DNA of 64,000 nucleotides from an uncultured virus (IMG/VR IMGVR_UViG_3300042363_000251) (lineage: Duplodnaviria > Heunggongvirae > Uroviricota > Caudoviricetes). Below the pieces are notes generated by a model. It had not been told where the DNA came from and did no database searches. It saw only the letters and a list, made by a program, of their open reading frames with translations. Where the stretch lies: IMG/VR virus record IMGVR_UViG_3300042363_000251. One strand, given 5' to 3'. Of the stretch, positions 1 to 64,000 are shown piece by piece (positions within the stretch are counted from its first letter, which is position 1; each line of letters starts with the position of its first letter). The position numbers and the translations under genes were made by a program.

Positions 1-56
1 AATGAAATCCATAAGTGATATGTATATTTATCAAATCTGTAAATTTATAGAACAAT

Positions 57-81
57 AAAAAAGGGGCCTAAGCCCCTTTTT
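57..81. terminator. Intrinsic terminator (bidirectional) after the glycosyltransferase gene
   Basis: GGGGC-CTAA-GCCCC stem flanked by an A-run and a T-run. Confidence 0.85.
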
Positions 82-95
82 ATGTCAAAATATTA

Positions 96-989
96 TTATT
101 TTACTTCATTTCCTGCTTGATCTACCAGTTTCATTCCTTTAGCTTTTTGTGCTTCTAGATACATAGGTCCAATAGTATTCAACAAATGGTCTTGATTTTC
201 CTGGCAGAAGGTATAAGTACCTGTGTGTCTTAACAAAACTCGTTTGTCAACCCAAATTCTACCACCTAGATCACGCCAATTTTCACACATAGTCCAGTCT
301 TCTGAATAATATCTGTTTTGCCTTACTGCTGTGTCAAAGTAAGTTTTCAAGTACTTGTCATATTTAGGGTCAAGACCAATATCATTCTTATACTGCTTCA
401 CAGCAGGATGTCCGTTCATTTTTTCAAATACATGCTTCTTGGTTAATAAAAATCCAGTACCTGCTTTACTTACTTCTTGTAAACCATCGGCGCCTTCTTC
501 TGCTCCATCAAACCCGTTTACTACCCATTTAATTGGCATAGTTTTCATCGGGTAAAGTCCACCGATTACATCTACATCTCTGTTTAATAGAACCAGTAGA
601 TGCCATGGCTCCCAACCAATATCAGCGTCAATAAACATCAAGTGAGATGATTCAGGCATTTCTAAGAACTTGGCAGTCAGTGTATTTCTAGCTCTGCTAA
701 TTAGCGACTCGTTTACCATTGTCTCAAGAGTCCAGTCAATGCCTAACTGTCTAGCAGTGTTAGCCCACTTGATATAACTCATGAATGTAGATTCTGTTAA
801 CATGCCACCGTAGCAGGGCATTGCCAAATGTGCTCTTGTAGTTCTTAAAAAATCTACATTGACTTGAACTTGATTTTGTGCGGGAGCTTCAGTGCCGCCG
901 ATGCTTGCTGCTTGTGGTGCTTTATCAGCTAGTTCCTGAACTGCTTCTACTGGAATAGCTTTGTCTTGATTTGTTTTACGTTTTGCCAT
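96..989 (-). CDS. GT-A fold glycosyltransferase-like protein
   Basis: AMPCYGG N-terminal strand, LISRARN, LMFIDADIGW (DxD motif), GTGFLL, YYSEDW, LRHTG; the pattern is typical of phage GT2-like proteins. Confidence 0.75.
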   Translation of the reverse strand: MAKRKTNQDKAIPVEAVQELADKAPQAASIGGTEAPAQNQVQVNVDFLRTTRAHLAMPCYGGMLTESTFMSYIKWANTARQLGIDWTLETMVNESLISRARNTLTAKFLEMPESSHLMFIDADIGWEPWHLLVLLNRDVDVIGGLYPMKTMPIKWVVNGFDGAEEGADGLQEVSKAGTGFLLTKKHVFEKMNGHPAVKQYKNDIGLDPKYDKYLKTYFDTAVRQNRYYSEDWTMCENWRDLGGRIWVDKRVLLRHTGTYTFCQENQDHLLNTIGPMYLEAQKAKGMKLVDQAGNEVK

Positions 990-1041
990 GTTATCCTCTT
1001 CAAATAAGTAATATTATTTACTATCTGAAGAGGACATCAAA

Positions 1042-2310
1042 TTATTTTTCTGAGATATAATCTGTAGATTCGTTAACTTGACTTATATCAATAGAACGAT
1101 TTTTAGCTATAGGTCTGTTACCTTGCTTGGTTTTAAAGTTTTCATATTCAACTAATGCTTTTAACATGTTTTCTACTACACCAGCTTCGTACAGTGAATG
1201 ATACAAATTGCTGTATCTTTTTTCTTTGATCATTTCTACCATACTAGAAAACTTTCTTGTTAAGTTAGATAAAAGTGATTGTTCATCCCAAGTACCCATA
1301 CCGCCGTCTGGTACAATCAAATGACCTTGTTCTGGATCGTTAATAAGAGTTGCTTCTTCAACATCCATTGACTCAAACTGATCTCTATCACTAGCCACTC
1401 TTCTTTCGCTTCCCTGACTTGGAAAACTATTACTTGATGAATTATTATTCTGTGTATTACTCTGTTTCTGTTTGGCTACTTTTGCAGCGGCCATATCTTG
1501 TGCTTTTGCTTTAATACGATTTAAGTCTCTTCTATCTAAAACAAAACCGTCTTCATTCTCTGCGCGATCAACCAATGCTTCATAATACTGTTTAGTTAGT
1601 TGCGTATACTGTTGTATGTTATCCATATCAGAAGTTTGAGCATTAGCTCCCAATGATGCTAATGCTAAAGCACCCCCTGCTACAACGTCTTTCCAGCCCT
1701 CCGCTACACCTTCTTCATTTACTTGATCACCAATAATACCGGCATCTAACATTTTTACTGCTACATCAGCCAGCTTTTTGTTTTGTTGTGTTCTAGGGTA
1801 TAAACTCATTACCATTGCTAATTTTTGTCTTTCGTTTAAGTTAGGCCAAGCGTTTCTTATTTCTGTCGCGCTTTTAATACCGGGTCCAAACTCAATAGTC
1901 GGTAAGTATTCCATGTAAGCATGTTTATTAAAAGATTCTAAATTATCGGGATCATATGGTTGAAAGTATGAAGGTGATCCATCTTTTTTAGTACCACCGG
2001 GCTTAGGCTGTTCGTCTCTATCTTTTTCGCTTCTAACAAATATTAATACATCTTGTTCAGGATTATATTTTTGAGTAATTTCTTCAGCTTTGAAAGGACT
2101 TTTTACTTGAACAAATTGATCAGGATTAACTCCAGCTAATTGTGCTAGTTTCTTTTTAATTTCAAAAGGGAACGGACGAGTTTTGGTATCGTTAGTAGCT
2201 GCTAAGTATACATCAGCATCAGGAAACTTTTCTTCTGCTGCTTTAAACAGCGAATAATGTCCTGCATGATACGGGTGATAGCCACCTGGAAGTACTACGA
2301 TCTTTTTCAT
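1042..2310 (-). CDS. HIGH-motif (cytidylyltransferase-like) nucleotidyltransferase with additional C-terminal modules
   Basis: N-terminal VVLPGGYHPYHAGH (HxGH) and later KSATEIR (SAT/SxT motif). Confidence 0.7.
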   Translation of the reverse strand: MKKIVVLPGGYHPYHAGHYSLFKAAEEKFPDADVYLAATNDTKTRPFPFEIKKKLAQLAGVNPDQFVQVKSPFKAEEITQKYNPEQDVLIFVRSEKDRDEQPKPGGTKKDGSPSYFQPYDPDNLESFNKHAYMEYLPTIEFGPGIKSATEIRNAWPNLNERQKLAMVMSLYPRTQQNKKLADVAVKMLDAGIIGDQVNEEGVAEGWKDVVAGGALALASLGANAQTSDMDNIQQYTQLTKQYYEALVDRAENEDGFVLDRRDLNRIKAKAQDMAAAKVAKQKQSNTQNNNSSSNSFPSQGSERRVASDRDQFESMDVEEATLINDPEQGHLIVPDGGMGTWDEQSLLSNLTRKFSSMVEMIKEKRYSNLYHSLYEAGVVENMLKALVEYENFKTKQGNRPIAKNRSIDISQVNESTDYISEK

Positions 2311-2318
2311 GTTAGTCC

Positions 2319-2687
2319 TTAATAAGAAATTTTAACATATTGTACAACGCCGTTAGCAAAGTCTTTTATCTTTGCTCTCATATACACAAAATTTCCAGTA
2401 ATATTTTGATATGCGTTTATTGTACTGTTTGTGTTGGAATTGTTATCAGCTTCTACTTCATAAACCTTGAACCAATCACCTGATCCCGGTTCAGTAGCAA
2501 GAGTAGCTTCAATTTCTAAGTTACCAGTGACATTTGTAAAACTATAAGTTATAGTTTGCAAGTCTTGATTACCCAAATAATAAGCAGCGGCGGGTTGAGC
2601 ATTACCAGTAACAGTATACACATTAGCGGTTCCGCCACCGTCGTATGTAGTTTGCGGTAATAGAATGAGTGTAGAAGTTTGTGACAT
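2319..2687 (-). CDS. Hypothetical beta-rich, probably virion protein
   Basis: 122-aa ORF in a late operon, Thr/Asn-rich; C-terminal IEATL...WFKV...GNFVYMRA resembles the C-terminus of 49274..50041. Confidence 0.55.
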   Translation of the reverse strand: MSQTSTLILLPQTTYDGGGTANVYTVTGNAQPAAAYYLGNQDLQTITYSFTNVTGNLEIEATLATEPGSGDWFKVYEVEADNNSNTNSTINAYQNITGNFVYMRAKIKDFANGVVQYVKISY

Positions 2688-2848
2688 TAGGCTTTTTCAA
2701 CCTCAACTATCACACTATCACCTACCAACTCTTGAGCAACTTGTTCTAGCGCCGCTTGTAAATCATTAGTTACAATACCCTGAGTAACATCGTCTTTTAC
2801 TAATTTGCTTAGCTTGATTACGATGATTTCTTCTACGATTTTAGCCAT
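2687..2848 (-). CDS. Small hypothetical protein (53 aa, MAKIVEEIIVIKLSKLVK...EVEKA), not in the ORF track
   Basis: Read manually: ATG at 2848; its TAA overlaps the next ATG (TAATG); late motif GATAAATA about 30 nt upstream. Confidence 0.75.
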   Translation of the reverse strand: MAKIVEEIIVIKLSKLVKDDVTQGIVTNDLQAALEQVAQELVGDSVIVEVEKA

Positions 2849-2883
2849 GTAAATACCCTATAAATATATAGAGTATTTATCTC

Positions 2884-3564
2884 TTAAGGACGTTTTTCTA
2901 ACTTATAATTTTTACCCAAGCATTCGTTAAAAAGTAAGTGCATTAATGTTAGTGTACTAGGGTCATTGTAGTTAATAAAGTAATTGTTAGTCAAATATTT
3001 ACGATACCTTATACCCCAACGATTACTATTAACATAATCTTTTAATGCGCCACATAATTGTATATCTAGTGAATACTCATATCTTTTGCTAAAGTCTCTT
3101 AAATCCGATATCAAAGTTTCATTTACTCTGATACCTTTTAAGTATACTCTAAACTTAAAAGAGGGGTCTTTTGCAAAATACATTATTGCAGGCGGAGCCG
3201 GTAATGCTTGAATTATTTCTATGTTGTTATCAATTTGATACAACTCTTTTAAAATATCTATATTAGAAGTATAAACAGATAATGCTAAATGATCATGTAA
3301 AAAAGTAACTTCTTTATTACATGAATAGTTATTATAAAACCCTATTAGCTTTTCACATACATCTAAGTTGAGTTGAGTTAGCTTAGGTACTGGTACCTTA
3401 TACCAAGCAGTTGAATTATTTTTTCGTGCCATGCTGATCTTTCGTTTAAAATGATCCAAGTCCCTAGTGTTAGAAACAAATCTAACACCAAGGTACTTTA
3501 AAATCACACGATAACAAAACTTATTATAAAAAAGCTTATTACGCTCAGTCAGGGTTATGTTCAC
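2884..3564 (-). CDS. Hypothetical protein
   Basis: 226-aa ORF overlapping the clpA 3' end; two loosely repeated (F)x(Y/F)RVxL modules. Confidence 0.65.
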   Translation of the reverse strand: MNITLTERNKLFYNKFCYRVILKYLGVRFVSNTRDLDHFKRKISMARKNNSTAWYKVPVPKLTQLNLDVCEKLIGFYNNYSCNKEVTFLHDHLALSVYTSNIDILKELYQIDNNIEIIQALPAPPAIMYFAKDPSFKFRVYLKGIRVNETLISDLRDFSKRYEYSLDIQLCGALKDYVNSNRWGIRYRKYLTNNYFINYNDPSTLTLMHLLFNECLGKNYKLEKRP

Positions 3565-5824
3565 TACTAACCTCTATAATACCTTGATCATTAAGTTTAG
3601 CTGTTACTTTGTTGGTCACATTAAACACAATTTCATCATTTTCAATGATAGCCATGATGTTTGAATCTTTAATGCGTTCAAACAAAATCTTTTTACTCAA
3701 GGGTACTCTGATCATTTCATCAATCTTACGAGCCAGGGGTCTTGCTCCCATTTTGTTATCATAACCTTTATCAGCTAGATATTCAATAACCGGTTCGCTC
3801 AAGTTAAGAGTAATGTTGTGTTTTTCCAACAAGCTCTTTTTAACATCTTCAGTAAACTTAATAACAATCTTTTTAATAGAAAGCATATCAAGCTTTTTAA
3901 ACTTGCAAACCATGTCTAATCTGTTTCTAAACTCTGGCTTAAAAAAGTCTTTAAGTGCTTTATCATCTTCACCAGTTTTTTCTTGTGTACCAAATCCAAT
4001 GGCGTTCTTTTCGCTATCAGCCGAACCTAGGTTAGAAGTCAAGATAATAACAGTGTTCTTACAACTAACTTTCTTACCATTAGACCCAGTGATCGTACCT
4101 TCGTCAAGAATTTGCAAAAAGATATTAAAAATATCTGGATGTGCTTTTTCAACTTCGTCAAACAACATGATAGCATGTGGATTCTTGCTTAGATCAGAGA
4201 TAAGTCTTCCTCCCTGAACCTGACTATCACCGAAACCAACATATCCCGGAGGAGGTCCGATCAATGATGATACTGAATGCTTTTCACTGTATTCGCTCAT
4301 GTCGTATTTGAGCAATGGCATTTCTAGATTCTTACTTAAGAGTTTAGCCAATTCAGTTTTACCAGTACCTGTCGGGCCTAAGAACAAAAAGCTTGCAATG
4401 GGCTTAGTTTCATTACCAATGCCTGCAAATGATACATACACTCGCTCAAGAACCTTATCAACTGTGTCATCTTGACCGTATAGTTTTGATTTAATGCCCG
4501 CGTCCAAATTATTAATGCGTTCATAGTTGTTGTTTGAAAGCTTGTCAGCAGGAACCCCTGTATATTTTTCTACTTGTTCATGAATAAGCTCTTTAGTTAT
4601 TTTAGCTTCTTTGTTGCCTAAGACTCGTTGCTTGGCACACGCAGCATCTAGCAAGTCAATTGCTTTGTCGGGATTTTTGCGATCATGAATATAACGATCA
4701 GCACTTTCTACTGCTGCTTTAATAGCTTCTTCTGTAATATCTACAGAGTGAAAATCGTTTAATCTTGCTGACAATCCATTTAAGATTCTAATAGTAGAAT
4801 CATGTGATGGTTCATCAATTGAAATTTTGTAGAACCTGCGCATCAAAGCACGATCTTTCTCAAAAGATTCGTAAAACTCTTCCCAAGTTGTTGATGCTAT
4901 AACTTTTAAGTTACCTTTAGTAATAGCTGGTTTAATCATATTAGCAAAGTCAACTGATCCGTTACTTGTGCCGCCTGCTTGCATGGTATGTGCTTCATCA
5001 ATAAACAAGATAGCATTTTTCTTAGTTGCCAATGCTTCTAACACAGTTTTTACTTTTTCTTCAAAATCACCGCGATATCTAGAACCAGCAAGTAAACTAC
5101 CTATTTCAAGAGAATACAATTCAAATCCTTCTAGAAACTCGGGAATATCCCCACTAATAATAGCGTTTGCTATACCTTCAGCAATTGCAGTTTTACCTAC
5201 ACCTGGATCACCTACCATAAGTACATTAGCTTTAAATCTTTTAGCTAACACATTTACAATGTCATCTATTTCTTTTGATCTACCGATAACTGGTTCTAGT
5301 TTATTTTCTCTTGCTAATTGAGTAAGATTAATAGTAAACTCTTCCAAAATATCATCAGCTTGATTAGATGTTAAAGAAGTAGTGTAGTCGCCACCTTTAT
5401 AATTCTTTTGCCAGTGCTGCGCAAACTCATTTCTAAAAACACCATACTTTAACAAAAAGTAATGGGCATGTGAGTTGTTTTCAGAAGTTAAACTAAGATA
5501 CAAATCAATAGTAGTTACTTGTTTTCTATTAGTAAAAAGAACTTGGGTAACACTACGATTCATTGCTCGTTCTAATGTATTCGTTCTTTTGGGAGTAACA
5601 TTAAGTTCAACAGATTCAATAGAATGTAATCCATCTAAGTAAGAACTTATCTCATCAGTCATCAATCCTGTGTCTATTCCAAAAGAGTTTAAACATTTTT
5701 TAAAGGGAGGATGAATAACTAATGCAAGCAATAAATGCTCTAGTGTTACATACTCGTGTTTGCGGGATTTTGCTTGTTCTATTGCCTGTTCAATGATACT
5801 TTCAATTTCGGGACTGGTGTTCAA
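3545..5824 (-). CDS. clpA: ATP-dependent Clp protease ATPase subunit ClpA
   Basis: Clp N-domain (HEYVTLEHLLLAL), two AAA+ domains (GDPGVGKT/IDEAH and GPTGTGKT/FDEVEK), IGF ClpP-docking loop, GARPL; no ClpB middle domain; TTG start with AGGAG SD. Confidence 0.93.
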   Translation of the reverse strand: MNTSPEIESIIEQAIEQAKSRKHEYVTLEHLLLALVIHPPFKKCLNSFGIDTGLMTDEISSYLDGLHSIESVELNVTPKRTNTLERAMNRSVTQVLFTNRKQVTTIDLYLSLTSENNSHAHYFLLKYGVFRNEFAQHWQKNYKGGDYTTSLTSNQADDILEEFTINLTQLARENKLEPVIGRSKEIDDIVNVLAKRFKANVLMVGDPGVGKTAIAEGIANAIISGDIPEFLEGFELYSLEIGSLLAGSRYRGDFEEKVKTVLEALATKKNAILFIDEAHTMQAGGTSNGSVDFANMIKPAITKGNLKVIASTTWEEFYESFEKDRALMRRFYKISIDEPSHDSTIRILNGLSARLNDFHSVDITEEAIKAAVESADRYIHDRKNPDKAIDLLDAACAKQRVLGNKEAKITKELIHEQVEKYTGVPADKLSNNNYERINNLDAGIKSKLYGQDDTVDKVLERVYVSFAGIGNETKPIASFLFLGPTGTGKTELAKLLSKNLEMPLLKYDMSEYSEKHSVSSLIGPPPGYVGFGDSQVQGGRLISDLSKNPHAIMLFDEVEKAHPDIFNIFLQILDEGTITGSNGKKVSCKNTVIILTSNLGSADSEKNAIGFGTQEKTGEDDKALKDFFKPEFRNRLDMVCKFKKLDMLSIKKIVIKFTEDVKKSLLEKHNITLNLSEPVIEYLADKGYDNKMGARPLARKIDEMIRVPLSKKILFERIKDSNIMAIIENDEIVFNVTNKVTAKLNDQGIIEVSSEHNPD

Positions 5825-5841
5825 CTTTTACTCCTTTTGAT

Positions 5842-6633
5842 TTATTTGGTTGTTCTTTCTAAATGATCGTTAATAGCTGTAGTTATTTCATGACTTATAT
5901 TATCAGGCATATAAGGTTTTAGCAAGATAAATTGGTCTCCGTATCCATTTTTTTTATCGGGCATACCTGCTTTGGGTATTTTAAGTTGCATATAAGGTTG
6001 TGTTTTGGGATTTATTTTAACTTCTAGAATTCGTTGATCTATTGTTGTAAACTTAAACTTAGTACCAACTATTAAATCTAATATAGAAATGGAATAGTGA
6101 GAGTACAAATCATTTCCTTTTCTGTCAAATCTCAAATCAGGTAAAACAACAAATTGCACTAACAATATTGCATTTTCTATTACATCGTCATATCTAATAG
6201 AATCTCCGGTTTCAATTCCTGGAGGTACATTAATATTTATTATTTTACTACCAGAATGAGTAGACAACTGCAAAACATGTGTAGATCCTTTAAAAGCATC
6301 TACTAATGACACACTAACTTGAGTTTTAAATGTTTGTTTTTGATTATGGGCATAGTTGTGTTGTCTACCTCCGAAAAACTGACTAAAGATAGTATCAAAT
6401 TCAGCGGAATTCATATTAAACCCAAATTGCTGCTGATTTCTAGATGGGTTATCGTACTGTTGTCTTTTTATTGGGTCGCCCAATGTATCATATGCTTCTT
6501 GGATTTTTTTGAATTGAACATCATCTCCGTTATTTCGGTCAGGATGATATTTCATAGCTAATTTTTTATAGGCTTTTTTGATATCTTCTTGAGAAGATTT
6601 ATTGTCTATGCCTAATATTGAATAATATTCCAT
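5842..6633 (-). CDS. dnaJ: DnaJ-class co-chaperone (type II, CbpA-like, no Zn finger)
   Basis: J domain with KYHPD, short G/F-rich linker, DnaJ C-terminal domain. Confidence 0.9.
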
Positions 6634-6638
6634 TGTTT

Positions 6639-6667
6639 ATTATACAACACGATTTAGATAATGTCAA
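6639..6667 (-). promoter_or_regulatory. Sigma70-type promoter for dnaJ-clpA
   Basis: TTGACA-17nt-TATAAT, ending 5 nt before the ATG. Confidence 0.85.
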
Positions 6668-6671
6668 TGGT

Positions 6672-7214
6672 TTAAAGCCCTGCGGACATAATAAAATCTT
6701 TTAATAGTGCGTCTTTTTCCCCAAAAAGTTTTTTAGGTTCTAATCCAGCTGCTACTCGCATTTCATTAAGTTCTGATTCATCTTCTTTTTCGGATTTGTA
6801 CTCGTTTGGGTTTAGAATAACCTTTTCTCGTATTATTTCTTCACTAGCTGGGTATTCTTTGCTATCAATTTGTATTACCCAATCTTTCATTTGTATTCCA
6901 GTAAGTGTTTTTAAATCGTTTAATAATTCAATAACACGCTGAGGTACTCTTGATCTTCTGTCCAATTCTACGAACACTACATACTTTCCCGGAGCAAGCT
7001 CACCTTCACTAGTACTAGCATCAATAACAAAATCATAACCCTTTTCAAACCAAGATACCAAATCTTCACCTGCCAATTCGGATTTTACAATAAATGACAG
7101 TGTTACTACCTCGTGATCTGGACCCATTTTAGCAGCATATTCATCTATAGAAATCTTAGATTCTAATTGTCCTTCCATATCCAAATAATCTAAACTTTCT
7201 TTTATAATAGTCAT
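6672..7214 (-). CDS. Conserved-type hypothetical phage protein
   Basis: 180-aa ORF translationally coupled to the upstream gene. Confidence 0.7.
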   Translation of the reverse strand: MTIIKESLDYLDMEGQLESKISIDEYAAKMGPDHEVVTLSFIVKSELAGEDLVSWFEKGYDFVIDASTSEGELAPGKYVVFVELDRRSRVPQRVIELLNDLKTLTGIQMKDWVIQIDSKEYPASEEIIREKVILNPNEYKSEKEDESELNEMRVAAGLEPKKLFGEKDALLKDFIMSAGL

Positions 7215-7799
7215 TTATATCTGCTCTGATGGTAATGCTGGTTGATCCATATCTTCTTGTTCAGAATCTTCTATTTTTGACGCATCTTTGTCTAAATCTT
7301 CGTTATATGCATCTTCAATATCTGCTAAGTCAATAGTGCTATCTGCTAAGTCAATAGATCCCTCTTTAATAGAATCCATTAGTGCTAAAGGTATTTCTAT
7401 TTTTACGAACCAAACTTTTCTTTCTTTCATCTTGGGATAATTACCGCCCGGGACCAAGTCTTCATAGTCTCTTACTTCAACTGGAACTTTTATTTCAGAT
7501 TTAGCAAATTCTACTTTGCATCCAATCTTTAATAATCTTACAGCACCTCTGGGATCAGGCATCATTTTGTACGGCCACATGAAAATGCAAGTTGCTGTGT
7601 ATCTTCCTACATCAGGACCTTGAACTAACTCACCGTTAATCCAATTTTTAAATGCATAAACATCAGCATCATCTATAACTCTTTCATAGTCTAACAAAGT
7701 GGACATTGTGCCGTCACTAGTGTATATACCTTTTACAGTATCTACGATACTAATAAAGTTAATGGTGTCAAAGAATTTATCTGCGGTTTTTGTTTTCAT
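7215..7799 (-). CDS. Hypothetical phage protein with acidic tail (start revised to 7799, MKTKTAD)
   Basis: ORF track 7215..7814; the late motif TAAATA at 7805-7810 lies 5 nt upstream of the ATG at 7799. Confidence 0.7.
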   Translation of the reverse strand: MKTKTADKFFDTINFISIVDTVKGIYTSDGTMSTLLDYERVIDDADVYAFKNWINGELVQGPDVGRYTATCIFMWPYKMMPDPRGAVRLLKIGCKVEFAKSEIKVPVEVRDYEDLVPGGNYPKMKERKVWFVKIEIPLALMDSIKEGSIDLADSTIDLADIEDAYNEDLDKDASKIEDSEQEDMDQPALPSEQI

Positions 7800-7965
7800 A
7801 TACTTATTTATCACTTATTATAAAACACAACGGTAAAAATACTTAATCGGAACATTCATATATTTATCATAAGCTAACTACTTTTAATAGTACAGTCTTA
7901 CGCGCATATTACCTACTTAAATATTAATGAAGCATAGCTTCATGTAAAACAAAAGGAGAACACAC

Positions 7966-8757
7966 TTGAGCAAAAGAAAAACCGGTGCATTACGAAAGAA
8001 AGATCCAAGATTCACTAGACAAGAAATGAACTCGTATGATGATAGTAAAACATTCTATACTAAAGAATCTAAAACAGTGATAGATTTTAATCAAGCTCAG
8101 CAAAAACAAAAACCCCGCAGAAAAATTGAACTTATTCCAAAAAGCGTAAACCAAGAAAAATATATTTTATCACTTACTGATCCAGAAAAAGATGTAGTTA
8201 TCTCTTCAGGACCAGCAGGTACAGGTAAAACTTATCTAGCGGTATTAGCTGCTATACAAGCATTACGAGACGGGGAATGCGAAAAGATAATATTGACGAG
8301 GCCGGCGGTATCAGTAGACGATGAAGATCATGGATTCTTACCAGGAGACTTAAATCAGAAGATGGAACCATGGGTGCGTCCTTTATATGATGTTCTCAAT
8401 GAATTTTATAGTGCAACAGAATTAAAGTATATGTTAGACGAACATGTGATAGAAATTACACCACTTGGTTTTTGTCGAGGCAGAACTTTTAAAAATAGTT
8501 GGATTATTGTGGATGAAAGCCAGAATAGCACACCCGTTCAACTCAAGATGTTATTAACTAGAATAGGCGAAGGTAGTAAGATTATCATTACAGGCGACAT
8601 TGAACAAACAGATCGCCAAACATCTCAAAACGGCCTACTAGATTTAGTAACACGAGTAGAAAAATGTGCAGTGCCTGGAATGACTGTCTGCAAATTTGAC
8701 ACTAAAGATATAAGGAGGCATAAGATTATAGAACATATACTTAAGATGTACTCATAA
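7966..8757 (+). CDS. phoH: PhoH-family ATPase
   Basis: GPAGTGKT, LTRPAV, GFLPGDL, RGRTF, DESQN, LTRIGEGSK, GDIEQTD; TTG start with AAGGAG SD. Confidence 0.95.
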   Translation: MSKRKTGALRKKDPRFTRQEMNSYDDSKTFYTKESKTVIDFNQAQQKQKPRRKIELIPKSVNQEKYILSLTDPEKDVVISSGPAGTGKTYLAVLAAIQALRDGECEKIILTRPAVSVDDEDHGFLPGDLNQKMEPWVRPLYDVLNEFYSATELKYMLDEHVIEITPLGFCRGRTFKNSWIIVDESQNSTPVQLKMLLTRIGEGSKIIITGDIEQTDRQTSQNGLLDLVTRVEKCAVPGMTVCKFDTKDIRRHKIIEHILKMYS

Positions 8758-8785
8758 AATAAAACGGGGCTTAGCCCCGTTTTTT
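8758..8785. terminator. Bidirectional terminator between convergent genes
   Basis: AAAACGGGGC-TTA-GCCCCGTTTT. Confidence 0.88.
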
Positions 8786-9071
8786 ATTTTGTTTTCTTAA
8801 GTTTGGATAGTTGATTTTTTGTTATTATCGCTTCTTTTTCTAACTGATCAATGATATTAGGGTATATTTTTTTATAATAAATATTCATTTTGTCAAAATC
8901 AGTATCAACCTTTTTACCTTCAATTACACACTTTTCTACTTTTTTGTCCGCATAATCAATAATAACATTAGAAGTATTGATATCGGATTCTTGAAGTCGT
9001 TTGGATGTCTTAACCATTTCATCAATTTGACCACCCTTTCTTCTAAAAAATGATATTAACAAATAACGCAT
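8784..9071 (-). CDS. Hypothetical protein
   Basis: 95-aa ORF directly after the clamp loader gene. Confidence 0.7.
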   Translation of the reverse strand: MRYLLISFFRRKGGQIDEMVKTSKRLQESDINTSNVIIDYADKKVEKCVIEGKKVDTDFDKMNIYYKKIYPNIIDQLEKEAIITKNQLSKLKKTK

Positions 9072-9072
9072 T

Positions 9073-10002
9073 TTAACTCCCTGTTAGCTCAGCAAGTGTA
9101 GCTGCTAAACTTATTTCAGGTATACCCACAAGAGGAAGACTAGCCAAGCCATTTCTAATAGTGATAATAGACTGATCTTTCTTATCGTTAGTCTTACCCC
9201 AAAGATCAAGATTGTTGTACATCCACCGATATGTATTTTCTACTCTTGTTGGATAAAGAGCAATGTACTGCATTAGTTGCTGTCTACCTTCAAGAATCTT
9301 ACCTGTTTTAAATAACTGTGCAGCTTGAGTCAATAACTCTTCTTCACCATTACCTTCAGAATGAGGAGGTTGTAATTTTCCTGTACCTGAGTTAGCTTGT
9401 AGCTGATTCAAACACTTGCGCAAATCTGGATAACAGCCGCGAACATAGCTATCTAAGTCTTCTAGTGTAAAATCTATGTTTTCGGTAACAAGAACCGTTG
9501 CTGCTCTAGCAGTAAATTCAGTAATATCAGGTTTTGCAATGTGAAACTTAGTACATCTGCTTTCTCTTAGTGCAGGAATAATCTTGTGCTCATAGTTACA
9601 AGTAAGAATAAATCTTACTGTATTAGCATAAGCTTCCATATCGTTTCTAAGTGCTGCTTGAAACTCAGGAGAAGTGTAATCAGCTTCGTCTAGCAAGATA
9701 ACTTTGAATTTACCAAAAGGCATTGTTTCAGCAAAGTTATTGATTTTAGTTCTAACAATACCTACGCCGTTATCTCTAGAAGCGTTAATCTCCATTACAT
9801 CGTATTCTTCTACGCCAAGCTCTTTGATTAGAACTTTTGCCAGTGTAGTCTTACCGGTGCCTGGATCACCGGATAACAGTAAGTGAGGGATCATTCCATC
9901 TTTGATCCATTGATTAACGATTTGTTTTTGTCTTTCATCAACAAAAACATATTCATTTACAGATTTAGGCCTGTATGCCTCAACCCAAAGTCTATTCTTC
10001 AT
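9073..10002 (-). CDS. gp44: Clamp loader AAA+ subunit (RFC small subunit / T4 gp44-like)
   Basis: LWVEAYRP, GDPGTGKT, EINAS, ILLDEAD, ESRC. Confidence 0.93.
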   Translation of the reverse strand: MKNRLWVEAYRPKSVNEYVFVDERQKQIVNQWIKDGMIPHLLLSGDPGTGKTTLAKVLIKELGVEEYDVMEINASRDNGVGIVRTKINNFAETMPFGKFKVILLDEADYTSPEFQAALRNDMEAYANTVRFILTCNYEHKIIPALRESRCTKFHIAKPDITEFTARAATVLVTENIDFTLEDLDSYVRGCYPDLRKCLNQLQANSGTGKLQPPHSEGNGEEELLTQAAQLFKTGKILEGRQQLMQYIALYPTRVENTYRWMYNNLDLWGKTNDKKDQSIITIRNGLASLPLVGIPEISLAATLAELTGS

Positions 10003-10005
10003 TAA

Positions 10006-10311
10006 TTATCTCTTGATTGCTTCGTATGTTACAATGTGTGCTAGTCTCTCACCCAAATCTTGTTCGGATGTAACTATGTATAAACTGGTTTGACTGTCGT
10101 GGTTTTTATCATAACTACGTGTTTCTACTACATGCCCGCCGTCAGCTTTGTACACAGTAAACCTAGTACCGTTAGAGTCAATAGAATCAACTGACTTAGG
10201 CGATAGTGAATTTGCTATTGAAGGTCTATCCCCTCTTGTTTTTTCGTATTCACGCGCATTTTCCCACGCTTCACGGCACATATTTGCAAACCATTTCTTA
10301 AAAAATTTCAT
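10006..10311 (-). CDS. Hypothetical protein
   Basis: 101-aa ORF within the operon. Confidence 0.65.
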   Translation of the reverse strand: MKFFKKWFANMCREAWENAREYEKTRGDRPSIANSLSPKSVDSIDSNGTRFTVYKADGGHVVETRSYDKNHDSQTSLYIVTSEQDLGERLAHIVTYEAIKR

Positions 10312-10676
10312 TAGATTCCCTTATCACTCATGTTATAGTCTTCAACTTTTTCATCGCTTACTAATAGTATATCTTTATTGTCTACTTTGCGAACAATTTG
10401 GACACCTTCAGCGTCTTCAATCTTTACACCTCTAGTCCATCTTCCGTGTGCGATATAAATCCATTTCCCGACTTCTAAATCTTTTTGATCTGGACCGATC
10501 GCATAAACTCTAGCCCAACGAGGTCTGATACCAGAATTTTTCATATCATCATTTGGAAGAATAAGACCTGCATGACTCAATCTTTCACCAAATTCCATTT
10601 GATGAACAACTACAGAATCTTTAAGAGGTAAAAACTCTTCTACTTGAATAGCATTCGTATTTTTAGCTGTTAACAT
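10311..10676 (-). CDS. Divergent GroES-like co-chaperonin (start revised to 10676)
   Basis: PLKDSVVV, GLILP, VYAIGP, LEVGKWIY, KDILLV follow the Cpn10 pattern; AAGGA SD precedes the ATG at 10676. Confidence 0.75.
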   Translation of the reverse strand: MLTAKNTNAIQVEEFLPLKDSVVVHQMEFGERLSHAGLILPNDDMKNSGIRPRWARVYAIGPDQKDLEVGKWIYIAHGRWTRGVKIEDAEGVQIVRKVDNKDILLVSDEKVEDYNMSDKGI

Positions 10677-10683
10677 AATATCC

Positions 10684-10971
10684 TTACTTAATAATTGCCA
10701 AAATTTCATCTTCTTGTAGAATGCGGTACTCTTGATCTTCTACTTTTACTACTTGACCCGCGCCTTGAACGAAAAGAACTTTGTCACCCTCATTAACTCC
10801 GGGTACTACAAAAGTGCCATTTTCTAAATAAGTTCCAGGACCTACAGCAATTACGATACCTTGATTAGGTTTATCTGCTGCCGCGCCTGCTAAGATAAGA
10901 CCGCCTGCACTCTTTTTTATTGTTTCAACTTCTTTAACTACTATTCTGCCTTGTATTGGTTTAATCTTCAT
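10684..10971 (-). CDS. groES: Co-chaperonin GroES
   Basis: MKIKPIQGRIVV, SAGGLIL, GIVIAVGPG, GDKVLF, EDEILAII. Confidence 0.93.
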   Translation of the reverse strand: MKIKPIQGRIVVKEVETIKKSAGGLILAGAAADKPNQGIVIAVGPGTYLENGTFVVPGVNEGDKVLFVQGAGQVVKVEDQEYRILQEDEILAIIK

Positions 10972-11306
10972 TTAGTACTTTTCCTTTCTTTTGCTTTAAT
11001 TTGTTCTATTTCTATATCATCGTCAAGAGATTGTTCTAGTTCAATTTCATCTGGTGTTAGTTCAGGTGTAGGTTTATTAGCTTTTGGTTGGGGTTTTACT
11101 ACGTTTGCTGACCTATTACCCACAGTTTTTTGATAATTATTACTTACTTTTTTTGTAGCAGGTACTATTACGTTACCTTGAGCATCAATCGTGTCTCCAC
11201 GAGCATTTACACTCATGTTACCTACGGCTCTTACCTTTTCATTTTTTGCGGTTAGTGAAGCCATGTCTATCGTCTTTCCCATTGCAGTTCTATACTTTGT
11301 CATCAT
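10968..11306 (-). CDS. Hypothetical protein
   Basis: 112-aa ORF with AGGAG SD, ATGA overlap with groES. Confidence 0.7.
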   Translation of the reverse strand: MMTKYRTAMGKTIDMASLTAKNEKVRAVGNMSVNARGDTIDAQGNVIVPATKKVSNNYQKTVGNRSANVVKPQPKANKPTPELTPDEIELEQSLDDDIEIEQIKAKERKSTK

Positions 11307-11313
11307 TAGTCTC

Positions 11314-11820
11314 CTATTTTAAAAACTCATTAATTGATATTTGATAGTATAAACTATTTATCCTATGTATCCCTATTAGATATAAAACAAAACTAGCAAT
11401 ACTACTACCTCTACCTACACCCCATACTATGTTATGTTTACGCATAGTGTCTACTAAATATTTTAAGTATTGAAGAAGAATAAACATGTCTCGTTCTTGA
11501 AACATAATCAGTTCTTCTCCTGCGCGTTGTAATTCTTCATCAGTTTTGCATTGCTCTAAAATCCATTTAGCAATATCAAAATTTTTATATTCTTCAGGCA
11601 TGAACCATTCGGTTGATCTTATGTTGTCAAATTCTTCAATAGTTTGGTCACTGGTTTGATATTCAAGAAGTTCTGGTAGTTTTTGTAAATCTAGTTCTGA
11701 ATCAAAGTTAATTACTTCTTTTACAAGTAATGATTTTAACTGCCGAGTAGGGTCAGTCATGTACAAATTACATATGTCTTTTTCGTTAAAGATGTGCTGA
11801 CCGAAGTTATCAATAATCAT
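11314..11820 (-). CDS. dnaE: DNA polymerase III alpha (DnaE) N-proximal palm fragment
   Basis: QRAGEEL...YLVDTMRKHNIVWGVGRGSSIASFVLYLIGIHRINSLYYQISINEFLK matches the DnaE pattern RL..EL...GPGRGS.AGSLV.Y.L.IT..DP....L.FERFL. Confidence 0.85.
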   Translation of the reverse strand: MIIDNFGQHIFNEKDICNLYMTDPTRQLKSLLVKEVINFDSELDLQKLPELLEYQTSDQTIEEFDNIRSTEWFMPEEYKNFDIAKWILEQCKTDEELQRAGEELIMFQERDMFILLQYLKYLVDTMRKHNIVWGVGRGSSIASFVLYLIGIHRINSLYYQISINEFLK

Positions 11821-11826
11821 TGATTG

Positions 11827-11855
11827 ATGATATATTAATTGTAAGTTTATGTCAA
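11827..11855 (-). promoter_or_regulatory. Sigma70-type promoter for the dnaE N-fragment operon
   Basis: TTGACA-17nt-TATCAT, ending 6 nt before the ATG. Confidence 0.75.
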
Positions 11856-11864
11856 TGAAAAAGG

Positions 11865-12104
11865 TTAACTCTTACTACCTTTTTCAATGTTAATTTGAGC
11901 GTTAATGTTTTGCTTTTTGATCATTTCGTCCATTCTTTTATTATATTCAGTCCGATAACTTTCTATAACCATATGTATTTGACTGATCAATGCTCCATTA
12001 CCCGATCTGTATGCAAAATTTAATTTACCGTACAAATCGGATAACGTATTCTGGAGCTCTTCTAAATTTTTATCTGTAAGTGATACTATAAATGGATGTT
12101 CCAT
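11865..12104 (-). CDS. Hypothetical protein
   Basis: 79-aa ORF at the end of a late operon. Confidence 0.65.
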   Translation of the reverse strand: MEHPFIVSLTDKNLEELQNTLSDLYGKLNFAYRSGNGALISQIHMVIESYRTEYNKRMDEMIKKQNINAQINIEKGSKS

Positions 12105-12106
12105 AA

Positions 12107-13402
12107 TTAGAATGGATTCAACGTTGTTCTTCTAAAAATATCTGGTCCGTCGTATACCGTATAATCAATATCAACATTAGAACTAACTGTAGTAATATTA
12201 GTATATTCAGGTCCTGCTACACCGTTGTATCTAGTCTTACTAATAGTTACATTACTACCTGACACTGAATTAATGTAATATACTGTATCTAGTTCTATGT
12301 TAGCAGTATTACCCGAAGCATTACCTGCGAAAATAATAGGATTATTTACTTCTAAGTTAGCTGTTGATCCACTTACAGTTATGATATTCGGAGAGGTGGT
12401 ATTAGCTATATTTCTATTGAATGCATTTGCAGAGTAATTTGCTACAGCAACATACATATACTGTACGGCATTTAACAGCATTGCTGTTCCTGTAGCGTTA
12501 GCACCTATAGCAATATTTGATCCGCTTACGGTAGAAGATACAGTAAATCGTGTACTGTTTACTACGTTTCTAATATAATAAGTATTACCTACTACAACGT
12601 TTGCTTCTAAACTAGTTCCTGTAAAGGTTACTGATAATCCTGGATACAGAGTTGTTGTGCTTGACGTTGTAAAATAAGGATCAGTATTTGCACCAGTAAC
12701 AACTAACTGACTTGTACCGGTATCAATACAAACAGTACCTACTTTGTCACCTTGTTGGCCGGTACTTGGAGGAGTTCTTTTTATAATTTGAGTAGACTGG
12801 TAGGGTCTATTCATAGGTTCTATAGTAATAGTATTACCGCAATCTAATGTTCTTAGTTTAAATTCTAACTGCTCAACATCGTACGGCGCTGTAATTGTAA
12901 TTACGTTTGCTATGTTTGCATAGTTTTCTAAAATAGTTCCACCAAAATTATTATTTGATGCTACTACTTGACTAGGAAATGTTATAACTGCACTACTATT
13001 ACTAATGCCTAAACGCAAAGTAATAGCACTTTCTGTGTTAGTGGGAGCCCAAGAACCAAACTGTAATGTTACATTTCCTGCTACATTACCATATTGTACA
13101 TCTGCTTGTGCTACGTTAACTAAAACAGTGCCTGATAACGCATTACCTAAATTATAAGTAGTAGCTCTAAACGATCTAGTAGAAGCATTGCTAATAAGAG
13201 TATTAGCCATGTCGTTGTTAATTGTAGAACCATTCAACGCAGCTTTAAGAACTACTTTATTCTGAAGATCAGTTATTTCTGTTCCGGCAGTATTTAAATT
13301 CGTTTTGATAGATGCAAAGTTATCTCTAAAACCTTGAGTAGAATTATTCTCTCCCGGTATAGGATAGTTTACATTTATTCCATTGGTATTAATTGTGCTC
13401 AT
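12107..13402 (-). CDS. Virion (tail/baseplate-associated) protein
   Basis: N-terminal NYPIPGENNSTQGFRDNF coiled-coil; beta-rich T/N/S composition; two GxxVxF...YYI repeats; late motif upstream. Confidence 0.65.
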   Translation of the reverse strand: MSTINTNGINVNYPIPGENNSTQGFRDNFASIKTNLNTAGTEITDLQNKVVLKAALNGSTINNDMANTLISNASTRSFRATTYNLGNALSGTVLVNVAQADVQYGNVAGNVTLQFGSWAPTNTESAITLRLGISNSSAVITFPSQVVASNNNFGGTILENYANIANVITITAPYDVEQLEFKLRTLDCGNTITIEPMNRPYQSTQIIKRTPPSTGQQGDKVGTVCIDTGTSQLVVTGANTDPYFTTSSTTTLYPGLSVTFTGTSLEANVVVGNTYYIRNVVNSTRFTVSSTVSGSNIAIGANATGTAMLLNAVQYMYVAVANYSANAFNRNIANTTSPNIITVSGSTANLEVNNPIIFAGNASGNTANIELDTVYYINSVSGSNVTISKTRYNGVAGPEYTNITTVSSNVDIDYTVYDGPDIFRRTTLNPF

Positions 13403-13432
13403 TCTTAATTCCTAATTTCATTTATACAGTAT

Positions 13433-16051
13433 TTAGTACTGAGTTTCATCGGGTAAAATAGTTTTTCTAGGAAATAGTGTATAAAAATCATTACTATTCA
13501 CTGGATTTGGTACTGGAGTCGCACTTGGTAATCCAATCCACGTAGCCGGACTTAAATTATTATCATAGTTATATGTCAAACTCTTATCTACAGTAAATCT
13601 ATCTATCTTAAAGTTAATTTCGTTAAGTTGAAATTTATAATTTGTTACAGGATCTTGCCAATTATTTTCTATTTGATACTTGATATACTCACCGTAAGTT
13701 ACAGTTTGACCATTTAATGTTGTTGTTCCTGGCTTACAATAAGCAATAACCCAAGCTGGTGTAAATCCTAATGTGCTACCATTCGCTTGTTGTGAAGTCA
13801 TCCATCTTGGATACAGTCTAAAATTATATTCTTGCCCTAATTCTTCCCCCACTTGTTCTCTCATATTAGGTAAACTGTTAGGATATAAAACGGTTGCATA
13901 TCCGGGAGTTAAACTAGTATAAAAACCGGGCTGACCTGATTCAGTTTCTAAAATGAACAAATCCTCAGAGGTAATATATTCATTATTTTGTGTTAGCCAA
14001 GACTGTCCCTCAACTGGTGCATTTATGTAACTAGTATAAATATCAGTAACACTTGTATACCATGGACCTAAGTTTAAATCTATAAGTCTAGGCCAAACTA
14101 TTTCTTTACTGACACTAACACCTTCAGGGTTTATCAAGTTATCAATTACTGAACTATATACAACTTCATATATAACTTCGCCTGCATCATTCTTTGCTAC
14201 TGCGGTATTTAATTCACCTAATGTAATATTTCTCCAATAATGATTTTTAGTAACCGCAGCTACATATGCGTCTAAATCATTAGCATATATTCCATAAGCA
14301 TGAGCATATATAACACTAGTTGCTTTACCAAAATTTAAATCTGTTGGTCTATATAAATAACTGTCAGGTATTAGTGTAGTATCATTCAATAAAGTTCTTA
14401 GTAAATTTCTATCTTGTATACTTGGTGTACACTTAATGTATAGTGTGTCAGTTGGCTGTGTATATTGCTGCACCACTGATAAAGTAAAAGTTCGTGTAGA
14501 GTTAACAACCGTTGAATATAGAGGAGAAAACGCTTCTATCTCAAATGTAAAGTCAGTAATAGCGCCTGCTGGTAATAATGTATCTGTAGGTTGATATGCT
14601 ACTGTACCAGTAATTTCTCCGTTAGACAACAAAACCAAATTAGGTGGAAGAGTTCCGCTTACTAATCTGTATTCTAAGTTTACATCTGATTCTGCCACTA
14701 CACTTAAAACACTAACTGTACTATTTTCTATTTGCCCTAAATCAGAAGGAGTTATCCAGAATATATCACCTATCAAATTGTTAACTAGTCTATATGAAAA
14801 GTTATAAGAAGGAGTAGTGATAGCTGGGTTACCAGCTTTAGCTACCGCTACACTAAATGAAAATTCACTTATAGAATTATTAGCTATTACGGGATTGCCT
14901 GTGATCCAGCCAGTAGCACTATTTGCTGTTAGTCCTGATGGTAAGTCTGCAAATGTATAAGTTAATACATTGCTATCAAAGTCATGACCTATTACCTTAA
15001 ACGAAAATATATTATCACTGGTAATACTACCTATATAAGCATCTTCTGTAGGAAGATAGGTATTACCTTGTTCGTTTGGTGGTAATACATAGTAACCATA
15101 GTAAGGGGTAGATTCATTTATATTAAATGTAGGGGGTCTAGTGTTGTATATAGTAGGCTCTCTGGAATTCGCAGGTTTAGGTCCACCTTCTGCTTCGGGA
15201 GCATTTTGATTCACTACGGTAATGTTATAGGATTCTATGTCACTGCCTAATAAGCTTTCTAGTTTTACAGTAAATGAATATGTGCGTGTAGTAGGTTGTC
15301 CTATTGATATGTTAGGTAGGCTAGCAGTCATGTATCCTACGTCATTACTTAATACAACGGTTGATCCTCCAACAATATTTGATATAGTAAAAGAAGATTC
15401 ATCAAAAGTTTTAATGTAATAAGTTTGCGATGCTACTATACCGCCAAACGGTGTACCTGAAAATATTATAGGTCTTCCTATTCTAAACCCAGTAGTACTT
15501 AAACAAGTTATAATATTTGAATTTGTAGAAGTTATAGATGTATTTACCGCACCCAAGTTAACATTATTAATTGGTGGCTCAGCATAACCTCGTATCAGTC
15601 CGTTAGTGTTTATTTCTAAACCTGGCGGTAGTTGTCCTTGTATTATTCTGATAGCAACTAAATTGTTACTTAATGGATTACTATATTCAATAGGTAATTG
15701 TACCCATGTACTGTCTGGAGTATTTAATATACTACCAGTAGGGGTAGTAAATTCAGGAGATGCTACTCCTGAAATTATCATAGAAAATGTTCTGTCTCTT
15801 ATGTTTCCTAAATTGTCTGTAACTCTAACCACAAATGTATAAGTCGTATCGCTAATAACTATTATAGGAGTTCCTGATATTAAACCAATATTGGATAAAC
15901 TCAAACCCTCAGGTAATGATCCGCTTATCAATGTATAAGTTACGGTTGCAGCAGGTGCTACCGGCTGAGCCAGTAACTGCACAGATAATAATACTAGTGC
16001 TGGATATGATCCTATACTGCCTGCAGGTGTAGTCCAATTTGGTTGAGACAT
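13433..16051 (-). CDS. Baseplate/virion protein with putative Ig-like repeats
   Basis: Repeated SGSLPxGLxL...GxIxGxP motifs. Confidence 0.7.
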   Translation of the reverse strand: MSQPNWTTPAGSIGSYPALVLLSVQLLAQPVAPAATVTYTLISGSLPEGLSLSNIGLISGTPIIVISDTTYTFVVRVTDNLGNIRDRTFSMIISGVASPEFTTPTGSILNTPDSTWVQLPIEYSNPLSNNLVAIRIIQGQLPPGLEINTNGLIRGYAEPPINNVNLGAVNTSITSTNSNIITCLSTTGFRIGRPIIFSGTPFGGIVASQTYYIKTFDESSFTISNIVGGSTVVLSNDVGYMTASLPNISIGQPTTRTYSFTVKLESLLGSDIESYNITVVNQNAPEAEGGPKPANSREPTIYNTRPPTFNINESTPYYGYYVLPPNEQGNTYLPTEDAYIGSITSDNIFSFKVIGHDFDSNVLTYTFADLPSGLTANSATGWITGNPVIANNSISEFSFSVAVAKAGNPAITTPSYNFSYRLVNNLIGDIFWITPSDLGQIENSTVSVLSVVAESDVNLEYRLVSGTLPPNLVLLSNGEITGTVAYQPTDTLLPAGAITDFTFEIEAFSPLYSTVVNSTRTFTLSVVQQYTQPTDTLYIKCTPSIQDRNLLRTLLNDTTLIPDSYLYRPTDLNFGKATSVIYAHAYGIYANDLDAYVAAVTKNHYWRNITLGELNTAVAKNDAGEVIYEVVYSSVIDNLINPEGVSVSKEIVWPRLIDLNLGPWYTSVTDIYTSYINAPVEGQSWLTQNNEYITSEDLFILETESGQPGFYTSLTPGYATVLYPNSLPNMREQVGEELGQEYNFRLYPRWMTSQQANGSTLGFTPAWVIAYCKPGTTTLNGQTVTYGEYIKYQIENNWQDPVTNYKFQLNEINFKIDRFTVDKSLTYNYDNNLSPATWIGLPSATPVPNPVNSNDFYTLFPRKTILPDETQY

Positions 16052-16052
16052 A

Positions 16053-16673
16053 TTATCCTTTTAATGCTTTTAATGCTAACTCGTAGTGATGCTTTCTATC
16101 TTCTAACCCGTTTGTTCCACCATTGATTCTTTTTGTTAGTGTAACAAAATCGTCTTTATCACATAAATCATTTAATTTATTCTTATCCCAAAACCAAGCA
16201 GCACTAGCTACAGCACCTTCTGCGGTTTCTAGATAACTAACTGCTTCTGTTATTGGCTTTTTTATAGATTCAGCAAACTTAGTATAATTTTCTTTACCAG
16301 TTAACTGAATTAAACCGCGACCTCTGTAAGTCCAACCGTCTCCTGATTTTTCATCACCATTTCCCATTCTGCTTGCGTATACTTTGTTAGCGATTTGTTC
16401 TGGCTTTCTTTCATGTACTAATGCGTCTTTTTCTGTTGAATAATACTTTTTAAATACTGATTGTAATGCTTTAGCATTATAATTTAAGTTTTCTTTAGTA
16501 AAATTAAAACCACCTGACTCGTGTGCAACTTGCGCTAAAAATGCGGCTGTTCTTTTATGGTTATCTAAAATACCATATTTTTTACACACAGCATTGAGTG
16601 GGGCAACGTATGTTTCTAAAACTTCTTTTTTAGTTTTAGGAGCTATTTGTTGTAGTAAAGATAATGTAATCAT
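16053..16673 (-). CDS. Glycoside hydrolase family 19 endolysin (chitinase-like lysozyme)
   Basis: FLAQVAHESGGF, ENLNY, YRGRGLIQLTGKENY, TKRINGGTNGLEDR. Confidence 0.93.
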   Translation of the reverse strand: MITLSLLQQIAPKTKKEVLETYVAPLNAVCKKYGILDNHKRTAAFLAQVAHESGGFNFTKENLNYNAKALQSVFKKYYSTEKDALVHERKPEQIANKVYASRMGNGDEKSGDGWTYRGRGLIQLTGKENYTKFAESIKKPITEAVSYLETAEGAVASAAWFWDKNKLNDLCDKDDFVTLTKRINGGTNGLEDRKHHYELALKALKG

Positions 16674-16684
16674 TTATATTTCCT

Positions 16685-18475
<1,791 letters not shown>

Positions 18476-18522
18476 AAGTATATCCTCTATAATATATTAC
18501 TGTATTTATCATTGTTACAAAC

Positions 18523-18549
18523 AAAAAAATACCCGGCGAACCGGGTATT
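18523..18549 (-). terminator. Intrinsic terminator with UUCG loop
   Basis: Minus strand AATACCCGG-TTCG-CCGGGTATT followed by a T-run. Confidence 0.9.
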
Positions 18550-18582
18550 AAAGAAACGTTCAGTTGAGCATTATTATTATTA

Positions 18583-21500
18583 TTATCTTATTCCGCTTAG
18601 TTTCTTCCAATCATCAAGCAAACTAGACTCTGCTACTTTAACTTTAGTATGCGGTAAAGTAGTTTGATCTTGTTTTTGTCCGTTCAATCCACCTGAAATA
18701 ACTCTAGTCATAAACTCAATGTCTTGTTCAAACGTATTGTCTTTTATGTTTTCAGAACCTTGATATCCAGCGTCATTAGCCCACTCAGTTAATTCTTCTT
18801 CGCTTTCGTCAATTTCTTCTTCGTTGTCAGACATTGCACCAGCTAGTGCTTGATCTTCTTTAGCTTCTGCGTTTTCGTCAGCAGTAGTTTCAGCTTCACC
18901 GGAATCAGGAGCATTTGCTTCGGATACTTCAAACTCCATTTGATCTTCAGTTTCATCTTCGTCTGTTCTTTTTCCAAATTTTCCATAAGAATCATCTCTA
19001 CGATCTTTCATAGATTGTTCTTTACCAGATTCTTTACCTGTACGCATTCCCAATGATTCATCTTCTTTGTCATCGTAGCCTTGTTCTTCACCAACTACCA
19101 ATGCTTTACTGTCTGAATCATTGCATCCACAATCACCTGATCCACATACGTCACATGATGCATCTTGAGATTCTTCATCCTCGTAATCATTGCCTGCTAC
19201 TTTCTGCATCAGTGCCATCATGCCATCATGATCTCCAGTATCTACATTTGAGTCAGGATATACACTTTGCGATCCTGCATCAGATTGTACCGGAGCACCA
19301 TATGCGCTAGTTCGCGCAGTGTCTTCACCGCCGAACAATCCTAAGCCAGCTTGCTTAATCAGACTTAGTAACTGATCGGCTTCACTATCTTGTGCTGAAA
19401 TAGTAACAGAGTCAGGTGATCCTTGTTGTCCTTTAGAAACGGAAACAGTCATACCTTCTTTTACTGGTTTTTTGTCAGTAGAACCAGACAAGTCTTTTTT
19501 CATGTCAGCTTTTGATTTACCATACTTTTCTTTAAACTTAGTATCAGTCATGTGTGTCATGTCAATATCAATGTCTTTAATTTTGCCTTCATTAACTTCT
19601 TTGCTCGTACTAGTTTCAATACTAATATCTTCTGCCCTATCTCGTAGATTTTCTCCCTTTATCCAATCCTGAGCTTCTTTTTTACTCGCGAATCCTTTCT
19701 CTATTTTATACGTGTCTCGGTTGTTAGGTAAATAACGAACTTGGAATTTAGGTGTTACTGCTTCATTCAATAAAGCATTTAGTTCACGATCCCATGACTC
19801 AAACGCCATCATATCGTCATCACTCACATCATCAAATCCACCAAACGCAAACTCACTACCGCCTCTTGGTGAAGGAGTATCCATCATAGAATCTTGTGAT
19901 ACCATACCAGGCATCATACCGATATCTTGTTGCATTCCCATGCCGCCTGATCCATAGCATTCGTCTAAACCAGATTTGTATCCATCAAGATAAGCTTGTG
20001 CTTCTTGTGAACCTTCTTCATACTTACAACTGAAAGTATCATTTGCCATAGCATGTGCTTTACCAAGTAATCTTGCTGACTCGGTTGGATTTGTGCCTTC
20101 TTTAACTGTTTTCTTTTTCGCAACAGCTTTTTGTAAACCAGCCGGTAACTTTTTCTGCGCGGCGGTTAACCCTGCACTGCTCTTTTTATCAGTAGAACCT
20201 GTTTTCTTGTCCGCCGCAGCTTTTTTCATTGGTTCTTTTTTGTCACCATCTTTATCTAAGTCTAAAAAGTCTGGCTTAGCTTTAGCTTCATTTGTCTTTT
20301 TCATTGTTGATACCTTTTGTTTGTCGGCTGCTGCCTTTTTCATTGATTCTTTCTTGTTGCCATCTTTGTCTAAGTCTAGAAAATCTGGCTTGGCTTTTTT
20401 AGCTTCTAAAGTCTTGCTGTTTCTTCCAGCGCCTAATCCTGCACCAAAGTCGCTGTCATTGGTTGGCATAGCTGCTTCATCAGTTTTATTCTTTTCAGGT
20501 TTAGGACAATCTGCACAAGCATACTTAGCATTCGCACCTTCCCCTTTCTTGAATAAGGGTTTGTTGTGTTGAGTACATAATGCAGGAGTTGTTTTTTTTG
20601 TCTTTATATCTTTCCACATTAAAGGAGAACCCTTTTCTTCGTTAGTTTTTTCTTTTTTGTCAGGTAAGCCTTTGTGTTTAGTTTTCGCAAACTTTTCTAA
20701 CTCTTTAGCGGGCATTTTTGCCATTTCTTTTGATGCACCTTTTAGTGTGCTTTTTGGAGCATCACCGCGCTTAGCTGCTAATGCTGCACCAGCTGCTTGT
20801 TGCTGTGACTTACTTTTTGCTTTTTCGGTTAGCTTGGCTTCATTAAGATTATCTACATATTCAGTTTCTCTAACATCAACTATAACTGTTTTACCAGCAT
20901 TTCTTCCAGTTAATTCTAATTCCACTTCAAGATAAGTTGGGTGTAATTCACTAATTTTACCTATTACAGTTTTACCGTTATAGTTAGCTTTTACTACATC
21001 ACCAAGATGAAGACCGTGTAATTCTGTAGCATATTGATCACTGCCGTCATCATGATCGTAATCATCACCGTCATAATCATCATCAACTTCATTTAATTCA
21101 TCACCAGCTAAACTCATTTCACCTTTACCAATGCTTTGCTTAATTTGATTAGCTAGATTAGGATTAGTAACTGTACCAAGAGTTTTATTACCTTGCTTGA
21201 TTACTTGAGTGTTTTGTTGAGCTGGTTGAATAGTAACTTGTTCAGCTTCAGCAAGTAAAGCGTTAAACATACTTTTTAAAGATGGCTTCGTGTTTTCTTC
21301 TAAACTTGCAGCAGAAATGGGTTTATCAGCCACATAAGCATCAATACCAGCAGTTGATTTCAACTTCCATTTATCAGCAGCTTTTTTAACAGCTTCATAA
21401 CTAGAGTTAGCCTTAACTTCATACTTGCCTTTTTTAGCATGAACACATACATACGGGCGTTCAGCACTTTCGTTTAGAACTCTTTTACCAGTAGTAGTAA

Positions 21501-21591
21501 CTTTCTCTTCTTTAGTAGTGCCTTGAAGTTCAGTCATTTTGTTTAATAAATCTTTCATACTCATAATAGATTCCTTATCTTCCGGCGCCAA
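18583..21591 (-). CDS. Large modular internal-virion protein (DUF3008-like segment, two DxDxDG repeats)
   Basis: AKSKSQQQAAGAALAAKRG...KGASKEMAK...LEKFAKTKHKGLP resembles DUF3008; KPDFLDLDKDG(N/D)KKE occurs twice; many hydrophobic-x-E motifs. Confidence 0.65.
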   Translation of the reverse strand: MAPEDKESIMSMKDLLNKMTELQGTTKEEKVTTTGKRVLNESAERPYVCVHAKKGKYEVKANSSYEAVKKAADKWKLKSTAGIDAYVADKPISAASLEENTKPSLKSMFNALLAEAEQVTIQPAQQNTQVIKQGNKTLGTVTNPNLANQIKQSIGKGEMSLAGDELNEVDDDYDGDDYDHDDGSDQYATELHGLHLGDVVKANYNGKTVIGKISELHPTYLEVELELTGRNAGKTVIVDVRETEYVDNLNEAKLTEKAKSKSQQQAAGAALAAKRGDAPKSTLKGASKEMAKMPAKELEKFAKTKHKGLPDKKEKTNEEKGSPLMWKDIKTKKTTPALCTQHNKPLFKKGEGANAKYACADCPKPEKNKTDEAAMPTNDSDFGAGLGAGRNSKTLEAKKAKPDFLDLDKDGNKKESMKKAAADKQKVSTMKKTNEAKAKPDFLDLDKDGDKKEPMKKAAADKKTGSTDKKSSAGLTAAQKKLPAGLQKAVAKKKTVKEGTNPTESARLLGKAHAMANDTFSCKYEEGSQEAQAYLDGYKSGLDECYGSGGMGMQQDIGMMPGMVSQDSMMDTPSPRGGSEFAFGGFDDVSDDDMMAFESWDRELNALLNEAVTPKFQVRYLPNNRDTYKIEKGFASKKEAQDWIKGENLRDRAEDISIETSTSKEVNEGKIKDIDIDMTHMTDTKFKEKYGKSKADMKKDLSGSTDKKPVKEGMTVSVSKGQQGSPDSVTISAQDSEADQLLSLIKQAGLGLFGGEDTARTSAYGAPVQSDAGSQSVYPDSNVDTGDHDGMMALMQKVAGNDYEDEESQDASCDVCGSGDCGCNDSDSKALVVGEEQGYDDKEDESLGMRTGKESGKEQSMKDRRDDSYGKFGKRTDEDETEDQMEFEVSEANAPDSGEAETTADENAEAKEDQALAGAMSDNEEEIDESEEELTEWANDAGYQGSENIKDNTFEQDIEFMTRVISGGLNGQKQDQTTLPHTKVKVAESSLLDDWKKLSGIR

Positions 21592-22195
21592 TCTTGGGCT
21601 TAGCTGGTCTGTTGATAGTACTCATTGGACTTTTATCGCCCATTGATTTCATATACTCTTCTGGCTTAAATGGATCAAACGCTTGTTTAGTTTTTTCACC
21701 AGCATACGGGCTTTCAATTTTATGATCTTTCATAGACTTTTCAATTTCATCTAAGTAAGAATTACCATATGCTTTTGCTGCTGCTTTAGCAGACTTATCA
21801 TCGGGATAATCGTTAGTTAATACTGGTGACTTTTCCATTTGATTTTCATACTGTTCTGCTTCATGATCAATGCTGTCATCAAACGCAGTAGAAACTAATC
21901 GCACTCTGTTTTCATCTATGTTTATTAATCTAGCCATTTGTCTAACCATTGGCTCAGTTGCAGGATATCTAAACTTTGCTTTAATGATATTTACAGACTG
22001 ATTTGTAACACCAGGAAATCCATATGGTGATTTTTGAATAGGTGTAGAAGTTGGTCCAGTAATTTCTATTGGATCAAATTTATTCAAGTTGTACTTGAAC
22101 AGGTCCATCTGTTTAGCATCTATATCGCCTACAATTTTAATAGTGTAGTCGTAACTGTGTACAGATTCTACCAAATAATGTTTGAAGCTTCGCAT
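21575..22195 (-). CDS. Hypothetical head-associated protein
   Basis: N-terminal MRSFKHYLVES resembles T4-like capsid-targeting/cleavage leaders; late motif upstream. Confidence 0.6.
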   Translation of the reverse strand: MRSFKHYLVESVHSYDYTIKIVGDIDAKQMDLFKYNLNKFDPIEITGPTSTPIQKSPYGFPGVTNQSVNIIKAKFRYPATEPMVRQMARLINIDENRVRLVSTAFDDSIDHEAEQYENQMEKSPVLTNDYPDDKSAKAAAKAYGNSYLDEIEKSMKDHKIESPYAGEKTKQAFDPFKPEEYMKSMGDKSPMSTINRPAKPKIGAGR

Positions 22196-22248
22196 GGTTA
22201 ATCCTTAAATATGTATAATATCTATTATTTATCTTTATCTTTTAAAAT

Positions 22249-22731
22249 CTACTTGTCTTTTGTATAAAGTTTTAAAAGTTCGTTTCTGTCTAATGCTTTA
22301 CCTTCACCGATAGGTGTGTTTTCTACTTCTTCGTGTTTGTTTTGTAGTTTTTGATCCAAAGCGGCTTTTTTTAATTGAAGATCAAGTTGTTTTAGCTTTT
22401 TATTAATTTTTGCAGTCTTTGCCGTAATCGCATGTCCCAACATACTACTAGCACTGTTAAATATTTCACTTGAAAATCTAGACTCTACTTGCATACCCAA
22501 ATCCATTAAGTCTTTGTAACTACTAGCTGCTAATTCTGCAAGTTCATCTAATTCGCTATCTGCCGCTTCCAATCCTCTTACTTGAGGTAATGCAGCTTCT
22601 ATTTTTTCTAAGTTAGTTAAAGCAGTTTGAGTGATTTCTTGCGCGTGGTCAAAAATAGGTTCTGATAAATCAGTATCTGAAATATCAGAGTCTTCGGGTA
22701 ATTCAAAAAGTTCGCTTAATTTTTTAGTCAT
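22249..22731 (-). CDS. Hypothetical protein, possibly terminase small subunit-like
   Basis: Two long helices followed by a coiled coil (KINKKLKQLDLQLKK) and a short C-terminal RNELLK, similar in architecture to T4 gp16; weak similarity only. Confidence 0.4.
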   Translation of the reverse strand: MTKKLSELFELPEDSDISDTDLSEPIFDHAQEITQTALTNLEKIEAALPQVRGLEAADSELDELAELAASSYKDLMDLGMQVESRFSSEIFNSASSMLGHAITAKTAKINKKLKQLDLQLKKAALDQKLQNKHEEVENTPIGEGKALDRNELLKLYTKDK

Positions 22732-22753
22732 GTAACTATTTATTAAAAAATAA

Positions 22754-23200
22754 TTATCTTTTTCCTTTTTTGCTAGTAGTATTCATGAATATTGAGTCTT
22801 CGCTTACTACTCTAAATACAAAACCGTTTTGTTTACAATATGCCATAGCAGCAGTAAACTTAGCTTGATTGACTATAGCATGTACTTTATCATGTCTAGT
22901 TTTAGCTTCTTGTAATGAAGTTTGACTTTTTGGTTTTACTTCAATTATTTCTGCACTGGTTTTGTGATGTTTGTTTTCATACATTACGAAAAAATCAGGA
23001 ATATACATTGAAGGTTTTCCCGTAAGAGGGTTTTTATAAGGAATTGCAATAGCTTCACTAGCCCATTTTAATATATGTTTGTTCTCATCTAAAAACATCA
23101 TTACTCGTAATTCCCAACCAGAACGATATCTTGGTGTGTGTTTACCTATATATTTGTCAGGATTTTTTGGAGTGTATTGACCTTGCGCCCATTTAGCCAT
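22754..23200 (-). CDS. gp4: Head completion nuclease (T4 gp4 / TnsA-like)
   Basis: PKNPDKYIG, YRSGWE, WASE, IPY, YIPDF, IEVKP, NQAKF. Confidence 0.88.
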   Translation of the reverse strand: MAKWAQGQYTPKNPDKYIGKHTPRYRSGWELRVMMFLDENKHILKWASEAIAIPYKNPLTGKPSMYIPDFFVMYENKHHKTSAEIIEVKPKSQTSLQEAKTRHDKVHAIVNQAKFTAAMAYCKQNGFVFRVVSEDSIFMNTTSKKGKR

Positions 23201-23563
23201 TTATTGGACTACATTTCTAGCAGCAAGTTGATTTGGTCTAGCAATAACTCCTACACCGTAAAGTGAAGTATTAGATTTAAAGCTATTCAAAAAGTAACAA
23301 ATAACTTTATTCATTTCAAGTTTGTTAGGTAACCCCTTTAACTGATCTAATAATTCTAATACAGGTATATCTGCTTCTTGTGATATTCTAAAAAGATTTG
23401 AAGTAAAGTTTCCAGCAATCGTATCATTATCTGATATTGATTTAAAATAAGAAAAAACAATGTCAAATTCATTGGCGTTTATACCAAGCTTGGTATTATA
23501 GAAATTATCGTATATTAATATAGTTCTGTCTGTGTTTTGAAGGTTATTAATTATTGTAGGCAT
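23201..23563 (-). CDS. Hypothetical late protein
   Basis: 120-aa ORF; TAAATA 5 nt upstream of the ATG. Confidence 0.7.
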   Translation of the reverse strand: MPTIINNLQNTDRTILIYDNFYNTKLGINANEFDIVFSYFKSISDNDTIAGNFTSNLFRISQEADIPVLELLDQLKGLPNKLEMNKVICYFLNSFKSNTSLYGVGVIARPNQLAARNVVQ

Positions 23564-23588
23564 AATATTATTTAGTCATTATGTGTTA

Positions 23589-24905
23589 TTACAAACTTCT
23601 TCTAGTAATCGGCTGACCTAAGTTAGCTGGATATGATGTTGCACCACTTGAATTAACTTGACCGCCGGCAGGAAGAGGTGCTCTAGTTATACCTGCTCTA
23701 GTGTCAAATGCCGCGAAACTTTGAGCACCGGCAGGAAGAGGTGCTCTAGTTATACCTGCTCTAGTGTCAACTGCCGCATGGCTGATGGCGCCAGTAGTAG
23801 GTGCACTTGCTGTTGCTACAGGTGACGGAGTAGAACCAACTTGCTGGAAAAACGCACCTATATTTCTAGTTACGTTGGGATTAGTTAAAGCAGATGTTAC
23901 TCCATTTAACAACTCTTGTTTTATATTTTGTTTAAGATCAGTATTTTTAAAAGTGTTGTACGAGGTGCCTGCGAGTTTGATAGCACCTAAAATATTTCCT
24001 TGACTTAACGCTTCTATAGTTCCACCTACACCATCTACTAAACCTCCCTGCCCTAATATTGTTCTATTTGAGCCGGGGATAGAAATAGGACTTAATCTTC
24101 TATCATAAGTTTCTTCTGAACCAAAACCTGTTATAATATTATCCGGTCTAGTACCATCAATTGAGCCATAATCATATACTACAGTTTCATAATCAATAGT
24201 CATTTGATTTTGCATAATGCCGCTACCTTGATCATAGTTATAAGTATCATGAGAAAACTGTGTTATGACGGGGTTTACTAATGTATAAGATACGAAATTA
24301 TGTCGGTTTAGTCCATACACTGTAATATTTTTAAAGAATTGAACTTTTACGTTGTTGTTATTGTATGCGTCACCGGTGAATCCCCAGTTTTCACCTATTA
24401 TACTAGGTTGGTAAATGTTTCTCGTTGTTAAGTCATCACCTGCTACCGTTCCGTCAGCACTGAAATCAGAAAACGCCGAACCTTGAATACGTCTGTTGAA
24501 ACTCTTGTCCATGTCACGATAGTTGTATCTATAATAAGCTTCCCAAAGTTTCGTAGCTTTGTTAGCATTATCATCGTGAAATGTTATAGTAACAGGTTCA
24601 TACTTTATTTTAGTTTGTATAATTCTTTTTCTATTGTATTGGTTCATCTGAAAAGTATCAAATGTATAGCTAGGTAATTTAATTTCTTTTACTAATAAAC
24701 CTAAGTTTTGAGTTTTGTCTATTCCTGCATTATAAATTTCTTGATTTATTTCAAAATATGTATGAAATAAAAATTTATACTTAGGAGTATTTTCATAGAA
24801 ATTAGGTCTAAATGTTTTAGATGCATGGGTAAAGTCTCTAAGATAGTCGCTGCCGAAGAATCCTCCAGCAGCGCCTCTTAGTAAGTCTTGAAAAAATCCA
24901 GACAT
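23589..24905 (-). CDS. Tail tube-like / baseplate tube-initiator protein
   Basis: PKYKFLF...LPSYTF...YN...YEPVTITFHDD parallels the adjacent tail tube gene (PKLQYRF...RP...YN...WQPVTVNIRDD). Confidence 0.7.
   Translation of the reverse strand: MSGFFQDLLRGAAGGFFGSDYLRDFTHASKTFRPNFYENTPKYKFLFHTYFEINQEIYNAGIDKTQNLGLLVKEIKLPSYTFDTFQMNQYNRKRIIQTKIKYEPVTITFHDDNANKATKLWEAYYRYNYRDMDKSFNRRIQGSAFSDFSADGTVAGDDLTTRNIYQPSIIGENWGFTGDAYNNNNVKVQFFKNITVYGLNRHNFVSYTLVNPVITQFSHDTYNYDQGSGIMQNQMTIDYETVVYDYGSIDGTRPDNIITGFGSEETYDRRLSPISIPGSNRTILGQGGLVDGVGGTIEALSQGNILGAIKLAGTSYNTFKNTDLKQNIKQELLNGVTSALTNPNVTRNIGAFFQQVGSTPSPVATASAPTTGAISHAAVDTRAGITRAPLPAGAQSFAAFDTRAGITRAPLPAGGQVNSSGATSYPANLGQPITRRSL
23665..23777. repeat. 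In-frame tandem duplication, period 63 nt (43 nt identical)
   Basis: CCGGCAGGAAGAGGTGCTCTAGTTATACCTGCTCTAGTGTCAA at 23665 and 23728; encodes DTRAGITRAPLPAG twice. Confidence 0.95.
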
Positions 24906-24924
24906 TTATAAACTACCTAAAGTA

Positions 24925-25596
24925 TTATGCACTAGGTGTATTTGAACCTATACCAGTAGCAATACCTTGAGCAGCAGCATCAGCAACAATTCTACCAATA
25001 CGCTGACCAACACCAGCAGTACCAAGAGTATCACCCTGAGTTTGAACTGCGTTGTCGTAACGAATAGTAAGTGCTATAGTAGCTGCTTCACTTGTTGCAT
25101 AGTTTAACTGGTTATAGTTTGCTTGTTGTAAGTAGCATCCGTATAATTCCCAATTTTCTAATACAACCGGTACAGCAGTTCCGTTACCACCATCTAGAAC
25201 TTGAACGTTAACTTGGAATTTAAAATCTTGACCAGATGCAGCAGACGCTTGTTCTACAAAGTCTAATTGCTTTTGCAATTGCTGGCCTACTGCTTTAGAG
25301 ACTGATCCTGATGCATCGTCCCTGATGTTAACAGTAACTGGTTGCCAAGTGTGTTTACCCGGTAAGTAAATTCTTGAGTTGTATACGTTTAGTGTAATCT
25401 CGTCAAACTGTACTTGTGGTCTGGTTACATCCATTACTTGTTTTGTTAAGCTTAATCCGCCATCAACATCAACACCAAAGTTTAAGAAGTTAACTCTAAA
25501 ACGGTATTGTAGTTTAGGCATCAGCAAGCCTTGGTTGCCACCTGCGTTATCAGATGCTACTGTCATGTTGAACAACGAATTTGAGGCTGTCGCCAT
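24925..25596 (-). CDS. gp19: Tail tube protein (T4 gp19-like)
   Basis: Directly downstream of the sheath gene; GKHTWQPVTVNIRDD, WELYGCY, LNYATSE, LTIRYDNA. Confidence 0.88.
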   Translation of the reverse strand: MATASNSLFNMTVASDNAGGNQGLLMPKLQYRFRVNFLNFGVDVDGGLSLTKQVMDVTRPQVQFDEITLNVYNSRIYLPGKHTWQPVTVNIRDDASGSVSKAVGQQLQKQLDFVEQASAASGQDFKFQVNVQVLDGGNGTAVPVVLENWELYGCYLQQANYNQLNYATSEAATIALTIRYDNAVQTQGDTLGTAGVGQRIGRIVADAAAQGIATGIGSNTPSA

Positions 25597-25628
25597 GTTA
25601 TTTCTCCTGTTTTATATATTTATCTTTT

Positions 25629-25664
25629 TAAATGAGAGGGGCTTAACCCCTCTCATTTATTTTA
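25629..25664. terminator. Stem-loop/terminator between sheath and tube genes
   Basis: 13-bp stem TAAATGAGAGGGG-CTTAA-CCCCTCTCATTTA. Confidence 0.8.
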
Positions 25665-28600
25665 TTATCTCAAACTAGTTGGTGCTGCACCGTCTAATGA
25701 TGATGATAACTCACCTGTATTCAAGATACGAACTGGGATGTAGATAAATTCAGCAGCTTTCACTGGCTCAATCGCTACATCTACGTAAAGTTCGTTTCTA
25801 TCTATTCTAGCAGGTGTGTTGTTTGAATCGTCACACACTACTAAGTAGTCGTACAACCCTCGTTTAGCCACTAAATCAACTAATAGAGTTTGTACTACAC
25901 CTGTTATTTGCTGTCTAGTTAACGCATCATTAGGCTCAAATACAAACGGTCTAGCAGCTATTGTTAACTGACGACGGATATATGCTACTAATCTTGCTAC
26001 GTTAATTCTGTCAAGTGCGCTTTGTGAATTAAAGCTTGACTTGTTGCCATAGTTTAACAATCCGTTTCCAGTAAAGAATACTAGAGGGTTGATAAAGTTT
26101 GTATACAACACATCTCTAATTCCAACTCTAGTTCGTGTAGATTGGAATTCACCTGTTTGTGCATCTAAGTAACCAATGCTTAATGCATTATCAATAACAC
26201 CTCTTCTAGTACCTGCAGGAGCAAACCAAGGATAAGCGATAGAGTCATTACGTAAAATAGTTCTTAACATCATATGTGATGCTGGAACTACTACTTCATT
26301 TCCTGCTAAATCATTAGTCAAACCACTTGGATAAAATAGACCCATGTAAGTACTTCTAGTTACTAACCCGTCATCGCCTGTAGAAGTTGCGCCAGCAGCA
26401 TTAGTTGCCCATGCTTGAATTGCTGTAGCTGTTTCTGGCAATCTCATTGGAGTATCACCAATGATAAACCCAGTTTCTCCTCTATCTGCGTTTAGTACAA
26501 TCATGTTTGCTTGAAGTTCTGGATAGTTCGGAGTAGCAATCAAGTTAAAGAAGTTGTCTTCATCTCTAATAGCAGTATTAGTGTCAATAGATGCTCTTAA
26601 CGCCTGAACTACCATTGCTCTTTGAGCTTTACGACCCATGTACGGAGCACCATTAGATTGTAATCCAGACACAGATACCCAAGCATCTTTTTCTGTTGGT
26701 AACGCAACATCTGGGAAACTAGTAGAGTTAAAGTAATTAGTTATAAACTCTTTAACGTTATAGCCTGATCGTCTAGTGTTGAATAACAACATACCTGTTG
26801 GATATAAGCTATCATCAGGAGCATCTAAATCTAAGTAGTTGCTTGTTAACAAGCTAACAATTGTTGGAACTGCATCTGTTGCTGGATTTGTTGTTGCGTT
26901 GGTCGCCCAACGTGCATCAGCAAAGACAACACCTGTTGGATTTGTTTGATCAGTGTTATCAATTCTTACCCACTGATCAGTACCGCTAACACTTTGCCAA
27001 CGATTGATAATAGGATAATTTTCTAAATCACTTATATCAATCCAAAGATCACCGTATGCTAATGCAGTACCATCGGATTGAAGAGTTGGTGCGCTTGCGC
27101 TTACAATAGGACCGTTAGGATCAGTAGCGTTCACACCGCTTGGTAGTGGAAAACCTGAACTGCTAAAGTTGATGTTTCTGTATCCTCTCCAGCCTGCTGA
27201 AGTATTTACCATAATGTCTACTTGATCTACAACGCTATAGAACCAATTAGTTCCTGTAACCGGAGCTTCAGTTAATGCAGTTGCGCTTGCTGTAGGATCA
27301 GCTTCGATCCAGTCAGATAGTAATGAAGTATAAACAACATTAGGAGTTCCTGATACAAAAGTTATGCCTTCTAACGCGCCTGCACCACTTACTTGTGTTA
27401 CTTCAACTACTAAATTGTTAGCTGGAGCAGTACCACCTAAATTTGCTCCAGAAACGGTAAGTTGATCTCCTACTACATAACCTGTACCTGCGTTAGAAAA
27501 AGTGGTTGAATTTACTGCATATGTAGAAGCAAGAGAAACTGATAGTACTGCGGATGAGCCAGCACCACCGGTAACAACAGGTGTGTATGTAGGTGTTAGA
27601 ATAGCACCCTGTTTAACATAGTCGGTTGTACCTGCGATAAATCCAGCTTCGGTTAAAAATCCGTTATTATCAGTAATTTGTATCACACCACCGGCAGTAT
27701 GAGTAATTACTAATGCACCTGCAGAATTTAGTTCTATACTAGTATAAGGTATTGCAGCATTAGTCCAATCAACGATAAAGTCGGCGGCGGTGGCGTTGTC
27801 AGCTACAATTACTGTATAAGCACTAGACAGTGGGGCAATTCCCGGTTGCGATACTTGTACAGAAAGAGTATAGGGGCCGCTAGGAAACGTTGGATTTTCT
27901 ACAGTTCCCGTTACTACAGTTGCCCCTGCATTTGCTTTTTTCCAATAATAAATAGGACTATCTGATGGATACAAATTGTTGAAGTTATATTGCGCATAAA
28001 GAGTGTTTGCATCAATATTTAAACCTCCTTCTGCATCTAAGGATGCTATGGCTGCGTTATCAGATACCGCAAGGGTTACTGTTTTAGCATTCCAAGCAGC
28101 TAAATCACTAGACCATTCTTCTATCACAGGAGTTAATCCGTTACCGACAGATCCTACTTTGATCCAAATAGAACCAGTAGGTCTAGAAACGGTTTGACCA
28201 GTTTGCCATAGAGGTTGTTGTGAGGAAGTAGCGTATGTAATTACAGGTTGAAAGTAATTCCCAGCAGTAATACCTAAGTCAGTTAATACAGTGCCTGTTC
28301 CTGCTACAATAGTAATAAATTTAGGTGCTATATCATCAAGATTTTGAGAAGAATATATATTTAATTTTCCACCGATTACAGAAGCACTTACACCGCCCCA
28401 ACCTAAGTTATTAATTGCAGCAGCTACGCCTGATACTGTGTTGTTAGTAGCTGCTGGAACTGTAATAGTAGCACTTACTTGAGTAGTACCGGATAATCTG
28501 ATTATAAAAGTATTTGCTGCGGTAAGTGACGTAGGTGCGTTAGAACCTTGGATAGCAGGAACATTTTGTAACCAAGCATTACTACCAATACTAACCCAAG

Positions 28601-29234
28601 TATTTGTAGTTGCTTTGTAGAAAAACTGTTTACCAGTAGCACTAGTAGGAGTACTATAAGTTGGTATAGCGATTACCGCGTAATCACCGATATTACCTAC
28701 AGTATTAACAGGTGAACCAGCTGATACTTGCGTACTATCAGTTATTACGATTGGAGTTTGTAACGTAAACTGACCAGTAGTTTGGTTGAATACATAAATA
28801 CCCCAAGTTGTTTCAGAAGTATTTAACCATAGAGTTCCATCTGATGGTTCACCTGAAGGTCTTCCAGTTTGACCAACTAATGCAGCCAAGTCAATGTCTG
28901 CTCTCATGCAATATACTGTATTAGTAGCACCTAAAGCAGAGTATGCGGCTAATAATCCATATTCGTTTAATTCATACCCTTGAATAGGTGTACCATTAGT
29001 AGACGTATAAAAGAATGGATTACCGTATAAGTTAACAAGATCACGCTGACTTGTTACTCTAAACAATTTGTTTGCGTTAGCAGCAGTTGTTCCTGATGCT
29101 ATCCCTGTACCGCTAGGGTTAACTTTATTTTGTGCAGTTGCTAATAGCACAAATGGTATTGAATTTGTTGGCGCTGGTAAGTACTGAGATTCATCAGTAA
29201 TACTAACTTGTACGCCGGGTGATGTTAATGCCAT
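25665..29234 (-). CDS. gp18: Contractile tail sheath protein (T4 gp18-like), extended
   Basis: MALTSPGVQVSITDES, PWFAPAGTRRG, RDVLYTNFINP, LDRINVARL, FVFEPND, VCDDSNNTP, IEPVKAAEFIYIP. Confidence 0.95.
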   Translation of the reverse strand: MALTSPGVQVSITDESQYLPAPTNSIPFVLLATAQNKVNPSGTGIASGTTAANANKLFRVTSQRDLVNLYGNPFFYTSTNGTPIQGYELNEYGLLAAYSALGATNTVYCMRADIDLAALVGQTGRPSGEPSDGTLWLNTSETTWGIYVFNQTTGQFTLQTPIVITDSTQVSAGSPVNTVGNIGDYAVIAIPTYSTPTSATGKQFFYKATTNTWVSIGSNAWLQNVPAIQGSNAPTSLTAANTFIIRLSGTTQVSATITVPAATNNTVSGVAAAINNLGWGGVSASVIGGKLNIYSSQNLDDIAPKFITIVAGTGTVLTDLGITAGNYFQPVITYATSSQQPLWQTGQTVSRPTGSIWIKVGSVGNGLTPVIEEWSSDLAAWNAKTVTLAVSDNAAIASLDAEGGLNIDANTLYAQYNFNNLYPSDSPIYYWKKANAGATVVTGTVENPTFPSGPYTLSVQVSQPGIAPLSSAYTVIVADNATAADFIVDWTNAAIPYTSIELNSAGALVITHTAGGVIQITDNNGFLTEAGFIAGTTDYVKQGAILTPTYTPVVTGGAGSSAVLSVSLASTYAVNSTTFSNAGTGYVVGDQLTVSGANLGGTAPANNLVVEVTQVSGAGALEGITFVSGTPNVVYTSLLSDWIEADPTASATALTEAPVTGTNWFYSVVDQVDIMVNTSAGWRGYRNINFSSSGFPLPSGVNATDPNGPIVSASAPTLQSDGTALAYGDLWIDISDLENYPIINRWQSVSGTDQWVRIDNTDQTNPTGVVFADARWATNATTNPATDAVPTIVSLLTSNYLDLDAPDDSLYPTGMLLFNTRRSGYNVKEFITNYFNSTSFPDVALPTEKDAWVSVSGLQSNGAPYMGRKAQRAMVVQALRASIDTNTAIRDEDNFFNLIATPNYPELQANMIVLNADRGETGFIIGDTPMRLPETATAIQAWATNAAGATSTGDDGLVTRSTYMGLFYPSGLTNDLAGNEVVVPASHMMLRTILRNDSIAYPWFAPAGTRRGVIDNALSIGYLDAQTGEFQSTRTRVGIRDVLYTNFINPLVFFTGNGLLNYGNKSSFNSQSALDRINVARLVAYIRRQLTIAARPFVFEPNDALTRQQITGVVQTLLVDLVAKRGLYDYLVVCDDSNNTPARIDRNELYVDVAIEPVKAAEFIYIPVRILNTGELSSSLDGAAPTSLR

Positions 29235-29293
29235 AATAATTTTCCTTTAGTTGTAATATTTTGAGGTTTACTAACCTATACTGCGTTTCTTTT

Positions 29294-29300
29294 ATTTATC
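29294..29300 (-). promoter_or_regulatory. T4-like late promoter motif (representative copy, upstream of the tail sheath gene)
   Basis: (G)ATAAATA/CTAAATA recurs upstream of most structural genes (minus: about 2875, 7805, 13430, 18503, 22226, 22737, 23569, 25617, 31187, 38781, 41089, 43210, 44146, 44647, 46833, 50068; plus: 29356, 33561, 50111); resembles the T4 gp55-dependent TATAAATA. Confidence 0.8.
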
Positions 29301-29366
29301 AAATACTAAAGAAAATTAACACCTACATCAATTCTGGATGCCTTTGAAGGTAGAATAAATATTTAT

Positions 29367-29717
29367 ATGAATATAAGACCTATATGTCCAAAATGTAATA
29401 CATGTGTTTGTGCTATCAATTATAAGAAAAATAATGTGTATCATTATAGAAGCACATGTAATAGCTGCGGTAGGAAAAAGCCCAGAAAAAAACCCAGAAC
29501 TTTTCTTTGGCAAAAAAGCGGTTATAAGAAAAAAACAATGTGTGACTTATGTGGATTTAGAAGTGTATACGCTACTCAAATAGTAGTGTACCATATCAAC
29601 GGGGATTTAACTGATATTAAGTTAAACAATCTACGCAGTATATGTTTATGCTGCGTAGAAGTTGTCAAAAGAAAAGAAGTGACTTGGAAGAGGGGAGATT
29701 TACAAGTTGACTATTAA
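29367..29717 (+). CDS. Zn-ribbon plus degenerate HNH-like protein
   Basis: Several CxxC pairs; VYHINGD...NL..ICLCC resembles an HNH core; TAAATA 5 nt upstream of the ATG. Confidence 0.6.
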   Translation: MNIRPICPKCNTCVCAINYKKNNVYHYRSTCNSCGRKKPRKKPRTFLWQKSGYKKKTMCDLCGFRSVYATQIVVYHINGDLTDIKLNNLRSICLCCVEVVKRKEVTWKRGDLQVDY

Positions 29718-30317
29718 GTTTAATGATGCAAACAAATCTTCTTTAGTGCCGTTATTAGCTAGGTAACAATCATACTCTAATCCTACAGAACTGTATTCGC
29801 TAGCATGAACGCCTCGAGGCGGTAAGCAACCTTCAGTACCTTGATTGAATCTAACAGCATCATCATACCAGTTCGGAAGTTCACCGCGTTCAATACGAAT
29901 CAATTTTCCATTTAGTTTTTTTACTACACTTAGTTCGTTAGCAAATCTAGCATCAGTTATTACGATATTACCTTCGCATTTAAGAATTTTGTTTTCTAAC
30001 GATGCTACCCAAATATCTTTATGAAAACCATGTCTACAAACTTCAGTACCCCAGTATTGTAATATCCATCTAGGAGTAAGATGGGGCATGTTTAATCTAG
30101 CAGCCCACCATGGATCAATTTGTTCTCTCCATTGTCTACTCTCTAAAGTTTCACCTTCAAGTAAAACACGATCCCACCCAAATACTACTGCGATAGCATC
30201 TTTTAACGATCCTGCAAAGCTTAGTTTAGTAAAATTATGATTGTTGATTAAGTATTCTGCTGCTGTATCTTTACCCGAGCCTATGAAACCCGAGATAGAT
30301 ATAATTTTGTTGGGCAT
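29700..30317 (-). CDS. Deoxynucleoside monophosphate kinase (T4 gp1-like)
   Basis: ISGFIGSGKDT, SFAGSLKD, TPRWILQYWGTE, ITDARFANE, HASE. Confidence 0.9.
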   Translation of the reverse strand: MPNKIISISGFIGSGKDTAAEYLINNHNFTKLSFAGSLKDAIAVVFGWDRVLLEGETLESRQWREQIDPWWAARLNMPHLTPRWILQYWGTEVCRHGFHKDIWVASLENKILKCEGNIVITDARFANELSVVKKLNGKLIRIERGELPNWYDDAVRFNQGTEGCLPPRGVHASEYSSVGLEYDCYLANNGTKEDLFASLNLIVNL

Positions 30318-30382
30318 GTTATTCTCCTATGATTCTAATAGAATAACAGAATGAACAGTCAATTGTCAAGTAAATTGGTTAA

Positions 30383-31159
30383 TTAGCCTTGCACCCATGT
30401 CAGAGGTTGTGAATTATCAACATATCGTTTGAGTTCATCAATCAATTTCTCTATCATAGCATAGCCTTCACTTTTCATTGCTGCGCCGTTAAGTGATGTA
30501 CCACCACTGGGTCCAGCAATAGTAGCAAACTTTTCTCTGGCTTCACCAATGATAGTTTTTAAAACCGCAAGTGTATAATCTTGAATCCAAGTACCAGTAG
30601 AAGGGTCTTGTAACAATGTAGCTTCAGGTCGCAGGATATCCGCCCAAATAAGGATCTTTTCACCTGAACCCTTAAAATCACGAACTATTCTAAGTGTCTT
30701 AGATACAGGATCAAATGTATAAGTCAAGTAACCACCAAACATTCTAGCAGCTAACTCAACATAACCAGCATAAAAATCGTAAGTAGCCAAGCCACCGGCA
30801 GAGTTATAATTAAGCAAGTAAGTATTTAATATCGCACTTGAAAATGGATCAAATGAGCTGGCGCCGGGGCCAGTTTCTAATCCAACTGTTCTACGGTATA
30901 AGCATCTTACATTAATAAATTCACTGGGAAGTGTATAAGTATCTACATTTTTTTCTATAGTAAAAAGTGTGTAAGTTTCCTGTGTGGAATTCTGCGCACG
31001 TTGTCTATATGTAGATATAGCATAATTATATGCTACTTCCAAGTGCTCAGGATCAACTTCAAGATCAATTATATTTTGACCTAATCTTAATAAACATGAA
31101 TTAAATAATTGCTCTTTTAATTGAGTAAGATTAAGATTAGTTGGAATTGTTTGGATCAT
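30383..31159 (-). CDS. gp13: Neck protein (T4 gp13-like)
   Basis: LLRLGQNIIDLEVD, WIQDYTLA..K...GEAREKF...GPSGGTSLNG. Confidence 0.85.
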   Translation of the reverse strand: MIQTIPTNLNLTQLKEQLFNSCLLRLGQNIIDLEVDPEHLEVAYNYAISTYRQRAQNSTQETYTLFTIEKNVDTYTLPSEFINVRCLYRRTVGLETGPGASSFDPFSSAILNTYLLNYNSAGGLATYDFYAGYVELAARMFGGYLTYTFDPVSKTLRIVRDFKGSGEKILIWADILRPEATLLQDPSTGTWIQDYTLAVLKTIIGEAREKFATIAGPSGGTSLNGAAMKSEGYAMIEKLIDELKRYVDNSQPLTWVQG

Positions 31160-31230
31160 TTTTCATGGTTCCTTTATGTTATAACTATTTATCTGGTTAC
31201 ATTTAGTTTACATGAAATAATTATTCTAAG

Positions 31231-31637
31231 GGCATGGCGAGTAGATATAAAATCTACAAGCCACGGGTTATTCTTGAGGTACTTAGGCAACGATGAATTC
31301 AAACATTACAGTGGAGGATTGTCTATGTCTCACTAACCCATAAAGGGAGTTTGCCGTATTCGCTGTTAACGTTCAAACGCTATTCACCGAGGAGTTTGAA
31401 CCAGCCCAAGAGTATCTATCGCAATTACCATCTCTTGGCAACAACAACCATTTAGACACAAGAAACGTTTCTAACAAGGGTTAGACGTTTATGGCATCCC
31501 TATTCGGGGTAGTCTTGTGAATGGAGTCACTGATTTTACTCAGTTCAAGCTTAGACTCGCTTCTATACCCACACAACACGGATTGAGGTGGGACTTGGAT
31601 GTTATTGTGGCTAACACTTACCTTGCTTGATAAACAA
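31231..31637 (-). ncRNA. Candidate large structured non-coding RNA (~400 nt), family not recognised
   Basis: Largest non-coding gap in the window; about 43% GC by hand count over 31261-31620; at least eight helices, several with G-U pairs only on the minus strand. Confidence 0.65.
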
Positions 31638-31856
31638 TTATTCTATAAGTTTAAATATCAAAAACAAATCTTTAAGGGGATGATTCCATGGATCTTTTAC
31701 ACCATATGCTGTACAGCCAAATCTAGTATCATCGTCTAAGTGATCTTTTCCTTTGGTATAGTTTTCCATGTCAATACAAGTAAGTACTGTACCTTCAGGA
31801 ATCTTTGCTAATTCTTCTGGTGTAAAAAGATAAAGATCATCCTCCCATTTTTGCAT
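31638..31856 (-). CDS. Hypothetical protein
   Basis: 72-aa ORF with TAATG coupling to the MazG-like gene. Confidence 0.65.
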   Translation of the reverse strand: MQKWEDDLYLFTPEELAKIPEGTVLTCIDMENYTKGKDHLDDDTRFGCTAYGVKDPWNHPLKDLFLIFKLIE

Positions 31857-32284
31857 TATAAATCATTCTCTTTTCTATTTTCAGAATAGAATGGATCAAA
31901 CGTGCCGCCAGGATATCTTGCTTCAAGCTTTTTAACGTTTTCAGCAATCACATCGTTTGGATCTAAACCTAATGCTCTGCAAGCATTGATCCAATACCAA
32001 ATAATATCGCCTAGTTCACGTTTCATGTGGTAAACGTTTTCATCACTCAATTCTTTACCTTGAAAAATGATTTTTTTGTTTACCTCGATAAACTCTCCGC
32101 TTTCTGCTGCTAAACCCAAACATGCAGTAATCAGCAACGGAACATTTACTGCAGGCCCAGTTACATCTTCTTTATTTTGCGAATTTAGCTCTTCACACCT
32201 TTGCTGAAAAATGTGAAAATGATTGCTTGGGTTACTAGTTACAACCTCTACAAAATCTTTGTACTTGTTTAAATCAATATTCAT
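31856..32284 (-). CDS. mazG: MazG-like NTP pyrophosphohydrolase
   Basis: LGLAAESGEFIE..KK, ELGDIIWY, NVKKLEARYP. Confidence 0.85.
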   Translation of the reverse strand: MNIDLNKYKDFVEVVTSNPSNHFHIFQQRCEELNSQNKEDVTGPAVNVPLLITACLGLAAESGEFIEVNKKIIFQGKELSDENVYHMKRELGDIIWYWINACRALGLDPNDVIAENVKKLEARYPGGTFDPFYSENRKENDL

Positions 32285-32293
32285 GTGTTCTCC

Positions 32294-33478
32294 TCAAAAT
32301 GCTTTTAGTATGATCATAGCATCGTTAAATCTGCCATTTGGTGTAGTAGCAACAGCTTTGATATCTTTAAAAAACTTTCTGGCTGCTGGCTTACTACCCG
32401 TAATTTGTTTTAACTGTTCTTCTGGCTTCCGCAATATCTTTGCTTCACTTTCTTTAGTGTCAAAGCCTAAAAGTGTATTTCCCTTGACAATTAAACATTT
32501 GCTCATTTCATCAGCAACAAAGTGGTAAAGTTTGCGCTTAGCAGTATCGTATACCCAACATTCACTTGAGTTATGGAGCTTAGTAGGATCAATACTAACC
32601 AAATTCAGTTTTGTTTTTTCATCAATAAACTTACGCAAATATTTCAGTTTAGAAACTTGCTTTTCTACAGAAACAGGTTTTTTAGCTCGTTTTACTTTAT
32701 TAGTTTGTTTTAGCGCAACATACGAGTTAACCGCACTAGTAATAATGTCAATGTATTTGATTATATTTTTAATCTGCATTTTTGAAAGGTGTGAATAACC
32801 TTCTACTAATTGTTCATCAGTACCTTGCTGAACTTCAATAAGTTCGTCTTTAATGGGAGTAAATGGTTGAGTTACAATAGAAGTGTGTTGCGGCAAAATA
32901 CTTTTTTCAGACAAATAATTAATTACTTTTGTAGTAGGGTCAATACCTGTTTTACACCCATCACTAATGTATTCGTCTAGCATTCCTTGAAGTTCACCTG
33001 AAACATCACTTGCTCTTTCACGCATTATAATTTGAATGTTTCTTTTGTTAGTTTCTTCTACTACAACCGCAGCAGCTATAGTTTCTTCAGTTTCAGGATT
33101 TTCATCATCCATATGAACAAGCCTAGCTACTTCTTTAGCTAATCGCTTTTTTTCTTCTTCTGTTAGCTCAAATCCGCGTAAAGACATTCTAGCTAACCAG
33201 CCAAATGTGGGTGCCACTTTGTTATCGGGAGTTCGGAATACTTTTTTAGCAGTAGCAGTATCGCCAGTTGAATTAAGATAATCACATATAAACTGTTTTG
33301 CTTCTTTATTGGAGCAAAAGTAGTTATACCAGTTAAACGCACTACCCATAAAAGACAGTCGTTTTTGTTCAGTAGAGTAGTCAACTGATTTAGGTTCGTT
33401 TCCGTGCCCTTTAAGCCCAAACAAGTCTTTTGGGCGAAGATCACGAACTTCAGCAGTGTTTTTTTGTCTAATAGCCAT
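32294..33478 (-). CDS. Conserved-type hypothetical T4-like phage protein (start revised to 33478, MAIRQK)
   Basis: Long ORF; TAAATA motif at about 33502-33507 upstream of the ATG at 33478; C-terminal WVYDTAKRKL...VKGNTLLGFD...LRKPEEQL...NGRFN. Confidence 0.65.
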   Translation of the reverse strand: MAIRQKNTAEVRDLRPKDLFGLKGHGNEPKSVDYSTEQKRLSFMGSAFNWYNYFCSNKEAKQFICDYLNSTGDTATAKKVFRTPDNKVAPTFGWLARMSLRGFELTEEEKKRLAKEVARLVHMDDENPETEETIAAAVVVEETNKRNIQIIMRERASDVSGELQGMLDEYISDGCKTGIDPTTKVINYLSEKSILPQHTSIVTQPFTPIKDELIEVQQGTDEQLVEGYSHLSKMQIKNIIKYIDIITSAVNSYVALKQTNKVKRAKKPVSVEKQVSKLKYLRKFIDEKTKLNLVSIDPTKLHNSSECWVYDTAKRKLYHFVADEMSKCLIVKGNTLLGFDTKESEAKILRKPEEQLKQITGSKPAARKFFKDIKAVATTPNGRFNDAMIILKAF

Positions 33479-33598
33479 ACAATATGTTCTCTTTGTTGGG
33501 GTATTTATATCATGAATACATATGATAACAAATCTTTGAGCATTAGTCAATACCCGAAGATAAATATAATGATACGATAAAGTGTAAGGAGATCCAAA

Positions 33599-35314
33599 AT
33601 TCCAAGATTAAGCCTATATAGGCCCAATAAACAAAACGACTACAGATTTATGGATCGTACCATTTCGGAACAACTAACTGTAGGTGGGACAGACCTTTAC
33701 ATCCACAAGTATTTGGGTCCTACTAATCAAGGTCCGTCTATTGATTATACTCAGCCTGAATATGATAAGTTAGACCCAACTAACATTCAAGATTTGCTGT
33801 TCCTTGAAAACAGAGACAGAACATATGATCCTGATATTTATAGACTGCGAGGACACTATAACGTACAAAATTTAGATTTTGATTTGTCTCAGTTTGGTTT
33901 GTTTTTAAACAATGATATTATATTCATAGTAATACATTACAATGATATGATTGATATCATTGGTAGAAAATTAATGGTTGGTGATGTTTTAGAATTACCT
34001 CACTTATTAGATTATAATCCATTGAAAGAAACTATACCAGTGGCATTAAAAAGATTTTATCAAGTAACCGATTCTAATTATGCTAGCGAAGGATTTTCAC
34101 AAACTTGGTATCCTCACTTATGGCGTATAAAGTGCGAGCCGCTAGTTGACAGTCAAGAGTTTTCACAAATACTTAATGAACCAATTAATAAAGACAATTA
34201 TCTTGGGCTATGGGAACCTGATCGTGTATATCCTGAAGGATATGTAATTTCATATGGTGATAAAAATTATATTGCAAAACAAGAAGTACCTATAGGAAAA
34301 CTTCCACCTGATCCAGTATACTGGGAACTAGATACAGCACAAGATTTGAAAGATATTTTAAGTACCTATAATACAAATATTAGTATCAACAACGCTGCGT
34401 TAGAAGAAGCTAAACGATTAGTACCAAAAGCTGGTTATGATACTAGTAAACTTTATATTGTTCCAACATATGGACCGTTTCAACAAAACGGCGCTTTATC
34501 ATCTAACTATAGACAGCCTGCTCCACCTTATAGCGTTATCGCTAACTTGAATGGTTCACCTAATTCAGTAACTGCGTCAGTAGTATCAATGCGTAATCCT
34601 AAGTACAAAACACCGAGTATTGGTATCAAGATATCTAAAGACTCATTAAAAAGTATTTGGGATATGACAGCAGACATGGATTTTAGTGAAAAACTAGACA
34701 AGTTTGTACAAGCTAGTTTACAAGTAGTTGTTGAAGCACCTGAACTAACTGATACAGGATCAGGTTCAGTTGAAGGAACAAAAGTATTATCAGTACAGTC
34801 TTTGGGGGTAATAACTGGTCCTTATGGTACCACAGACAACACTTATGCAACAGCAGATCAAGATCCTACTCAACCGGGCTTTACTGATGAAATAACTTCT
34901 GTAATGGACTTTAGAGCAGATTGTGATCCTAGATTTCAATTTATTGTACGTGCTACTCCTCAAACTTTTGGCTATACAAGTGGTTACTTAACCGGTGATG
35001 GTAGTGCCCCTAACGGATTCCCTACAGGCGCAGGTATATCATTTCCGCAAAATCCGCAAGTGGGAGATTACTTCTTGCGTATAGATTATTTGCCTCAGAT
35101 ACTTTATCGCTGGGACGGAAGAATATGGGTACGAATTTCTGAAAACGTAAGAACTGAAACCGGATTTACATATGATGACAAATCGTTACTATCAGGATTT
35201 ATTAATGATCAAGCAGAAATCTATCTAAATAACACACAAGGAGCAGTTCCTGAATCGCAGGCGCTTTCTACTATATTACAACCAACACCTGATGTGTTAC
35301 CTCCAGAGGAATAA
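33599..35314 (+). CDS. Neck/head-closure protein (T4 gp14-like N-terminus), probable ATT start
   Basis: LFLENRDRTY, DLSQFGLFL, MVGDVLELP, WRIKCEP; lies next to the gp15-like gene; TAAGGAG SD 7 nt before an in-frame ATT at 33599. Confidence 0.7.
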   Translation: MPRLSLYRPNKQNDYRFMDRTISEQLTVGGTDLYIHKYLGPTNQGPSIDYTQPEYDKLDPTNIQDLLFLENRDRTYDPDIYRLRGHYNVQNLDFDLSQFGLFLNNDIIFIVIHYNDMIDIIGRKLMVGDVLELPHLLDYNPLKETIPVALKRFYQVTDSNYASEGFSQTWYPHLWRIKCEPLVDSQEFSQILNEPINKDNYLGLWEPDRVYPEGYVISYGDKNYIAKQEVPIGKLPPDPVYWELDTAQDLKDILSTYNTNISINNAALEEAKRLVPKAGYDTSKLYIVPTYGPFQQNGALSSNYRQPAPPYSVIANLNGSPNSVTASVVSMRNPKYKTPSIGIKISKDSLKSIWDMTADMDFSEKLDKFVQASLQVVVEAPELTDTGSGSVEGTKVLSVQSLGVITGPYGTTDNTYATADQDPTQPGFTDEITSVMDFRADCDPRFQFIVRATPQTFGYTSGYLTGDGSAPNGFPTGAGISFPQNPQVGDYFLRIDYLPQILYRWDGRIWVRISENVRTETGFTYDDKSLLSGFINDQAEIYLNNTQGAVPESQALSTILQPTPDVLPPEE

Positions 35315-35317
35315 AAA

Positions 35318-36688
35318 TTGGCAGATTTTCATTATGATAACCAGATTAGAAGATTTTTAATTCAATTTGGAAAAATTTTCTCCAATTGGCAAGTTACTAA
35401 AGGTAAAGACCCGGCAGGCAATGTTATATTATCACGAGTTCCGGTAATGTACGGAGATTCAAGTAGGCAAGCAGCTACAATCATTGCTAACAACAGTGCT
35501 AGTAATTTACCATCTACTCCTCTGTTTACTTACTATATCAATGGCTTGGAATATGATCAGAAAAGAACACAAGTACCTACGTTTGTAGATAAAATTAATG
35601 TAAGACAAAGAGCATATGATCAAGAAACACTATCATATGAAACTACTCAGGGACAAGCTTTTACTGTAGAAAGATTAATGCCGGTGCCGTATACTCTTAG
35701 ATTAACGGTAGACTTATGGACTTCTAATACTCAACAAAAATTAGAAATCATGGAACAGTTAGGAGTATTATTTAATCCGTCTTTAGAAATTCAAAGCACT
35801 GACAATTACATTGATTGGACTTCATTAACTGTAGTATATCAAGACGGGATAACGTTTTCTAGCAGAAGTATACCTCAAGGAACAGGAAATCCTATAGATG
35901 TATTAAGTTGGAAGTTTTATATGCCCATTTGGATTAGTGCTCCGGCAAAACTTAAAAAGATGGGAGTTATTCAAAAGATTATTGCATCTATTCATGAAGG
36001 TAGTGCAATTGATGATATACAAAATGACGATATATTATTAGGAACTAGACAAAAAATTACTGCTTATGGATATAAAGTATTATTAATAGGTAATTCGTTG
36101 CAACTTCTTCCCGCTAATCAACCATTTAATCCTCCTAATGTTGACTTAAATTTACCACCGTCACCTGATACTTCACTTTATTGGTCAAGTGTATTAAACG
36201 TATACGGTGCTATCCAACCAGGTATATCACAAATATGGTTACAAAATCCATATATGGAAACTGATATCGTTGGTACTATTGTGTCTGATCCGTTAGATGA
36301 TAGACTATTAATTTATAACATAGATCCAGATACACTACCACAAAATACACTAAATCCAGTAGACAGTGTGATCAATCCGCTATCAACTGGTCCTAATGCA
36401 GGGTTGCCAGGCCCAATAAACGGAAAAAGATATTTAATAGTAGAGTCTATAGGATCAGAAGATGCTACCACAGTTGCATGGGGAAATTTAGTAGCTAACG
36501 CTAATGACATAATTCAATATAACTCAAGCGCAGGAGAATGGCAAGTATCATTTGATAGTGAAAACTCAGAAGATATTGAGTTTGTTACTAACATAACAAC
36601 CAATGTTCAGTATAGATTTGTAGACGGTACTTGGATGAAGTCAGTAGAAGGTTGGTATGATCAGGGAGACTGGTCCGTAGTAATCTAA
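35318..36688 (+). CDS. gp15: Tail terminator / sheath stabiliser (T4 gp15-like)
   Basis: FHYDNQIRRFLIQFGKIFSN, VPVMYG, MPVPYTL, QKLEIMEQL..LFNP; TTG start with GAGGA SD. Confidence 0.82.
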   Translation: MADFHYDNQIRRFLIQFGKIFSNWQVTKGKDPAGNVILSRVPVMYGDSSRQAATIIANNSASNLPSTPLFTYYINGLEYDQKRTQVPTFVDKINVRQRAYDQETLSYETTQGQAFTVERLMPVPYTLRLTVDLWTSNTQQKLEIMEQLGVLFNPSLEIQSTDNYIDWTSLTVVYQDGITFSSRSIPQGTGNPIDVLSWKFYMPIWISAPAKLKKMGVIQKIIASIHEGSAIDDIQNDDILLGTRQKITAYGYKVLLIGNSLQLLPANQPFNPPNVDLNLPPSPDTSLYWSSVLNVYGAIQPGISQIWLQNPYMETDIVGTIVSDPLDDRLLIYNIDPDTLPQNTLNPVDSVINPLSTGPNAGLPGPINGKRYLIVESIGSEDATTVAWGNLVANANDIIQYNSSAGEWQVSFDSENSEDIEFVTNITTNVQYRFVDGTWMKSVEGWYDQGDWSVVI

Positions 36689-36690
36689 CA

Positions 36691-37101
36691 ATGAAACAAG
36701 CAGCTGGAATTTTCTTTTATAGTACATCAACTGATAGATATCTTTACTTACTTAGATCAGACGCTAAAAATCCAAGTTGGAGTATTCCTGGTGGGGGTAT
36801 TGAAAAAGAAGAAACTCTTTTAACAGGTTTAACTCGTGAGTGTTTAGAAGAAATGAATGTAGATATTAATGGTTTCAAACTTATACCTATTCAAAAATTT
36901 GTAAATAATGATTTTATATACCATACTTTTTATAGTGAAGTTGAAAAAGAATTTATACCTGAGCTAAACTATGAGCATATAGGTTATGCTTGGGTAGGCA
37001 ATGATCAGTATCCAAAACCTTTACATCCTGGATTGTTTTCTACGATAAATTTTGATTTAGTACAAGATAAATTAAAAGCGTTAAAAGAAAAACGGCTCTA
37101 A
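36691..37101 (+). CDS. Nudix hydrolase
   Basis: Nudix box PGGGIEKEETLLTGLTRECLEEM. Confidence 0.88.
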   Translation: MKQAAGIFFYSTSTDRYLYLLRSDAKNPSWSIPGGGIEKEETLLTGLTRECLEEMNVDINGFKLIPIQKFVNNDFIYHTFYSEVEKEFIPELNYEHIGYAWVGNDQYPKPLHPGLFSTINFDLVQDKLKALKEKRL

Positions 37102-37111
37102 GAGCCGTTTT
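37089..37111. terminator. Bidirectional terminator
   Basis: AAAACGGCTC-TAA-GAGCCGTTTT between convergent genes. Confidence 0.85.
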
Positions 37112-37116
37112 CTAAT

Positions 37117-37425
37117 TCAACTGAATATAATACTTAAAACAAATGAACCCAAAGAGCCGATAACTAATCCGGCTCCCATGATCATCCATTTCCACTTTTC
37201 TAACTCAGATATTTTTCCAGACATTTCTTTATGTGAAGCAATATTGTCAGCTTGAAAATCTTTTATTAACTTGGTAGCTGTTTCAGAACTTTCTTTTATG
37301 TCTTCACGAATACTGTTTACATCTGTTTTAAGATCATCTATTTTTTCATCTAGGTTGGTAAATCTAACCTGAAGTATGGCAATTTCTGTTTCTGCTTGTT
37401 TTAATTGCTGCGTAGATGAACTCAT
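37117..37425 (-). CDS. Coiled-coil protein with a C-terminal transmembrane helix (possibly holin/XhlA-like)
   Basis: Heptad coiled coil followed by WKWMIMGAGLVIGSLGSFVLSIIF. Confidence 0.55.
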   Translation of the reverse strand: MSSSTQQLKQAETEIAILQVRFTNLDEKIDDLKTDVNSIREDIKESSETATKLIKDFQADNIASHKEMSGKISELEKWKWMIMGAGLVIGSLGSFVLSIIFS

Positions 37426-37431
37426 GATTTA

Positions 37432-38700
37432 TTACGCATTACCGATAGTTACGATAGGGTAAGGCTGTCCGTCTGTAGCATTTGCAGCAGCAGCAGTATT
37501 AAACGTACCAAACGCTGGATCAGCATTTGCAAGAACAATATTACCTGTAGCTACCGGACCAGATGTTGAACTAAACAATTCAGCAGTGTGATCGCTCAAG
37601 CTTTGAACTTTAACTGTACTTGAGTTAGCGTATGTAGCAGTAATAGTCATAGTGTTTGGTAACATAGCAGTGTTAGCAACGTTAGCAGTAAAACATTGTC
37701 CTATTAATCCGCTTGAAGTACCTTGTACTAAGTACTTTTGCTTGCCTTTTTGACGAACAATGTAGCCTGCTTCTGGAGTTGCATAAATGTATGAAGCTCC
37801 TGTTGATGCGACGGCAGCGTTTGCAACTAGTTCAACTACATCCTGTTGAGCGTCAGGAGTACCAGTAGCATTGGACAAATCAACTTCTGATCCAGCCAAT
37901 GTTGTTGAAACAGTAAATGCGGATGCGTTAGCAATTGCTTTAACAAAATAAATTTCACCAGATACTAGACCACCTAAGTTAGCAGTAAATCTTACTGTAC
38001 CATTAGCAATCAATGTCTGAGCATTACCTGAAGTACCAATGATGTTACCTGTGTTTTGTGTGTTAGCAACAGCAACGGTTGTTAAACCAGGAACTGTGTT
38101 TGCAAAACCTATTGTAGTGTAATCAGTAGTTGTACTATTAATGTTTGCGCTTGCAACTTGAATTACAGAACCTACACTTAGTGTGTTTGCCAAGTCAGTA
38201 CCAATACCAGTTACATACGCGGTATCAGTAGCAGAATACAATGTACCAGTACCGTTAACGCCAAGAGCAACGTTAGCTAATACTTGCTTTCCAAATATTG
38301 CAGTGTTACCACCTACTACTGAGTAAGTATTTGCGTTAGTAGCTGGATATCCAGTACCACCAGTTGGGTTGTTAAAGTATCCGTCAACTACTGCAAATGA
38401 TGCTTTAACTGTTCCACCTGATGAATTAGTCAGCGTAGCCATCACACGTGGTTGAACGCTTAGGTCTGTTTCTGAAACACTGAGAGTAGTGTTTGACAGA
38501 ATGGTATCAACATAATATATCACACCGGCGACCAAACCACTGATGTTTGATGCAACTACGAATGGCATACCTGCTGTTATACCTACTGTAGGTGATGTAG
38601 TTAAATTTCCACCTGATACTGTGACGATACTGCCTGTTGTTGCTGTATCAGTAATTGTTAAGACTGCTTGTGCTTTAGCGATTTTTAGGGGTCTGCCCAT
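37432..38700 (-). CDS. Virion structural protein
   Basis: T/A/G/N-rich beta protein; GLVxG.IY(Y/F)V repeats; YIVRQKGKQKYLV; late motif upstream. Confidence 0.65.
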   Translation of the reverse strand: MGRPLKIAKAQAVLTITDTATTGSIVTVSGGNLTTSPTVGITAGMPFVVASNISGLVAGVIYYVDTILSNTTLSVSETDLSVQPRVMATLTNSSGGTVKASFAVVDGYFNNPTGGTGYPATNANTYSVVGGNTAIFGKQVLANVALGVNGTGTLYSATDTAYVTGIGTDLANTLSVGSVIQVASANINSTTTDYTTIGFANTVPGLTTVAVANTQNTGNIIGTSGNAQTLIANGTVRFTANLGGLVSGEIYFVKAIANASAFTVSTTLAGSEVDLSNATGTPDAQQDVVELVANAAVASTGASYIYATPEAGYIVRQKGKQKYLVQGTSSGLIGQCFTANVANTAMLPNTMTITATYANSSTVKVQSLSDHTAELFSSTSGPVATGNIVLANADPAFGTFNTAAAANATDGQPYPIVTIGNA

Positions 38701-38802
38701 GATTTTTCTCCATTGTGATCCGGGTTTTAGCCGGTACGTATTAAAATCTACGTAAATTCTCCTTATGAGAATATTAAAACTATTTATCTAGAAGTTCTAA
38801 AA

Positions 38803-39327
38803 TCAGTATCCAGTAGTACCAGTGTTAGCATGTGGCATACCTAATTCAGTAATACTGAATTCTGCTCCAGCGCCGCCACCTGTTGTAAGAAATGCTACTA
38901 CATTGCCTTGACCACAATAAACACTATTGAAGCTATCGTTAGCAGAATAAATCTCTGAGTTTTGTGTAGCAATTGCAAACGGGACGCCTGCATTATTGAA
39001 AGTGTATACTGTATTTGATAATGCTACTACCGCATTTCCAGTTAATGTCAAACTAGTAGCGTTAGCAATGTTTGCTACAATACCAACAGTACTTCCTGTT
39101 GTGTTGCCTATCCAAGCACCAACGGTAAGTTGCGTACTAAACGCAGTTCCTACACCAGTAACTGCTGTGGTGTTGGTTGCTGCCGTTGCTGTTCCGGTGC
39201 CGGTAACTCTGGGATACCCAGTAACGGCGTGAATACCAACGGTGGTAGTTGCTATTCTAATCTTATCCGTAGCAATGTTTGCTGATTGCTGTGATACTAA
39301 ATTACCTGTATATACATATGATGCCAT
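38803..39327 (-). CDS. Virion structural protein
   Basis: T/A/G-rich; VTGVGTAFSTQLTVG fibre-type motif. Confidence 0.6.
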   Translation of the reverse strand: MASYVYTGNLVSQQSANIATDKIRIATTTVGIHAVTGYPRVTGTGTATAATNTTAVTGVGTAFSTQLTVGAWIGNTTGSTVGIVANIANATSLTLTGNAVVALSNTVYTFNNAGVPFAIATQNSEIYSANDSFNSVYCGQGNVVAFLTTGGGAGAEFSITELGMPHANTGTTGY

Positions 39328-39349
39328 TTTTATTTTCCTATTATTTTAT

Positions 39350-41056
39350 TTATGAGTAAGTTGCGCCTACAGTATACCACTGAGTGGCACTTATAGCATA
39401 GTACTGTAAACTAGCTGTTGCTATGTGTGTATATGCTGCATTTGTTGCTAAAGAGTTAATCGCGGCGCTAGTAGATGGATAAACGTTCAAACTTGTAGCA
39501 CTTGTATTATTTACAATAATAACCATACCTGCGACCGCTGTTGGTAATCTAACACCCTGTCCTGCACTAACTGTAGAAACTACATTAATATCTTTTGCTA
39601 ATGCTGTTGCATCACCCTGTACTGTACCAGCAGCACTAATTGCCGTTGCAACACTTCTAATTACATGAGTAGAAGTAGTAATGTTAGCACTAGTAATGTT
39701 ACCAGTAACAGCAAGTGATGTTAATGTACCAACTGATGTAACGTTTGGTTGTGCTGCTGTTGTTAAAGTACCGGTTAATAACTGGGCACCAATAGTGCCT
39801 GAGTTAGCATAAACGTTACCTGATGTGATATTACCAGTAACCGCAAGTGATGTTAAAGTGCCTACTGATGTAACGTTTGGTTGTGCTGCTGTTGTTAATG
39901 TACCGGTTAGTAACGAAGCACCTAAGTTACCAACGTTAGCATTACCAGTTACGGTTAGTGTGCCAGTAATGTTGGCGCCAGTTCCAGTGACGACCAGTAT
40001 GTTCGCATTACCAACAGCACTAATATTAACATTACCATTTGCTGCAGGAATATTTACATTTGAATTACCGTTTACTACTGATCCAGAAGTAGCAACATTA
40101 AGATTAGCTACTTGGGTAATTGATGTCACTTGTAGCGGGGGAGTTCCGTTAGCTACGTTTGATAAAAATCTTGAAGCAGTTGCTACGCCGGTAGCATTTA
40201 AGTTACCTACATTAGCATTACCGTTAACATATAATAAACTACCGTTCCAAGTAAGATCGGTGTCACCATCAAAAGATACACCATCATTATATTGAATAGA
40301 ATTAGTAGTTCCTCCTACTAATCCTCCACCGCCAGCGGCACCTAATGCGGTAGTTGCAATAGCAAGAGAATTAGGAAGATTATCATACTCTAAGCTTCCG
40401 TCTATAAATGCATTGGCTAAATCTAACGCATCAGTTAAGAATAATATTACGTTACCCGAAGTTGGGTAGTCTGTAGCAAGTCTTACGTAGAAAACTTCTG
40501 AGTTAACGTTTGCGTTACTGTTTCCTTCTACGCCCGAAATAGTTATTTCTAAACCGTTGGAATACGGAGTAGTGGGATCAACTTCCATGATTACAGTATT
40601 AGCACCGTAACCGAACGCATTAGCACCATCAGGTGTTAAATCTATGATATCAGTAGCAAGTGTACCCTTAGGAGTCCAACTTAAATTTCCCGATCCATCA
40701 GTTTGTAGAACATATCCAATAGCACCACCGGTAATTCTAACATTAGATACATCACCCAACGTAATTAAACCGCCTGCTGATCCGCCGCGATTGACCCAGT
40801 TATTACCATCATATGCTAATACTTGACCGTTGACTACAGTATTGCTTATATTTAAATTACCAATGGAACCTTCTATCTGACTAAAGTCTATTTCAGAATA
40901 AGAAGTTAAAACTTCAATATTTTCGTTGGGGGTTTCTTTACCTATGAACAGACGTTTTTCGTCTGATGCCCAGCCGAACTCTGCTTCAGAGAGTTGAGGA
41001 AGATCAACTAGGTTGCCTGATCTTTGCTGTTGTTTTGAGATTTGTATAATGGCCAT
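39350..41056 (-). CDS. Tail fibre protein
   Basis: N-terminal IQISKQQQRSG...LPQLSEAEFGWASDEKRLFIG anchor motif; repeated TGTLTTAAQPNVTSVGTL; C-terminal tip shared with 16685..18475. Confidence 0.8.
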   Translation of the reverse strand: MAIIQISKQQQRSGNLVDLPQLSEAEFGWASDEKRLFIGKETPNENIEVLTSYSEIDFSQIEGSIGNLNISNTVVNGQVLAYDGNNWVNRGGSAGGLITLGDVSNVRITGGAIGYVLQTDGSGNLSWTPKGTLATDIIDLTPDGANAFGYGANTVIMEVDPTTPYSNGLEITISGVEGNSNANVNSEVFYVRLATDYPTSGNVILFLTDALDLANAFIDGSLEYDNLPNSLAIATTALGAAGGGGLVGGTTNSIQYNDGVSFDGDTDLTWNGSLLYVNGNANVGNLNATGVATASRFLSNVANGTPPLQVTSITQVANLNVATSGSVVNGNSNVNIPAANGNVNISAVGNANILVVTGTGANITGTLTVTGNANVGNLGASLLTGTLTTAAQPNVTSVGTLTSLAVTGNITSGNVYANSGTIGAQLLTGTLTTAAQPNVTSVGTLTSLAVTGNITSANITTSTHVIRSVATAISAAGTVQGDATALAKDINVVSTVSAGQGVRLPTAVAGMVIIVNNTSATSLNVYPSTSAAINSLATNAAYTHIATASLQYYAISATQWYTVGATYS

Positions 41057-41107
41057 AAGATATAACTTTCCATAATAGTGTTATATCTTATTTATCTTTA
41101 ATACATA

Positions 41108-41806
41108 CTAAACGAACTGAGTGTAGTACTGCTCTAAACGTTTGAACCATTCGTTAACATAGTGGTCATACTCTATACCTTCTATAATAAATTCTTGATA
41201 CTCGTTGTCTTTAGTACACATAAGGATAACTCCCTTGCGTATGTTAGTGTTAAACATTTCATTATGTGCTGATCCGTATGCAGCTAATTGGATAAAATAA
41301 TCTTCAATCCATTCACGTTTCTTGGCTTTATTAGCTTGTTTAAAGTCCATGATAGCTTCTTGATTATCATGAACTCCTGCTAAGTCAGTAGTACCTGCAT
41401 ACATTTCTGGAAAATAAAGACTGGCTTCAGTAGCCCAAAATTCATTACATTTAGACAAACCTTGTTCAATAATAGACTGAGCCATTAAATGACTTTGTTG
41501 ACTATAGGGGTTGGAGCCAGGATCACCGGTAGCACCAAGCTTTACATAATTCTCTAACCACTTGTGCATACGAGTACCGCGACCAGCAGCTTCGGTAGTT
41601 ATAGCTTGTGCTTGTTTATGACCTACACGGTTACGCCAGTTTTGTAATGCTTTTTTTGCTTCTTCAGGTTTAGTAGCGTCTAAAATAGTTGTTACAGAGG
41701 GGACAGCGAATCCGTCGGGAGTTATATACTTTCTAGCTCCGTTTAGCGTTTCTCTTTTTAGTTCTTTATAGTTAAATTTGTTAGGATTGTACATTGGGTT
41801 CATCAA
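41108..41806 (-). CDS. PD-(D/E)xK exonuclease (phage exonuclease / Cas4-like superfamily)
   Basis: PSVTTIL, RGTRMHKWLE, EASL, YAGTTD, IMDFK, YFIQLAAY. Confidence 0.88.
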   Translation of the reverse strand: MMNPMYNPNKFNYKELKRETLNGARKYITPDGFAVPSVTTILDATKPEEAKKALQNWRNRVGHKQAQAITTEAAGRGTRMHKWLENYVKLGATGDPGSNPYSQQSHLMAQSIIEQGLSKCNEFWATEASLYFPEMYAGTTDLAGVHDNQEAIMDFKQANKAKKREWIEDYFIQLAAYGSAHNEMFNTNIRKGVILMCTKDNEYQEFIIEGIEYDHYVNEWFKRLEQYYTQFV

Positions 41807-42123
41807 ATTGTAAAACTCTCACCACAGCCGCATCGGGCTTTTTCATTCGGGTTTGTAAATTCAAATCCTTCGTTAAAATCTAATTTCTTATAATCTATTG
41901 CTAGACCAGAAACATAGACAAGTGATTTTTCAGTTATAAAAACAGAAAAGGTTTCAAACTTAAATTCATGATCAGTTGAATCAGCTACATCAACGAATTC
42001 TAAGACATAAGAAAATCCACTACATCCTGTGGATTTTACACCTATTCTTATACCGAGGCCTGAACCTCTTTTCTCTAGTTGTGATTTTACTCTGTCTGTC
42101 GCAGTATCGGATAATTTAATCAT
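41803..42123 (-). CDS. iscA: A-type Fe-S cluster carrier IscA/HesB
   Basis: GCSGFSY and NPNEKARCGCGESF. Confidence 0.93.
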   Translation of the reverse strand: MIKLSDTATDRVKSQLEKRGSGLGIRIGVKSTGCSGFSYVLEFVDVADSTDHEFKFETFSVFITEKSLVYVSGLAIDYKKLDFNEGFEFTNPNEKARCGCGESFTI

Positions 42124-42166
42124 AGTGTATTATACAAAAGAAATAAGAAAGACACAACAAAATAGG

Positions 42167-42496
42167 CTATTTCATTGCGCTTTTAGCCATTTGAGCTACA
42201 GTTTTTTCTTGTTCGGATTCTTGATTGGGGTTTTCTGAATCATCAGATTGTCCTTTGAAAACAACTTTATCGCCTTGTATATTGGTAATAACTTGTTTTA
42301 AAGGAGGAACTTGTATCATGTTGTACAAGTCAGTTACATCTAGGATTATATCATATTCTTGAAAATAATCTAATAACTGATCTGTAGTCATACCAAAATT
42401 TAATTTGTTATTTTCCAAATCAGTTTTTAGTTGGTCGGTTACCGCAACAAGTTTTGCGCTAAGACCTGGGTCTGTTTCAAGTTCAAAAAGACGCAT
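42167..42496 (-). CDS. Hypothetical late protein
   Basis: 109-aa ORF, coupled to the upstream gene. Confidence 0.65.
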   Translation of the reverse strand: MRLFELETDPGLSAKLVAVTDQLKTDLENNKLNFGMTTDQLLDYFQEYDIILDVTDLYNMIQVPPLKQVITNIQGDKVVFKGQSDDSENPNQESEQEKTVAQMAKSAMK

Positions 42497-43185
42497 TATC
42501 TTTTTGCTCTACCTACTCCGCCTACAGCAGCTTGTTCAGGTTCTTCAATGTCCAAATCCATGTCAATATCAGCACCGTCATCCATACCAAGATCATCTGC
42601 TGGCGCTAATTCATCCATACTTTGATCAGGTGCAGCAAATGAATCCATTCCACCTTGACCAGTGATTGTACCTAATGCTCCTTGTAAAGAAGTTTTAGTT
42701 GTTAACAAAGCATCATTTAAGGTTTGTAAAGAACTGCTAGCTTGATCATTGAACTGAGTGCTTTCATTTGCACCAATTTCAGATTGAATGCTGCTTACTA
42801 ATGCAGGAAGTTCTTTAACCAACATATCGTTAACATCTTCGTACATCTTTTGTACAGTATCAATCATGTCTTGCGCAGCTAAGATTACTTGTGACTTTTC
42901 AACTTCTTCATTTTCAAAAACAATACGAGGACTAGGTCTGTTAAGTAAATCAATGTAATGAGAATTCAATGCTTGTTCCATGAAAACAAGTTTCATGTAG
43001 CTTGGGGAAGTTTGATTTTTATAGAAATCAGCAGCTTGCTTAGATTCTTTAATAAGTGAAGATACTTTAGTCAACATAGTTTTTGTTTTTATCTTATCCA
43101 AAGAGGATACATCAAAGTTGACACTAAAGCTTTCTTTTAGTGCTGTTTTAGCATAATTCTTGTTTTCTAAGTCATTTAGTTTCAT
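42496..43185 (-). CDS. Hypothetical late (possible head/scaffold) protein
   Basis: Helical, acidic tail, LKE/IKE/FEN motifs; late motif upstream. Confidence 0.6.
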   Translation of the reverse strand: MKLNDLENKNYAKTALKESFSVNFDVSSLDKIKTKTMLTKVSSLIKESKQAADFYKNQTSPSYMKLVFMEQALNSHYIDLLNRPSPRIVFENEEVEKSQVILAAQDMIDTVQKMYEDVNDMLVKELPALVSSIQSEIGANESTQFNDQASSSLQTLNDALLTTKTSLQGALGTITGQGGMDSFAAPDQSMDELAPADDLGMDDGADIDMDLDIEEPEQAAVGGVGRAKR

Positions 43186-43205
43186 AATATTGTTCCAATG
43201 TTGAT

Positions 43206-43706
43206 TTAGTATTTATCTTTTCTCGCTAGATTAGCAGTGTTAAACTTTTTAGTTTGCCACTCTTTAGAAATATTTATATATCTATTTAGTTGTTTAAGCA
43301 GTATTTTTTTCTTTAAGTTATCTTCTTCTATCTTAGTAACATAGATATCGCGGAATTTATCATCTTTAGTACTGTTAAGAATCTTGCTTTTTTGTAATAA
43401 GTCTATTTCTAAACTACTTAACTTAAAGTCCAATTGTTCAATATTCTTACATTCCATTGCTTTTTTCAATTCTTTGAACACGCACCAAGTAACTGCGGTT
43501 TTTAAGGTACTGAATATTTTTTCTTGGTCATTATCATCTATTAATAATCTATAATGGTTGTCTTTTTTAAGTGCTGCGTATTTTCCAAATAATATATAAC
43601 TGTTACTATCTATGGGTAATACTATCATGTTCATAGTTTTATTGTTTTTATCAAGTATTTGGTTTTCTAAAAACTTTTCAACTTTAATCTGTTTGTTTTT
43701 CTTCAT
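43206..43706 (-). CDS. Hypothetical protein
   Basis: 166-aa basic ORF with ATGA overlap. Confidence 0.65.
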   Translation of the reverse strand: MKKNKQIKVEKFLENQILDKNNKTMNMIVLPIDSNSYILFGKYAALKKDNHYRLLIDDNDQEKIFSTLKTAVTWCVFKELKKAMECKNIEQLDFKLSSLEIDLLQKSKILNSTKDDKFRDIYVTKIEEDNLKKKILLKQLNRYINISKEWQTKKFNTANLARKDKY

Positions 43707-44140
43707 ATAATCTCAAAATGTATATTCTTTAATTCGGGACTAATGTTTAAAAATGTAGGTAAGTTACTTATTTCTAAACTGTCTTTTATCATAGGAACAT
43801 TATCACAATCTGTGTATAACGAACCCAATTCATCTATGCCATTATCAAAAACGCTTGAATGATGTACTTCAAATTCAAAAGACCAGCAATATACCTTTTC
43901 TTTAGACAAGTATAATAATCCAAACTTATTAAATTCACTTAAGTTTATTTCTAACTTTTGAGGATCTTTTAACAGTTCAGGTTGTGATCGCAATGATATA
44001 ATCTGTAGTATTGTATCAAAATTACATTGTGTATTTCTAGATTGCAACCAAGCTGCTACATCATCACTTGGCTTAGTGCGATTAGTCGTGCCGGTTCGTG
44101 TGATATTGAATAATGTATAACATCTAATTCTATGTGACAT
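43703..44140 (-). CDS. Hypothetical protein (start revised to 44140, MSHRIRC)
   Basis: TAAATA at 44146-44151 lies 5 nt upstream of the ATG at 44140. Confidence 0.65.
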   Translation of the reverse strand: MSHRIRCYTLFNITRTGTTNRTKPSDDVAAWLQSRNTQCNFDTILQIISLRSQPELLKDPQKLEINLSEFNKFGLLYLSKEKVYCWSFEFEVHHSSVFDNGIDELGSLYTDCDNVPMIKDSLEISNLPTFLNISPELKNIHFEII

Positions 44141-44157
44141 AGATATATTTATTGGCA

Positions 44158-44190
44158 TAAAAAAACCCTGAGAAAAACTCAGGGTCTTTT
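44158..44190 (-). terminator. Intrinsic terminator
   Basis: ACCCTGAG-N5-CTCAGGGT with a T-run on the minus strand. Confidence 0.82.
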
Positions 44191-44211
44191 GTGTTGCGAT
44201 TAACTAATAAA

Positions 44212-44601
44212 TTAGTTTGTGAATGTTGCAGTCGCAGCAATAGATACAGCTTCACCGCATGCAGCAGTCAATTCAGCATCAAGTGAACCAGCAGCAGTAG
44301 CAGTTACATCGCCCCATGCACCAATTGGGTACATAGCTACTGCTAAAGTGTCGTTAGTATCAGTAGTGAACTCATACATGTAAATTGTTGCTAATTGCTG
44401 AATAGTATTCACAGCAGCAAGAATCTGTGCACCAGTAGTACCGGTACCGGTAAAGGTAATAGTTGCAAACTCAAGCTTTGGGCCCTGTGGCTGAACAGAA
44501 GCTGCTGAAGTTACAGTGTTAACACCAGTGTTAGTGTATGCTGCGCTGTCTAAGTGTAGAACTGGTTTAAAGTCACCATTGACTCTTGTAAATTGTGCCA
44601 T
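44212..44601 (-). CDS. Small, probably abundant virion protein (possible capsid decoration)
   Basis: Own late promoter motif, AAAGGA SD and terminator; A/T-rich composition. Confidence 0.55.
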   Translation of the reverse strand: MAQFTRVNGDFKPVLHLDSAAYTNTGVNTVTSAASVQPQGPKLEFATITFTGTGTTGAQILAAVNTIQQLATIYMYEFTTDTNDTLAVAMYPIGAWGDVTATAAGSLDAELTAACGEAVSIAATATFTN

Positions 44602-44686
44602 TTTAAATATCCTTTAAATGTTTTGAAGCCTACTGCTCCATACAAATATTTATGCCAAATAGAAAAAAATGCTGGTTTAGGATATA

Positions 44687-46540
44687 TTATTTGTTAAAAT
44701 GGGCAGCTCCAAAACGCTGTCTGTCTACTATTTTAACTAAACCTGAATCAGTAGGAAATACGAATCCTTCTCCGCCTTTTTGCCCACCTGACGACTGTTC
44801 AAAGCCTTGAACTTGGTTTTCAAGTTGATTGGATACATTAACTTTTAGTTTGTATATTGCATTCCACACTTTGACAAGAGCATTCAATCCTTCTGCGTTT
44901 TGCTGTAAATAACCAGTACCGTCAGTTCCTACTAAGAAGTTATACTGTGATTTACTGATATTTTGAGATAACCATGGTACTAACTTATCGTTAGTTTGCT
45001 TGGTTATTTTATGATTCATGTATTTCTTTAATGCTTCACGCGCAACGCTACTAAGTCCGCTTAAAAAGTCGTCTATAACTTTACTGTTTGTTGATAACAC
45101 GCTTTCAGCATCATTAATTAGTTTAGCAGGAGGCTTAATATTGAATGTAACTCCGGCAGAAGCAGGTATCAAAGCTACATTAGATTTATTCATTGCTGGC
45201 TCACCGCGCCATGGTTTGTTATCAAACTCGTGAACGATTAAGAAGCCTACTTTTCCTTGAAGTTGTTTACCAAGATCAGACTCAACTGGTATGCGATACT
45301 CTACAGTAACCGGTTTAAACACAAAGTATCCGTTTTGTGGTTTGGGATTAATAGCCATTAAATCACTTTTAAATAAACCAGTAGTTCCAGATACAGCTTG
45401 CTTTAGTCCGGGCCATAATAAATCAATCTTTTCGTATAAGTCGTTTCTATTTGCGCCGCGCTGTTGATCATATTCAACCCATTCTTCGGGGCTAGTAGGA
45501 TACACACCTTTGTTTGGCATGTACTTGTCAGTAACAACAAATCTACCGTCAGGTAAGTTACCAAAGTATAATGCTATCCCGCCGTCCCATTTAATACTAC
45601 CAGATTCTGGACTACTAATAGCTTGTTTGAGTGCATTTAAATATTGTTTTGCACTGTCGCCACCGTCAAAAATAGCATCTTCAGGATGAGGTATTCTAGG
45701 TCCTTTAGCTTCTTCAGTAATAAAAGAATTTTCTACAACTAAATTTCTAAACTTTGTTATGATATCGTATGCGCTTTCGTTAGCAGTATCGTTAAACTTG
45801 GGAGGTGTTATGCCACTTCTTGCTGCATATTCTTCAAAGTCTTTTAATTTTTGTTGTTTGTTGGGATCATTTTTTAGTTTCTTATAGATGTTTTCTACTG
45901 AACTCATATCATCAAGTGTACCATCTTTACCAAACAACAGTTTAGTAGCTACTTCTGGATCTAGTGTTACTAGTTCTCCGGTAGCTCTGTCAACTACGCC
46001 TTTGCCACTCAAACGCAATCCTTGAGGATGTTCACTAGTGATCGTGCCTTTAGCTACGCTGTTTAATGCTACTTCTCTAAATACACCTTTGTATTCGCTA
46101 GGGCTTCTCATACCTCCGCTAAGCAACCATGTTTCCCATTCAAGATTGTTTAAAAACATAAAATCTGTTTGAACAAACCCTTTTTCAAAATTGCCTTCTA
46201 TTGGTGTTGCAAAGTGTACAGATATACCAGACTTTTTTACAAAGTCTTTTGGATCAAGATTATTTTGCGTAGCCCATGATTTTAGTTTGCTTTCTAGCTC
46301 TGCTTTACTTACTTCATTCGCATTTACTGCTAAGTCTAGATCACCGCTAGTAGATTTTCTACCAGTAGAACCCAACCATTTAGCGGGTAAACCATCTTTA
46401 GCTTTTTCTTTAGTTAAATCTAATCCAGTAATACTTTCTAACCAATTAATAGTAGGCGCAACTTCATTCTGATTTATACGTCTAGTTAGCTCAGTACCGT
46501 CTTGTTGTTTAAAGATGTTTCCGCCTTCAGATATAAACAC
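44687..46540 (-). CDS. Pol-beta-superfamily nucleotidyltransferase fused to an RNA-ligase-like (DUF6267-like) domain
   Basis: LGSTG..STSGDLDLAV...VQTDFMF, then HPEDAIF, KWDG, SDLM, EGFV, VKIV; GTG start. Confidence 0.7.
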   Translation of the reverse strand: MFISEGGNIFKQQDGTELTRRINQNEVAPTINWLESITGLDLTKEKAKDGLPAKWLGSTGRKSTSGDLDLAVNANEVSKAELESKLKSWATQNNLDPKDFVKKSGISVHFATPIEGNFEKGFVQTDFMFLNNLEWETWLLSGGMRSPSEYKGVFREVALNSVAKGTITSEHPQGLRLSGKGVVDRATGELVTLDPEVATKLLFGKDGTLDDMSSVENIYKKLKNDPNKQQKLKDFEEYAARSGITPPKFNDTANESAYDIITKFRNLVVENSFITEEAKGPRIPHPEDAIFDGGDSAKQYLNALKQAISSPESGSIKWDGGIALYFGNLPDGRFVVTDKYMPNKGVYPTSPEEWVEYDQQRGANRNDLYEKIDLLWPGLKQAVSGTTGLFKSDLMAINPKPQNGYFVFKPVTVEYRIPVESDLGKQLQGKVGFLIVHEFDNKPWRGEPAMNKSNVALIPASAGVTFNIKPPAKLINDAESVLSTNSKVIDDFLSGLSSVAREALKKYMNHKITKQTNDKLVPWLSQNISKSQYNFLVGTDGTGYLQQNAEGLNALVKVWNAIYKLKVNVSNQLENQVQGFEQSSGGQKGGEGFVFPTDSGLVKIVDRQRFGAAHFNK

Positions 46541-46564
46541 TATTATCTACTTCCTTATTAAATT

Positions 46565-46813
46565 TTAATTGTCTTCATCTTTTTTTCTTAAAGACTTAGA
46601 AAATCTTTCTTGGTCTCGACCCTTAATAGCACTTAGCAGTTTTCTTTCTAGTAGCTCAGCTTTTTCAGAGGAATAATGCTTTTTCATCAATTCTAACAGA
46701 TTGATAGCACTTGAAATAACGTTGTTAGCACGGTTTTCAATAAGAAGATTAACATCCTTATTGTTGCCTATACTTTCTAGTTCTTCTAAGAGACTGCGCG
46801 TTTTTTTCTGCAT
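46565..46813 (-). CDS. Hypothetical late protein
   Basis: 82-aa ORF; GATAAATA upstream. Confidence 0.7.
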   Translation of the reverse strand: MQKKTRSLLEELESIGNNKDVNLLIENRANNVISSAINLLELMKKHYSSEKAELLERKLLSAIKGRDQERFSKSLRKKDEDN

Positions 46814-46843
46814 AGCAATAACCTTTATTATATTTATCTTAGA

Positions 46844-48262
46844 TTAATTATTCTTTAAGGAGTTTAGCATGTTTCTTAGCTTAGAACCTTGAACATCTGC
46901 TACTACTTTTTTCTCAGATTGTTGAATTTCACCAGTGTTAGCATCAATAGTTTCATTTTGAGATACTGTACTTACAGTTTTAATTTTGTTCATAATATCT
47001 GTAGCGGATTGACGATACCCAGCATTTTCATCACCGCCTTCATCTGTAATTCTCATAGTATCAATGTTATATTCTAAGTCAATCTTTTGACCAACACCAG
47101 TAGAACTACGTGATTTCATACACTGAATTTGATACTTGCCTCGCTCTTTCATTGATCTGCTAGTAAAGATACCAAACACATAGTCAGCAGTGTTAATCTT
47201 AGAAATACCACCTGCAATATGACTATGATCAAATTCAATTTCTTCTACAGCCGATCTGTTTAGCTGTGATGCTGTAACCATTAAAACACCTAACTCTTTA
47301 GACAAGTTTCTTAATTCTTCACTAACATACTTGTCTTTGATAAACTGATCATTAGGATTTACTTTAACACTAACAGGCATTACTAGATCCAAGTAATCAA
47401 TCATTACAAAGTCTATTAGCATACCTGTTTGTATTTGTACTTCTTTAATATAACTTCTGATTACGTTTACGTTGCTTTGTGCAGGAAGACCTTTAACACG
47501 ATACTTACCTGACTTTTTAGCAGCCATTTTTACTTTTAATTCTACTGTGTCTAAGTCTTTACGAATATCTTTAGTGCTCATGCTAGTTAACATAGCATCA
47601 GTTCTTAAAGCCGTTAGCTCTTCAGACAATTCAAGTGTAATATAAACACCGCTTAATCCTTGTGCTAAAAAGTTCACAGCCAAGTTCATCATTACAAGTG
47701 ACTTACCTGATCCTGAACCACCTGCAAAGATGTTTAGTTCGCCCCTAGACATACCACCATACATAACTTTGTCTAGTTGAGGCCACCCTGTGCTTACTTG
47801 ACCGCCTTGATTAAAGTATCTGTTTAATCGTTCTTTAGGATCAGCAAAGTAATCTGTACCATAATCACGCATTAAAGAAATTTGTACCGCATCTTTGATC
47901 AGTTTTTCAACTGGATCATATTCACCCTTTTCTAATAACTCTGCTGCTTTTAAGATTGCTCGTTCTAGTTCTTGTCTTTTTGTAAAGTGTTCAAACTCAG
48001 TTAAGAAAAACTCGGTATGCCCTGCTGAGTCAAGTTCAGGGATTAGTTCAATTTCTATACCAGTAGTAGCTTTGATTTGCGTAGGATCAGGCAACACATT
48101 GTATTTTTGTGAATGTTCTACTATAAACTCTGCTGCCGCCCTAACTGATCTGTCAAAGTTTAGTGGGTTCATGATGTTCATTACCCTAGTATATAACTCA
48201 GGGTTAGTGATCATCATACGCAAAAATAGCGTTTGTACTTCGGGGTTAAATTCTTTTAACAA
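46844..48262 (-). CDS. gp41: Replicative DnaB-like helicase (T4 gp41-like)
   Basis: STGWPQLD, GGSGSGKS, YITLEL, IDYLD, TASQLNR, KSR. Confidence 0.93.
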   Translation of the reverse strand: MLKEFNPEVQTLFLRMMITNPELYTRVMNIMNPLNFDRSVRAAAEFIVEHSQKYNVLPDPTQIKATTGIEIELIPELDSAGHTEFFLTEFEHFTKRQELERAILKAAELLEKGEYDPVEKLIKDAVQISLMRDYGTDYFADPKERLNRYFNQGGQVSTGWPQLDKVMYGGMSRGELNIFAGGSGSGKSLVMMNLAVNFLAQGLSGVYITLELSEELTALRTDAMLTSMSTKDIRKDLDTVELKVKMAAKKSGKYRVKGLPAQSNVNVIRSYIKEVQIQTGMLIDFVMIDYLDLVMPVSVKVNPNDQFIKDKYVSEELRNLSKELGVLMVTASQLNRSAVEEIEFDHSHIAGGISKINTADYVFGIFTSRSMKERGKYQIQCMKSRSSTGVGQKIDLEYNIDTMRITDEGGDENAGYRQSATDIMNKIKTVSTVSQNETIDANTGEIQQSEKKVVADVQGSKLRNMLNSLKNN

Positions 48263-49235
48263 GTTTTCGTTTCCTCATTTCTATTTTAATTTTGCTCATA
48301 GTTGCTGATTGTATAATACTTAGCAACACAGGTAATTTACCATATTTTACTACAGCTTCGTTTACATCTTTAATTGGTTTACCTTCATTGTTCAGTCCCC
48401 ATTCAGGTAAGCTTATTTGATATCCTAGCTCCATAGCTAGATCACATAACTCTAATCCTGTTTTGTCTTGATCAGGAACTACTATAATAGTTCTGTTTAA
48501 CCTTCTTAACAATTCTTGTTGTTCTAAACTGATTGTACTGGTACCCAAAGCACAACCATCTATACTTAGTGCATCAAATATACCTTCAACAACGATGCAA
48601 ATAGACCATTCAGGTTTTTGAAAGTCATAACCAAACAAATATCCTGTTGGTTGATCATTAAGATACTTTGGTTTTCTATCGTCTAAAAATCTACTTGTAT
48701 TACCAACAATCGTTCCTTTGTATGTAAAAGGAACAATGATTCTGTTTGAGTTTCGTCCGATATCTTCCGTAGTAACTAAAAAAGGATATTCATCGTGTTT
48801 TATTTTTCTATTATTTAAGTAGTCTATAAATCTAGTGTGTTTTGAATTGTTAATATCTAACACTTCACTATTATCGGGAAGTTCTTTTTCTTTAAAGTTG
48901 ATAGCTACATTTCTTACTGCGGGTGTAATATAGTCTAATATATCTTTATTTTGTAAACTTTCTAAACCGATCTTTGTGATCAAGCTTTCATCAGCGCCGC
49001 ACCATTTTAGAAATAATTTAGTGTTTGTAGATAACGGTTTACCCAACTCAAATCTACATTTGAAATGGCAGTTAAAGCAACTGTATGTAAAGTTGTAGTT
49101 GTCTTTGATTAAACCGCCACGCATTCTTTTATCGGGCTTATGTCCACGATAATGACAACAGGGTGAATTAAATGAAACCCAGCCCTTTGCTGTTGTTTTT
49201 CTTTTGCCGGGAATAATTGTTAATATATCAAACAT
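48246..49235 (-). CDS. gp61: DNA primase (T4 gp61-like)
   Basis: N-terminal Zn-binding Cys motifs, RIIVPF, PKYL, TOPRIM VEGIFDA and PDQD, KDVNE. Confidence 0.9.
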   Translation of the reverse strand: MFDILTIIPGKRKTTAKGWVSFNSPCCHYRGHKPDKRMRGGLIKDNYNFTYSCFNCHFKCRFELGKPLSTNTKLFLKWCGADESLITKIGLESLQNKDILDYITPAVRNVAINFKEKELPDNSEVLDINNSKHTRFIDYLNNRKIKHDEYPFLVTTEDIGRNSNRIIVPFTYKGTIVGNTSRFLDDRKPKYLNDQPTGYLFGYDFQKPEWSICIVVEGIFDALSIDGCALGTSTISLEQQELLRRLNRTIIVVPDQDKTGLELCDLAMELGYQISLPEWGLNNEGKPIKDVNEAVVKYGKLPVLLSIIQSATMSKIKIEMRKRKLVKRI

Positions 49236-49241
49236 TCATTG

Positions 49242-49269
49242 ATTATAGCAGATTTCTATAATAAATCAA
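49242..49269 (-). promoter_or_regulatory. Sigma70-type promoter (extended -10) for primase-helicase
   Basis: TTGATT-16nt-TATAAT with TGn extension, ending 6 nt before the ATG. Confidence 0.75.
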
Positions 49270-49273
49270 GACA

Positions 49274-50041
49274 TTACCTTGCCAAGATGTTGTCTACTTC
49301 GCCCTGATCACTGTTAAATTGTAATCTTACAAATGGATGAAATCCAATGATTGTATATCCTTTTGTATCAGTGATATTGGAATAATTATCACTTTCAATG
49401 ATAGTATACCATTCACCATCTGGTATTGTAGAACCCTGGATGACTACATTACCTTCGTATTCATTATATTGTGCTTGAACAGTAAGGATAGGATTATCTT
49501 GGGTGTTAACTACACTAGTATAATATGTGTAGTTAGACGTAGTATTTGGATATGTGTTCGGGAAGTCTTGACCACTTGGAATAGTAACTATTTCTGAAGG
49601 AACAAAGGAAGGTAATATAGAATTTACAATATTTAGATCACCCCTTGCTCCTGCATTTTGATCTATAAAAACAGGAAAATCAAATTGACCAGTGGGAATT
49701 TCTAAGCTATAATAAGCTTTTTGTGCTGAAATGTTTTCAATTTCTGCCGCATTTAAGTCTAATGTTGCTATTCCGGTCACGGGTAATTGTAGTGTTAATG
49801 CTTTACTAACAAGCACTTTTGTACCGTCACCGTTTATAATACGACAAGTAATAGACTTGCCCGTGATATTAACAGGTTTTTGTTCTTGATTTAAGAACTG
49901 AAAACGTAATTGATTATCAACCCCTTTGTGTAAACTTAATGGCTTTGAATATTGTGGCATATATATCCTACTTGAGTATCCGGTATCAATGATAACAATC
50001 TGTGACTGTATGTATGTAAAAACTTGTGTTGCATAGGACAT
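49274..50041 (-). CDS. Virion structural protein (baseplate-like Ig folds)
   Basis: LHKGVDNQLRFQFLNQEQKPVNITG resembles BppU-type N-terminal domains; late motif upstream. Confidence 0.55.
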   Translation of the reverse strand: MSYATQVFTYIQSQIVIIDTGYSSRIYMPQYSKPLSLHKGVDNQLRFQFLNQEQKPVNITGKSITCRIINGDGTKVLVSKALTLQLPVTGIATLDLNAAEIENISAQKAYYSLEIPTGQFDFPVFIDQNAGARGDLNIVNSILPSFVPSEIVTIPSGQDFPNTYPNTTSNYTYYTSVVNTQDNPILTVQAQYNEYEGNVVIQGSTIPDGEWYTIIESDNYSNITDTKGYTIIGFHPFVRLQFNSDQGEVDNILAR

Positions 50042-50124
50042 GTTATCATTAATACCTTTGTTTTATATATTTAGTCTTAATAAATTATTTGATTTGATTT
50101 CAAACGGGCATAAATATTAACAAT

Positions 50125-50505
50125 ATGAGTGCAGAAGATTTTTTCAAAAAATTAAGTGATAATCACCCGTTTATAACTGTGTGTCATTATGCCAGCCAAG
50201 ATTATGTAGGTATAGTACAAAATCGGGACGATATAGTTACCTCTATTTACGATTATGGATCAATAGTAGAGATAGGACTAAAAGAAAAGTTTTTAGAACT
50301 AGGTGACATTTGGTGGTGGGAATCAAATAGACTTATACCAATCAATATATTTTTGAAAGAAGATTGGGCCGTGTTCAAGCCATACTTACGAACATTTAAT
50401 AACAAAAGTTTAGCAATATTACACGGACCTACTGTCAGCATGACTGATTTAGGTAAGCGTAGATCAAAAAGAAGATCAATTACTTTAGTTAAACGCCTTT
50501 TCTAG
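50125..50505 (+). CDS. Hypothetical late protein
   Basis: 126-aa ORF; CATAAATA upstream; WWWESNRLIPINIFL. Confidence 0.7.
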   Translation: MSAEDFFKKLSDNHPFITVCHYASQDYVGIVQNRDDIVTSIYDYGSIVEIGLKEKFLELGDIWWWESNRLIPINIFLKEDWAVFKPYLRTFNNKSLAILHGPTVSMTDLGKRRSKRRSITLVKRLF

Positions 50506-50508
50506 CTC

Positions 50509-51000
50509 TTATCTTTTTTCTCTTATCTTTTTTCTCTTTTCTTTTGCTCGTTCTAGTACAAGCTTGCCTACTCTATCATCAAAGCATATAGAATTTAAAT
50601 GATCCAGCTCATGCTGATAGACCCTAGCCATTAAACCATTAAATTCTTGTTGTACTTTCTCACCAGCAACATTGTAATACTCTACTGAGATATCTTTGTA
50701 TCGTTCTACATACATCCAAAGATCAGGAAAGCTCAAGCATCCTTCTTGCTCTCTCACTCTTTCGCTACCTGAGATAATTTCTGGATTGATACATGCTACT
50801 AAATGATCAGAATTACCCATAACAAATATGCGTTTAGCAATACCGCACTGAGGCGCAGCTAAACCTATGCCGTTATGTAAAACCATTAGCTTGGACATAG
50901 CCTTAACTAATTCACTGGGATCACCGTCTTTTTCCCAGTCCCACGATTCAGCTACTTCTCTTAGTACTTCGCTATCTTCAGGTATAAGTTTAAGATCCAT
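50509..51000 (-). CDS. def: Peptide deformylase
   Basis: GIGLAAPQ, EGCLS, QHELDHL. Confidence 0.95.
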   Translation of the reverse strand: MDLKLIPEDSEVLREVAESWDWEKDGDPSELVKAMSKLMVLHNGIGLAAPQCGIAKRIFVMGNSDHLVACINPEIISGSERVREQEGCLSFPDLWMYVERYKDISVEYYNVAGEKVQQEFNGLMARVYQHELDHLNSICFDDRVGKLVLERAKEKRKKIREKR

Positions 51001-51571
51001 GTTGTTCCTCTTTTATTAAATTCATATGTACGGCAACCAACCATGCATAACCCAAACTATGTGACTTTTTAAAGCTATAGCCATCACTGCCTTTGTCCCA
51101 CACTGTTTTGTTTACTTCTTGCCAAGTTTTTCCTATCAAATGACGTTTCGCTGGTCTTATTACTGCTAAGAACATAGCTAACCGTGGTATACTATCTATT
51201 GGTTCAGGCATCTTTCTAATCGTATCATACTGACCATTCAAGTGTATAAGTTGTTCTACTATATCTCGCTTAGTTAGCATAGTCCAATCAGGTTCACGCA
51301 TCAAACTAATCAAGTGTTCTTCACTTTTTACTTTTTCGTAAACGTGAACATTTAAGATATCTAACTTAAAGTATCCCCTTTCTTCTGCCTCTTCATAAGA
51401 AATAGCTGCAATTTCATTTATAGGATCATATGGTATGTTGCATGGATATATACCAGAAGCGTGTTTTCTAATAGGTGTAATATTACGCATAGAAGCAGGT
51501 ATATGTTTGATCTTTTCCAAGATCAAATCTCTATTACCTACGTCAATGTCTACGTCAAAGTTTAATTTCAC
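50990..51571 (-). CDS. dnaE: DNA polymerase III alpha (DnaE) minimal catalytic palm/fingers fragment
   Basis: DVDID, KHASGIY, EERGYFKLDIL, LAVIRP, YSFKKSHSLGYA. Confidence 0.88.
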   Translation of the reverse strand: MKLNFDVDIDVGNRDLILEKIKHIPASMRNITPIRKHASGIYPCNIPYDPINEIAAISYEEAEERGYFKLDILNVHVYEKVKSEEHLISLMREPDWTMLTKRDIVEQLIHLNGQYDTIRKMPEPIDSIPRLAMFLAVIRPAKRHLIGKTWQEVNKTVWDKGSDGYSFKKSHSLGYAWLVAVHMNLIKEEQHGS

Positions 51572-52134
51572 GGTTTCATTAATCCAGCGGCTATTAACTT
51601 TTGATAAGCATCTTGTACTACAATCGCTTGATGTTCGGCGTCTTCTACTGCATTGTGCGTAGTTTTAGTACCATACTTTTTATCTTTTAGTTTCACACCG
51701 GCTATTTCAAATAGTGTTCTAGTGTCTCTTACTGTATAGAAAGGCCATGGTATTGGATTTGGTTTATCAGTTAAAGTTTGTCTAAACGCTGTTTCCATAA
51801 CTACTACGTCAAAAGGGGCACCGTTTGACCACACAGCATCTTGATTCCAACAATAATGATATAACACTTCCATGCATTCTTTTAATGACATTCTACCCTG
51901 TTCATTAAACGCTGCGTTTAGTGCTTCAGGAGATTGTTGCGACCACCATCTGAGAGTATCTTCATTAATGATTCTGTTATATACTTCAGTTTGATCTTCA
52001 ATAGTAGGTTTTAGTTCTAATCTATCAAGCACACCAGTTCCTTTTGGGTTAAACTTTACTACACCAATAGTAAGAATAACACAATTGGGTGATGTGTCTA
52101 AAGATTCTATATCTATCATCAAATGAGAGGGCAT
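51568..52134 (-). CDS. DEDDh 3'-5' exonuclease
   Basis: LMIDIESL, WSNGAPFD, RDTRT, HNAVEDA. Confidence 0.88.
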   Translation of the reverse strand: MPSHLMIDIESLDTSPNCVILTIGVVKFNPKGTGVLDRLELKPTIEDQTEVYNRIINEDTLRWWSQQSPEALNAAFNEQGRMSLKECMEVLYHYCWNQDAVWSNGAPFDVVVMETAFRQTLTDKPNPIPWPFYTVRDTRTLFEIAGVKLKDKKYGTKTTHNAVEDAEHQAIVVQDAYQKLIAAGLMKP

Positions 52135-52135
52135 A

Positions 52136-52435
52136 TCATTCCCATCTTAGTTTAGCTAACATATATTCTTTATCGGTCTTTAAGTAAATAGCGCGTTTGC
52201 TGTCCTTGCTATCGTTAGCCCAAGCCCATATTGGCCAGTCTTCGTCATGTGCCCAAGCATCGTGTAACTCATAACTACGTCCCCAAATTACTTCACACCA
52301 TTGTCTAATTTCATTAAACGTCTTGATTTGGTCCCGAGAATTCATACCATGAGTCTCTATCATATATTGATAAATATTACCGCCGTTGTATCTTCTGTCT
52401 ATCTTTTTAAATGTTATTATTCGCATAGTTTCCAA
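52136..52435 (-). CDS. Small hypothetical protein, LRWE-ending family
   Basis: Ends YMLAKLRWE. Confidence 0.65.
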   Translation of the reverse strand: METMRIITFKKIDRRYNGGNIYQYMIETHGMNSRDQIKTFNEIRQWCEVIWGRSYELHDAWAHDEDWPIWAWANDSKDSKRAIYLKTDKEYMLAKLRWE

Positions 52436-52668
52436 TGGACATATATTTTATCGTTTATTGTAACACGTTTACTAGTCAACCACCAATCTTTTAGGTAACC
52501 TTTGTTAGGATATTTTTCCCATAACCAATCTTCTAAAGCTCTAGTCCAGTCACACTGAATAAAGATTTGTTCTTGCCATTCATTATTAATGAAAATCTTT
52601 TTCCTGATTTTTCGGTTGGTAGGAACATAATCAATTATGTCTACATGATCGTAATAATTGAAACCCAT
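52417..52668 (-). CDS. Small hypothetical protein, LRWE-like family
   Basis: Ends YVHWKLCE. Confidence 0.6.
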   Translation of the reverse strand: MGFNYYDHVDIIDYVPTNRKIRKKIFINNEWQEQIFIQCDWTRALEDWLWEKYPNKGYLKDWWLTSKRVTINDKIYVHWKLCE

Positions 52669-52926
52669 TTATTCCCACCTCAATAAAAACCATTCATAAT
52701 CTTTAGACTGTTCAAACGCTATACGATTATCAAACCAACGATGTTCACCTATAGTGTTTTGTTTTACCCATTCTATCACTTCATCAAGTTGCTGATAAGA
52801 AATTATTGCACCATGCCACCCACTTGTGATACACAAATTGTATAATAACTCTTGATCTAAACGATTACGAATATTATTCGCCATCTCAGTTAGAATCTCA
52901 TCATGCTCGTTTTGTGACAAGCTCAT
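52669..52926 (-). CDS. Small hypothetical protein, LRWE-ending family (start revised to 52926)
   Basis: ATGA overlap with the upstream gene; ends YEWFLLRWE. Confidence 0.65.
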   Translation of the reverse strand: MSLSQNEHDEILTEMANNIRNRLDQELLYNLCITSGWHGAIISYQQLDEVIEWVKQNTIGEHRWFDNRIAFEQSKDYEWFLLRWE

Positions 52927-53147
52927 TCCCACCTCAGTTTAAACCAAATTCTATGTTCTTCTATTGGTACATACCAAATATCAGATATACTAAACAATTC
53001 GGAACCTTGGTATTCTATCTTTATATCACAATCTTCAGCCCACTTCCAAACTTGTTTTCGCATGGTCCAATGTGAACATACTAAACAACTTTTGGGTATG
53101 TTTAGTTGCTTTGATACATCATCTAATGAATATATCTGTTCGCTCAA
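52923..53147 (-). CDS. Small hypothetical protein, LRWE-ending family
   Basis: TTG start; ends RIWFKLRWE. Confidence 0.6.
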   Translation of the reverse strand: MSEQIYSLDDVSKQLNIPKSCLVCSHWTMRKQVWKWAEDCDIKIEYQGSELFSISDIWYVPIEEHRIWFKLRWE

Positions 53148-53149
53148 CT

Positions 53150-53860
53150 TTAATACCCAGCTTCTTTCAATAGTTCTTTAACTTGCTTTACTTGTTCTTT
53201 GTTTCGCAAAAACTTTAATGCCCATTGTTCAGGATTGATATAATCAAAGATCAATCGTTGTAAACCTTCATCTAAACTTTCAATAAATTCAATACCCGAT
53301 TGACTTTGATATAACATCCATGCACTGATCTTGCCGTTAGTAATCTTATAACAAATTTTATTCTTACTACCATATCGTAAATAGTCACCAGCTTTAATAT
53401 TATCTGGTTCTGCTAATTTAATAGTAGTTTCAATGCTTCTAGCAATAGCATCAAGTGGATCTTCTTCGCGCAAGTAATAAATCAAGTAACGATTGTATAC
53501 TTGATCACTAGTCCAACTATCAATAGAAATTTTATTGTCTAGCAACCAATCTAAGTATCTAGTAATATTGATAGCATTAATATCAACACAATAGTTACCA
53601 AATTTAACAAAGGCTATGTAATATGCGCTTTTTACAAAGTCCAAATAAGTTTTTGGTTTTCTTGAGTTTGTATTCTTTTTGTAAAAAGCAAGCCAGCACT
53701 GAAACGCTATTCTGTTTCCAGCGTTATCTTTTTCATGCACTCTACGCTTAGTTTCGCACATGTGTTTAAACATTGACTGTTCGCGTTGGAATTGCTTATT
53801 ACAAAAGTCGCAAACAAATTCAGTTACCTGAGTCTCTTTCATACTGATTAAGTTCATCAT
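53150..53860 (-). CDS. Hypothetical protein with an N-terminal Zn finger
   Basis: FVCDFCNKQF......KHMC. Confidence 0.65.
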   Translation of the reverse strand: MMNLISMKETQVTEFVCDFCNKQFQREQSMFKHMCETKRRVHEKDNAGNRIAFQCWLAFYKKNTNSRKPKTYLDFVKSAYYIAFVKFGNYCVDINAINITRYLDWLLDNKISIDSWTSDQVYNRYLIYYLREEDPLDAIARSIETTIKLAEPDNIKAGDYLRYGSKNKICYKITNGKISAWMLYQSQSGIEFIESLDEGLQRLIFDYINPEQWALKFLRNKEQVKQVKELLKEAGY

Positions 53861-54419
53861 CGGTTACAATAGTGCTCAACAATTCTATTTCGTCTAATTT
53901 TAGTGTTGGGAATTTTTTAGCTAGTACTACTTTCTTTTTGTGTTCAGTAACAAATACTTCTGCTACTTCTGCTATGTCTCGTTCACTGGCTGTTGGGTAT
54001 ATCTTTTTATAGTAGTCTTGAATCTCTTTAGTTTTAGCTGCTTCTTTAAGTAAGCTTACTTTTTCACCTATCTTGGGTATCCATTGATGAAACTGTTTCC
54101 CCTTGCCTGGGCTAGCAGCACACAACATTAACCATTGTAGTTTTGGATGAGAATGTTCTTTACTAGCAATCATATGATCTAGCAAATATTTGTTAGCATA
54201 ATATTCTGTGCTTTGCAAATAATATCGTTGTAAATCTTTATTGCCTTTAATAGCACTCATCCATTGTACTAACAAAAATGGTACAAACTTTTTCTGCTGT
54301 TCGGGAGTTAACCTGTCAAAAAAGTCATAGTCTTTTTTGTCCAACGCTTCTAAAGTTTTGAACAGATCCAAATCTTGATTTTCAAAAGTTTCGTCTTTTG
54401 GTACAGATTTTTTAGCCAT
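53820..54419 (-). CDS. gp62: Clamp loader A subunit (T4 gp62-like)
   Basis: FVPFLLVQWMS, ANKY, HPKLQWLML, KQFHQWI; lies in the replication cluster. Confidence 0.65.
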   Translation of the reverse strand: MAKKSVPKDETFENQDLDLFKTLEALDKKDYDFFDRLTPEQQKKFVPFLLVQWMSAIKGNKDLQRYYLQSTEYYANKYLLDHMIASKEHSHPKLQWLMLCAASPGKGKQFHQWIPKIGEKVSLLKEAAKTKEIQDYYKKIYPTASERDIAEVAEVFVTEHKKKVVLAKKFPTLKLDEIELLSTIVTDDELNQYERDSGN

Positions 54420-54922
54420 TAAAAGACTTTCCCGTAATCAACTACTTCACAGTTTCTGCTAATCTCTTTAACAAAATATAAGCATCGGGGCTTTTCGCTA
54501 TCATCAATGGGTACACATAAAAACTGACCATTTCTAAGTCTAGGCGAAAACCAAGTTACATCTTGATAAATGTCTACAATCTCTATAGGAAGAAAATCGG
54601 GCGCATAAGAAGTAAGAGGATTAAATTGAAACGCATTAAATCCTCTGTCGTTTACACTAGACAAGGGAAGAGTTTCTAAATCACCGTGTTCAGATTCTCC
54701 AATTAAGATTTGCCAATCTACTGGCATTTTAATTTTTCTATTACCCACTTGTAAAACTACAGCAGGCGAGTTAAAAGACTCTAAAAATATCAGAGGTATA
54801 AAATAAAAGTCTGGATTATTTGGATTAGAGTTATCTAATATTGCAAACTGAAGATCGTCTATTTCTTCAGGTAATGATTCTAAATTGTAACAACTGTTTA
54901 CATCTAAGTTTAATATTCTCAT
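54419..54922 (-). CDS. Hypothetical all-beta protein
   Basis: 167-aa ORF with its own sigma70-like promoter (TTGAAA-17-TATAAT, 54929-54957). Confidence 0.7.
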   Translation of the reverse strand: MRILNLDVNSCYNLESLPEEIDDLQFAILDNSNPNNPDFYFIPLIFLESFNSPAVVLQVGNRKIKMPVDWQILIGESEHGDLETLPLSSVNDRGFNAFQFNPLTSYAPDFLPIEIVDIYQDVTWFSPRLRNGQFLCVPIDDSEKPRCLYFVKEISRNCEVVDYGKVF

Positions 54923-54937
54923 ATTGATATTATATCT

Positions 54938-56392
54938 CTAATAGTCTAATTTTTCAATACTAAACGGATAAGAAGCTTCTTTGTAAAAAGCTTTTCTTTG
55001 GGTAAGGTGCCTTTTAGAAAACTTACAATCGCTAGTTATATCCCAGACGGCAACATGATCTTTATCCTCTGCCATGCGCAGACCCCTGCCTATGCTTTGT
55101 ATTACTCTTACAAACGACTTACCAGGTTCAAGCATAACAATGTTAAACAGTCTAGGTACATTAATACCCACGGCTGCAACACCGTATGTGCAAACCAATA
55201 TTCGGCCCTCACTCGTTCTAATTTCATCATACTCTTCTTTCCTCTCTGTTAATTTCATTTCTCCAGATACAAATACTGAGTTAGGTAACCTTTCTACTAA
55301 CTCTTTACCTGCACTGATTCTGTCAACTAGCACTAATGTATTGCCGGTATCTTTGATTTTATCAATCAGTTTAGCAATAGTATCTAGTCTAAGTTGATCG
55401 GTGGTTAAAAATTTCAATTCACTTTGATAGTCTTTGTATTCTTTGCCGTCTTTTAGCTGAACAATGTTTACATGACACTGTGCAAGAACGCCTTGTTCTT
55501 GTAATTCACTGGCTGAAAGCTTACCAACAACCGGACCTAGTGACACTAACAATGATAGTTTGTCAAAGTCAGCTTTTGGAATAGTACCAGTTAAGCCCCA
55601 ACGAATTGGCACTCGTGATAGCACACCAGTAAGTAAGTCTTTTAAAACTTCTGCTTTTGCTTGGTGCACTTCGTCAACGATCACGCATACTACGCCTTCA
55701 ATAAAATCGTTGATAGTAAAATCAGCGTCACCTGATTGTGTTGCTTTTAACAGATTGTTCAATGATTGCCAAGTACAAATAGTATGAGTTTTGTTTAGTT
55801 CTTTTCTATCTCCAAAATAAACACCAACATCAAGACCTAAGTTAACATAGTCTTCTTCTGTTTGTACTACTAATGATTTGTTTGGAACGATAACGATTGA
55901 TCTACCATATTGTTCTACTGACAAAGATAGTGCAGCCGTTACTAAAGTTTTACCTGCGCCTGTTGCTGCTTCTTGCAATGATTGCGGATTAGCTAAAAAG
56001 GTATTTACAATCTCTACTTGATAATCTCTAAACATAATAGACTCACCTTCTTTAACATGACCTTTAGGCCAAGTTTTATTAGCAAAGGTATCTTCTTTTA
56101 TTTGTTCAAATTGAAATGTAGTTTTGTAAGTGCGTAAGTCTTCTAGTTCAATATCGTAATTAAAGTTATCAATGATAGGGATAATTTGATCTAGTAAATT
56201 AATATGAGTGGCGCCACCTAATGAAAAGTAGCTGATCTTACCATTCCATCTACCCAGACGAACACTAGGCAAGTACCTAGCACCGGGTTTTTCCACTTCA
56301 AATTTTTTCATCAACGCTTTACGAGCATCAAGTTCTAATCCTTGAATTTTAACATTTACTTCATCGGTTATAATTATTTTAGCTGTTTTCAT
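54938..56392 (-). CDS. uvsW: UvsW-like SF2 DNA helicase
   Basis: WNGKI, RDYQ, ATGAGKT, DEVH, GLTGT, QSIGRGLR. Confidence 0.92.
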   Translation of the reverse strand: MKTAKIIITDEVNVKIQGLELDARKALMKKFEVEKPGARYLPSVRLGRWNGKISYFSLGGATHINLLDQIIPIIDNFNYDIELEDLRTYKTTFQFEQIKEDTFANKTWPKGHVKEGESIMFRDYQVEIVNTFLANPQSLQEAATGAGKTLVTAALSLSVEQYGRSIVIVPNKSLVVQTEEDYVNLGLDVGVYFGDRKELNKTHTICTWQSLNNLLKATQSGDADFTINDFIEGVVCVIVDEVHQAKAEVLKDLLTGVLSRVPIRWGLTGTIPKADFDKLSLLVSLGPVVGKLSASELQEQGVLAQCHVNIVQLKDGKEYKDYQSELKFLTTDQLRLDTIAKLIDKIKDTGNTLVLVDRISAGKELVERLPNSVFVSGEMKLTERKEEYDEIRTSEGRILVCTYGVAAVGINVPRLFNIVMLEPGKSFVRVIQSIGRGLRMAEDKDHVAVWDITSDCKFSKRHLTQRKAFYKEASYPFSIEKLDY

Positions 56393-57408
56393 TTTACCTC
56401 AATTGGATTTGAATTCTTTATAAACACACATTTAGCAACAGCACCAGCTCCGCAGAATTTTCTACTTTCATCGCCGTGATATTGTAATAATACAGGTGTT
56501 TTGATAGTGCTGTCTACTGCAAAATCAGATTTAACGGGTATAACTTCAATATTGTTCTTTTCTAAGTTTTTAATTAAGGGCACGAACAGTTGTTTAGTTT
56601 TAAGAAAAGCGGTATGAACACCTTTACCTAATAATACTTGTTTAACATCTAGCTCTGTTAACCACGTTACTATTTCAGTTTCATCAATTTCTGTTTCAGT
56701 TACAAACTCACTAGCAAACTTTTTGATCTTGCTATCAATTAAATCTTTGTGAGTTTTTATACCCAACTTAGATAATTTAAAAAGAGTTTTGGGATCAGTG
56801 TTAAGTTCTATGTTGCTTATACGATTGCCTATTGGTTCGTTTACAGCAATGATATAGTAGTTATTATTTATGTTGACTAAAGTTGGTTCCCAGATTATAT
56901 TGGGATCAGTTAAAGTGGACACTTCCGATAATATTCTTTTAATGTGATTACAATAATAAACTTCTGGAAAGTATTTGGGAAGAATAGTATATGCAATTTT
57001 TAAAGCATAGGTACTCATAGAAGATATGTACGCTTTTTTAGTCTTATCCCAATTAAACGTATTGTCTTTTATATCATCAAACCTTTTAATAAACTTGTTG
57101 TTCATTGGAACTCGGATAACAAGTTTGTCATTGAGCAATGATACTCTAGCCGCCGTATATTCTTTAGATGTTTCTATTACCTGCGCTTTCCATGGTAACT
57201 CTAGTAACTGATCTTTAGTAAGGTTAGTTTGTTTTAACTGAAGGAGATATTTTTCTACTAGTTTTGAGAATAGCTTATCCTGACCCGTAGTGATCGTGTT
57301 AGTATCTTTGATAATTATGGTTAGATTATTAAAGAATTTTCTATCACTATAATGAAGTCTAATAGATTTGGATAGAAAGAAATAAAGTAAATGTTCTTTT
57401 GTCTGCAT
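56389..57408 (-). CDS. Hypothetical protein
   Basis: 339-aa ORF with ATGA overlap to uvsW. Confidence 0.7.
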   Translation of the reverse strand: MQTKEHLLYFFLSKSIRLHYSDRKFFNNLTIIIKDTNTITTGQDKLFSKLVEKYLLQLKQTNLTKDQLLELPWKAQVIETSKEYTAARVSLLNDKLVIRVPMNNKFIKRFDDIKDNTFNWDKTKKAYISSMSTYALKIAYTILPKYFPEVYYCNHIKRILSEVSTLTDPNIIWEPTLVNINNNYYIIAVNEPIGNRISNIELNTDPKTLFKLSKLGIKTHKDLIDSKIKKFASEFVTETEIDETEIVTWLTELDVKQVLLGKGVHTAFLKTKQLFVPLIKNLEKNNIEVIPVKSDFAVDSTIKTPVLLQYHGDESRKFCGAGAVAKCVFIKNSNPIEVK

Positions 57409-57455
57409 AGTAGTATATATTACTATAGAGTCAAAATAGAGTCAAACTTAAAGGC

Positions 57456-57480
57456 AAAAAAAGGGACATCAATGTCCCTA
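57456..57480 (-). terminator. Intrinsic terminator
   Basis: AGGGACA/TGTCCCT stem with a T-run on the minus strand. Confidence 0.75.
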
Positions 57481-57510
57481 AAACAAAACACCATCATGGT
57501 GTCGGAAAAC

Positions 57511-57741
57511 TTAAATATCAAAATATTTTTTGACAAGATTTTTTATCTCTACAAAATCAGTAACACCGTTATCAATTGCATTTCTTGTTACCAATAAGGT
57601 TCTGTTGATTAGCTGTTTGGTTAACACTTCAACAAAAGGATCAGGTATATACATCTTGTTTATTTCTTCGTTGTCTTCAGGAAACAGATCAAATACTTCA
57701 GTAATCGCTTGTCTAAAAATATCTCGTGTTTTATCGTTCAT
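57511..57741 (-). CDS. Hypothetical protein
   Basis: 76-aa ORF with GGGAG SD. Confidence 0.65.
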   Translation of the reverse strand: MNDKTRDIFRQAITEVFDLFPEDNEEINKMYIPDPFVEVLTKQLINRTLLVTRNAIDNGVTDFVEIKNLVKKYFDI

Positions 57742-57757
57742 GATATTACTCCCTTAC

Positions 57758-58783
57758 TTAACCACGCTTTACACAAGTTGCTTCAGCCAGCATTTTCCAG
57801 TTCTTTGACACTTTAACAAGATCAGCAATCTTTACAGCCATACGCAGTGAAATTTCACGCAGATTAGTCAGATTGGTTTCCATGAAGTCTAAGATTTCAG
57901 TAGACTGAGCATCATTAAAACCATAATCCTCAAACAAACCGTTGTTGGTGTCACGGTGAACTTGACGCACACGCAACATTTTGTCACGCTCGGTGTCAAT
58001 AGTCAGATCCAAGTAATGTGCTCGTGATTGCAGCGCATCAATGTGTGCCTTGACAGTAGAACGCTTGTTGTTGTTAGCAACATCAACGTTAGTGATAAAA
58101 ATGATTGAACCGTGAAAGTCAAACGAGTTAGGTACACCTTCGTCTCTGAGCAAACGTGAATCTTTGTTCCAAGAAATTCTACGCTTCTTGCCTGAATCCA
58201 AAGCACCTTTCAATACGTTTAACGCATCAGGGTCTGACCAAACATCACAATCGTCAAACACTAGTACATTGCGTGGGTCAGAAAACTTGTACAGTGTAGC
58301 AAACAAACCTATACCAGAGATCGCACCTTTGACAATTTCAAAACGTGGATTACGTTGAGCAATTTTGTCAAACAAGCTTGCTTTTTCCATTTCTTGAATA
58401 ACAGTGTGTGACTTGCCTACACCGGGAGGACCAGTTACGATCAAAGCACGAATGTCACCTGCGATACACGCTTTTGTCATTTCATCCATAATTTGAAAGC
58501 GGGTGCTAATACGATTCATTGCTTCTTCGTCTGTTTCTTGCGGGAGGGATACTTGCGATTCAACTACTGCTTCAGTCATGGGTTCACCTGTTAGGTATTC
58601 AATAGAACTGATATTATCTACTTTGATCTTGATGTTGTCAATATCAATAGGGAAGTGACCTTCGTTCTTTACAGTAACGTAGCCGCCTTTAACACCTACT
58701 TGATAGCCCCGTACCAACTTGAAAGTAGTGTTGATAATGGGAGCATTACGATAAGTACCGCGCTTGATTCTGATTACTGACAT
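57758..58783 (-). CDS. P-loop AAA-type ATPase (early gene)
   Basis: Walker A GPPGVGKS, Walker B LVFDDCD, IFITN, ALQSR, ISLR. Confidence 0.85.
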   Translation of the reverse strand: MSVIRIKRGTYRNAPIINTTFKLVRGYQVGVKGGYVTVKNEGHFPIDIDNIKIKVDNISSIEYLTGEPMTEAVVESQVSLPQETDEEAMNRISTRFQIMDEMTKACIAGDIRALIVTGPPGVGKSHTVIQEMEKASLFDKIAQRNPRFEIVKGAISGIGLFATLYKFSDPRNVLVFDDCDVWSDPDALNVLKGALDSGKKRRISWNKDSRLLRDEGVPNSFDFHGSIIFITNVDVANNNKRSTVKAHIDALQSRAHYLDLTIDTERDKMLRVRQVHRDTNNGLFEDYGFNDAQSTEILDFMETNLTNLREISLRMAVKIADLVKVSKNWKMLAEATCVKRG

Positions 58784-58819
58784 AGTATTTTCTCTCTTGT
58801 TTGTTTACTGTATGATGTT

Positions 58820-58847
58820 ATTATAGCAGATTTGGGTAAGAAGTCAA
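58820..58847 (-). promoter_or_regulatory. Early sigma70-type promoter
   Basis: TTGACT-16nt-TATAAT with extended TGC. Confidence 0.85.
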
Positions 58848-58861
58848 GCCTTATTTGAAAT

Positions 58862-59008
58862 TTATTCTGTTGCAGGTACGATCAACTCAACACGGCGAAC
58901 TCGGCGGTCGCGACTAATGCGGTTGAAGAAACCCTTAGCAGCAATATATGTGTCAAAAGACTTGCTCAGGCTATCATAGTTGTAGTATTTGTAGGTTACA
59001 GTATACAT
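58862..59008 (-). CDS. Small early protein (48 aa, MYTVTYKYYN...VPATE), not in the ORF track
   Basis: Read manually; lies between two copies of the early promoter. Confidence 0.65.
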   Translation of the reverse strand: MYTVTYKYYNYDSLSKSFDTYIAAKGFFNRISRDRRVRRVELIVPATE

Positions 59009-59041
59009 TATACTTTCTCGCTCTTTGTTGACTATAGAACT

Positions 59042-59069
59042 ATTATAGCAGAAATGGGTAAGAAGTCAA
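59042..59069 (-). promoter_or_regulatory. Early sigma70-type promoter
   Basis: TTGACT-16nt-TATAAT with extended TGC; near-identical to the 58820 copy. Confidence 0.85.
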
Positions 59070-59076
59070 GCCTTTT

Positions 59077-59334
59077 TTAACTAAATTCGTAAATTTTAAC
59101 AGAAGGATCCAGCTTAACTAGCTCTTTAGCAGCAGCAGTCAATGCACGATACCGGGCTTGAACCTGACTACGGGGCAGTTCACCGTCACAGGTAAGATTC
59201 TCAGGGCTAAGATCGGAATCAATCATACTGGCTACACGTTGTCTACCTTTAGCAGTTTTAATCTCAAATTGCTCACCGTTGAAAATCGCGTTCCACTGAT
59301 TCTTTTGATTGATAAGTGCTTGAAGTGCTGACAT
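59077..59334 (-). CDS. Small early protein (start revised to 59334, MSALQAL)
   Basis: AGGAG SD before the ATG at 59334; LSPENLTCDGE. Confidence 0.7.
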   Translation of the reverse strand: MSALQALINQKNQWNAIFNGEQFEIKTAKGRQRVASMIDSDLSPENLTCDGELPRSQVQARYRALTAAAKELVKLDPSVKIYEFS

Positions 59335-59366
59335 TTTGTGCTCCTGTTTATTCACTGTATAATACT

Positions 59367-59394
59367 ATTATAGCAGGTTTTACCCGAAAGTCAA
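59367..59394 (-). promoter_or_regulatory. Early sigma70-type promoter
   Basis: TTGACT-16nt-TATAAT with extended TGC. Confidence 0.85.
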
Positions 59395-59433
59395 GCCTTT
59401 GGCTAAAAATAAATCTCTTTAGAAATCAATAAC

Positions 59434-59661
59434 TTAGCTTCCAACTGAAGTAAAATCCAATTCTTTGTTGGTTTTTATGTCGGTTAAACTGATTATTGTA
59501 TAGTTGGTACGAGTACTGTTACTTACTGCCCAAGCCCAAGCTTTAGCATCGTTATAAGTCATAAAACCCATACGATCTGTATGGGTTATGCCTTCAAGTG
59601 TACCTGAAGTAAACTTGCGTACAATCTCAACTTGAACAGGGTAGTTTTCGTATATATTCAT
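59434..59661 (-). CDS. Small early protein
   Basis: 75-aa ORF behind TTGACA-16-TACACT (59670-59697). Confidence 0.65.
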   Translation of the reverse strand: MNIYENYPVQVEIVRKFTSGTLEGITHTDRMGFMTYNDAKAWAWAVSNSTRTNYTIISLTDIKTNKELDFTSVGS

Positions 59662-59736
59662 ATTATATTAGTGTATCAGAATTAGAAAGAATGTCAAGCC
59701 TTCTATCAAAAATAAAAGGCTTGACCTATCAGTTAC

Positions 59737-60210
59737 TTACACCGATTCTAGGTACTTATTTTGATCAGAACAAATGTCAATGATACTAAACATAGGTTTA
59801 GACGTAAAGGGTCCGTAGGGCATGTGCTCTTTTTTCACGCGATATACGGGAAGACCGAATTTTCTGATTCTATTCTCGAACCAATTCTGTAGATCGTTAT
59901 ACGTCTGACCGCTGTTAGGATCTATCCACTCCCATACCCATTGGTCAAGTTTGATACTAACATGCGCTTGTAGCAATCTACGAGACTCTTCTAAATCTGT
60001 TACTACATCTGTGGGCCCATAGTACAGATCATTAAATTGTTGAGCACATCCAGTATGACCTATATAAGCTTTGATTCGTTTCTCTTCATGGGTTGTTCTA
60101 CCCCAACCGTCGGTGTGAACAAATATATCTGATCCGACAGTTAGCGGTATTTTATGACCTGTTTTTATGAGATAAAGACCGGTCGTAGAATCATCCTTTA
60201 GTGCAATCAT
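59737..60210 (-). CDS. Hypothetical protein, possible GIY-YIG/T5orf172-like nuclease
   Basis: GLYLI...GWGRT....RIKAY...LEE pattern; ATGA overlap with the upstream gene. Confidence 0.45.
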   Translation of the reverse strand: MIALKDDSTTGLYLIKTGHKIPLTVGSDIFVHTDGWGRTTHEEKRIKAYIGHTGCAQQFNDLYYGPTDVVTDLEESRRLLQAHVSIKLDQWVWEWIDPNSGQTYNDLQNWFENRIRKFGLPVYRVKKEHMPYGPFTSKPMFSIIDICSDQNKYLESV

Positions 60211-61484
60211 TTTACAAACCTCTCAGTAACACAAGTGTCTAAAAAGTCGTAAATATCAGTTTGAGAAAATATACCAGTGTCTGCGATTTCCAATACACGA
60301 TGACTTCCACCGTTTCTGACATAAGCTCTGCACACGACACCGGAAGCAGCATTGAACGGGGCAGTGGGCACATCAACCAGCGCACCGTGCTTGTGTTTAT
60401 AATGCTCTTCCCATGCTCTTTTAGTTTGGGTAGCCAAGTTATTTTGCGTATAAAACCCTTTACGTAATGTACCCATGATCTCATCCATAAAACTACGGAA
60501 GTTTTTATCGTTTCGGGTTTTGTAAATCTTTGTTTCAATAAACTCTTTGTAGAAGCTTTCAAAGAAACCGAATTCGGAGTTATGAAGTGGTTCTCCCGGG
60601 TAATACAAATCATGTTCAGCCGTGATATGATCTAGTACCTTACTAGACCTGGAAACTACTGCTTGAATGTGTGTAATAGAGCCAGCTAATCCACTATTAT
60701 CTTTATCTTCTTTCTTGATAAGTGTGCAGTTGTTTTTCTCAATACTTTCTACTTTAACATGATTTTCCCATGCGTCTGCATCATCTTCTTTGGTTTTACC
60801 ATCAATACGAATTTTATACACATCATTACGTATCATAGTATATTCGTCAACGTTTCTTCTACCTTTTCCGTTAACGAATGTGAAAAGATCACGCGCAAAG
60901 CTACGATCAGAAGTTTCTACATACCACACAGGAACCATAAACTCTTTGTTACCAGTAATGTCTGACCATATCTTAGCAACAAAAAGAATCATTTGAGCAG
61001 TAGTATTATGTTGACCATCACATGCATGGTACCTTTCTACTCCCGGATCTTTTACTGCAAAAACCGGACTGATTCGCCATGGATGAAAGTTTTCCAAGAT
61101 TTCAAACAAGTGATTTATAATGATATCCCGCTGAATATCTAAGTCAATCACAATTTTACTGATAGGTACTAGTTTGAAGTCAGGACGATCAGACATTTTC
61201 AATTTACCTTCAAACTTCTTTTTAATTCTGCGAATAAGAGAATCGAACCTAGGATCCTTTTCTATTTCTTTCACCCGATCTGCAAAAGATATTTCATTGT
61301 GTGAACCAACAGACCGTTTCATTTCATTTTCAGGATAAAGAATATCAGGATCCTTAGGTTGGTGATTCCATTTAAACTTATAAGGGTCTACCTTTGCTTG
61401 TTTTGCTACTTTCTTAGCGAGAACCCGCTCTTGGTTACGGGTGATGTTGTTAGAATCTTTTTCAAGCATTTTGTTAGCTTTCAT
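60207..61484 (-). CDS. ParB/Srx-like (DGQH-motif) protein
   Basis: VPISKIVIDLDIQRD...FHP...P.....YHACDGQH...F...N. Confidence 0.65.
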   Translation of the reverse strand: MKANKMLEKDSNNITRNQERVLAKKVAKQAKVDPYKFKWNHQPKDPDILYPENEMKRSVGSHNEISFADRVKEIEKDPRFDSLIRRIKKKFEGKLKMSDRPDFKLVPISKIVIDLDIQRDIIINHLFEILENFHPWRISPVFAVKDPGVERYHACDGQHNTTAQMILFVAKIWSDITGNKEFMVPVWYVETSDRSFARDLFTFVNGKGRRNVDEYTMIRNDVYKIRIDGKTKEDDADAWENHVKVESIEKNNCTLIKKEDKDNSGLAGSITHIQAVVSRSSKVLDHITAEHDLYYPGEPLHNSEFGFFESFYKEFIETKIYKTRNDKNFRSFMDEIMGTLRKGFYTQNNLATQTKRAWEEHYKHKHGALVDVPTAPFNAASGVVCRAYVRNGGSHRVLEIADTGIFSQTDIYDFLDTCVTERFVK

Positions 61485-61519
61485 GACATTCCTTATTGAA
61501 GTAAAGTTATAGTTTCTAT

Positions 61520-61548
61520 ATAGTATTAGATAAATTGAGTATTGTCAA
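61520..61548 (-). promoter_or_regulatory. Sigma70-type promoter for the DGQH cassette
   Basis: TTGACA-17nt-TACTAT. Confidence 0.7.
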
Positions 61549-61582
61549 GCTTTTTTAAAAATATTTTATAAAACCACTGAGC

Positions 61583-61765
61583 TAAGTTACTGATTTACAA
61601 ACATAATTTTAACAAAGAATCAATAACTTACGTTACCTGCGTGAAATCTTAACCAGAGATCATAGTCAACATGCTCAAGCAATAACAGCCAAAAAGAAAC
61701 CCCATTGAAATCAACAACTTACTAAAAACATCTGATTCTGTAAGTTGCTGATTTCTTTGGGGTTT
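61583..61765. promoter_or_regulatory. Cluster of four IHF-consensus-like sites, two forming a long inverted repeat
   Basis: AATCA(A/G)NAACTTA at 61583-61595(-), 61618-61630(+), 61709-61721(+), 61741-61753(-). Confidence 0.55.
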
Positions 61766-61770
61766 GTTAA

Positions 61771-62622
61771 TTACTCAGTAGTAGCTAGAGCCTGTGCTTT
61801 ACGCTGATTCAACACTTCCTGAATCAAGCGGGCTACTTCTACTCGCTCGGCATCAGTCAGTACACTTGCTTCACGTACAGCAGCTTCCTGAACCGACTTA
61901 GCAAAAGCTTCGTCAGCCTTGTCCTTGTCAATCTCGTCCACTACTTCGTAACAACATGCACGACCTTTTGAATCGTTGTAGTCGTTAGGAATTGACACAA
62001 CATCACGGGGGTTGATCTTAACGATCACGATACGCGCACCACCAAAGTGGTTCAAGTAATCGCGTGAGCAAAAGTGCAAGCCAGTAGAACAAGTTTGGTT
62101 CTGATCGTCATCCACTCGGTTGCGTTCCATTTCTACTACCTGACCCACTGAGTTATTCATTTTGCCAGTGTGACAGTCAGTATAGTCCTGACGAATTTTC
62201 TTGTAAGCCAAGAATGAGCCGTCGGGAGTAATCGGCAAACTGTTCTTTTCCAAGAAGCCATAAAGTTCAGTCACAGCCCGCTTGCTAGGGTTCTGCATCA
62301 AGTTCTCCATGAACGCTACCATGGGCTTGACATCAAAACCGTCTTGCAGCATACGGATCATGCGAGTAGCTAATGAGTTATGGAACTCTTCGCCTTTCCA
62401 GTACATAGTATCACCTTGAACAGCAATGTTGCCATTACCGTATTCCAAGATTACCTGTTTGGGATCAATAATGCTGTCTACAGTTTCCCAATCGTTTGCT
62501 TTGATAGCATCAACCACACGCTGATACATGGGGTGCGCCCTGCTTACCACGTGCGGCTTAGAGCCAATTACTACTGTTACTTGCGACCCTTGTACGATAT
62601 AGGGGTATGCCATTTTATTCAC
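61771..62622 (-). CDS. rIIB: rIIB-like protein
   Basis: NPSKRAV.ELYGFL, ITPDGSFLAYK, VEMERNRVDDD, CSTGLH, VKINPRDVVSIPNDY. Confidence 0.9.
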   Translation of the reverse strand: MNKMAYPYIVQGSQVTVVIGSKPHVVSRAHPMYQRVVDAIKANDWETVDSIIDPKQVILEYGNGNIAVQGDTMYWKGEEFHNSLATRMIRMLQDGFDVKPMVAFMENLMQNPSKRAVTELYGFLEKNSLPITPDGSFLAYKKIRQDYTDCHTGKMNNSVGQVVEMERNRVDDDQNQTCSTGLHFCSRDYLNHFGGARIVIVKINPRDVVSIPNDYNDSKGRACCYEVVDEIDKDKADEAFAKSVQEAAVREASVLTDAERVEVARLIQEVLNQRKAQALATTE

Positions 62623-64000
62623 CTTTCTGGTTGTTAATAATATTGTCGATCATGTTAATGTAATTCGCTACTTCCTGATCAGGGGCATAACGAATGTATT
62701 GCGCAAGAGGATAACGATTGTTAAGCTCGGTCACTTCTTGTTTGTACTTAGCAACGGTTGCTGTAACGTCAATATTTGTGTTTGTTTGAACCTTGTATTG
62801 ATTACATAACCATTGGACTGCATATTGAACTTTACTATCTACTTTCTTAACATCTTTGAATTCTGTGTGCAGCTTGAGATACGGGCTGTCAGCATTCACT
62901 TTACTAAACACATTGTACTTGTAAACTTCACCAAAGTCAATAGCTGATTTGATCAAACCCATTATCTGTTCATTACCGAATTTCTTCAGTTCCTGTTCAA
63001 CATACGTGTCCAGATGAACCCAGTTTGTCATGGATTCTACTTCTGCTAAGTCTGCTTTACGCACACCAAAAACCTCAACCCTGATGTTTGCATCGTTCAT
63101 ATATTGACGCAATGCTTTTACGTTATCAACTTTACCCAAAGATCCAAAGCCTTTGATGGGCAAGTAGTAGTGAGTTTCAGTTTTGCTAAAATCGTTTAGC
63201 TTGCCATTGGCGCGCCAAACCATGTCCTCACTGTTACTTCTGCCGCCCCTACGCTCCAAGTGCATAATGCTAACGTTCTTAGCCATACCTGCTTTGCGCG
63301 GCTTTTCATCAAGTGTACTTGCAAGACAAATTTGTGCTTGGGGTGGATTCCTGATTGCTGTAAAAAACGCAGCAGTATCCATTGCTTTAGTCTTGTCAGT
63401 AGGAGAAAGTACATACACTCTTTGATGAGTAATATTCTTGTTTTTCCAATGATACTTTGCACGTTCATAAGCACCTGTTTTGGTATCCTGAATTACAAAG
63501 TTGAGTTTTTCGTAAGGAGTAAAACTCCAAACAGCTTCGTATTCCCGCGTTTCTGTATTGTAAACACTATCTGAATTCTCAGTAGAACACCTGCTTCTAT
63601 AGTCAGAATCAAACGCTTTAACAGTAATGTTGTACCGTGATGCCAAATCACTTACTTTGATCTTAAAGGCTTGCGGATACAAGGAATACCCACCATTATT
63701 TTGAAACATGTCAAAATTTGTGTTCTGAATATACTGATATACTGCATCACGCCACATATTAGACTGAGACTTGTTGACCAAGAAATAAGTACGTTCCCAC
63801 AAGTTTTTAATCTTGTCAGCTTCAGTAGCTATATGTACTGTAAGTTGGTCACGCAACTGTTCAAGCTTTCGCTTGATTGCTTCTACTGTCATAGGAATGT
63901 AGCTCAAACCTTCACGCGATGCCTGAAAGTCCAGTTCGCCGATTGCAAATTCCATTACCAATCCGCAGTTGAGCAGACTACGCAAATCACCTAGTGTTTG
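62615..64000 (-). CDS. rIIA: rIIA-like protein (5' part outside the window)
   Basis: FAIGELDFQASREGLSY motif; directly upstream of rIIB; frame open to the window edge. Confidence 0.85.
   Translation of the reverse strand, partial: QTLGDLRSLLNCGLVMEFAIGELDFQASREGLSYIPMTVEAIKRKLEQLRDQLTVHIATEADKIKNLWERTYFLVNKSQSNMWRDAVYQYIQNTNFDMFQNNGGYSLYPQAFKIKVSDLASRYNITVKAFDSDYRSRCSTENSDSVYNTETREYEAVWSFTPYEKLNFVIQDTKTGAYERAKYHWKNKNITHQRVYVLSPTDKTKAMDTAAFFTAIRNPPQAQICLASTLDEKPRKAGMAKNVSIMHLERRGGRSNSEDMVWRANGKLNDFSKTETHYYLPIKGFGSLGKVDNVKALRQYMNDANIRVEVFGVRKADLAEVESMTNWVHLDTYVEQELKKFGNEQIMGLIKSAIDFGEVYKYNVFSKVNADSPYLKLHTEFKDVKKVDSKVQYAVQWLCNQYKVQTNTNIDVTATVAKYKQEVTELNNRYPLAQYIRYAPDQEVANYINMIDNIINNQKGE

What the first reader, a model, noticed from the sequence alone, without database searches (positions are those of the whole stretch)
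31231..31637. Unrecognised ~400-nt highly structured RNA candidate with possible pseudoknots between mazG and the neck gene
Seen: this is the largest non-coding gap in an otherwise tightly packed genome. It is about 43% GC by hand count, visibly richer than other spacers, and almost fully tiled by complementary segments. Pairings in + coordinates: CCCAC 31568-72/GTGGG 31588-92; GAGTC 31524-28/GACTC 31554-58 enclosing ACTGA/TCAGT; CACAAGA 31457-63/TCTTGTG 31513-19 closing a junction with a bulged AAACGT-TCTAAC/GTTAGA-CGTTT arm; long-range 31439-50/31596-607; CCAAGAG 31406-12/CTCTTGG 31432-38; GCTG+GTTCAAAC 31362-78/GTTTGAAC+CAGC 31394-405; GGCAA 31286-90/TTGCC 31351-55; terminal hairpin 31233-46/31252-65. 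Two loop-derived pairings could be pseudoknots on the minus strand: CGGUGAAU (31382-89) with AUUCAUCG (31291-98), and AUGGUA (31426-31) with UGCCAU (31491-96). Most imperfect positions become G-U pairs on the minus strand, the same sense as the flanking genes; one possible closing helix favours the plus strand. I see no tRNA, tmRNA, RNase P or group I/II intron hallmarks. Inference: a phage-encoded large ncRNA (ribozyme, scaffold, decoy or virion-assembly RNA), possibly undescribed.
Basis: partly seen in the sequence, partly recalled or inferred. Interest (0 to 1): 0.85.

Follow-up and report, generated by a model that had tools for sequence, protein, structure and literature searches.

The report
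New large structured phage RNA family
The roughly 420-base gap between two genes of a giant phage encodes a conserved, intricately folded RNA with several pseudoknots that matches no described RNA family, and its job is still unknown.

Summary
Window 31220-31637 (minus strand, same sense as the flanking genes) has no open frame and no Rfam match. It belongs to a family of about 100 distinct sequences from public viral and metagenome contigs. On an unfitted MAFFT alignment of 66 members, 77 proposed base pairs are 96.3% paired. Sixty of them show compensatory changes on both sides, no shuffle of 500 reaches this, and slid controls pair at 35-46%. An out-of-sample set gives 96.9%. G·U pairs outnumber A·C 216 to 57, which sets the strand.

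The fold has at least 14 helices, two three-way junctions and three to four pseudoknots.

The RNA is accessory: 17 of 80 close neck-gene loci carry it. It usually lies between mazG and the neck gene's late promoter. It also occurs in an unrelated 35-kb phage and twice in a 277-kb phage. No protein partner is co-conserved.

Best reading: an autonomous, trans-acting phage RNA aimed at a host process. The function is unproven.

The parts
31220..31637 (-). Whole structured RNA element (about 418 nt). The ends are inferred from where family conservation starts and stops, not from mapped transcript ends.
   Evidence: Family alignments; nhmmer; no ORF.
31625..31630 (-). 5' tail (UCAAGC). It pairs with GCUUGA at 31545-31550 inside the P3 domain (pseudoknot T1, window-specific register).
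   Evidence: Six Watson-Crick pairs read directly from the sequence. At family level, 5'-tail/P3-loop pairing is 94.3% paired with 4 of 5 pairs double-sided (helix 1). The aligned register itself does not pair in the window row.
31599..31622 (-). 5' H-type pseudoknot. P1a is GGU 31620-31622 with GCC 31609-31611. P1b is GUGUUA 31612-31617 with UAACAU 31599-31604.
   Evidence: P1a is 93.9% paired with 2 of 4 pairs double-sided. A P1b hairpin of at least 4 bp forms in 57 of 66 sequences, with 48 distinct sequences.
31568..31592 (-). P2 hairpin (CCCAC 31588-31592 / GUGGG 31568-31572).
   Evidence: 99.4% paired, 3 of 5 pairs double-sided (helix 3).
31524..31558 (-). P3 domain, enlarged in the window's subgroup. 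GAGUC 31554-31558 pairs with GACUC 31524-31528, enclosing ACUGA 31540-31544 / UCAGU 31529-31533.
   Evidence: RNAfold of the segment. The family P3 stem is 92.8% paired with 3 of 3 pairs double-sided (helix 4). A hairpin of at least 3 bp forms in 66 of 66 sequences.
31457..31519 (-). P4 three-way junction. P4 is 31513-31519 / 31457-31463. P4a is CCC 31506-31508 / GGG 31498-31500. P4b is AACG 31486-31489 / CGUU 31464-31467 plus CUAA 31481-31484 / UUAG 31471-31474.
   Evidence: P4 is 99.1% paired with 7 of 7 pairs double-sided. The P4b base is 98.5% paired and the inner part 96.4% (helixes 5-8). P4a comes from the fold; a stem of at least 3 bp forms in only 28 of 66 sequences.
31406..31438 (-). 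P5 hairpin (31432-31438 / 31406-31412) with a conserved 19-nt loop (31413-31431).
   Evidence: 99.8% paired, 6 of 7 pairs double-sided (helix 9). Loop conservation is shown.
31362..31405 (-). P6 hairpin. The outer stem is GCUG 31402-31405 / CAGC 31362-31365 and the inner stem is 31395-31400 / 31372-31377. The loop holds the 5' strand of the main pseudoknot.
   Evidence: The outer stem is 100% paired. The inner stem is 92.1% paired with 5 of 5 pairs double-sided (helixes 11-13).
31382..31389 (-). Main pseudoknot PK: P6-loop strand CGGUGAAU pairs with AUUCAUCG at 31291-31298.
   Evidence: 98.3% paired with 6 of 8 pairs double-sided. 97.3% paired with 7 of 8 double-sided on out-of-sample sequences, even though the covariance model does not include this helix. 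L333, L345 and L101 carry entirely different complementary sequences here.
31287..31298 (-). 3' strand that zips two hairpin loops: 31291-31298 pairs with the P6 loop (PK), and 31287-31290 (UUGC) pairs with GCGA 31419-31422 in the P5 loop.
   Evidence: The P5-loop helix is 96.6% paired but mostly invariant, with 1 of 4 pairs double-sided (helix 10). On A4 it is 93.5% paired with 2 of 4 double-sided. Tentative.
31300..31353 (-). Second three-way junction. Px is CAAAC 31349-31353 / GUUUG 31300-31304. P8 is CCC 31345-31347 / GGG 31337-31339. P9 is UAGUG 31331-31335 / CACUG 31309-31313, with a 17-nt near-invariant loop at 31314-31330 that ends in a CCUCC motif.
   Evidence: Px is 90.9% paired with 5 of 5 pairs double-sided. 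P8 is 97.4% paired (3 of 3). P9 is 95.8% paired (4 of 5) (helixes 15-17). Loop variants are seen.
31270..31279 (-). Motif 1 (CCUCAAGAAU), a direct-repeat partner of motif 2.
   Evidence: It co-varies position by position with motif 2.
31236..31262 (-). P10 terminal hairpin. The 3' arm (AUAUCUACUCGCC, 31236-31248) is nearly invariant, while the 5' arm varies in register.
   Evidence: A hairpin of at least 4 bp forms in 66 of 66 sequences, with mean MFE -12.2 against -2.7 for shuffles. The outer 3 bp are 91.4% paired (helix 18). The 13-mer occurs once in the window.
31222..31231 (-). Motif 2 (CCUUAGAAU-like), marking the 3' end of the conserved element.
31186..31193 (-). GATAAATA motif resembling a T4 late promoter (the T4 comparison is recalled). 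It lies between the RNA and the neck start codon and is not part of the RNA.
   Evidence: 16 copies in the window against 6.2 expected, reached by 1 of 100 shuffles. Loci that lack the RNA also have it in front of the neck gene.
30383..31159 (-). Neck / head-tail adaptor Ad2 gene (downstream neighbour).
   Evidence: phrog_211, E = 1.9e-25.
31638..32284 (-). Upstream neighbours: orf72 (31638-31856) and a MazG-like pyrophosphatase (31856-32284).
   Evidence: PF03819, E = 2.5e-09; phrog_229, E = 3.7e-42.

Best explanation
Window 31220-31637 (minus strand) is the gene for an autonomous structured non-coding RNA of about 390-420 nt. It belongs to a new family carried by phages.

Shown:
- The RNA folds into at least 14 helices arranged in three blocks.
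- The 5' block has a tail-to-loop pseudoknot, an H-type pseudoknot, hairpins P2 and P3, and a three-way junction (P4/P4a/P4b).
- The central block has hairpins P5 and P6 and a second three-way junction (Px/P8/P9). A single downstream strand pairs with the P6 loop and, tentatively, with the P5 loop, tying the block together.
- The 3' block is a hairpin (P10) flanked by two direct-repeat motifs that co-vary.
- The element is dispensable and patchy among close relatives.
- It is the main thing shared between otherwise unrelated phages.
- No protein gene travels with it.

Inferred:
- It is made as part of, or by read-through from, the upstream mazG-side transcripts. It lies upstream of the neck gene's late promoter, so it is not the neck mRNA leader.
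- The compact fold displays near-invariant single-stranded loops and junctions: the 19-nt P5 loop, and the 17-nt P9 loop ending in a CCUCC motif that looks like an anti-Shine-Dalgarno sequence.
- Through these it binds, or acts catalytically on, a host macromolecule. It would then be an accessory factor for host takeover or counter-defence.

I put about 0.95 on 'real, selected RNA structure on this strand' and about 0.55 on the trans-acting, host-directed reading. Whether it binds or catalyses is open.
For: - Family size: 17 of 80 neck-gene loci. 75 of 83 viral loci found with an invariant 17-mer. 80 of 94 found with a second pattern. 54 of 58 metagenome loci. About 99 distinct sequences in all (66 + 32 + 1).
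- Covariation on the unfitted MAFFT alignment A2 (66 sequences): 77 pairs, 96.3% paired, 60 pairs and 707 cells with double-sided change, 0 of 500 shuffles reaching any of the five measures, slid controls 34.5-45.6% paired.
- Out-of-sample set A4 (46 distinct rows): 96.9% paired. The pseudoknot, which is not modelled in R1, has 7 of 8 pairs double-sided.
- Strand: 216 G·U cells against 57 A·C cells.
- Optional hairpins swap GNRA and UUCG loops on covarying stems.
- Not coding.
- Autonomy: intrinsic-terminator-like hairpins lie directly upstream in L007, L012, L015 and L333. The late-promoter motif lies downstream of the RNA, and loci lacking the RNA have it too.
- Other contexts: a 35-kb phage that is 99% complete, a 24-kb record, and two divergent copies in a 277-kb phage.
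- Between the 35-kb phage and the window's 267-kb genome, the best nucleotide match is the RNA core itself (74% over 148 nt). The only clear shared protein is ferritin/Dps-like.
- The immediate neighbours are not homologous across the context groups.
- No reverse transcriptase in 5 of 5 records.
Against: - There is no transcript evidence.
- No promoter for the RNA was identified. The RNA starts within 0-10 nt of the upstream stop codon or terminator.
- Single-sequence folding energy is unremarkable (z = -1.8).
- The host target is pure inference.
- The CCUCC-containing loop was partly selected for by my own search patterns, so its invariance is overstated in those sets. It was invariant in the 14 loci found through the neck protein alone.
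- In 31 of 54 metagenome loci, and in most viral loci, the RNA sits at one fixed place between mazG and neck. That would also fit a local cis role.
- Homing or HNH endonuclease genes lie nearby in some contexts. That would fit a selfish element.
Confidence: 0.55

Rival explanations
1. A mobile ribozyme: a self-splicing or self-cleaving element, perhaps a derived or permuted relative of group I introns. It would spread between phage genomes, helped by homing endonucleases encoded nearby.
For: - Size, pseudoknotted core, GNRA-capped peripheral hairpins and many invariant unpaired nucleotides.
- A GACUA segment and a loop reading AGAUAUAGUC in L230, L247, L299, L239 and L333. By my recollection these look like group I core elements.
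- A 314-aa homing endonuclease lies directly upstream in G004, an HNH gene lies 1 kb upstream in G002, and there are weak homing-endonuclease hits near L094 and L330.
- Patchy presence at an insertion hot spot, and two copies in one genome.
Against: - No Rfam intron or ribozyme model matches even at E<=10.
- The order of the look-alike segments does not follow the group I order (my reading).
- The would-be P7 pairing has A·A in 54 of 66 sequences, and its G covaries within P4 instead.
- The element does not interrupt a gene. In relatives lacking it, mazG is followed directly by the promoter and the neck gene.
- The loop in question is closed by its own covarying stem, P9.
Confidence: 0.15
2. 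A cis-acting transcript element at the boundary between the early/middle (mazG) and late (neck) units. It could be a 3'-end stabiliser, an insulator or terminator, a processing site or an antitermination signal.
For: - It has the same orientation as both neighbours and a fixed position just upstream of the neck late promoter in most members.
- Terminator-like hairpins adjoin it.
- In relatives, the promoter region forms an inverted repeat around the neck ribosome-binding site. This suggests that read-through transcripts matter at this junction.
Against: - 58 of 75 assessable close relatives manage without it.
- It also occurs among unrelated small ORFs in other phages.
- About 400 nt with 3-4 pseudoknots and roughly 65 invariant positions is, by my recollection, far more than known elements of this kind need.
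Confidence: 0.15
3. An RNA-only multimeric assembly, like the cages or rings recently shown for ROOL and GOLLD. Here the fold would serve self-association rather than binding a target.
For: It shares a lifestyle with ROOL and GOLLD: large, ornate, phage-borne, no protein partner and unknown function. My basis for those RNAs is the abstract of PMC12286853, seen in the search listing. The two co-varying direct-repeat motifs flanking P10 could be intermolecular contacts.
Against: There is no sequence or model similarity to ROOL or GOLLD. I saw no self-complementary conserved loop in the alignment. Nothing here was tested directly.
Confidence: 0.1
4. A DNA-level element (promoter cluster, replication or packaging site, recombination site) rather than an RNA.
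For: - Sigma-70-like hexamers overlap the terminal hairpin and motif 2.
- The 3' arm of P10 is invariant while its partner arm varies.
- A 10-nt direct repeat brackets the element in the window (read).
Against: - Compensatory changes keep 96% pairing over 77 pairs.
- G·U pairs outnumber A·C pairs about four to one, which only matters for RNA of one strand.
- The promoter count in the region is below the shuffle mean (3 against 5.9).
- The motifs are not repeated elsewhere in the window.
Confidence: 0.03

Closest known systems
GOLLD and ROOL RNAs (large ornate RNAs often found in phages and prophages)
   Same: Large, highly structured, phage-borne, accessory, with no dedicated protein partner and no known function. 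Discovered only by comparative analysis.
   Different: No match to their Rfam models. Shorter (about 400 nt). By my recollection those RNAs sit near tRNA genes; this window has no tRNA genes. Multimer formation was not tested.
Group I self-splicing introns of phages
   Same: Similar size range, pseudoknotted core, GNRA-capped peripheral hairpins, short segments that look like conserved core elements, and occasional homing-endonuclease neighbours.
   Different: Not inside a gene. No Rfam hit. The look-alike segments are in the wrong order, and the would-be P7 helix is not supported by covariation.
HEARO / OMEGA guide RNAs of IscB, IsrB and TnpB
   Same: RNAs of a few hundred nucleotides with pseudoknots, linked to mobile DNA. 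An HNH gene lies nearby in one context.
   Different: No IscB- or TnpB-sized nuclease is adjacent; the neighbours are mazG, small ORFs and neck. No Rfam hit.
phi29 packaging RNA (pRNA)
   Same: A phage-encoded structured RNA encoded next to head-tail connector genes.
   Different: No Rfam hit (Phage_pRNA should be among the 4227 families searched). More than twice the size. Absent from most close relatives that keep the same neck gene. Also found away from neck genes.
HK022 put RNAs and other cis-acting antitermination or processing RNAs
   Same: Encoded between transcription units, in the sense orientation, next to promoters and terminators.
   Different: Far larger and more complex. Occurs in varied contexts. 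Its position relative to promoters is unknown.

Membership tests
Any Rfam 15 family (4227 models) | Score at or above the family's gathering threshold. | tested here: not met
   0 matches in the whole window. At E<=10 only one chance-level hit outside the element core (ceN110, 15.8 bits). Ten divergent members gave 6 hits, all with E>2.
Group I intron | Match to the group I covariance model, meaning the canonical P3-P9 core in the canonical order. | tested here: not met
   No Intron_gpI hit at E<=10. The look-alike segments are not in the group I order (my reading; the group I order itself is recalled).
Group I intron | A P7 helix forming the guanosine-binding site. | tested here: not met
   In the candidate GACUA/UAGNC pairing the middle pair is A·A in 54 of 66 sequences, A-U in 5 and A·G in 5. 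The G covaries with P4 instead.
Group I intron | Interrupts a host gene whose exons join to restore a reading frame or an RNA. | tested here: not met
   In relatives without the element, the mazG stop is followed by about 30-55 nt holding the promoter and ribosome-binding site and then the neck ATG. No exon is split.
Group I intron | Self-splicing activity with a guanosine cofactor. | not testable with these tools
   Needs in vitro transcription and a splicing assay.
GOLLD / ROOL | Homology to the GOLLD or ROOL consensus structure. | tested here: not met
   No Rfam hit.
GOLLD / ROOL | Forms homo-oligomeric RNA-only complexes. | not testable with these tools
   Needs native gels or cryo-EM. The property is known to me from the abstract of PMC12286853 in the listing.
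OMEGA/HEARO guide RNA | Encoded next to an IscB, IsrB or TnpB nuclease gene. | tested here: not met
   The neighbours are MazG, small ORFs, neck, a 152-aa HNH protein and a 314-aa homing endonuclease. No RuvC-type nuclease of that size is present.
Retron / DGR / group II intron RNA | A reverse transcriptase gene in the same element or genome. | tested here: not met
   PF00078 found in 0 of 5 RNA-carrying records, while the control genomes did give hits. Four of the five records are incomplete.
Structured functional RNA (generic) | Base pairs kept through compensatory substitutions beyond what shuffled and slid controls give. | tested here: met
   0 of 500 shuffles for all five measures, and for four of the five (1 of 500 for pair types). 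Slid controls are 34-48% paired against 96-97%.
Cis-regulatory leader of the neck gene | Lies between the gene's promoter and its start codon, and travels with the gene. | tested here: not met
   The GATAAATA motif lies downstream of the RNA. 58 of 75 assessable neck loci lack the RNA. The promoter assignment itself is inferred.

The most novel reading that the evidence does not exclude
This is a new class of large catalytic or self-assembling RNA, comparable in complexity to group I introns or RNase P RNA. Phages would carry it as a protein-independent accessory module and exchange it horizontally between unrelated lineages, from a 35-kb phage to jumbo phages of more than 260 kb. It would act directly on a host RNA or on the translation machinery through its invariant loops, one of which looks like the anti-Shine-Dalgarno end of 16S rRNA.
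Probability: 0.3. Interest if true: 0.95.

Novelty: categorically new. Interest (0 to 1): 0.82.

Why it matters
Few large natural RNAs have a complex tertiary fold. By my recollection, most that have been characterised turned out to be ribozymes, guide RNAs or unusual RNA-only assemblies.

This family offers:
- About 100 natural variants.
- Three to four pseudoknots supported by covariation, and two three-way junctions.
- A ready secondary-structure model for SHAPE, cryo-EM and activity assays.

It is also shared by unrelated phages with no protein partner. That points to an RNA-only way of manipulating a host, a class of phage function that is almost unexplored. Even if the function proves modest, the family should be added to RNA family databases, so that this roughly 400-nt gap in jumbo-phage genomes stops being annotated as empty.

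Tried and rejected
- **Structure-aware MAFFT.** Q-INS-i is not installed. I used plain MAFFT plus one covariance model instead.
The long-range helix, GGCAA/TTGCC and the second loop pseudoknot are no better than shuffles.
- **Group I-like P7** between GACUA and the P9 loop is rejected.
- **5' AGG with the 3' CCU of motif 2.** RNAalifold proposed this. My explicit test used a wrong register, so the pairing was never validly tested. The local P1a alternative has the compensatory changes.
- **5' tail with the P9 loop.** It looked good in the window by eye, but the tail varies while the loop does not, with no compensation (my reading).
- **Motifs 1 and 2 or the P10 arm as a repeated phage promoter.** Not enriched in the window: 5 matches against 6.7 expected, and 1 against 0.9.
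- **A protein partner.** The neighbours are not homologous across context groups. No reverse transcriptase was found. An RNA ligase lies near one copy only. The only clear protein shared between the 35-kb phage and the window's genome is ferritin/Dps-like.
- **Cultured relatives.** Model R1 finds nothing in Atu_ph07 or PA5oct. blastn with three queries finds nothing in 50,697 phage records.
- **Bacterial and archaeal genomes.** The 59 exact 17-mer hits are all chance and none carries the element. This scan needed an exact 17-mer, so divergent copies would be missed.
- **Chance pattern hits.** 8 of 83, 14 of 94 and 4 of 58 loci were chance hits and were dropped.
- **Coding potential.** Rejected.
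- **Earlier notes of this scan.** None found.
Full report
**Setting.** The window is part of a 266,967-bp viral record, labelled 'provirus' and 76% complete. Around the finding, every gene runs on the minus strand:
- An ORF of unknown function (32294-33550).
- A MazG-like pyrophosphatase (31856-32284).
- A 72-aa ORF (31638-31856).
- The gap.
- A neck/head-tail adaptor Ad2 gene (30383-31159).
- A dNMP kinase (29700-30317).
- An 1189-aa tail sheath (25665-29234).

The neck protein is 36-39% identical to those of jumbo phages such as Atu_ph07, PA5oct and Rak2-like phages.

**Relatives.**
- A search with the neck protein returned 80 viral loci (591 confirmed candidates, best 80 kept). blastn found the gap sequence in 17 of them at 71-100% identity.
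- In most of the others, mazG or another ORF ends 25-55 nt before the neck start. The element is therefore a variably present insert of about 430 nt. With the later covariance model, 16 of the 80 carry the core. L008 holds only the 3' part, 5 loci are too short upstream to judge, and 58 lack it.
- An exact 17-mer from the most conserved loop found 83 viral loci. Of these, 75 hold the whole element, giving 59 distinct sequences.
- A second, independent pattern found 94 loci. Of these, 80 hold the element and 19 are new, including variants of the 17-mer loop. The 14 misses are coding-region chance hits.
- A relaxed loop pattern in metagenome contigs found 58 loci. Of these, 54 hold the element and 32 are new distinct sequences.
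- The exact 17-mer in one genome for each of 185,579 prokaryote species gave 59 hits, about the number expected by chance. None carries the element.
- blastn with three family members found nothing in 50,697 GenBank phage records.

**Structure and covariation.** Compensatory changes are visible by eye in the first alignment. For P4, for example, CACAAGA/UCUUGUG in the window becomes AUGGGA/UCCCAU in others.

On a plain MAFFT alignment of 66 distinct full-length members (A2), which is not fitted to any structure, I tested two models:
- A 52-pair core model is 97.2% paired. 39 pairs change on both sides, and 0 of 500 shuffles reach any measure.
- An extended 77-pair model in 18 helix segments is 96.3% paired. 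60 pairs and 707 cells change on both sides, and 0 of 500 shuffles reach this. Sliding the 3' partners by 1-3 columns leaves 34.5-45.6% paired and 20-27 such pairs.

Helices whose register MAFFT does not hold were checked sequence by sequence:
- P1b forms at least 4 bp in 57 of 66 sequences, with 48 distinct versions.
- P10 forms at least 4 bp in 66 of 66.
- Two optional hairpins carry GUAA, GCAA, GAAA or UUCG loops on covarying stems.

I then built a covariance model of the P5-P6-Px/P8/P9 core (R1, 155 positions, 30 pairs). It was used to align 54 matches from metagenome loci plus the second copy from G005; most of these were not used to design the structure. On the 46 distinct rows, 42 pairs are 96.9% paired. 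The main pseudoknot, which R1 does not model, is 97.3% paired with 7 of 8 pairs changed on both sides. In L333, L345/L391 and L101 the two pseudoknot strands are replaced by entirely different but complementary sequences.

G·U cells outnumber A·C cells 216 to 57. Selection therefore acts on RNA of the window's minus strand.

**The fold (window coordinates are in 'parts').**
- *5' block.* The 5' tail pairs with the P3 loop (T1). A small H-type pseudoknot (P1a/P1b) follows, then P2, then P3 (enlarged in the window's subgroup), then a three-way junction (P4/P4a/P4b).
- *Optional hairpin.* 22 of 66 members have an extra GNRA-capped hairpin after P4.
- *Central block.* P5 has a conserved 19-nt loop. 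P6 holds the 5' strand of the main pseudoknot in its loop. A second three-way junction (Px/P8/P9) follows, and P9 carries a 17-nt near-invariant loop ending in CCUCC.
- *Zipper strand.* The strand after Px pairs first with the P6 loop (PK) and then, tentatively, with four bases of the P5 loop. One strand thus zips two hairpin loops together.
- *3' block.* Hairpin P10 has a nearly invariant 3' arm. It is flanked by two similar motifs that co-vary with each other position by position as direct repeats, not as complements. I cannot explain this. Two sites for one binding partner is one possibility.

Eight of the eleven pairings are confirmed. Three are not: the 12-bp long-range helix, GGCAA/TTGCC and the AUGGUA/UGCCAU loop contact. 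The long-range helix competes with P1b, and GGCAA/TTGCC competes with Px, both of which do covary.

**Context and transcription signals.** GATAAATA, which resembles the T4 late promoter by my recollection, occurs 16 times in the window against 6.2 expected. Copies lie in front of the sheath, neck and other structural genes. The copy at 31186-31193 lies between the RNA and the neck ATG, and loci lacking the RNA have it too. The RNA is therefore not the leader of the late neck mRNA.

The conserved RNA begins within 0-10 nt of the upstream stop codon. In L007, L012, L015 and L333 it begins right after a terminator-like hairpin with a T-run. I could not identify a promoter for it. A consensus scan found only sigma-70-like hexamers overlapping P10 and motif 2, and fewer promoter-like sites than in shuffles. 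How the RNA is made is inferred, not shown.

**Distribution beyond the mazG-neck site.** R1 found the core in five further records:
- G001 (153 kb) and G004: the RNA again lies between a MazG-like gene and the neck gene, with extra ORFs in between. In G004 a 314-aa homing endonuclease sits directly upstream.
- G005 (277 kb, direct terminal repeats): two divergent copies, about 53% identical to each other over the whole spacers. One lies one ORF upstream of a neck gene. The other sits among small ORFs, 2.4 kb from an RNA ligase.
- G002 (35 kb, 99% complete) and G003 (24 kb): these belong to a different kind of phage. There the RNA sits among small ORFs near an HNH endonuclease, a virion protein or the terminase.

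In the metagenome set, 31 of 54 loci have the mazG/orf72-RNA-neck arrangement, and about 20 have other neighbours.

Between G002 and the window's genome, the best nucleotide match is the RNA core itself. The only clear shared protein is ferritin/Dps-like. The immediate neighbours are not homologous across context groups. None of the five records has a reverse transcriptase. Atu_ph07 and PA5oct lack the RNA.

**What it most likely is.** The data show a selected, compact, multi-pseudoknotted RNA that is dispensable, patchy, horizontally shared and without a travelling protein gene. My best reading is an autonomous, trans-acting accessory RNA that uses its invariant loops and junctions to bind, or act on, a host component.

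The CCUCC-ending P9 loop invites the idea of an interaction with Shine-Dalgarno-like sequences or with factors that recognise the 16S rRNA 3' end. That is speculation. The loop's invariance is also partly a product of my search patterns.

Rivals are a mobile ribozyme related in kind to group I introns, a cis-acting element at the early/late transcript boundary, an RNA-only multimer like ROOL or GOLLD, and a DNA-level element. Only the last is clearly disfavoured.

**Comparison with what is known.** No Rfam family matches. Group I membership fails on model match, on the would-be P7 helix and on the absence of split exons. OMEGA/HEARO membership fails for lack of a nuclease gene, and retron-like systems for lack of a reverse transcriptase. 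ROOL and GOLLD are the closest in lifestyle but not in sequence or modelled structure.

Literature checks:
- The 17-mer occurs in no paper of the searchable library.
- Three keyword searches listed nothing on such an RNA.
- Passages of one 2026 preprint on prokaryotic intergenic clusters mention no phage. Its supplements were not seen and could list related clusters.

I saw only listings, abstracts or passages, and read no paper in full.

**Verdict.** This is a new, large, covariation-supported structured RNA family of phages. Its function is unknown, and expression and activity data are the missing pieces.

Noticed in passing
L006 3929-3970, and the same spacer in L019, L063, L071, L026 and L034: In relatives without the RNA, the neck gene's GATAAATA motif lies inside an inverted repeat. 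The 3' arm of the repeat contains the neck ribosome-binding site. Read-through transcripts could hide the site, while transcripts starting at the late promoter could not. This would be a T4-style temporal switch (inferred).
   Followed up: no
Spacer between mazG and neck in L011, L021, L040, L055 and L017/L018 and in G004 (L331 6363-7307): This spacer is an insertion hot spot. Different relatives carry unrelated ORFs here: 290 aa, 321 aa, 199 aa, 195 aa, a 191-aa GT29 sialyltransferase-like protein and a 314-aa homing endonuclease.
   Followed up: partly
window 31219-31228 and 31636-31645 (plus strand): A 10-nt direct repeat brackets the RNA element exactly. The upstream copy is the end of orf72. 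Only 7 nt are shared in L004 and L005, and other members have none. It may be chance or a recombination scar.
   Followed up: partly
window 31270-31279 and 31222-31231 (minus strand); columns 463-472 and 547-556 of alignment A2: Two similar motifs flanking the terminal hairpin change together across the family as direct repeats, not as complements. Unexplained.
   Followed up: partly
G005:C1:30465-30622 and 251233-251388 (L332, L333): One 277-kb phage record carries two divergent copies of the RNA. The spacers are about 53% identical, and the pseudoknot sequences differ but stay complementary in each copy.
   Followed up: partly
G000:C1:58513-58926 (outside the window); L330 3963-4397; L393 5872-6303: A ferritin/Dps-like protein (PF00210) is the only clear protein shared between the window's jumbo phage and the small phages that carry the RNA.
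   Followed up: partly
window 25665-29234 (minus strand): The tail sheath protein is unusually long (1189 aa). The sheath domains match only its C-terminal half, and there is a weak flagellin-IN-like hit in the N-terminal part.
   Followed up: no
window 31223-31251 (minus strand): Sigma-70-like -35 and -10 hexamers with a 17-nt spacer overlap the loop of the terminal hairpin and motif 2. This could be a promoter reading towards the neck gene or a coincidence.
   Followed up: no

Follow-up and report, generated by a model that had tools for sequence, protein, structure and literature searches.

The window, a stretch of 64,000 nucleotides from the uncultured virus record IMGVR_UViG_3300042363_000251 (IMG/VR), carries on its minus strand three genes packed against one another, which encode a stand-alone 3'-5' exonuclease, a protein of 193 aa and a peptide deformylase. 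Another open reading frame on the same strand, 39.2 kb away, encodes a protein of 168 aa (Table 1). The 193-aa and 168-aa proteins are referred to below as the C-chain and the N-chain. Both ORFs that the initial annotation had called side by side, for the C-chain and the exonuclease, are real. The source record is 267 kb long and encodes a tail sheath and tube, RIIA/B, DnaB, a primase and a clamp loader. The best cultured matches of both chains are in Phosso, PA5oct, Atu_ph07 and 121Q-like phages, and the source belongs with the jumbo myophages of the Rak2/121Q/PA5oct/Atu_ph07 assemblage (group 2.2 in Iyer et al. 2021).

The surroundings of the two chain genes are conserved. The primase and helicase form a conserved replication module downstream of the C-chain gene, which is annotated alike in PA5oct, 121Q and Vibrio phage 2.275.O; wherever a locus extends as far as the primase, its synteny is kept. 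Beside the C-chain gene, 32 of 34 loci have a small gene of 126 aa on the opposite strand, and the other two (L010, L016) end before this position. Upstream, the gene for a 236-aa protein is found in 27 of the 34 loci; in the remaining seven the flank is at most 4 kb and mostly shows other genes or the contig end. The 236-aa protein has a zf-C2H2_6 match of 3.5e-5, below the Pfam cut-off. Searches of Pfam and the Atlas returned nothing named for either protein, and for the 236-aa protein the Atlas gave unnamed viral clusters only. The deformylase occurs at 12 close loci, whereas L021-L023 and the 18 distant loci all lack it. Its insertion is lineage-specific, limited to a narrower part of the window's clade, and the protein stands outside the polymerase. 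Around the N-chain gene, the order up431-up79-Nfrag-dn112-gp31like-(o101)-clamp loader is kept in 67 of 80 loci, counting those with a flank that reaches the clamp loader.

Table 1. Genes of the window discussed in the text. Polymerase assignments are putative.
Feature	Position	Strand	Size and matches
RFC-type clamp loader, near neighbour of the N-chain gene	9073..10002	-	phrog_168 7.8e-70
Putative N-terminal chain of split minimal Pol III alpha	11314..11820	-	168 aa; PF07733 1.2e-8; phrog_11127 1.2e-39
DnaB-type helicase	46844..48262	-	phrog_19 1.4e-71
DnaG-type primase	48246..49235	-	phrog_47 8.7e-31
Conserved small gene downstream of the C-chain	50125..50505	+	126 aa; phrog_11637 5.5e-30
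Peptide deformylase	50509..51000	-	163 aa; PF01327 6.6e-40; start overlaps C-chain end by 11 nt
Putative C-terminal chain of split minimal Pol III alpha	50990..51571	-	193 aa; GTG start; phrog_11778 'DNA polymerase' 6.5e-56
Stand-alone DEDDh 3'-5' exonuclease, Rv2179c-like/DexA-like	51568..52134	-	188 aa; PF16473 1.2e-34; phrog_255 9.6e-43
Conserved upstream neighbour of the C-chain	53150..53860	-	236 aa; phrog_11058 7e-57; N-terminal C2H2-like zinc finger

The two chains and full-length Pol III alpha

The DxDxD and KxD strands are found in the C-chain, along with a vestigial thumb and some of the fingers (RPxK, FKKSH). This chain carries three metal-binding aspartates, D6, D8 and D71, which together with K69 and P140 are invariant in 83/83 diverse homologues; D10, H37, G40, R139, K142 and H171 are conserved in at least 90% of the same set. 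The catalytic aspartates are thus retained, as had been proposed initially. A profile of the 83 homologues aligned at positions 54-140 with residues 538-641 of E. coli Pol III alpha (KxD strand to FRPG), and at positions 151-180 with residues 739-769 (YGFNKSH). The motifs listed in the initial annotation are present and stand in DnaE order; the equivalence of its 'KHASG' to a DnaE motif lies outside the aligned stretches. The profile matched 5fku_A with an E-value of 1.8e-5 and the E. coli, Taq and M. tuberculosis Pol III alpha sequences in the range 1.8e-5 to 1.7e-4, and nine of the 11 PDB sequences listed at E<=1 were Pol III alpha. The register of D6/D8/D10 on E. coli D401/D403/D405 is fixed only to within 2 residues, the sole sequence alignment in that region being below threshold.

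The N- and C-chain proteins of the window were folded separately and the models were compared with solved structures. The AF2 model of the C-chain (pLDDT 95.6) gave VIA Z-scores of 9.7 to Taq (3e0d) and 8.8 to E. coli (2hnh, 399-784). The top 15 rows of the comparison were all DnaE or PolC (Z 9.7-6.3), followed by an unrelated row at Z 3.4. In Foldseek the top 13 rows were all DnaE, with modest E-values of which the best was 6.2e-3. The structural alignment pairs model residues 1-193 with E. coli alpha 397-784 and Taq 458-839. Thus, about 386 residues of the E. coli enzyme are compressed into 193, which bears out the initial statement that most of the intervening sequence is deleted. From the DxD to the KxD strand only 57 residues are left, compared to about 150 in E. 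coli, and the thumb is almost wholly lost.

A family-specific part of only some 73 residues opens the N-chain. It is followed by the first palm half, with GVGRGSS, a nucleotide-binding motif of the hG[GS] type in which G134, G136, R137, G138, S139 and S140 are invariant in 50/50 sequences. PF07733 matched residues 89-167 at profile positions 16-94 of 260. The model of this chain is moderately confident (pLDDT 78.4, the last 16 residues below 50). Its residues 74-160 match E. coli alpha 279-409, the VIA alignment itself spanning 76-159 (Z 5.7); the top five rows were all Pol III alpha and the next had Z 2.5. The structure searches that the initial annotation had asked for thus returned C-family polymerases in the top rows for both chains. 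Since the invariant GVGRGSS motif sits on the 168-aa chain, the 193 aa are not the complete catalytic core that they had been taken for. The N-chain ends in ...EFLK, directly ahead of the DxD strand in full-length enzymes. Every N-chain terminates at EFL[KR], so that the break point is precise and conserved; it cuts the Pol-beta-type palm after the GS-motif helix and before the DxD strand, at about residue 395/397 of E. coli alpha.

Like DnaE (E. coli 2hnh, 5fku; Taq 2hpi, 3e0d) and PolC (3f2b), the pair of chains has a Pol-beta-type palm, the GS motif, the DxD and KxD aspartates and the RPG and KSH fingers, in the same order and fold. The differences are of size and of peripheral parts. The pair amounts to about 360 aa in two chains, whereas DnaE has about 1160 aa in one; the PHP domain is absent, the thumb is nearly deleted, the fingers stop at about E. 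coli 784, and the beta-binding, OB and tau-binding domains are missing. A search of the source record with PF02811 (PHP) was empty while the controls were detected in 14/14 cases. The initial list of absent parts (PHP, most of the thumb, clamp-binding, OB) therefore holds. Among the canonical features of the C family, the palm, GS motif and three aspartates are found, spread over two chains; PHP and the full thumb, fingers and C-terminal domains are not. NCBIfam DnaE models scored 14-28 bits against cut-offs of 434-1806; in the comparison with equivalog cut-offs, scores of 23-28 bits stand far below the 434-1800 required. The domain boundaries of E. coli alpha are reportedly those of Lamers et al. 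2006.

The C-chain is under purifying selection, with dN/dS of 0.045-0.10 in the 7 of 12 pairs with unsaturated dS. Together with the invariant aspartates, these values answer the initial question of decay in the negative. Among 9 pairs of N-chains, 7 had saturated dS, and the remaining two values (0.14, 0.21) are unreliable.

Co-occurrence, a fused form and the published family

The two chains occur together. Among phage records, 96 have the C-chain and 95 the N-chain, and the counts per genus are equal in 9 of the 10 genera listed. The C-chain is also present in 5/5 long contigs that were found via the N-chain. The co-occurrence that the initial annotation had named as a check was thus observed. 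The genes are kept apart, as none of 80 N-chain loci has a C-chain within 3 kb. The family is an abundant one: a word-indexed search gave 7268 C-chain clusters and at least 7992 N-chain clusters, the latter out of 8000 candidates scored. Chain length is conserved across thousands of clusters, and the synteny of the C-chain gene is kept from Agrobacterium to Vibrio phages.

A natural protein of 375 aa, P0151, contains both halves in order. Its residues 64-180 align to the N-chain (39% identity, 8e-23) and residues 191-372 to the C-chain, and PF07733 crosses the junction unbroken (residues 97-207 to profile 12-121, 4.8e-16). This protein is a singleton from a single contig of 2415 bp, recovered by all-against-all HMMER as one fusion among the 150 matches listed; no relatives were found in viral contigs or in JGI metagenome contigs. 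In a word-indexed search of longer proteins for fused forms, 0 of 237 candidates scored, which is weak evidence; HMMER had found one. In a quick tree of the C-chain, largely unresolved and unrooted, the C-half of P0151 groups with the split forms P0182 and P0213 (SH-aLRT 91, below the 95 mark). This grouping hints that P0151 may be a secondary fusion.

Folds, motifs, collinearity and co-occurrence all support the earlier proposal that the two products make up a C-family-type polymerase of about 360 aa. We consider it likely, with a probability of about 0.8, that the two ORFs encode the C- and N-terminal chains of a split minimal DNA polymerase III alpha. A two-chain mini-Pol III family of this kind has already been described by sequence analysis, as the split minimal Pol III alpha of group 2.2 jumbo phages (Iyer, Anantharaman, Krishnan, Burroughs and Aravind; Iyer et al. 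2021, Viruses 13:63, PMC7824862). As described there, distant genes encode the enzyme as two stand-alone proteins, the N-terminal part binding NTP and the C-terminal part Mg2+ and template; the other Pol III domains are absent and a family B polymerase is encoded alongside. The window's pair agrees with it in the separate genes, the division of parts, the PolB companion and the type of phage. The tblastn matches include Atu_ph07, which is named in that account, as well as 121Q, GAP32 and PA5oct. The match is by architecture and phage group and not accession by accession. Measured against that account nothing essential is different; the window's copy is metagenomic and has an exonuclease and a deformylase packed against the C-chain gene. 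The same authors propose that such forms resemble ancestral Pol III.

For the split itself there is a precedent in PhiKZ, where, as reported for this polymerase, DNAP-N and DNAP-C form a stable 1:1 complex (Basu et al., bioRxiv 2026, PMC13648687). There too a jumbo-phage polymerase is built from two separately encoded chains; it differs in belonging to family B rather than C and to another phage group, and in being the main replicase and experimentally characterised. For the split minimal Pol III alpha family, no biochemical or genetic test was found in the literature, and the PA5oct omics paper has no occurrence of 'DNA polymerase'. The present finding is thus a rediscovery of a published enzyme family. 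Added here are the natural fused form, the clade-specific exonuclease operon with a distribution complementary to that of the DnaQ-type, and the figures for selection and conservation.

The adjacent exonuclease

The 188-aa neighbour resembles T4 DexA and the Rv2179c-like exonucleases in its match to PF16473 (120 bits against a cut-off of 27; residues 4-174 to profile 2-174 of 177) and in the DEDDh motif pattern, which is read from the translation as D8-x-E10, D109 and H160-x4-D165. It is only 24-36% identical to its cultured-phage homologues, among which the matches in T4-like phages are annotated dexA. The closest solved chain is 8kel_A ('Exodeoxyribonuclease', 227 aa, 7.5e-4), which from its length we take to be T4 DexA. 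The exonuclease is under purifying selection (dN/dS 0.07-0.15). It has no PF00929 (DnaQ) match, PF16473 being the only one at E<=1.

The initial annotation had described the polymerase as coupled to this exonuclease, through an ATGA overlap. An overlap of 4 nt between the exonuclease stop and the C-chain start does exist, in co-oriented genes, and its letters are GTGA (GTG start, TGA stop). The coupling did not stand up as a general statement. The exonuclease lies upstream of the C-chain in 16/16 close loci and within 0.8 kb of it in 4/5 long related contigs, and it is absent from this position in 14/14 distant metagenomic loci and in 4/4 cultured phages. The exonuclease family occurs in 548 phage records, compared to 96 for the C-chain. 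It is a separate, widespread phage exonuclease inserted beside the C-chain gene in the window's clade, and a proofreading partnership with it is not a conserved feature of the mini-polymerase family. The main text of Iyer et al. 2021 (PMC7824862) links the enzyme to no exonuclease and uses the word once, on group 1.

Within the window's clade such a partnership is possible. The mini-polymerase has no nuclease of its own, and the exonuclease, adjacent and overlapping in the close loci and kept under selection, could serve it in trans as an epsilon-like subunit. The distribution of other exonucleases is suggestive in this respect. No PF00929 match and no homologue of the epsilon-like protein of 121Q were found in the source record, the completeness of which is estimated at only 76%, and a DnaQ-type exonuclease is missing from all six records of the clade, two of them at least 92% complete. 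All five distant relatives tested encode a DnaQ-type (PF00929) exonuclease elsewhere, and in Rak2-like phages one lies about 5 kb upstream of the C-chain gene. This complementary pattern, however, rests on two clades and may therefore reflect one evolutionary event, and a relative that is 95% complete (G003) has neither type of exonuclease. The deformylase is packed against the C-chain gene just as tightly, so that tight packing at this locus is no sign of partnership. The PHP domain, on which epsilon docks in canonical enzymes, is absent. With the exonuclease also missing from its position in the distant loci and cultured phages, and its family present far beyond the mini-polymerase, T4-like phages included, a functional polymerase-proofreader pair appears doubtful.

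Activity beside a family B polymerase

The source record encodes a PolB of 906 aa (PF00136 1.6e-40) with its own exonuclease domain (PF03104 2.8e-22); at 76% completeness it showed no PolA, no second PF07733 match and no PHP domain. As a complete family B polymerase with an exonuclease domain is present, the mini-polymerase is accessory and not the main replicase; a B-family replicase had been a point to be checked in the initial annotation. Neither chain would be expected to be active alone. The two are predicted to combine in a single catalytic domain of some 360 aa, which would be devoid of PHP, most of the thumb and the clamp-binding, OB and tau-binding parts. Its activity would most likely be template-directed DNA synthesis of low processivity in support of the family B replicase. 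Its role might be primer extension or hand-off at the DnaG/DnaB module, which is always beside the C-chain gene, or else gap filling and repair. On balance we lean towards a templated accessory DNA polymerase, with the template dependence, substrate (dNTP or NTP) and role at the fork inferred from homology and gene neighbourhood.

A non-replicative or even a non-templated activity would also be compatible with the missing thumb and the lack of every processivity element. The Pol-beta superfamily holds many non-templated transferases, and the two-chain enzyme might be another nucleotidyltransferase of this fold that makes primers, adds tails, works independently of template or uses NTPs. The short thumb, the absence of clamp-binding and OB domains and the presence of a complete PolB replicase would all agree with this. 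The C-chain nevertheless keeps the finger motifs specific to the C family, R139, K142 and FKKSH aligning to FRPG and FNKSH of E. coli; no structure outside the replicative C-family polymerases matched above Z 3.4, and the matches to these span all 193 residues; and its gene lies within a helicase-primase-recombination cluster. These features make a nucleotidyltransferase of another kind unlikely, and a templated accessory polymerase is preferred.

A narrower version of the accessory role is improbable as it stands. It would make the two-chain polymerase, with a single Pol-beta-type palm built from two polypeptides, a dedicated primer-extension or lagging-strand/gap-filling enzyme at DnaG/DnaB beside PolB, like B. 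subtilis DnaE beside PolC, which would need a DEDDh exonuclease in trans (DnaQ-type in Rak2/PA5oct-like phages, Rv2179c/DexA-type from the same operon in the window's clade). If true, it would be the smallest known C-family polymerase, in a natural two-polymerase phage replisome.

That the fragments are decaying, functionless remnants of a captured bacterial dnaE, as their shortness, their distance of 39 kb and the word 'truncated' given to the N-piece in the relevant passage of the CBB phage paper might suggest, is refuted, barring artefacts, by lengths conserved in thousands of clusters, the exact shared break at EFL[KR], invariant catalytic residues, the low dN/dS of the C-chain and synteny from Agrobacterium to Vibrio phages.

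As a split minimal Pol III alpha, the mini-polymerase would be the smallest form in which the bacterial replicative polymerase fold occurs naturally, divided inside its catalytic domain. Expression of both chains could define the minimal requirements for C-family catalysis, with a bearing on the proposal of an ancestral Pol III, and the same work could address why phages with a complete PolB keep a second polymerase. PF07733, the family matched by the N-chain, is reported in PMC9123017 as the single marker gene by which the largest cluster of marine jumbo phages is marked.

Identity and fold of the two fragments

No Pfam family matched the 193-aa C-fragment at E<=1. It is matched by phrog_11778 (6.5e-56) and the N-fragment by phrog_11127 (1.2e-39); both families carry the label DNA polymerase and are close to their query in length. 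A profile built from 83 diverse homologues of the C-fragment, which share 28-74% identity with the window protein, matched E. coli Pol III alpha at 1.8e-5; the list of PDB sequences at E<=1 had 11 entries, nine of them Pol III alpha. In the profile alignment, C-fragment positions 54-140 correspond to E. coli alpha 538-641, from GLVKFDFL to FRPG, and positions 151-180 to 739-769, YGFNKSHSAAYA; the DIDID strand is aligned with 402-418 in a sub-threshold stretch. AlphaFold modelled the C-fragment with very high confidence (mean pLDDT 95.6, pTM 0.89). When the model was searched with Foldseek, DnaE structures filled the top 13 rows, the best E-value being a modest 6.2e-3. On re-alignment with VIA-align all of the top 15 entries were DnaE or PolC, among them Taq 3e0d residues 458-839 (Z 9.7, rmsd 3.6, 190 aligned), PolC 3f2b (Z 9.5) and E. 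coli 2hnh residues 399-784 (Z 8.8), and the first unrelated row stood at Z 3.4.

Residues 89-167 of the N-fragment match positions 16-94 of 260 of Pfam PF07733 (DNA_pol3_alpha) at 1.2e-8, above the cut-off. Its model is weaker than that of the C-fragment (pLDDT 78.4, with the last 16 residues below 50). In structure comparison of this model Pol III alpha occupied the top five rows, the next being at Z 2.5; residues 74-160 match E. coli alpha 279-409 (Z 5.7) and Taq alpha, and no solved structure matches the first ~73 residues. This N-terminal stretch carries conserved D4, G7, Q8 and P24, among others, and forms small beta strands in the model. NCBIfam DnaE models reach weakly into it (model positions ~239-247), and it is a possible remnant of the PHP/palm boundary.

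With about 290 residues, the two fragments together span the counterpart of E. coli alpha ~279-784. The split corresponds to E. coli alpha ~395/397, after the GS-motif helix and before the DxD strand of the palm. The domain limits of E. coli alpha were reportedly set by Lamers et al. in 2006 as PHP 1-270, palm 271-432 and 511-560, and thumb 433-510. Of one Pol-beta-type palm, one polypeptide carries the nucleotide-binding motif and the other the metal-binding aspartates.

The catalytic aspartates, described as retained in the initial annotation, are conserved in the homologues. D6, D8 and D71, as well as K69 and P140, are invariant in 83/83 C-fragments, and conservation reaches at least 90% at D10, H37, G40, R139, K142, H171 and A176. 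G134, G136, R137, G138, S139 and S140 are invariant in 50/50 N-fragments. dN/dS values (Nei-Gojobori) speak against decay: they are 0.045-0.10 for the C-fragment in the 7 of 12 pairs with unsaturated dS, indicating purifying selection, and 0.07-0.15 for the exonuclease (6/6 pairs); N-fragment dS was saturated in 7 of 9 pairs. Word-indexed searches gave 7268 C-fragment clusters among 7295 candidates and 7992 N-fragment clusters among the 8000 candidates scored. As judged from these comparisons, the function of both fragments is retained.

Fusion, break point and co-occurrence

HMMER run exhaustively over 1.84 billion representatives with the C-fragment gave 356 matches at E<=0.001. One of the 150 matches listed, P0151, is a natural fusion of 375 aa. 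Its residues 191-372 match the C-fragment and residues 64-180 match N-fragment residues 53-168 (39% identity, 8e-23), the latter alignment stopping exactly at the N-fragment C-terminus. About 10 residues join the two halves, and PF07733 spans the junction in a single stretch (residues 97-207 to profile 12-121, 4.8e-16). P0151 is a singleton from one 2415-bp ENA contig, and no relatives were found in viral contigs or JGI metagenome contigs. In a quick, poorly resolved tree it falls among the split forms, grouped with the C-chain homologues P0182 and P0213. In a word-indexed search for long forms, none of 237 candidates of 339-2000 aa scored. The break point is precise, all 12 aligned stand-alone N-fragments ending at EFL[KR].

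When 50,697 phage records were searched with tblastn, the C-fragment was found in 96 and the N-fragment in 95, with equal counts in nine of the 10 genera listed (Klebsiella, 11 vs 10). All five long IMG/VR contigs found via the N-fragment also encode the C-fragment, at a distance of 41.6-45 kb in three, ~51 kb across the record ends in one and 128 kb in one; a C-fragment lay within 3 kb at none of 80 N-fragment loci. Gene order is permuted relative to protein order in the window and PA5oct, where the C-fragment gene precedes the N-fragment gene on the strand. The fusion, the fixed break point and the co-occurrence bear out the two-chain polymerase that had been proposed. Both palm-motif chains are conserved, co-inherited and under purifying selection. 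The two chains would come together to form one active site; consistent with folding on a partner, the last ~40 residues of the N-chain were modelled with low confidence in isolation.

The adjoining exonuclease

The 188-aa protein belongs to the Rv2179c-like family PF16473 (Pfam, 120 bits) and is a DEDDh enzyme, with D8, E10, D109, H160 and D165 as DEDDh residues; among solved chains the nearest is 8kel_A, a 227-aa "Exodeoxyribonuclease" (7.5e-4). The family occurs in 548 phage records, T4-like phages with dexA annotation among them. The initial annotation read its overlap with the C-fragment as ATGA and considered the two coupled. The junction, ...CCG TGA AAT..., gives an overlap of GTGA in which a GTG start meets a TGA stop, and the coupling proved clade-specific. 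The exonuclease gene is upstream in 16/16 loci with C-fragments >=68% identical to that of the window (several being near-identical copies of one phage), directly adjoining in 13 and ~1 kb off in 3. However, it is absent from the C-fragment flanks in 14/14 loci at <=51% identity and in 4/4 cultured phages (PA5oct, Atu_ph07, 121Q and Vibrio 2.275.O). The arrangement kept everywhere is a 236-aa zinc-finger protein, the C-fragment, a 126-aa opposite-strand gene, a structural protein, primase and DnaB. The peptide deformylase beside the C-fragment is an insertion narrower than that of the exonuclease.

A DnaQ-type (PF00929) exonuclease was found in 0/6 records, these being the window's own and five long contigs related to it (two of the six at least 92% complete); in 5/6 an Rv2179c-type gene lies <=0.8 kb from the C-fragment. 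A DnaQ-type protein is encoded in 5/5 distant genomes. In 121Q it is gene 9, between uvsY and a UvsW-type helicase, ~5 kb upstream of the C-fragment, and per-genus counts of its orthologues equal those of the C-fragment in seven enterobacterial genera. Such a complementary distribution would be compatible with proofreading of the mini-polymerase in trans but does not establish this role, which is unlikely. The pattern rests on two clades and may thus reflect a single event. Many phages that lack the mini-polymerase also encode an exonuclease of one kind or the other. An exception to the pattern is G003 (locus L062), a 335-kb, 95%-complete IMG/VR record that encodes both polymerase halves and, by Pfam search, neither type of exonuclease.

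Role and gene context

The mini-polymerase is not the replicase. The B-family replicase sought in the rest of the genome is present as a 906-aa polymerase that includes an exonuclease domain (PF00136, 1.6e-40; PF03104, 2.8e-22), and the record holds no family A polymerase, second PF07733 match or PHP domain. Because the thumb, clamp-binding and OB parts are missing and a complete PolB is present, the two-chain enzyme would act distributively, as an accessory polymerase. Gene position suggests a role at the fork or in repair: the C-chain gene constantly lies next to primase and helicase, and the N-chain gene close to the clamp loader.

The split system is already described in print, and apart from small details the original observation was correct. 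Iyer et al. 2021 (PMC7824862) describe a split minimal Pol III alpha and suggest that it may cooperate with PolB in one-strand synthesis or repair; identity with those families is based on the published description and shared phages. Before that, the CBB and Atu_ph07 phage papers had mentioned the N-piece as a "truncated" alpha subunit, and Weinheimer and Aylward 2022 (PMC9123017) give PF07733 as the only PGC_A-unique gene in at least half of PGC_A phages. Literature searches found no experimental work on split minimal Pol III alpha. Split polymerases have a precedent in jumbo phages in the family B enzyme of PhiKZ, whose chains have been shown to form a stable 1:1 complex (PMC13648687).

The record is 266,967 bp long (estimated completeness 76%), the window covering its bases 62362-126361, and a PHROG scan of 65 window ORFs indicated a large myophage. 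IMG/VR classes this record (G000) as 'provirus'; neither integrase nor host flank was seen within the window, and the window genes are all of lytic jumbo-phage type.

Features of the window
Feature	Coordinates	Strand	Remarks
759-aa ATP-dependent protease	3545..5824	-	host-like auxiliary; phrog_4871, 8.6e-235
Two adjoining co-chaperonin-like genes	10311..10971	-	GroES (phrog_3188); gp31-like head-morphogenesis protein (phrog_931)
N-fragment ORF	11314..11820	-	168 aa; same strand as C-fragment, 39.2 kb apart
N-chain residues 1-73	11314..11534	-	conserved; matches no solved structure
Fe-S cluster biosynthesis protein (HesB/IscA-type)	41803..42123	-	host-like auxiliary; PF01521
126-aa protein	50125..50505	+	flanks C-chain gene
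Peptide deformylase	50509..51000	-	host-like auxiliary; 11-nt overlap with 3' end of 193-aa ORF
C-fragment ORF	50990..51571	-	193 aa; GTG start
Exonuclease ORF	51568..52134	-	188 aa
Four small tandem ORFs	52136..53147	-	99, 83, 87 and 74 aa
236-aa protein	53150..53860	-	flanks C-chain gene; N-terminal C2H2-like zinc finger
Structural genes			tail sheath, tubes, head-closure and adaptor proteins (PHROG scan)
Replication genes			clamp loader, DnaG-type primase, DnaB-type helicase, UvsW-type helicase (PHROG scan)
Other genes			RIIA/RIIB, PhoH, MazG (PHROG scan)

The GroES copy was found in just 2 of 80 related loci. The 236-aa and 126-aa proteins flank the C-chain gene in the relatives examined, from Agrobacterium to Vibrio phages, and matched nothing named in Pfam or Atlas; they are candidate partners supplying the missing thumb or processivity functions. 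The four tandem ORFs lie between the zinc-finger gene and the exonuclease and have no PHROG or Pfam family. Their endings, ...(L/K)RWE in three and ...WKLCE in one, suggest a paralogous array, and homologues of the 99-aa member occur in close relatives only.
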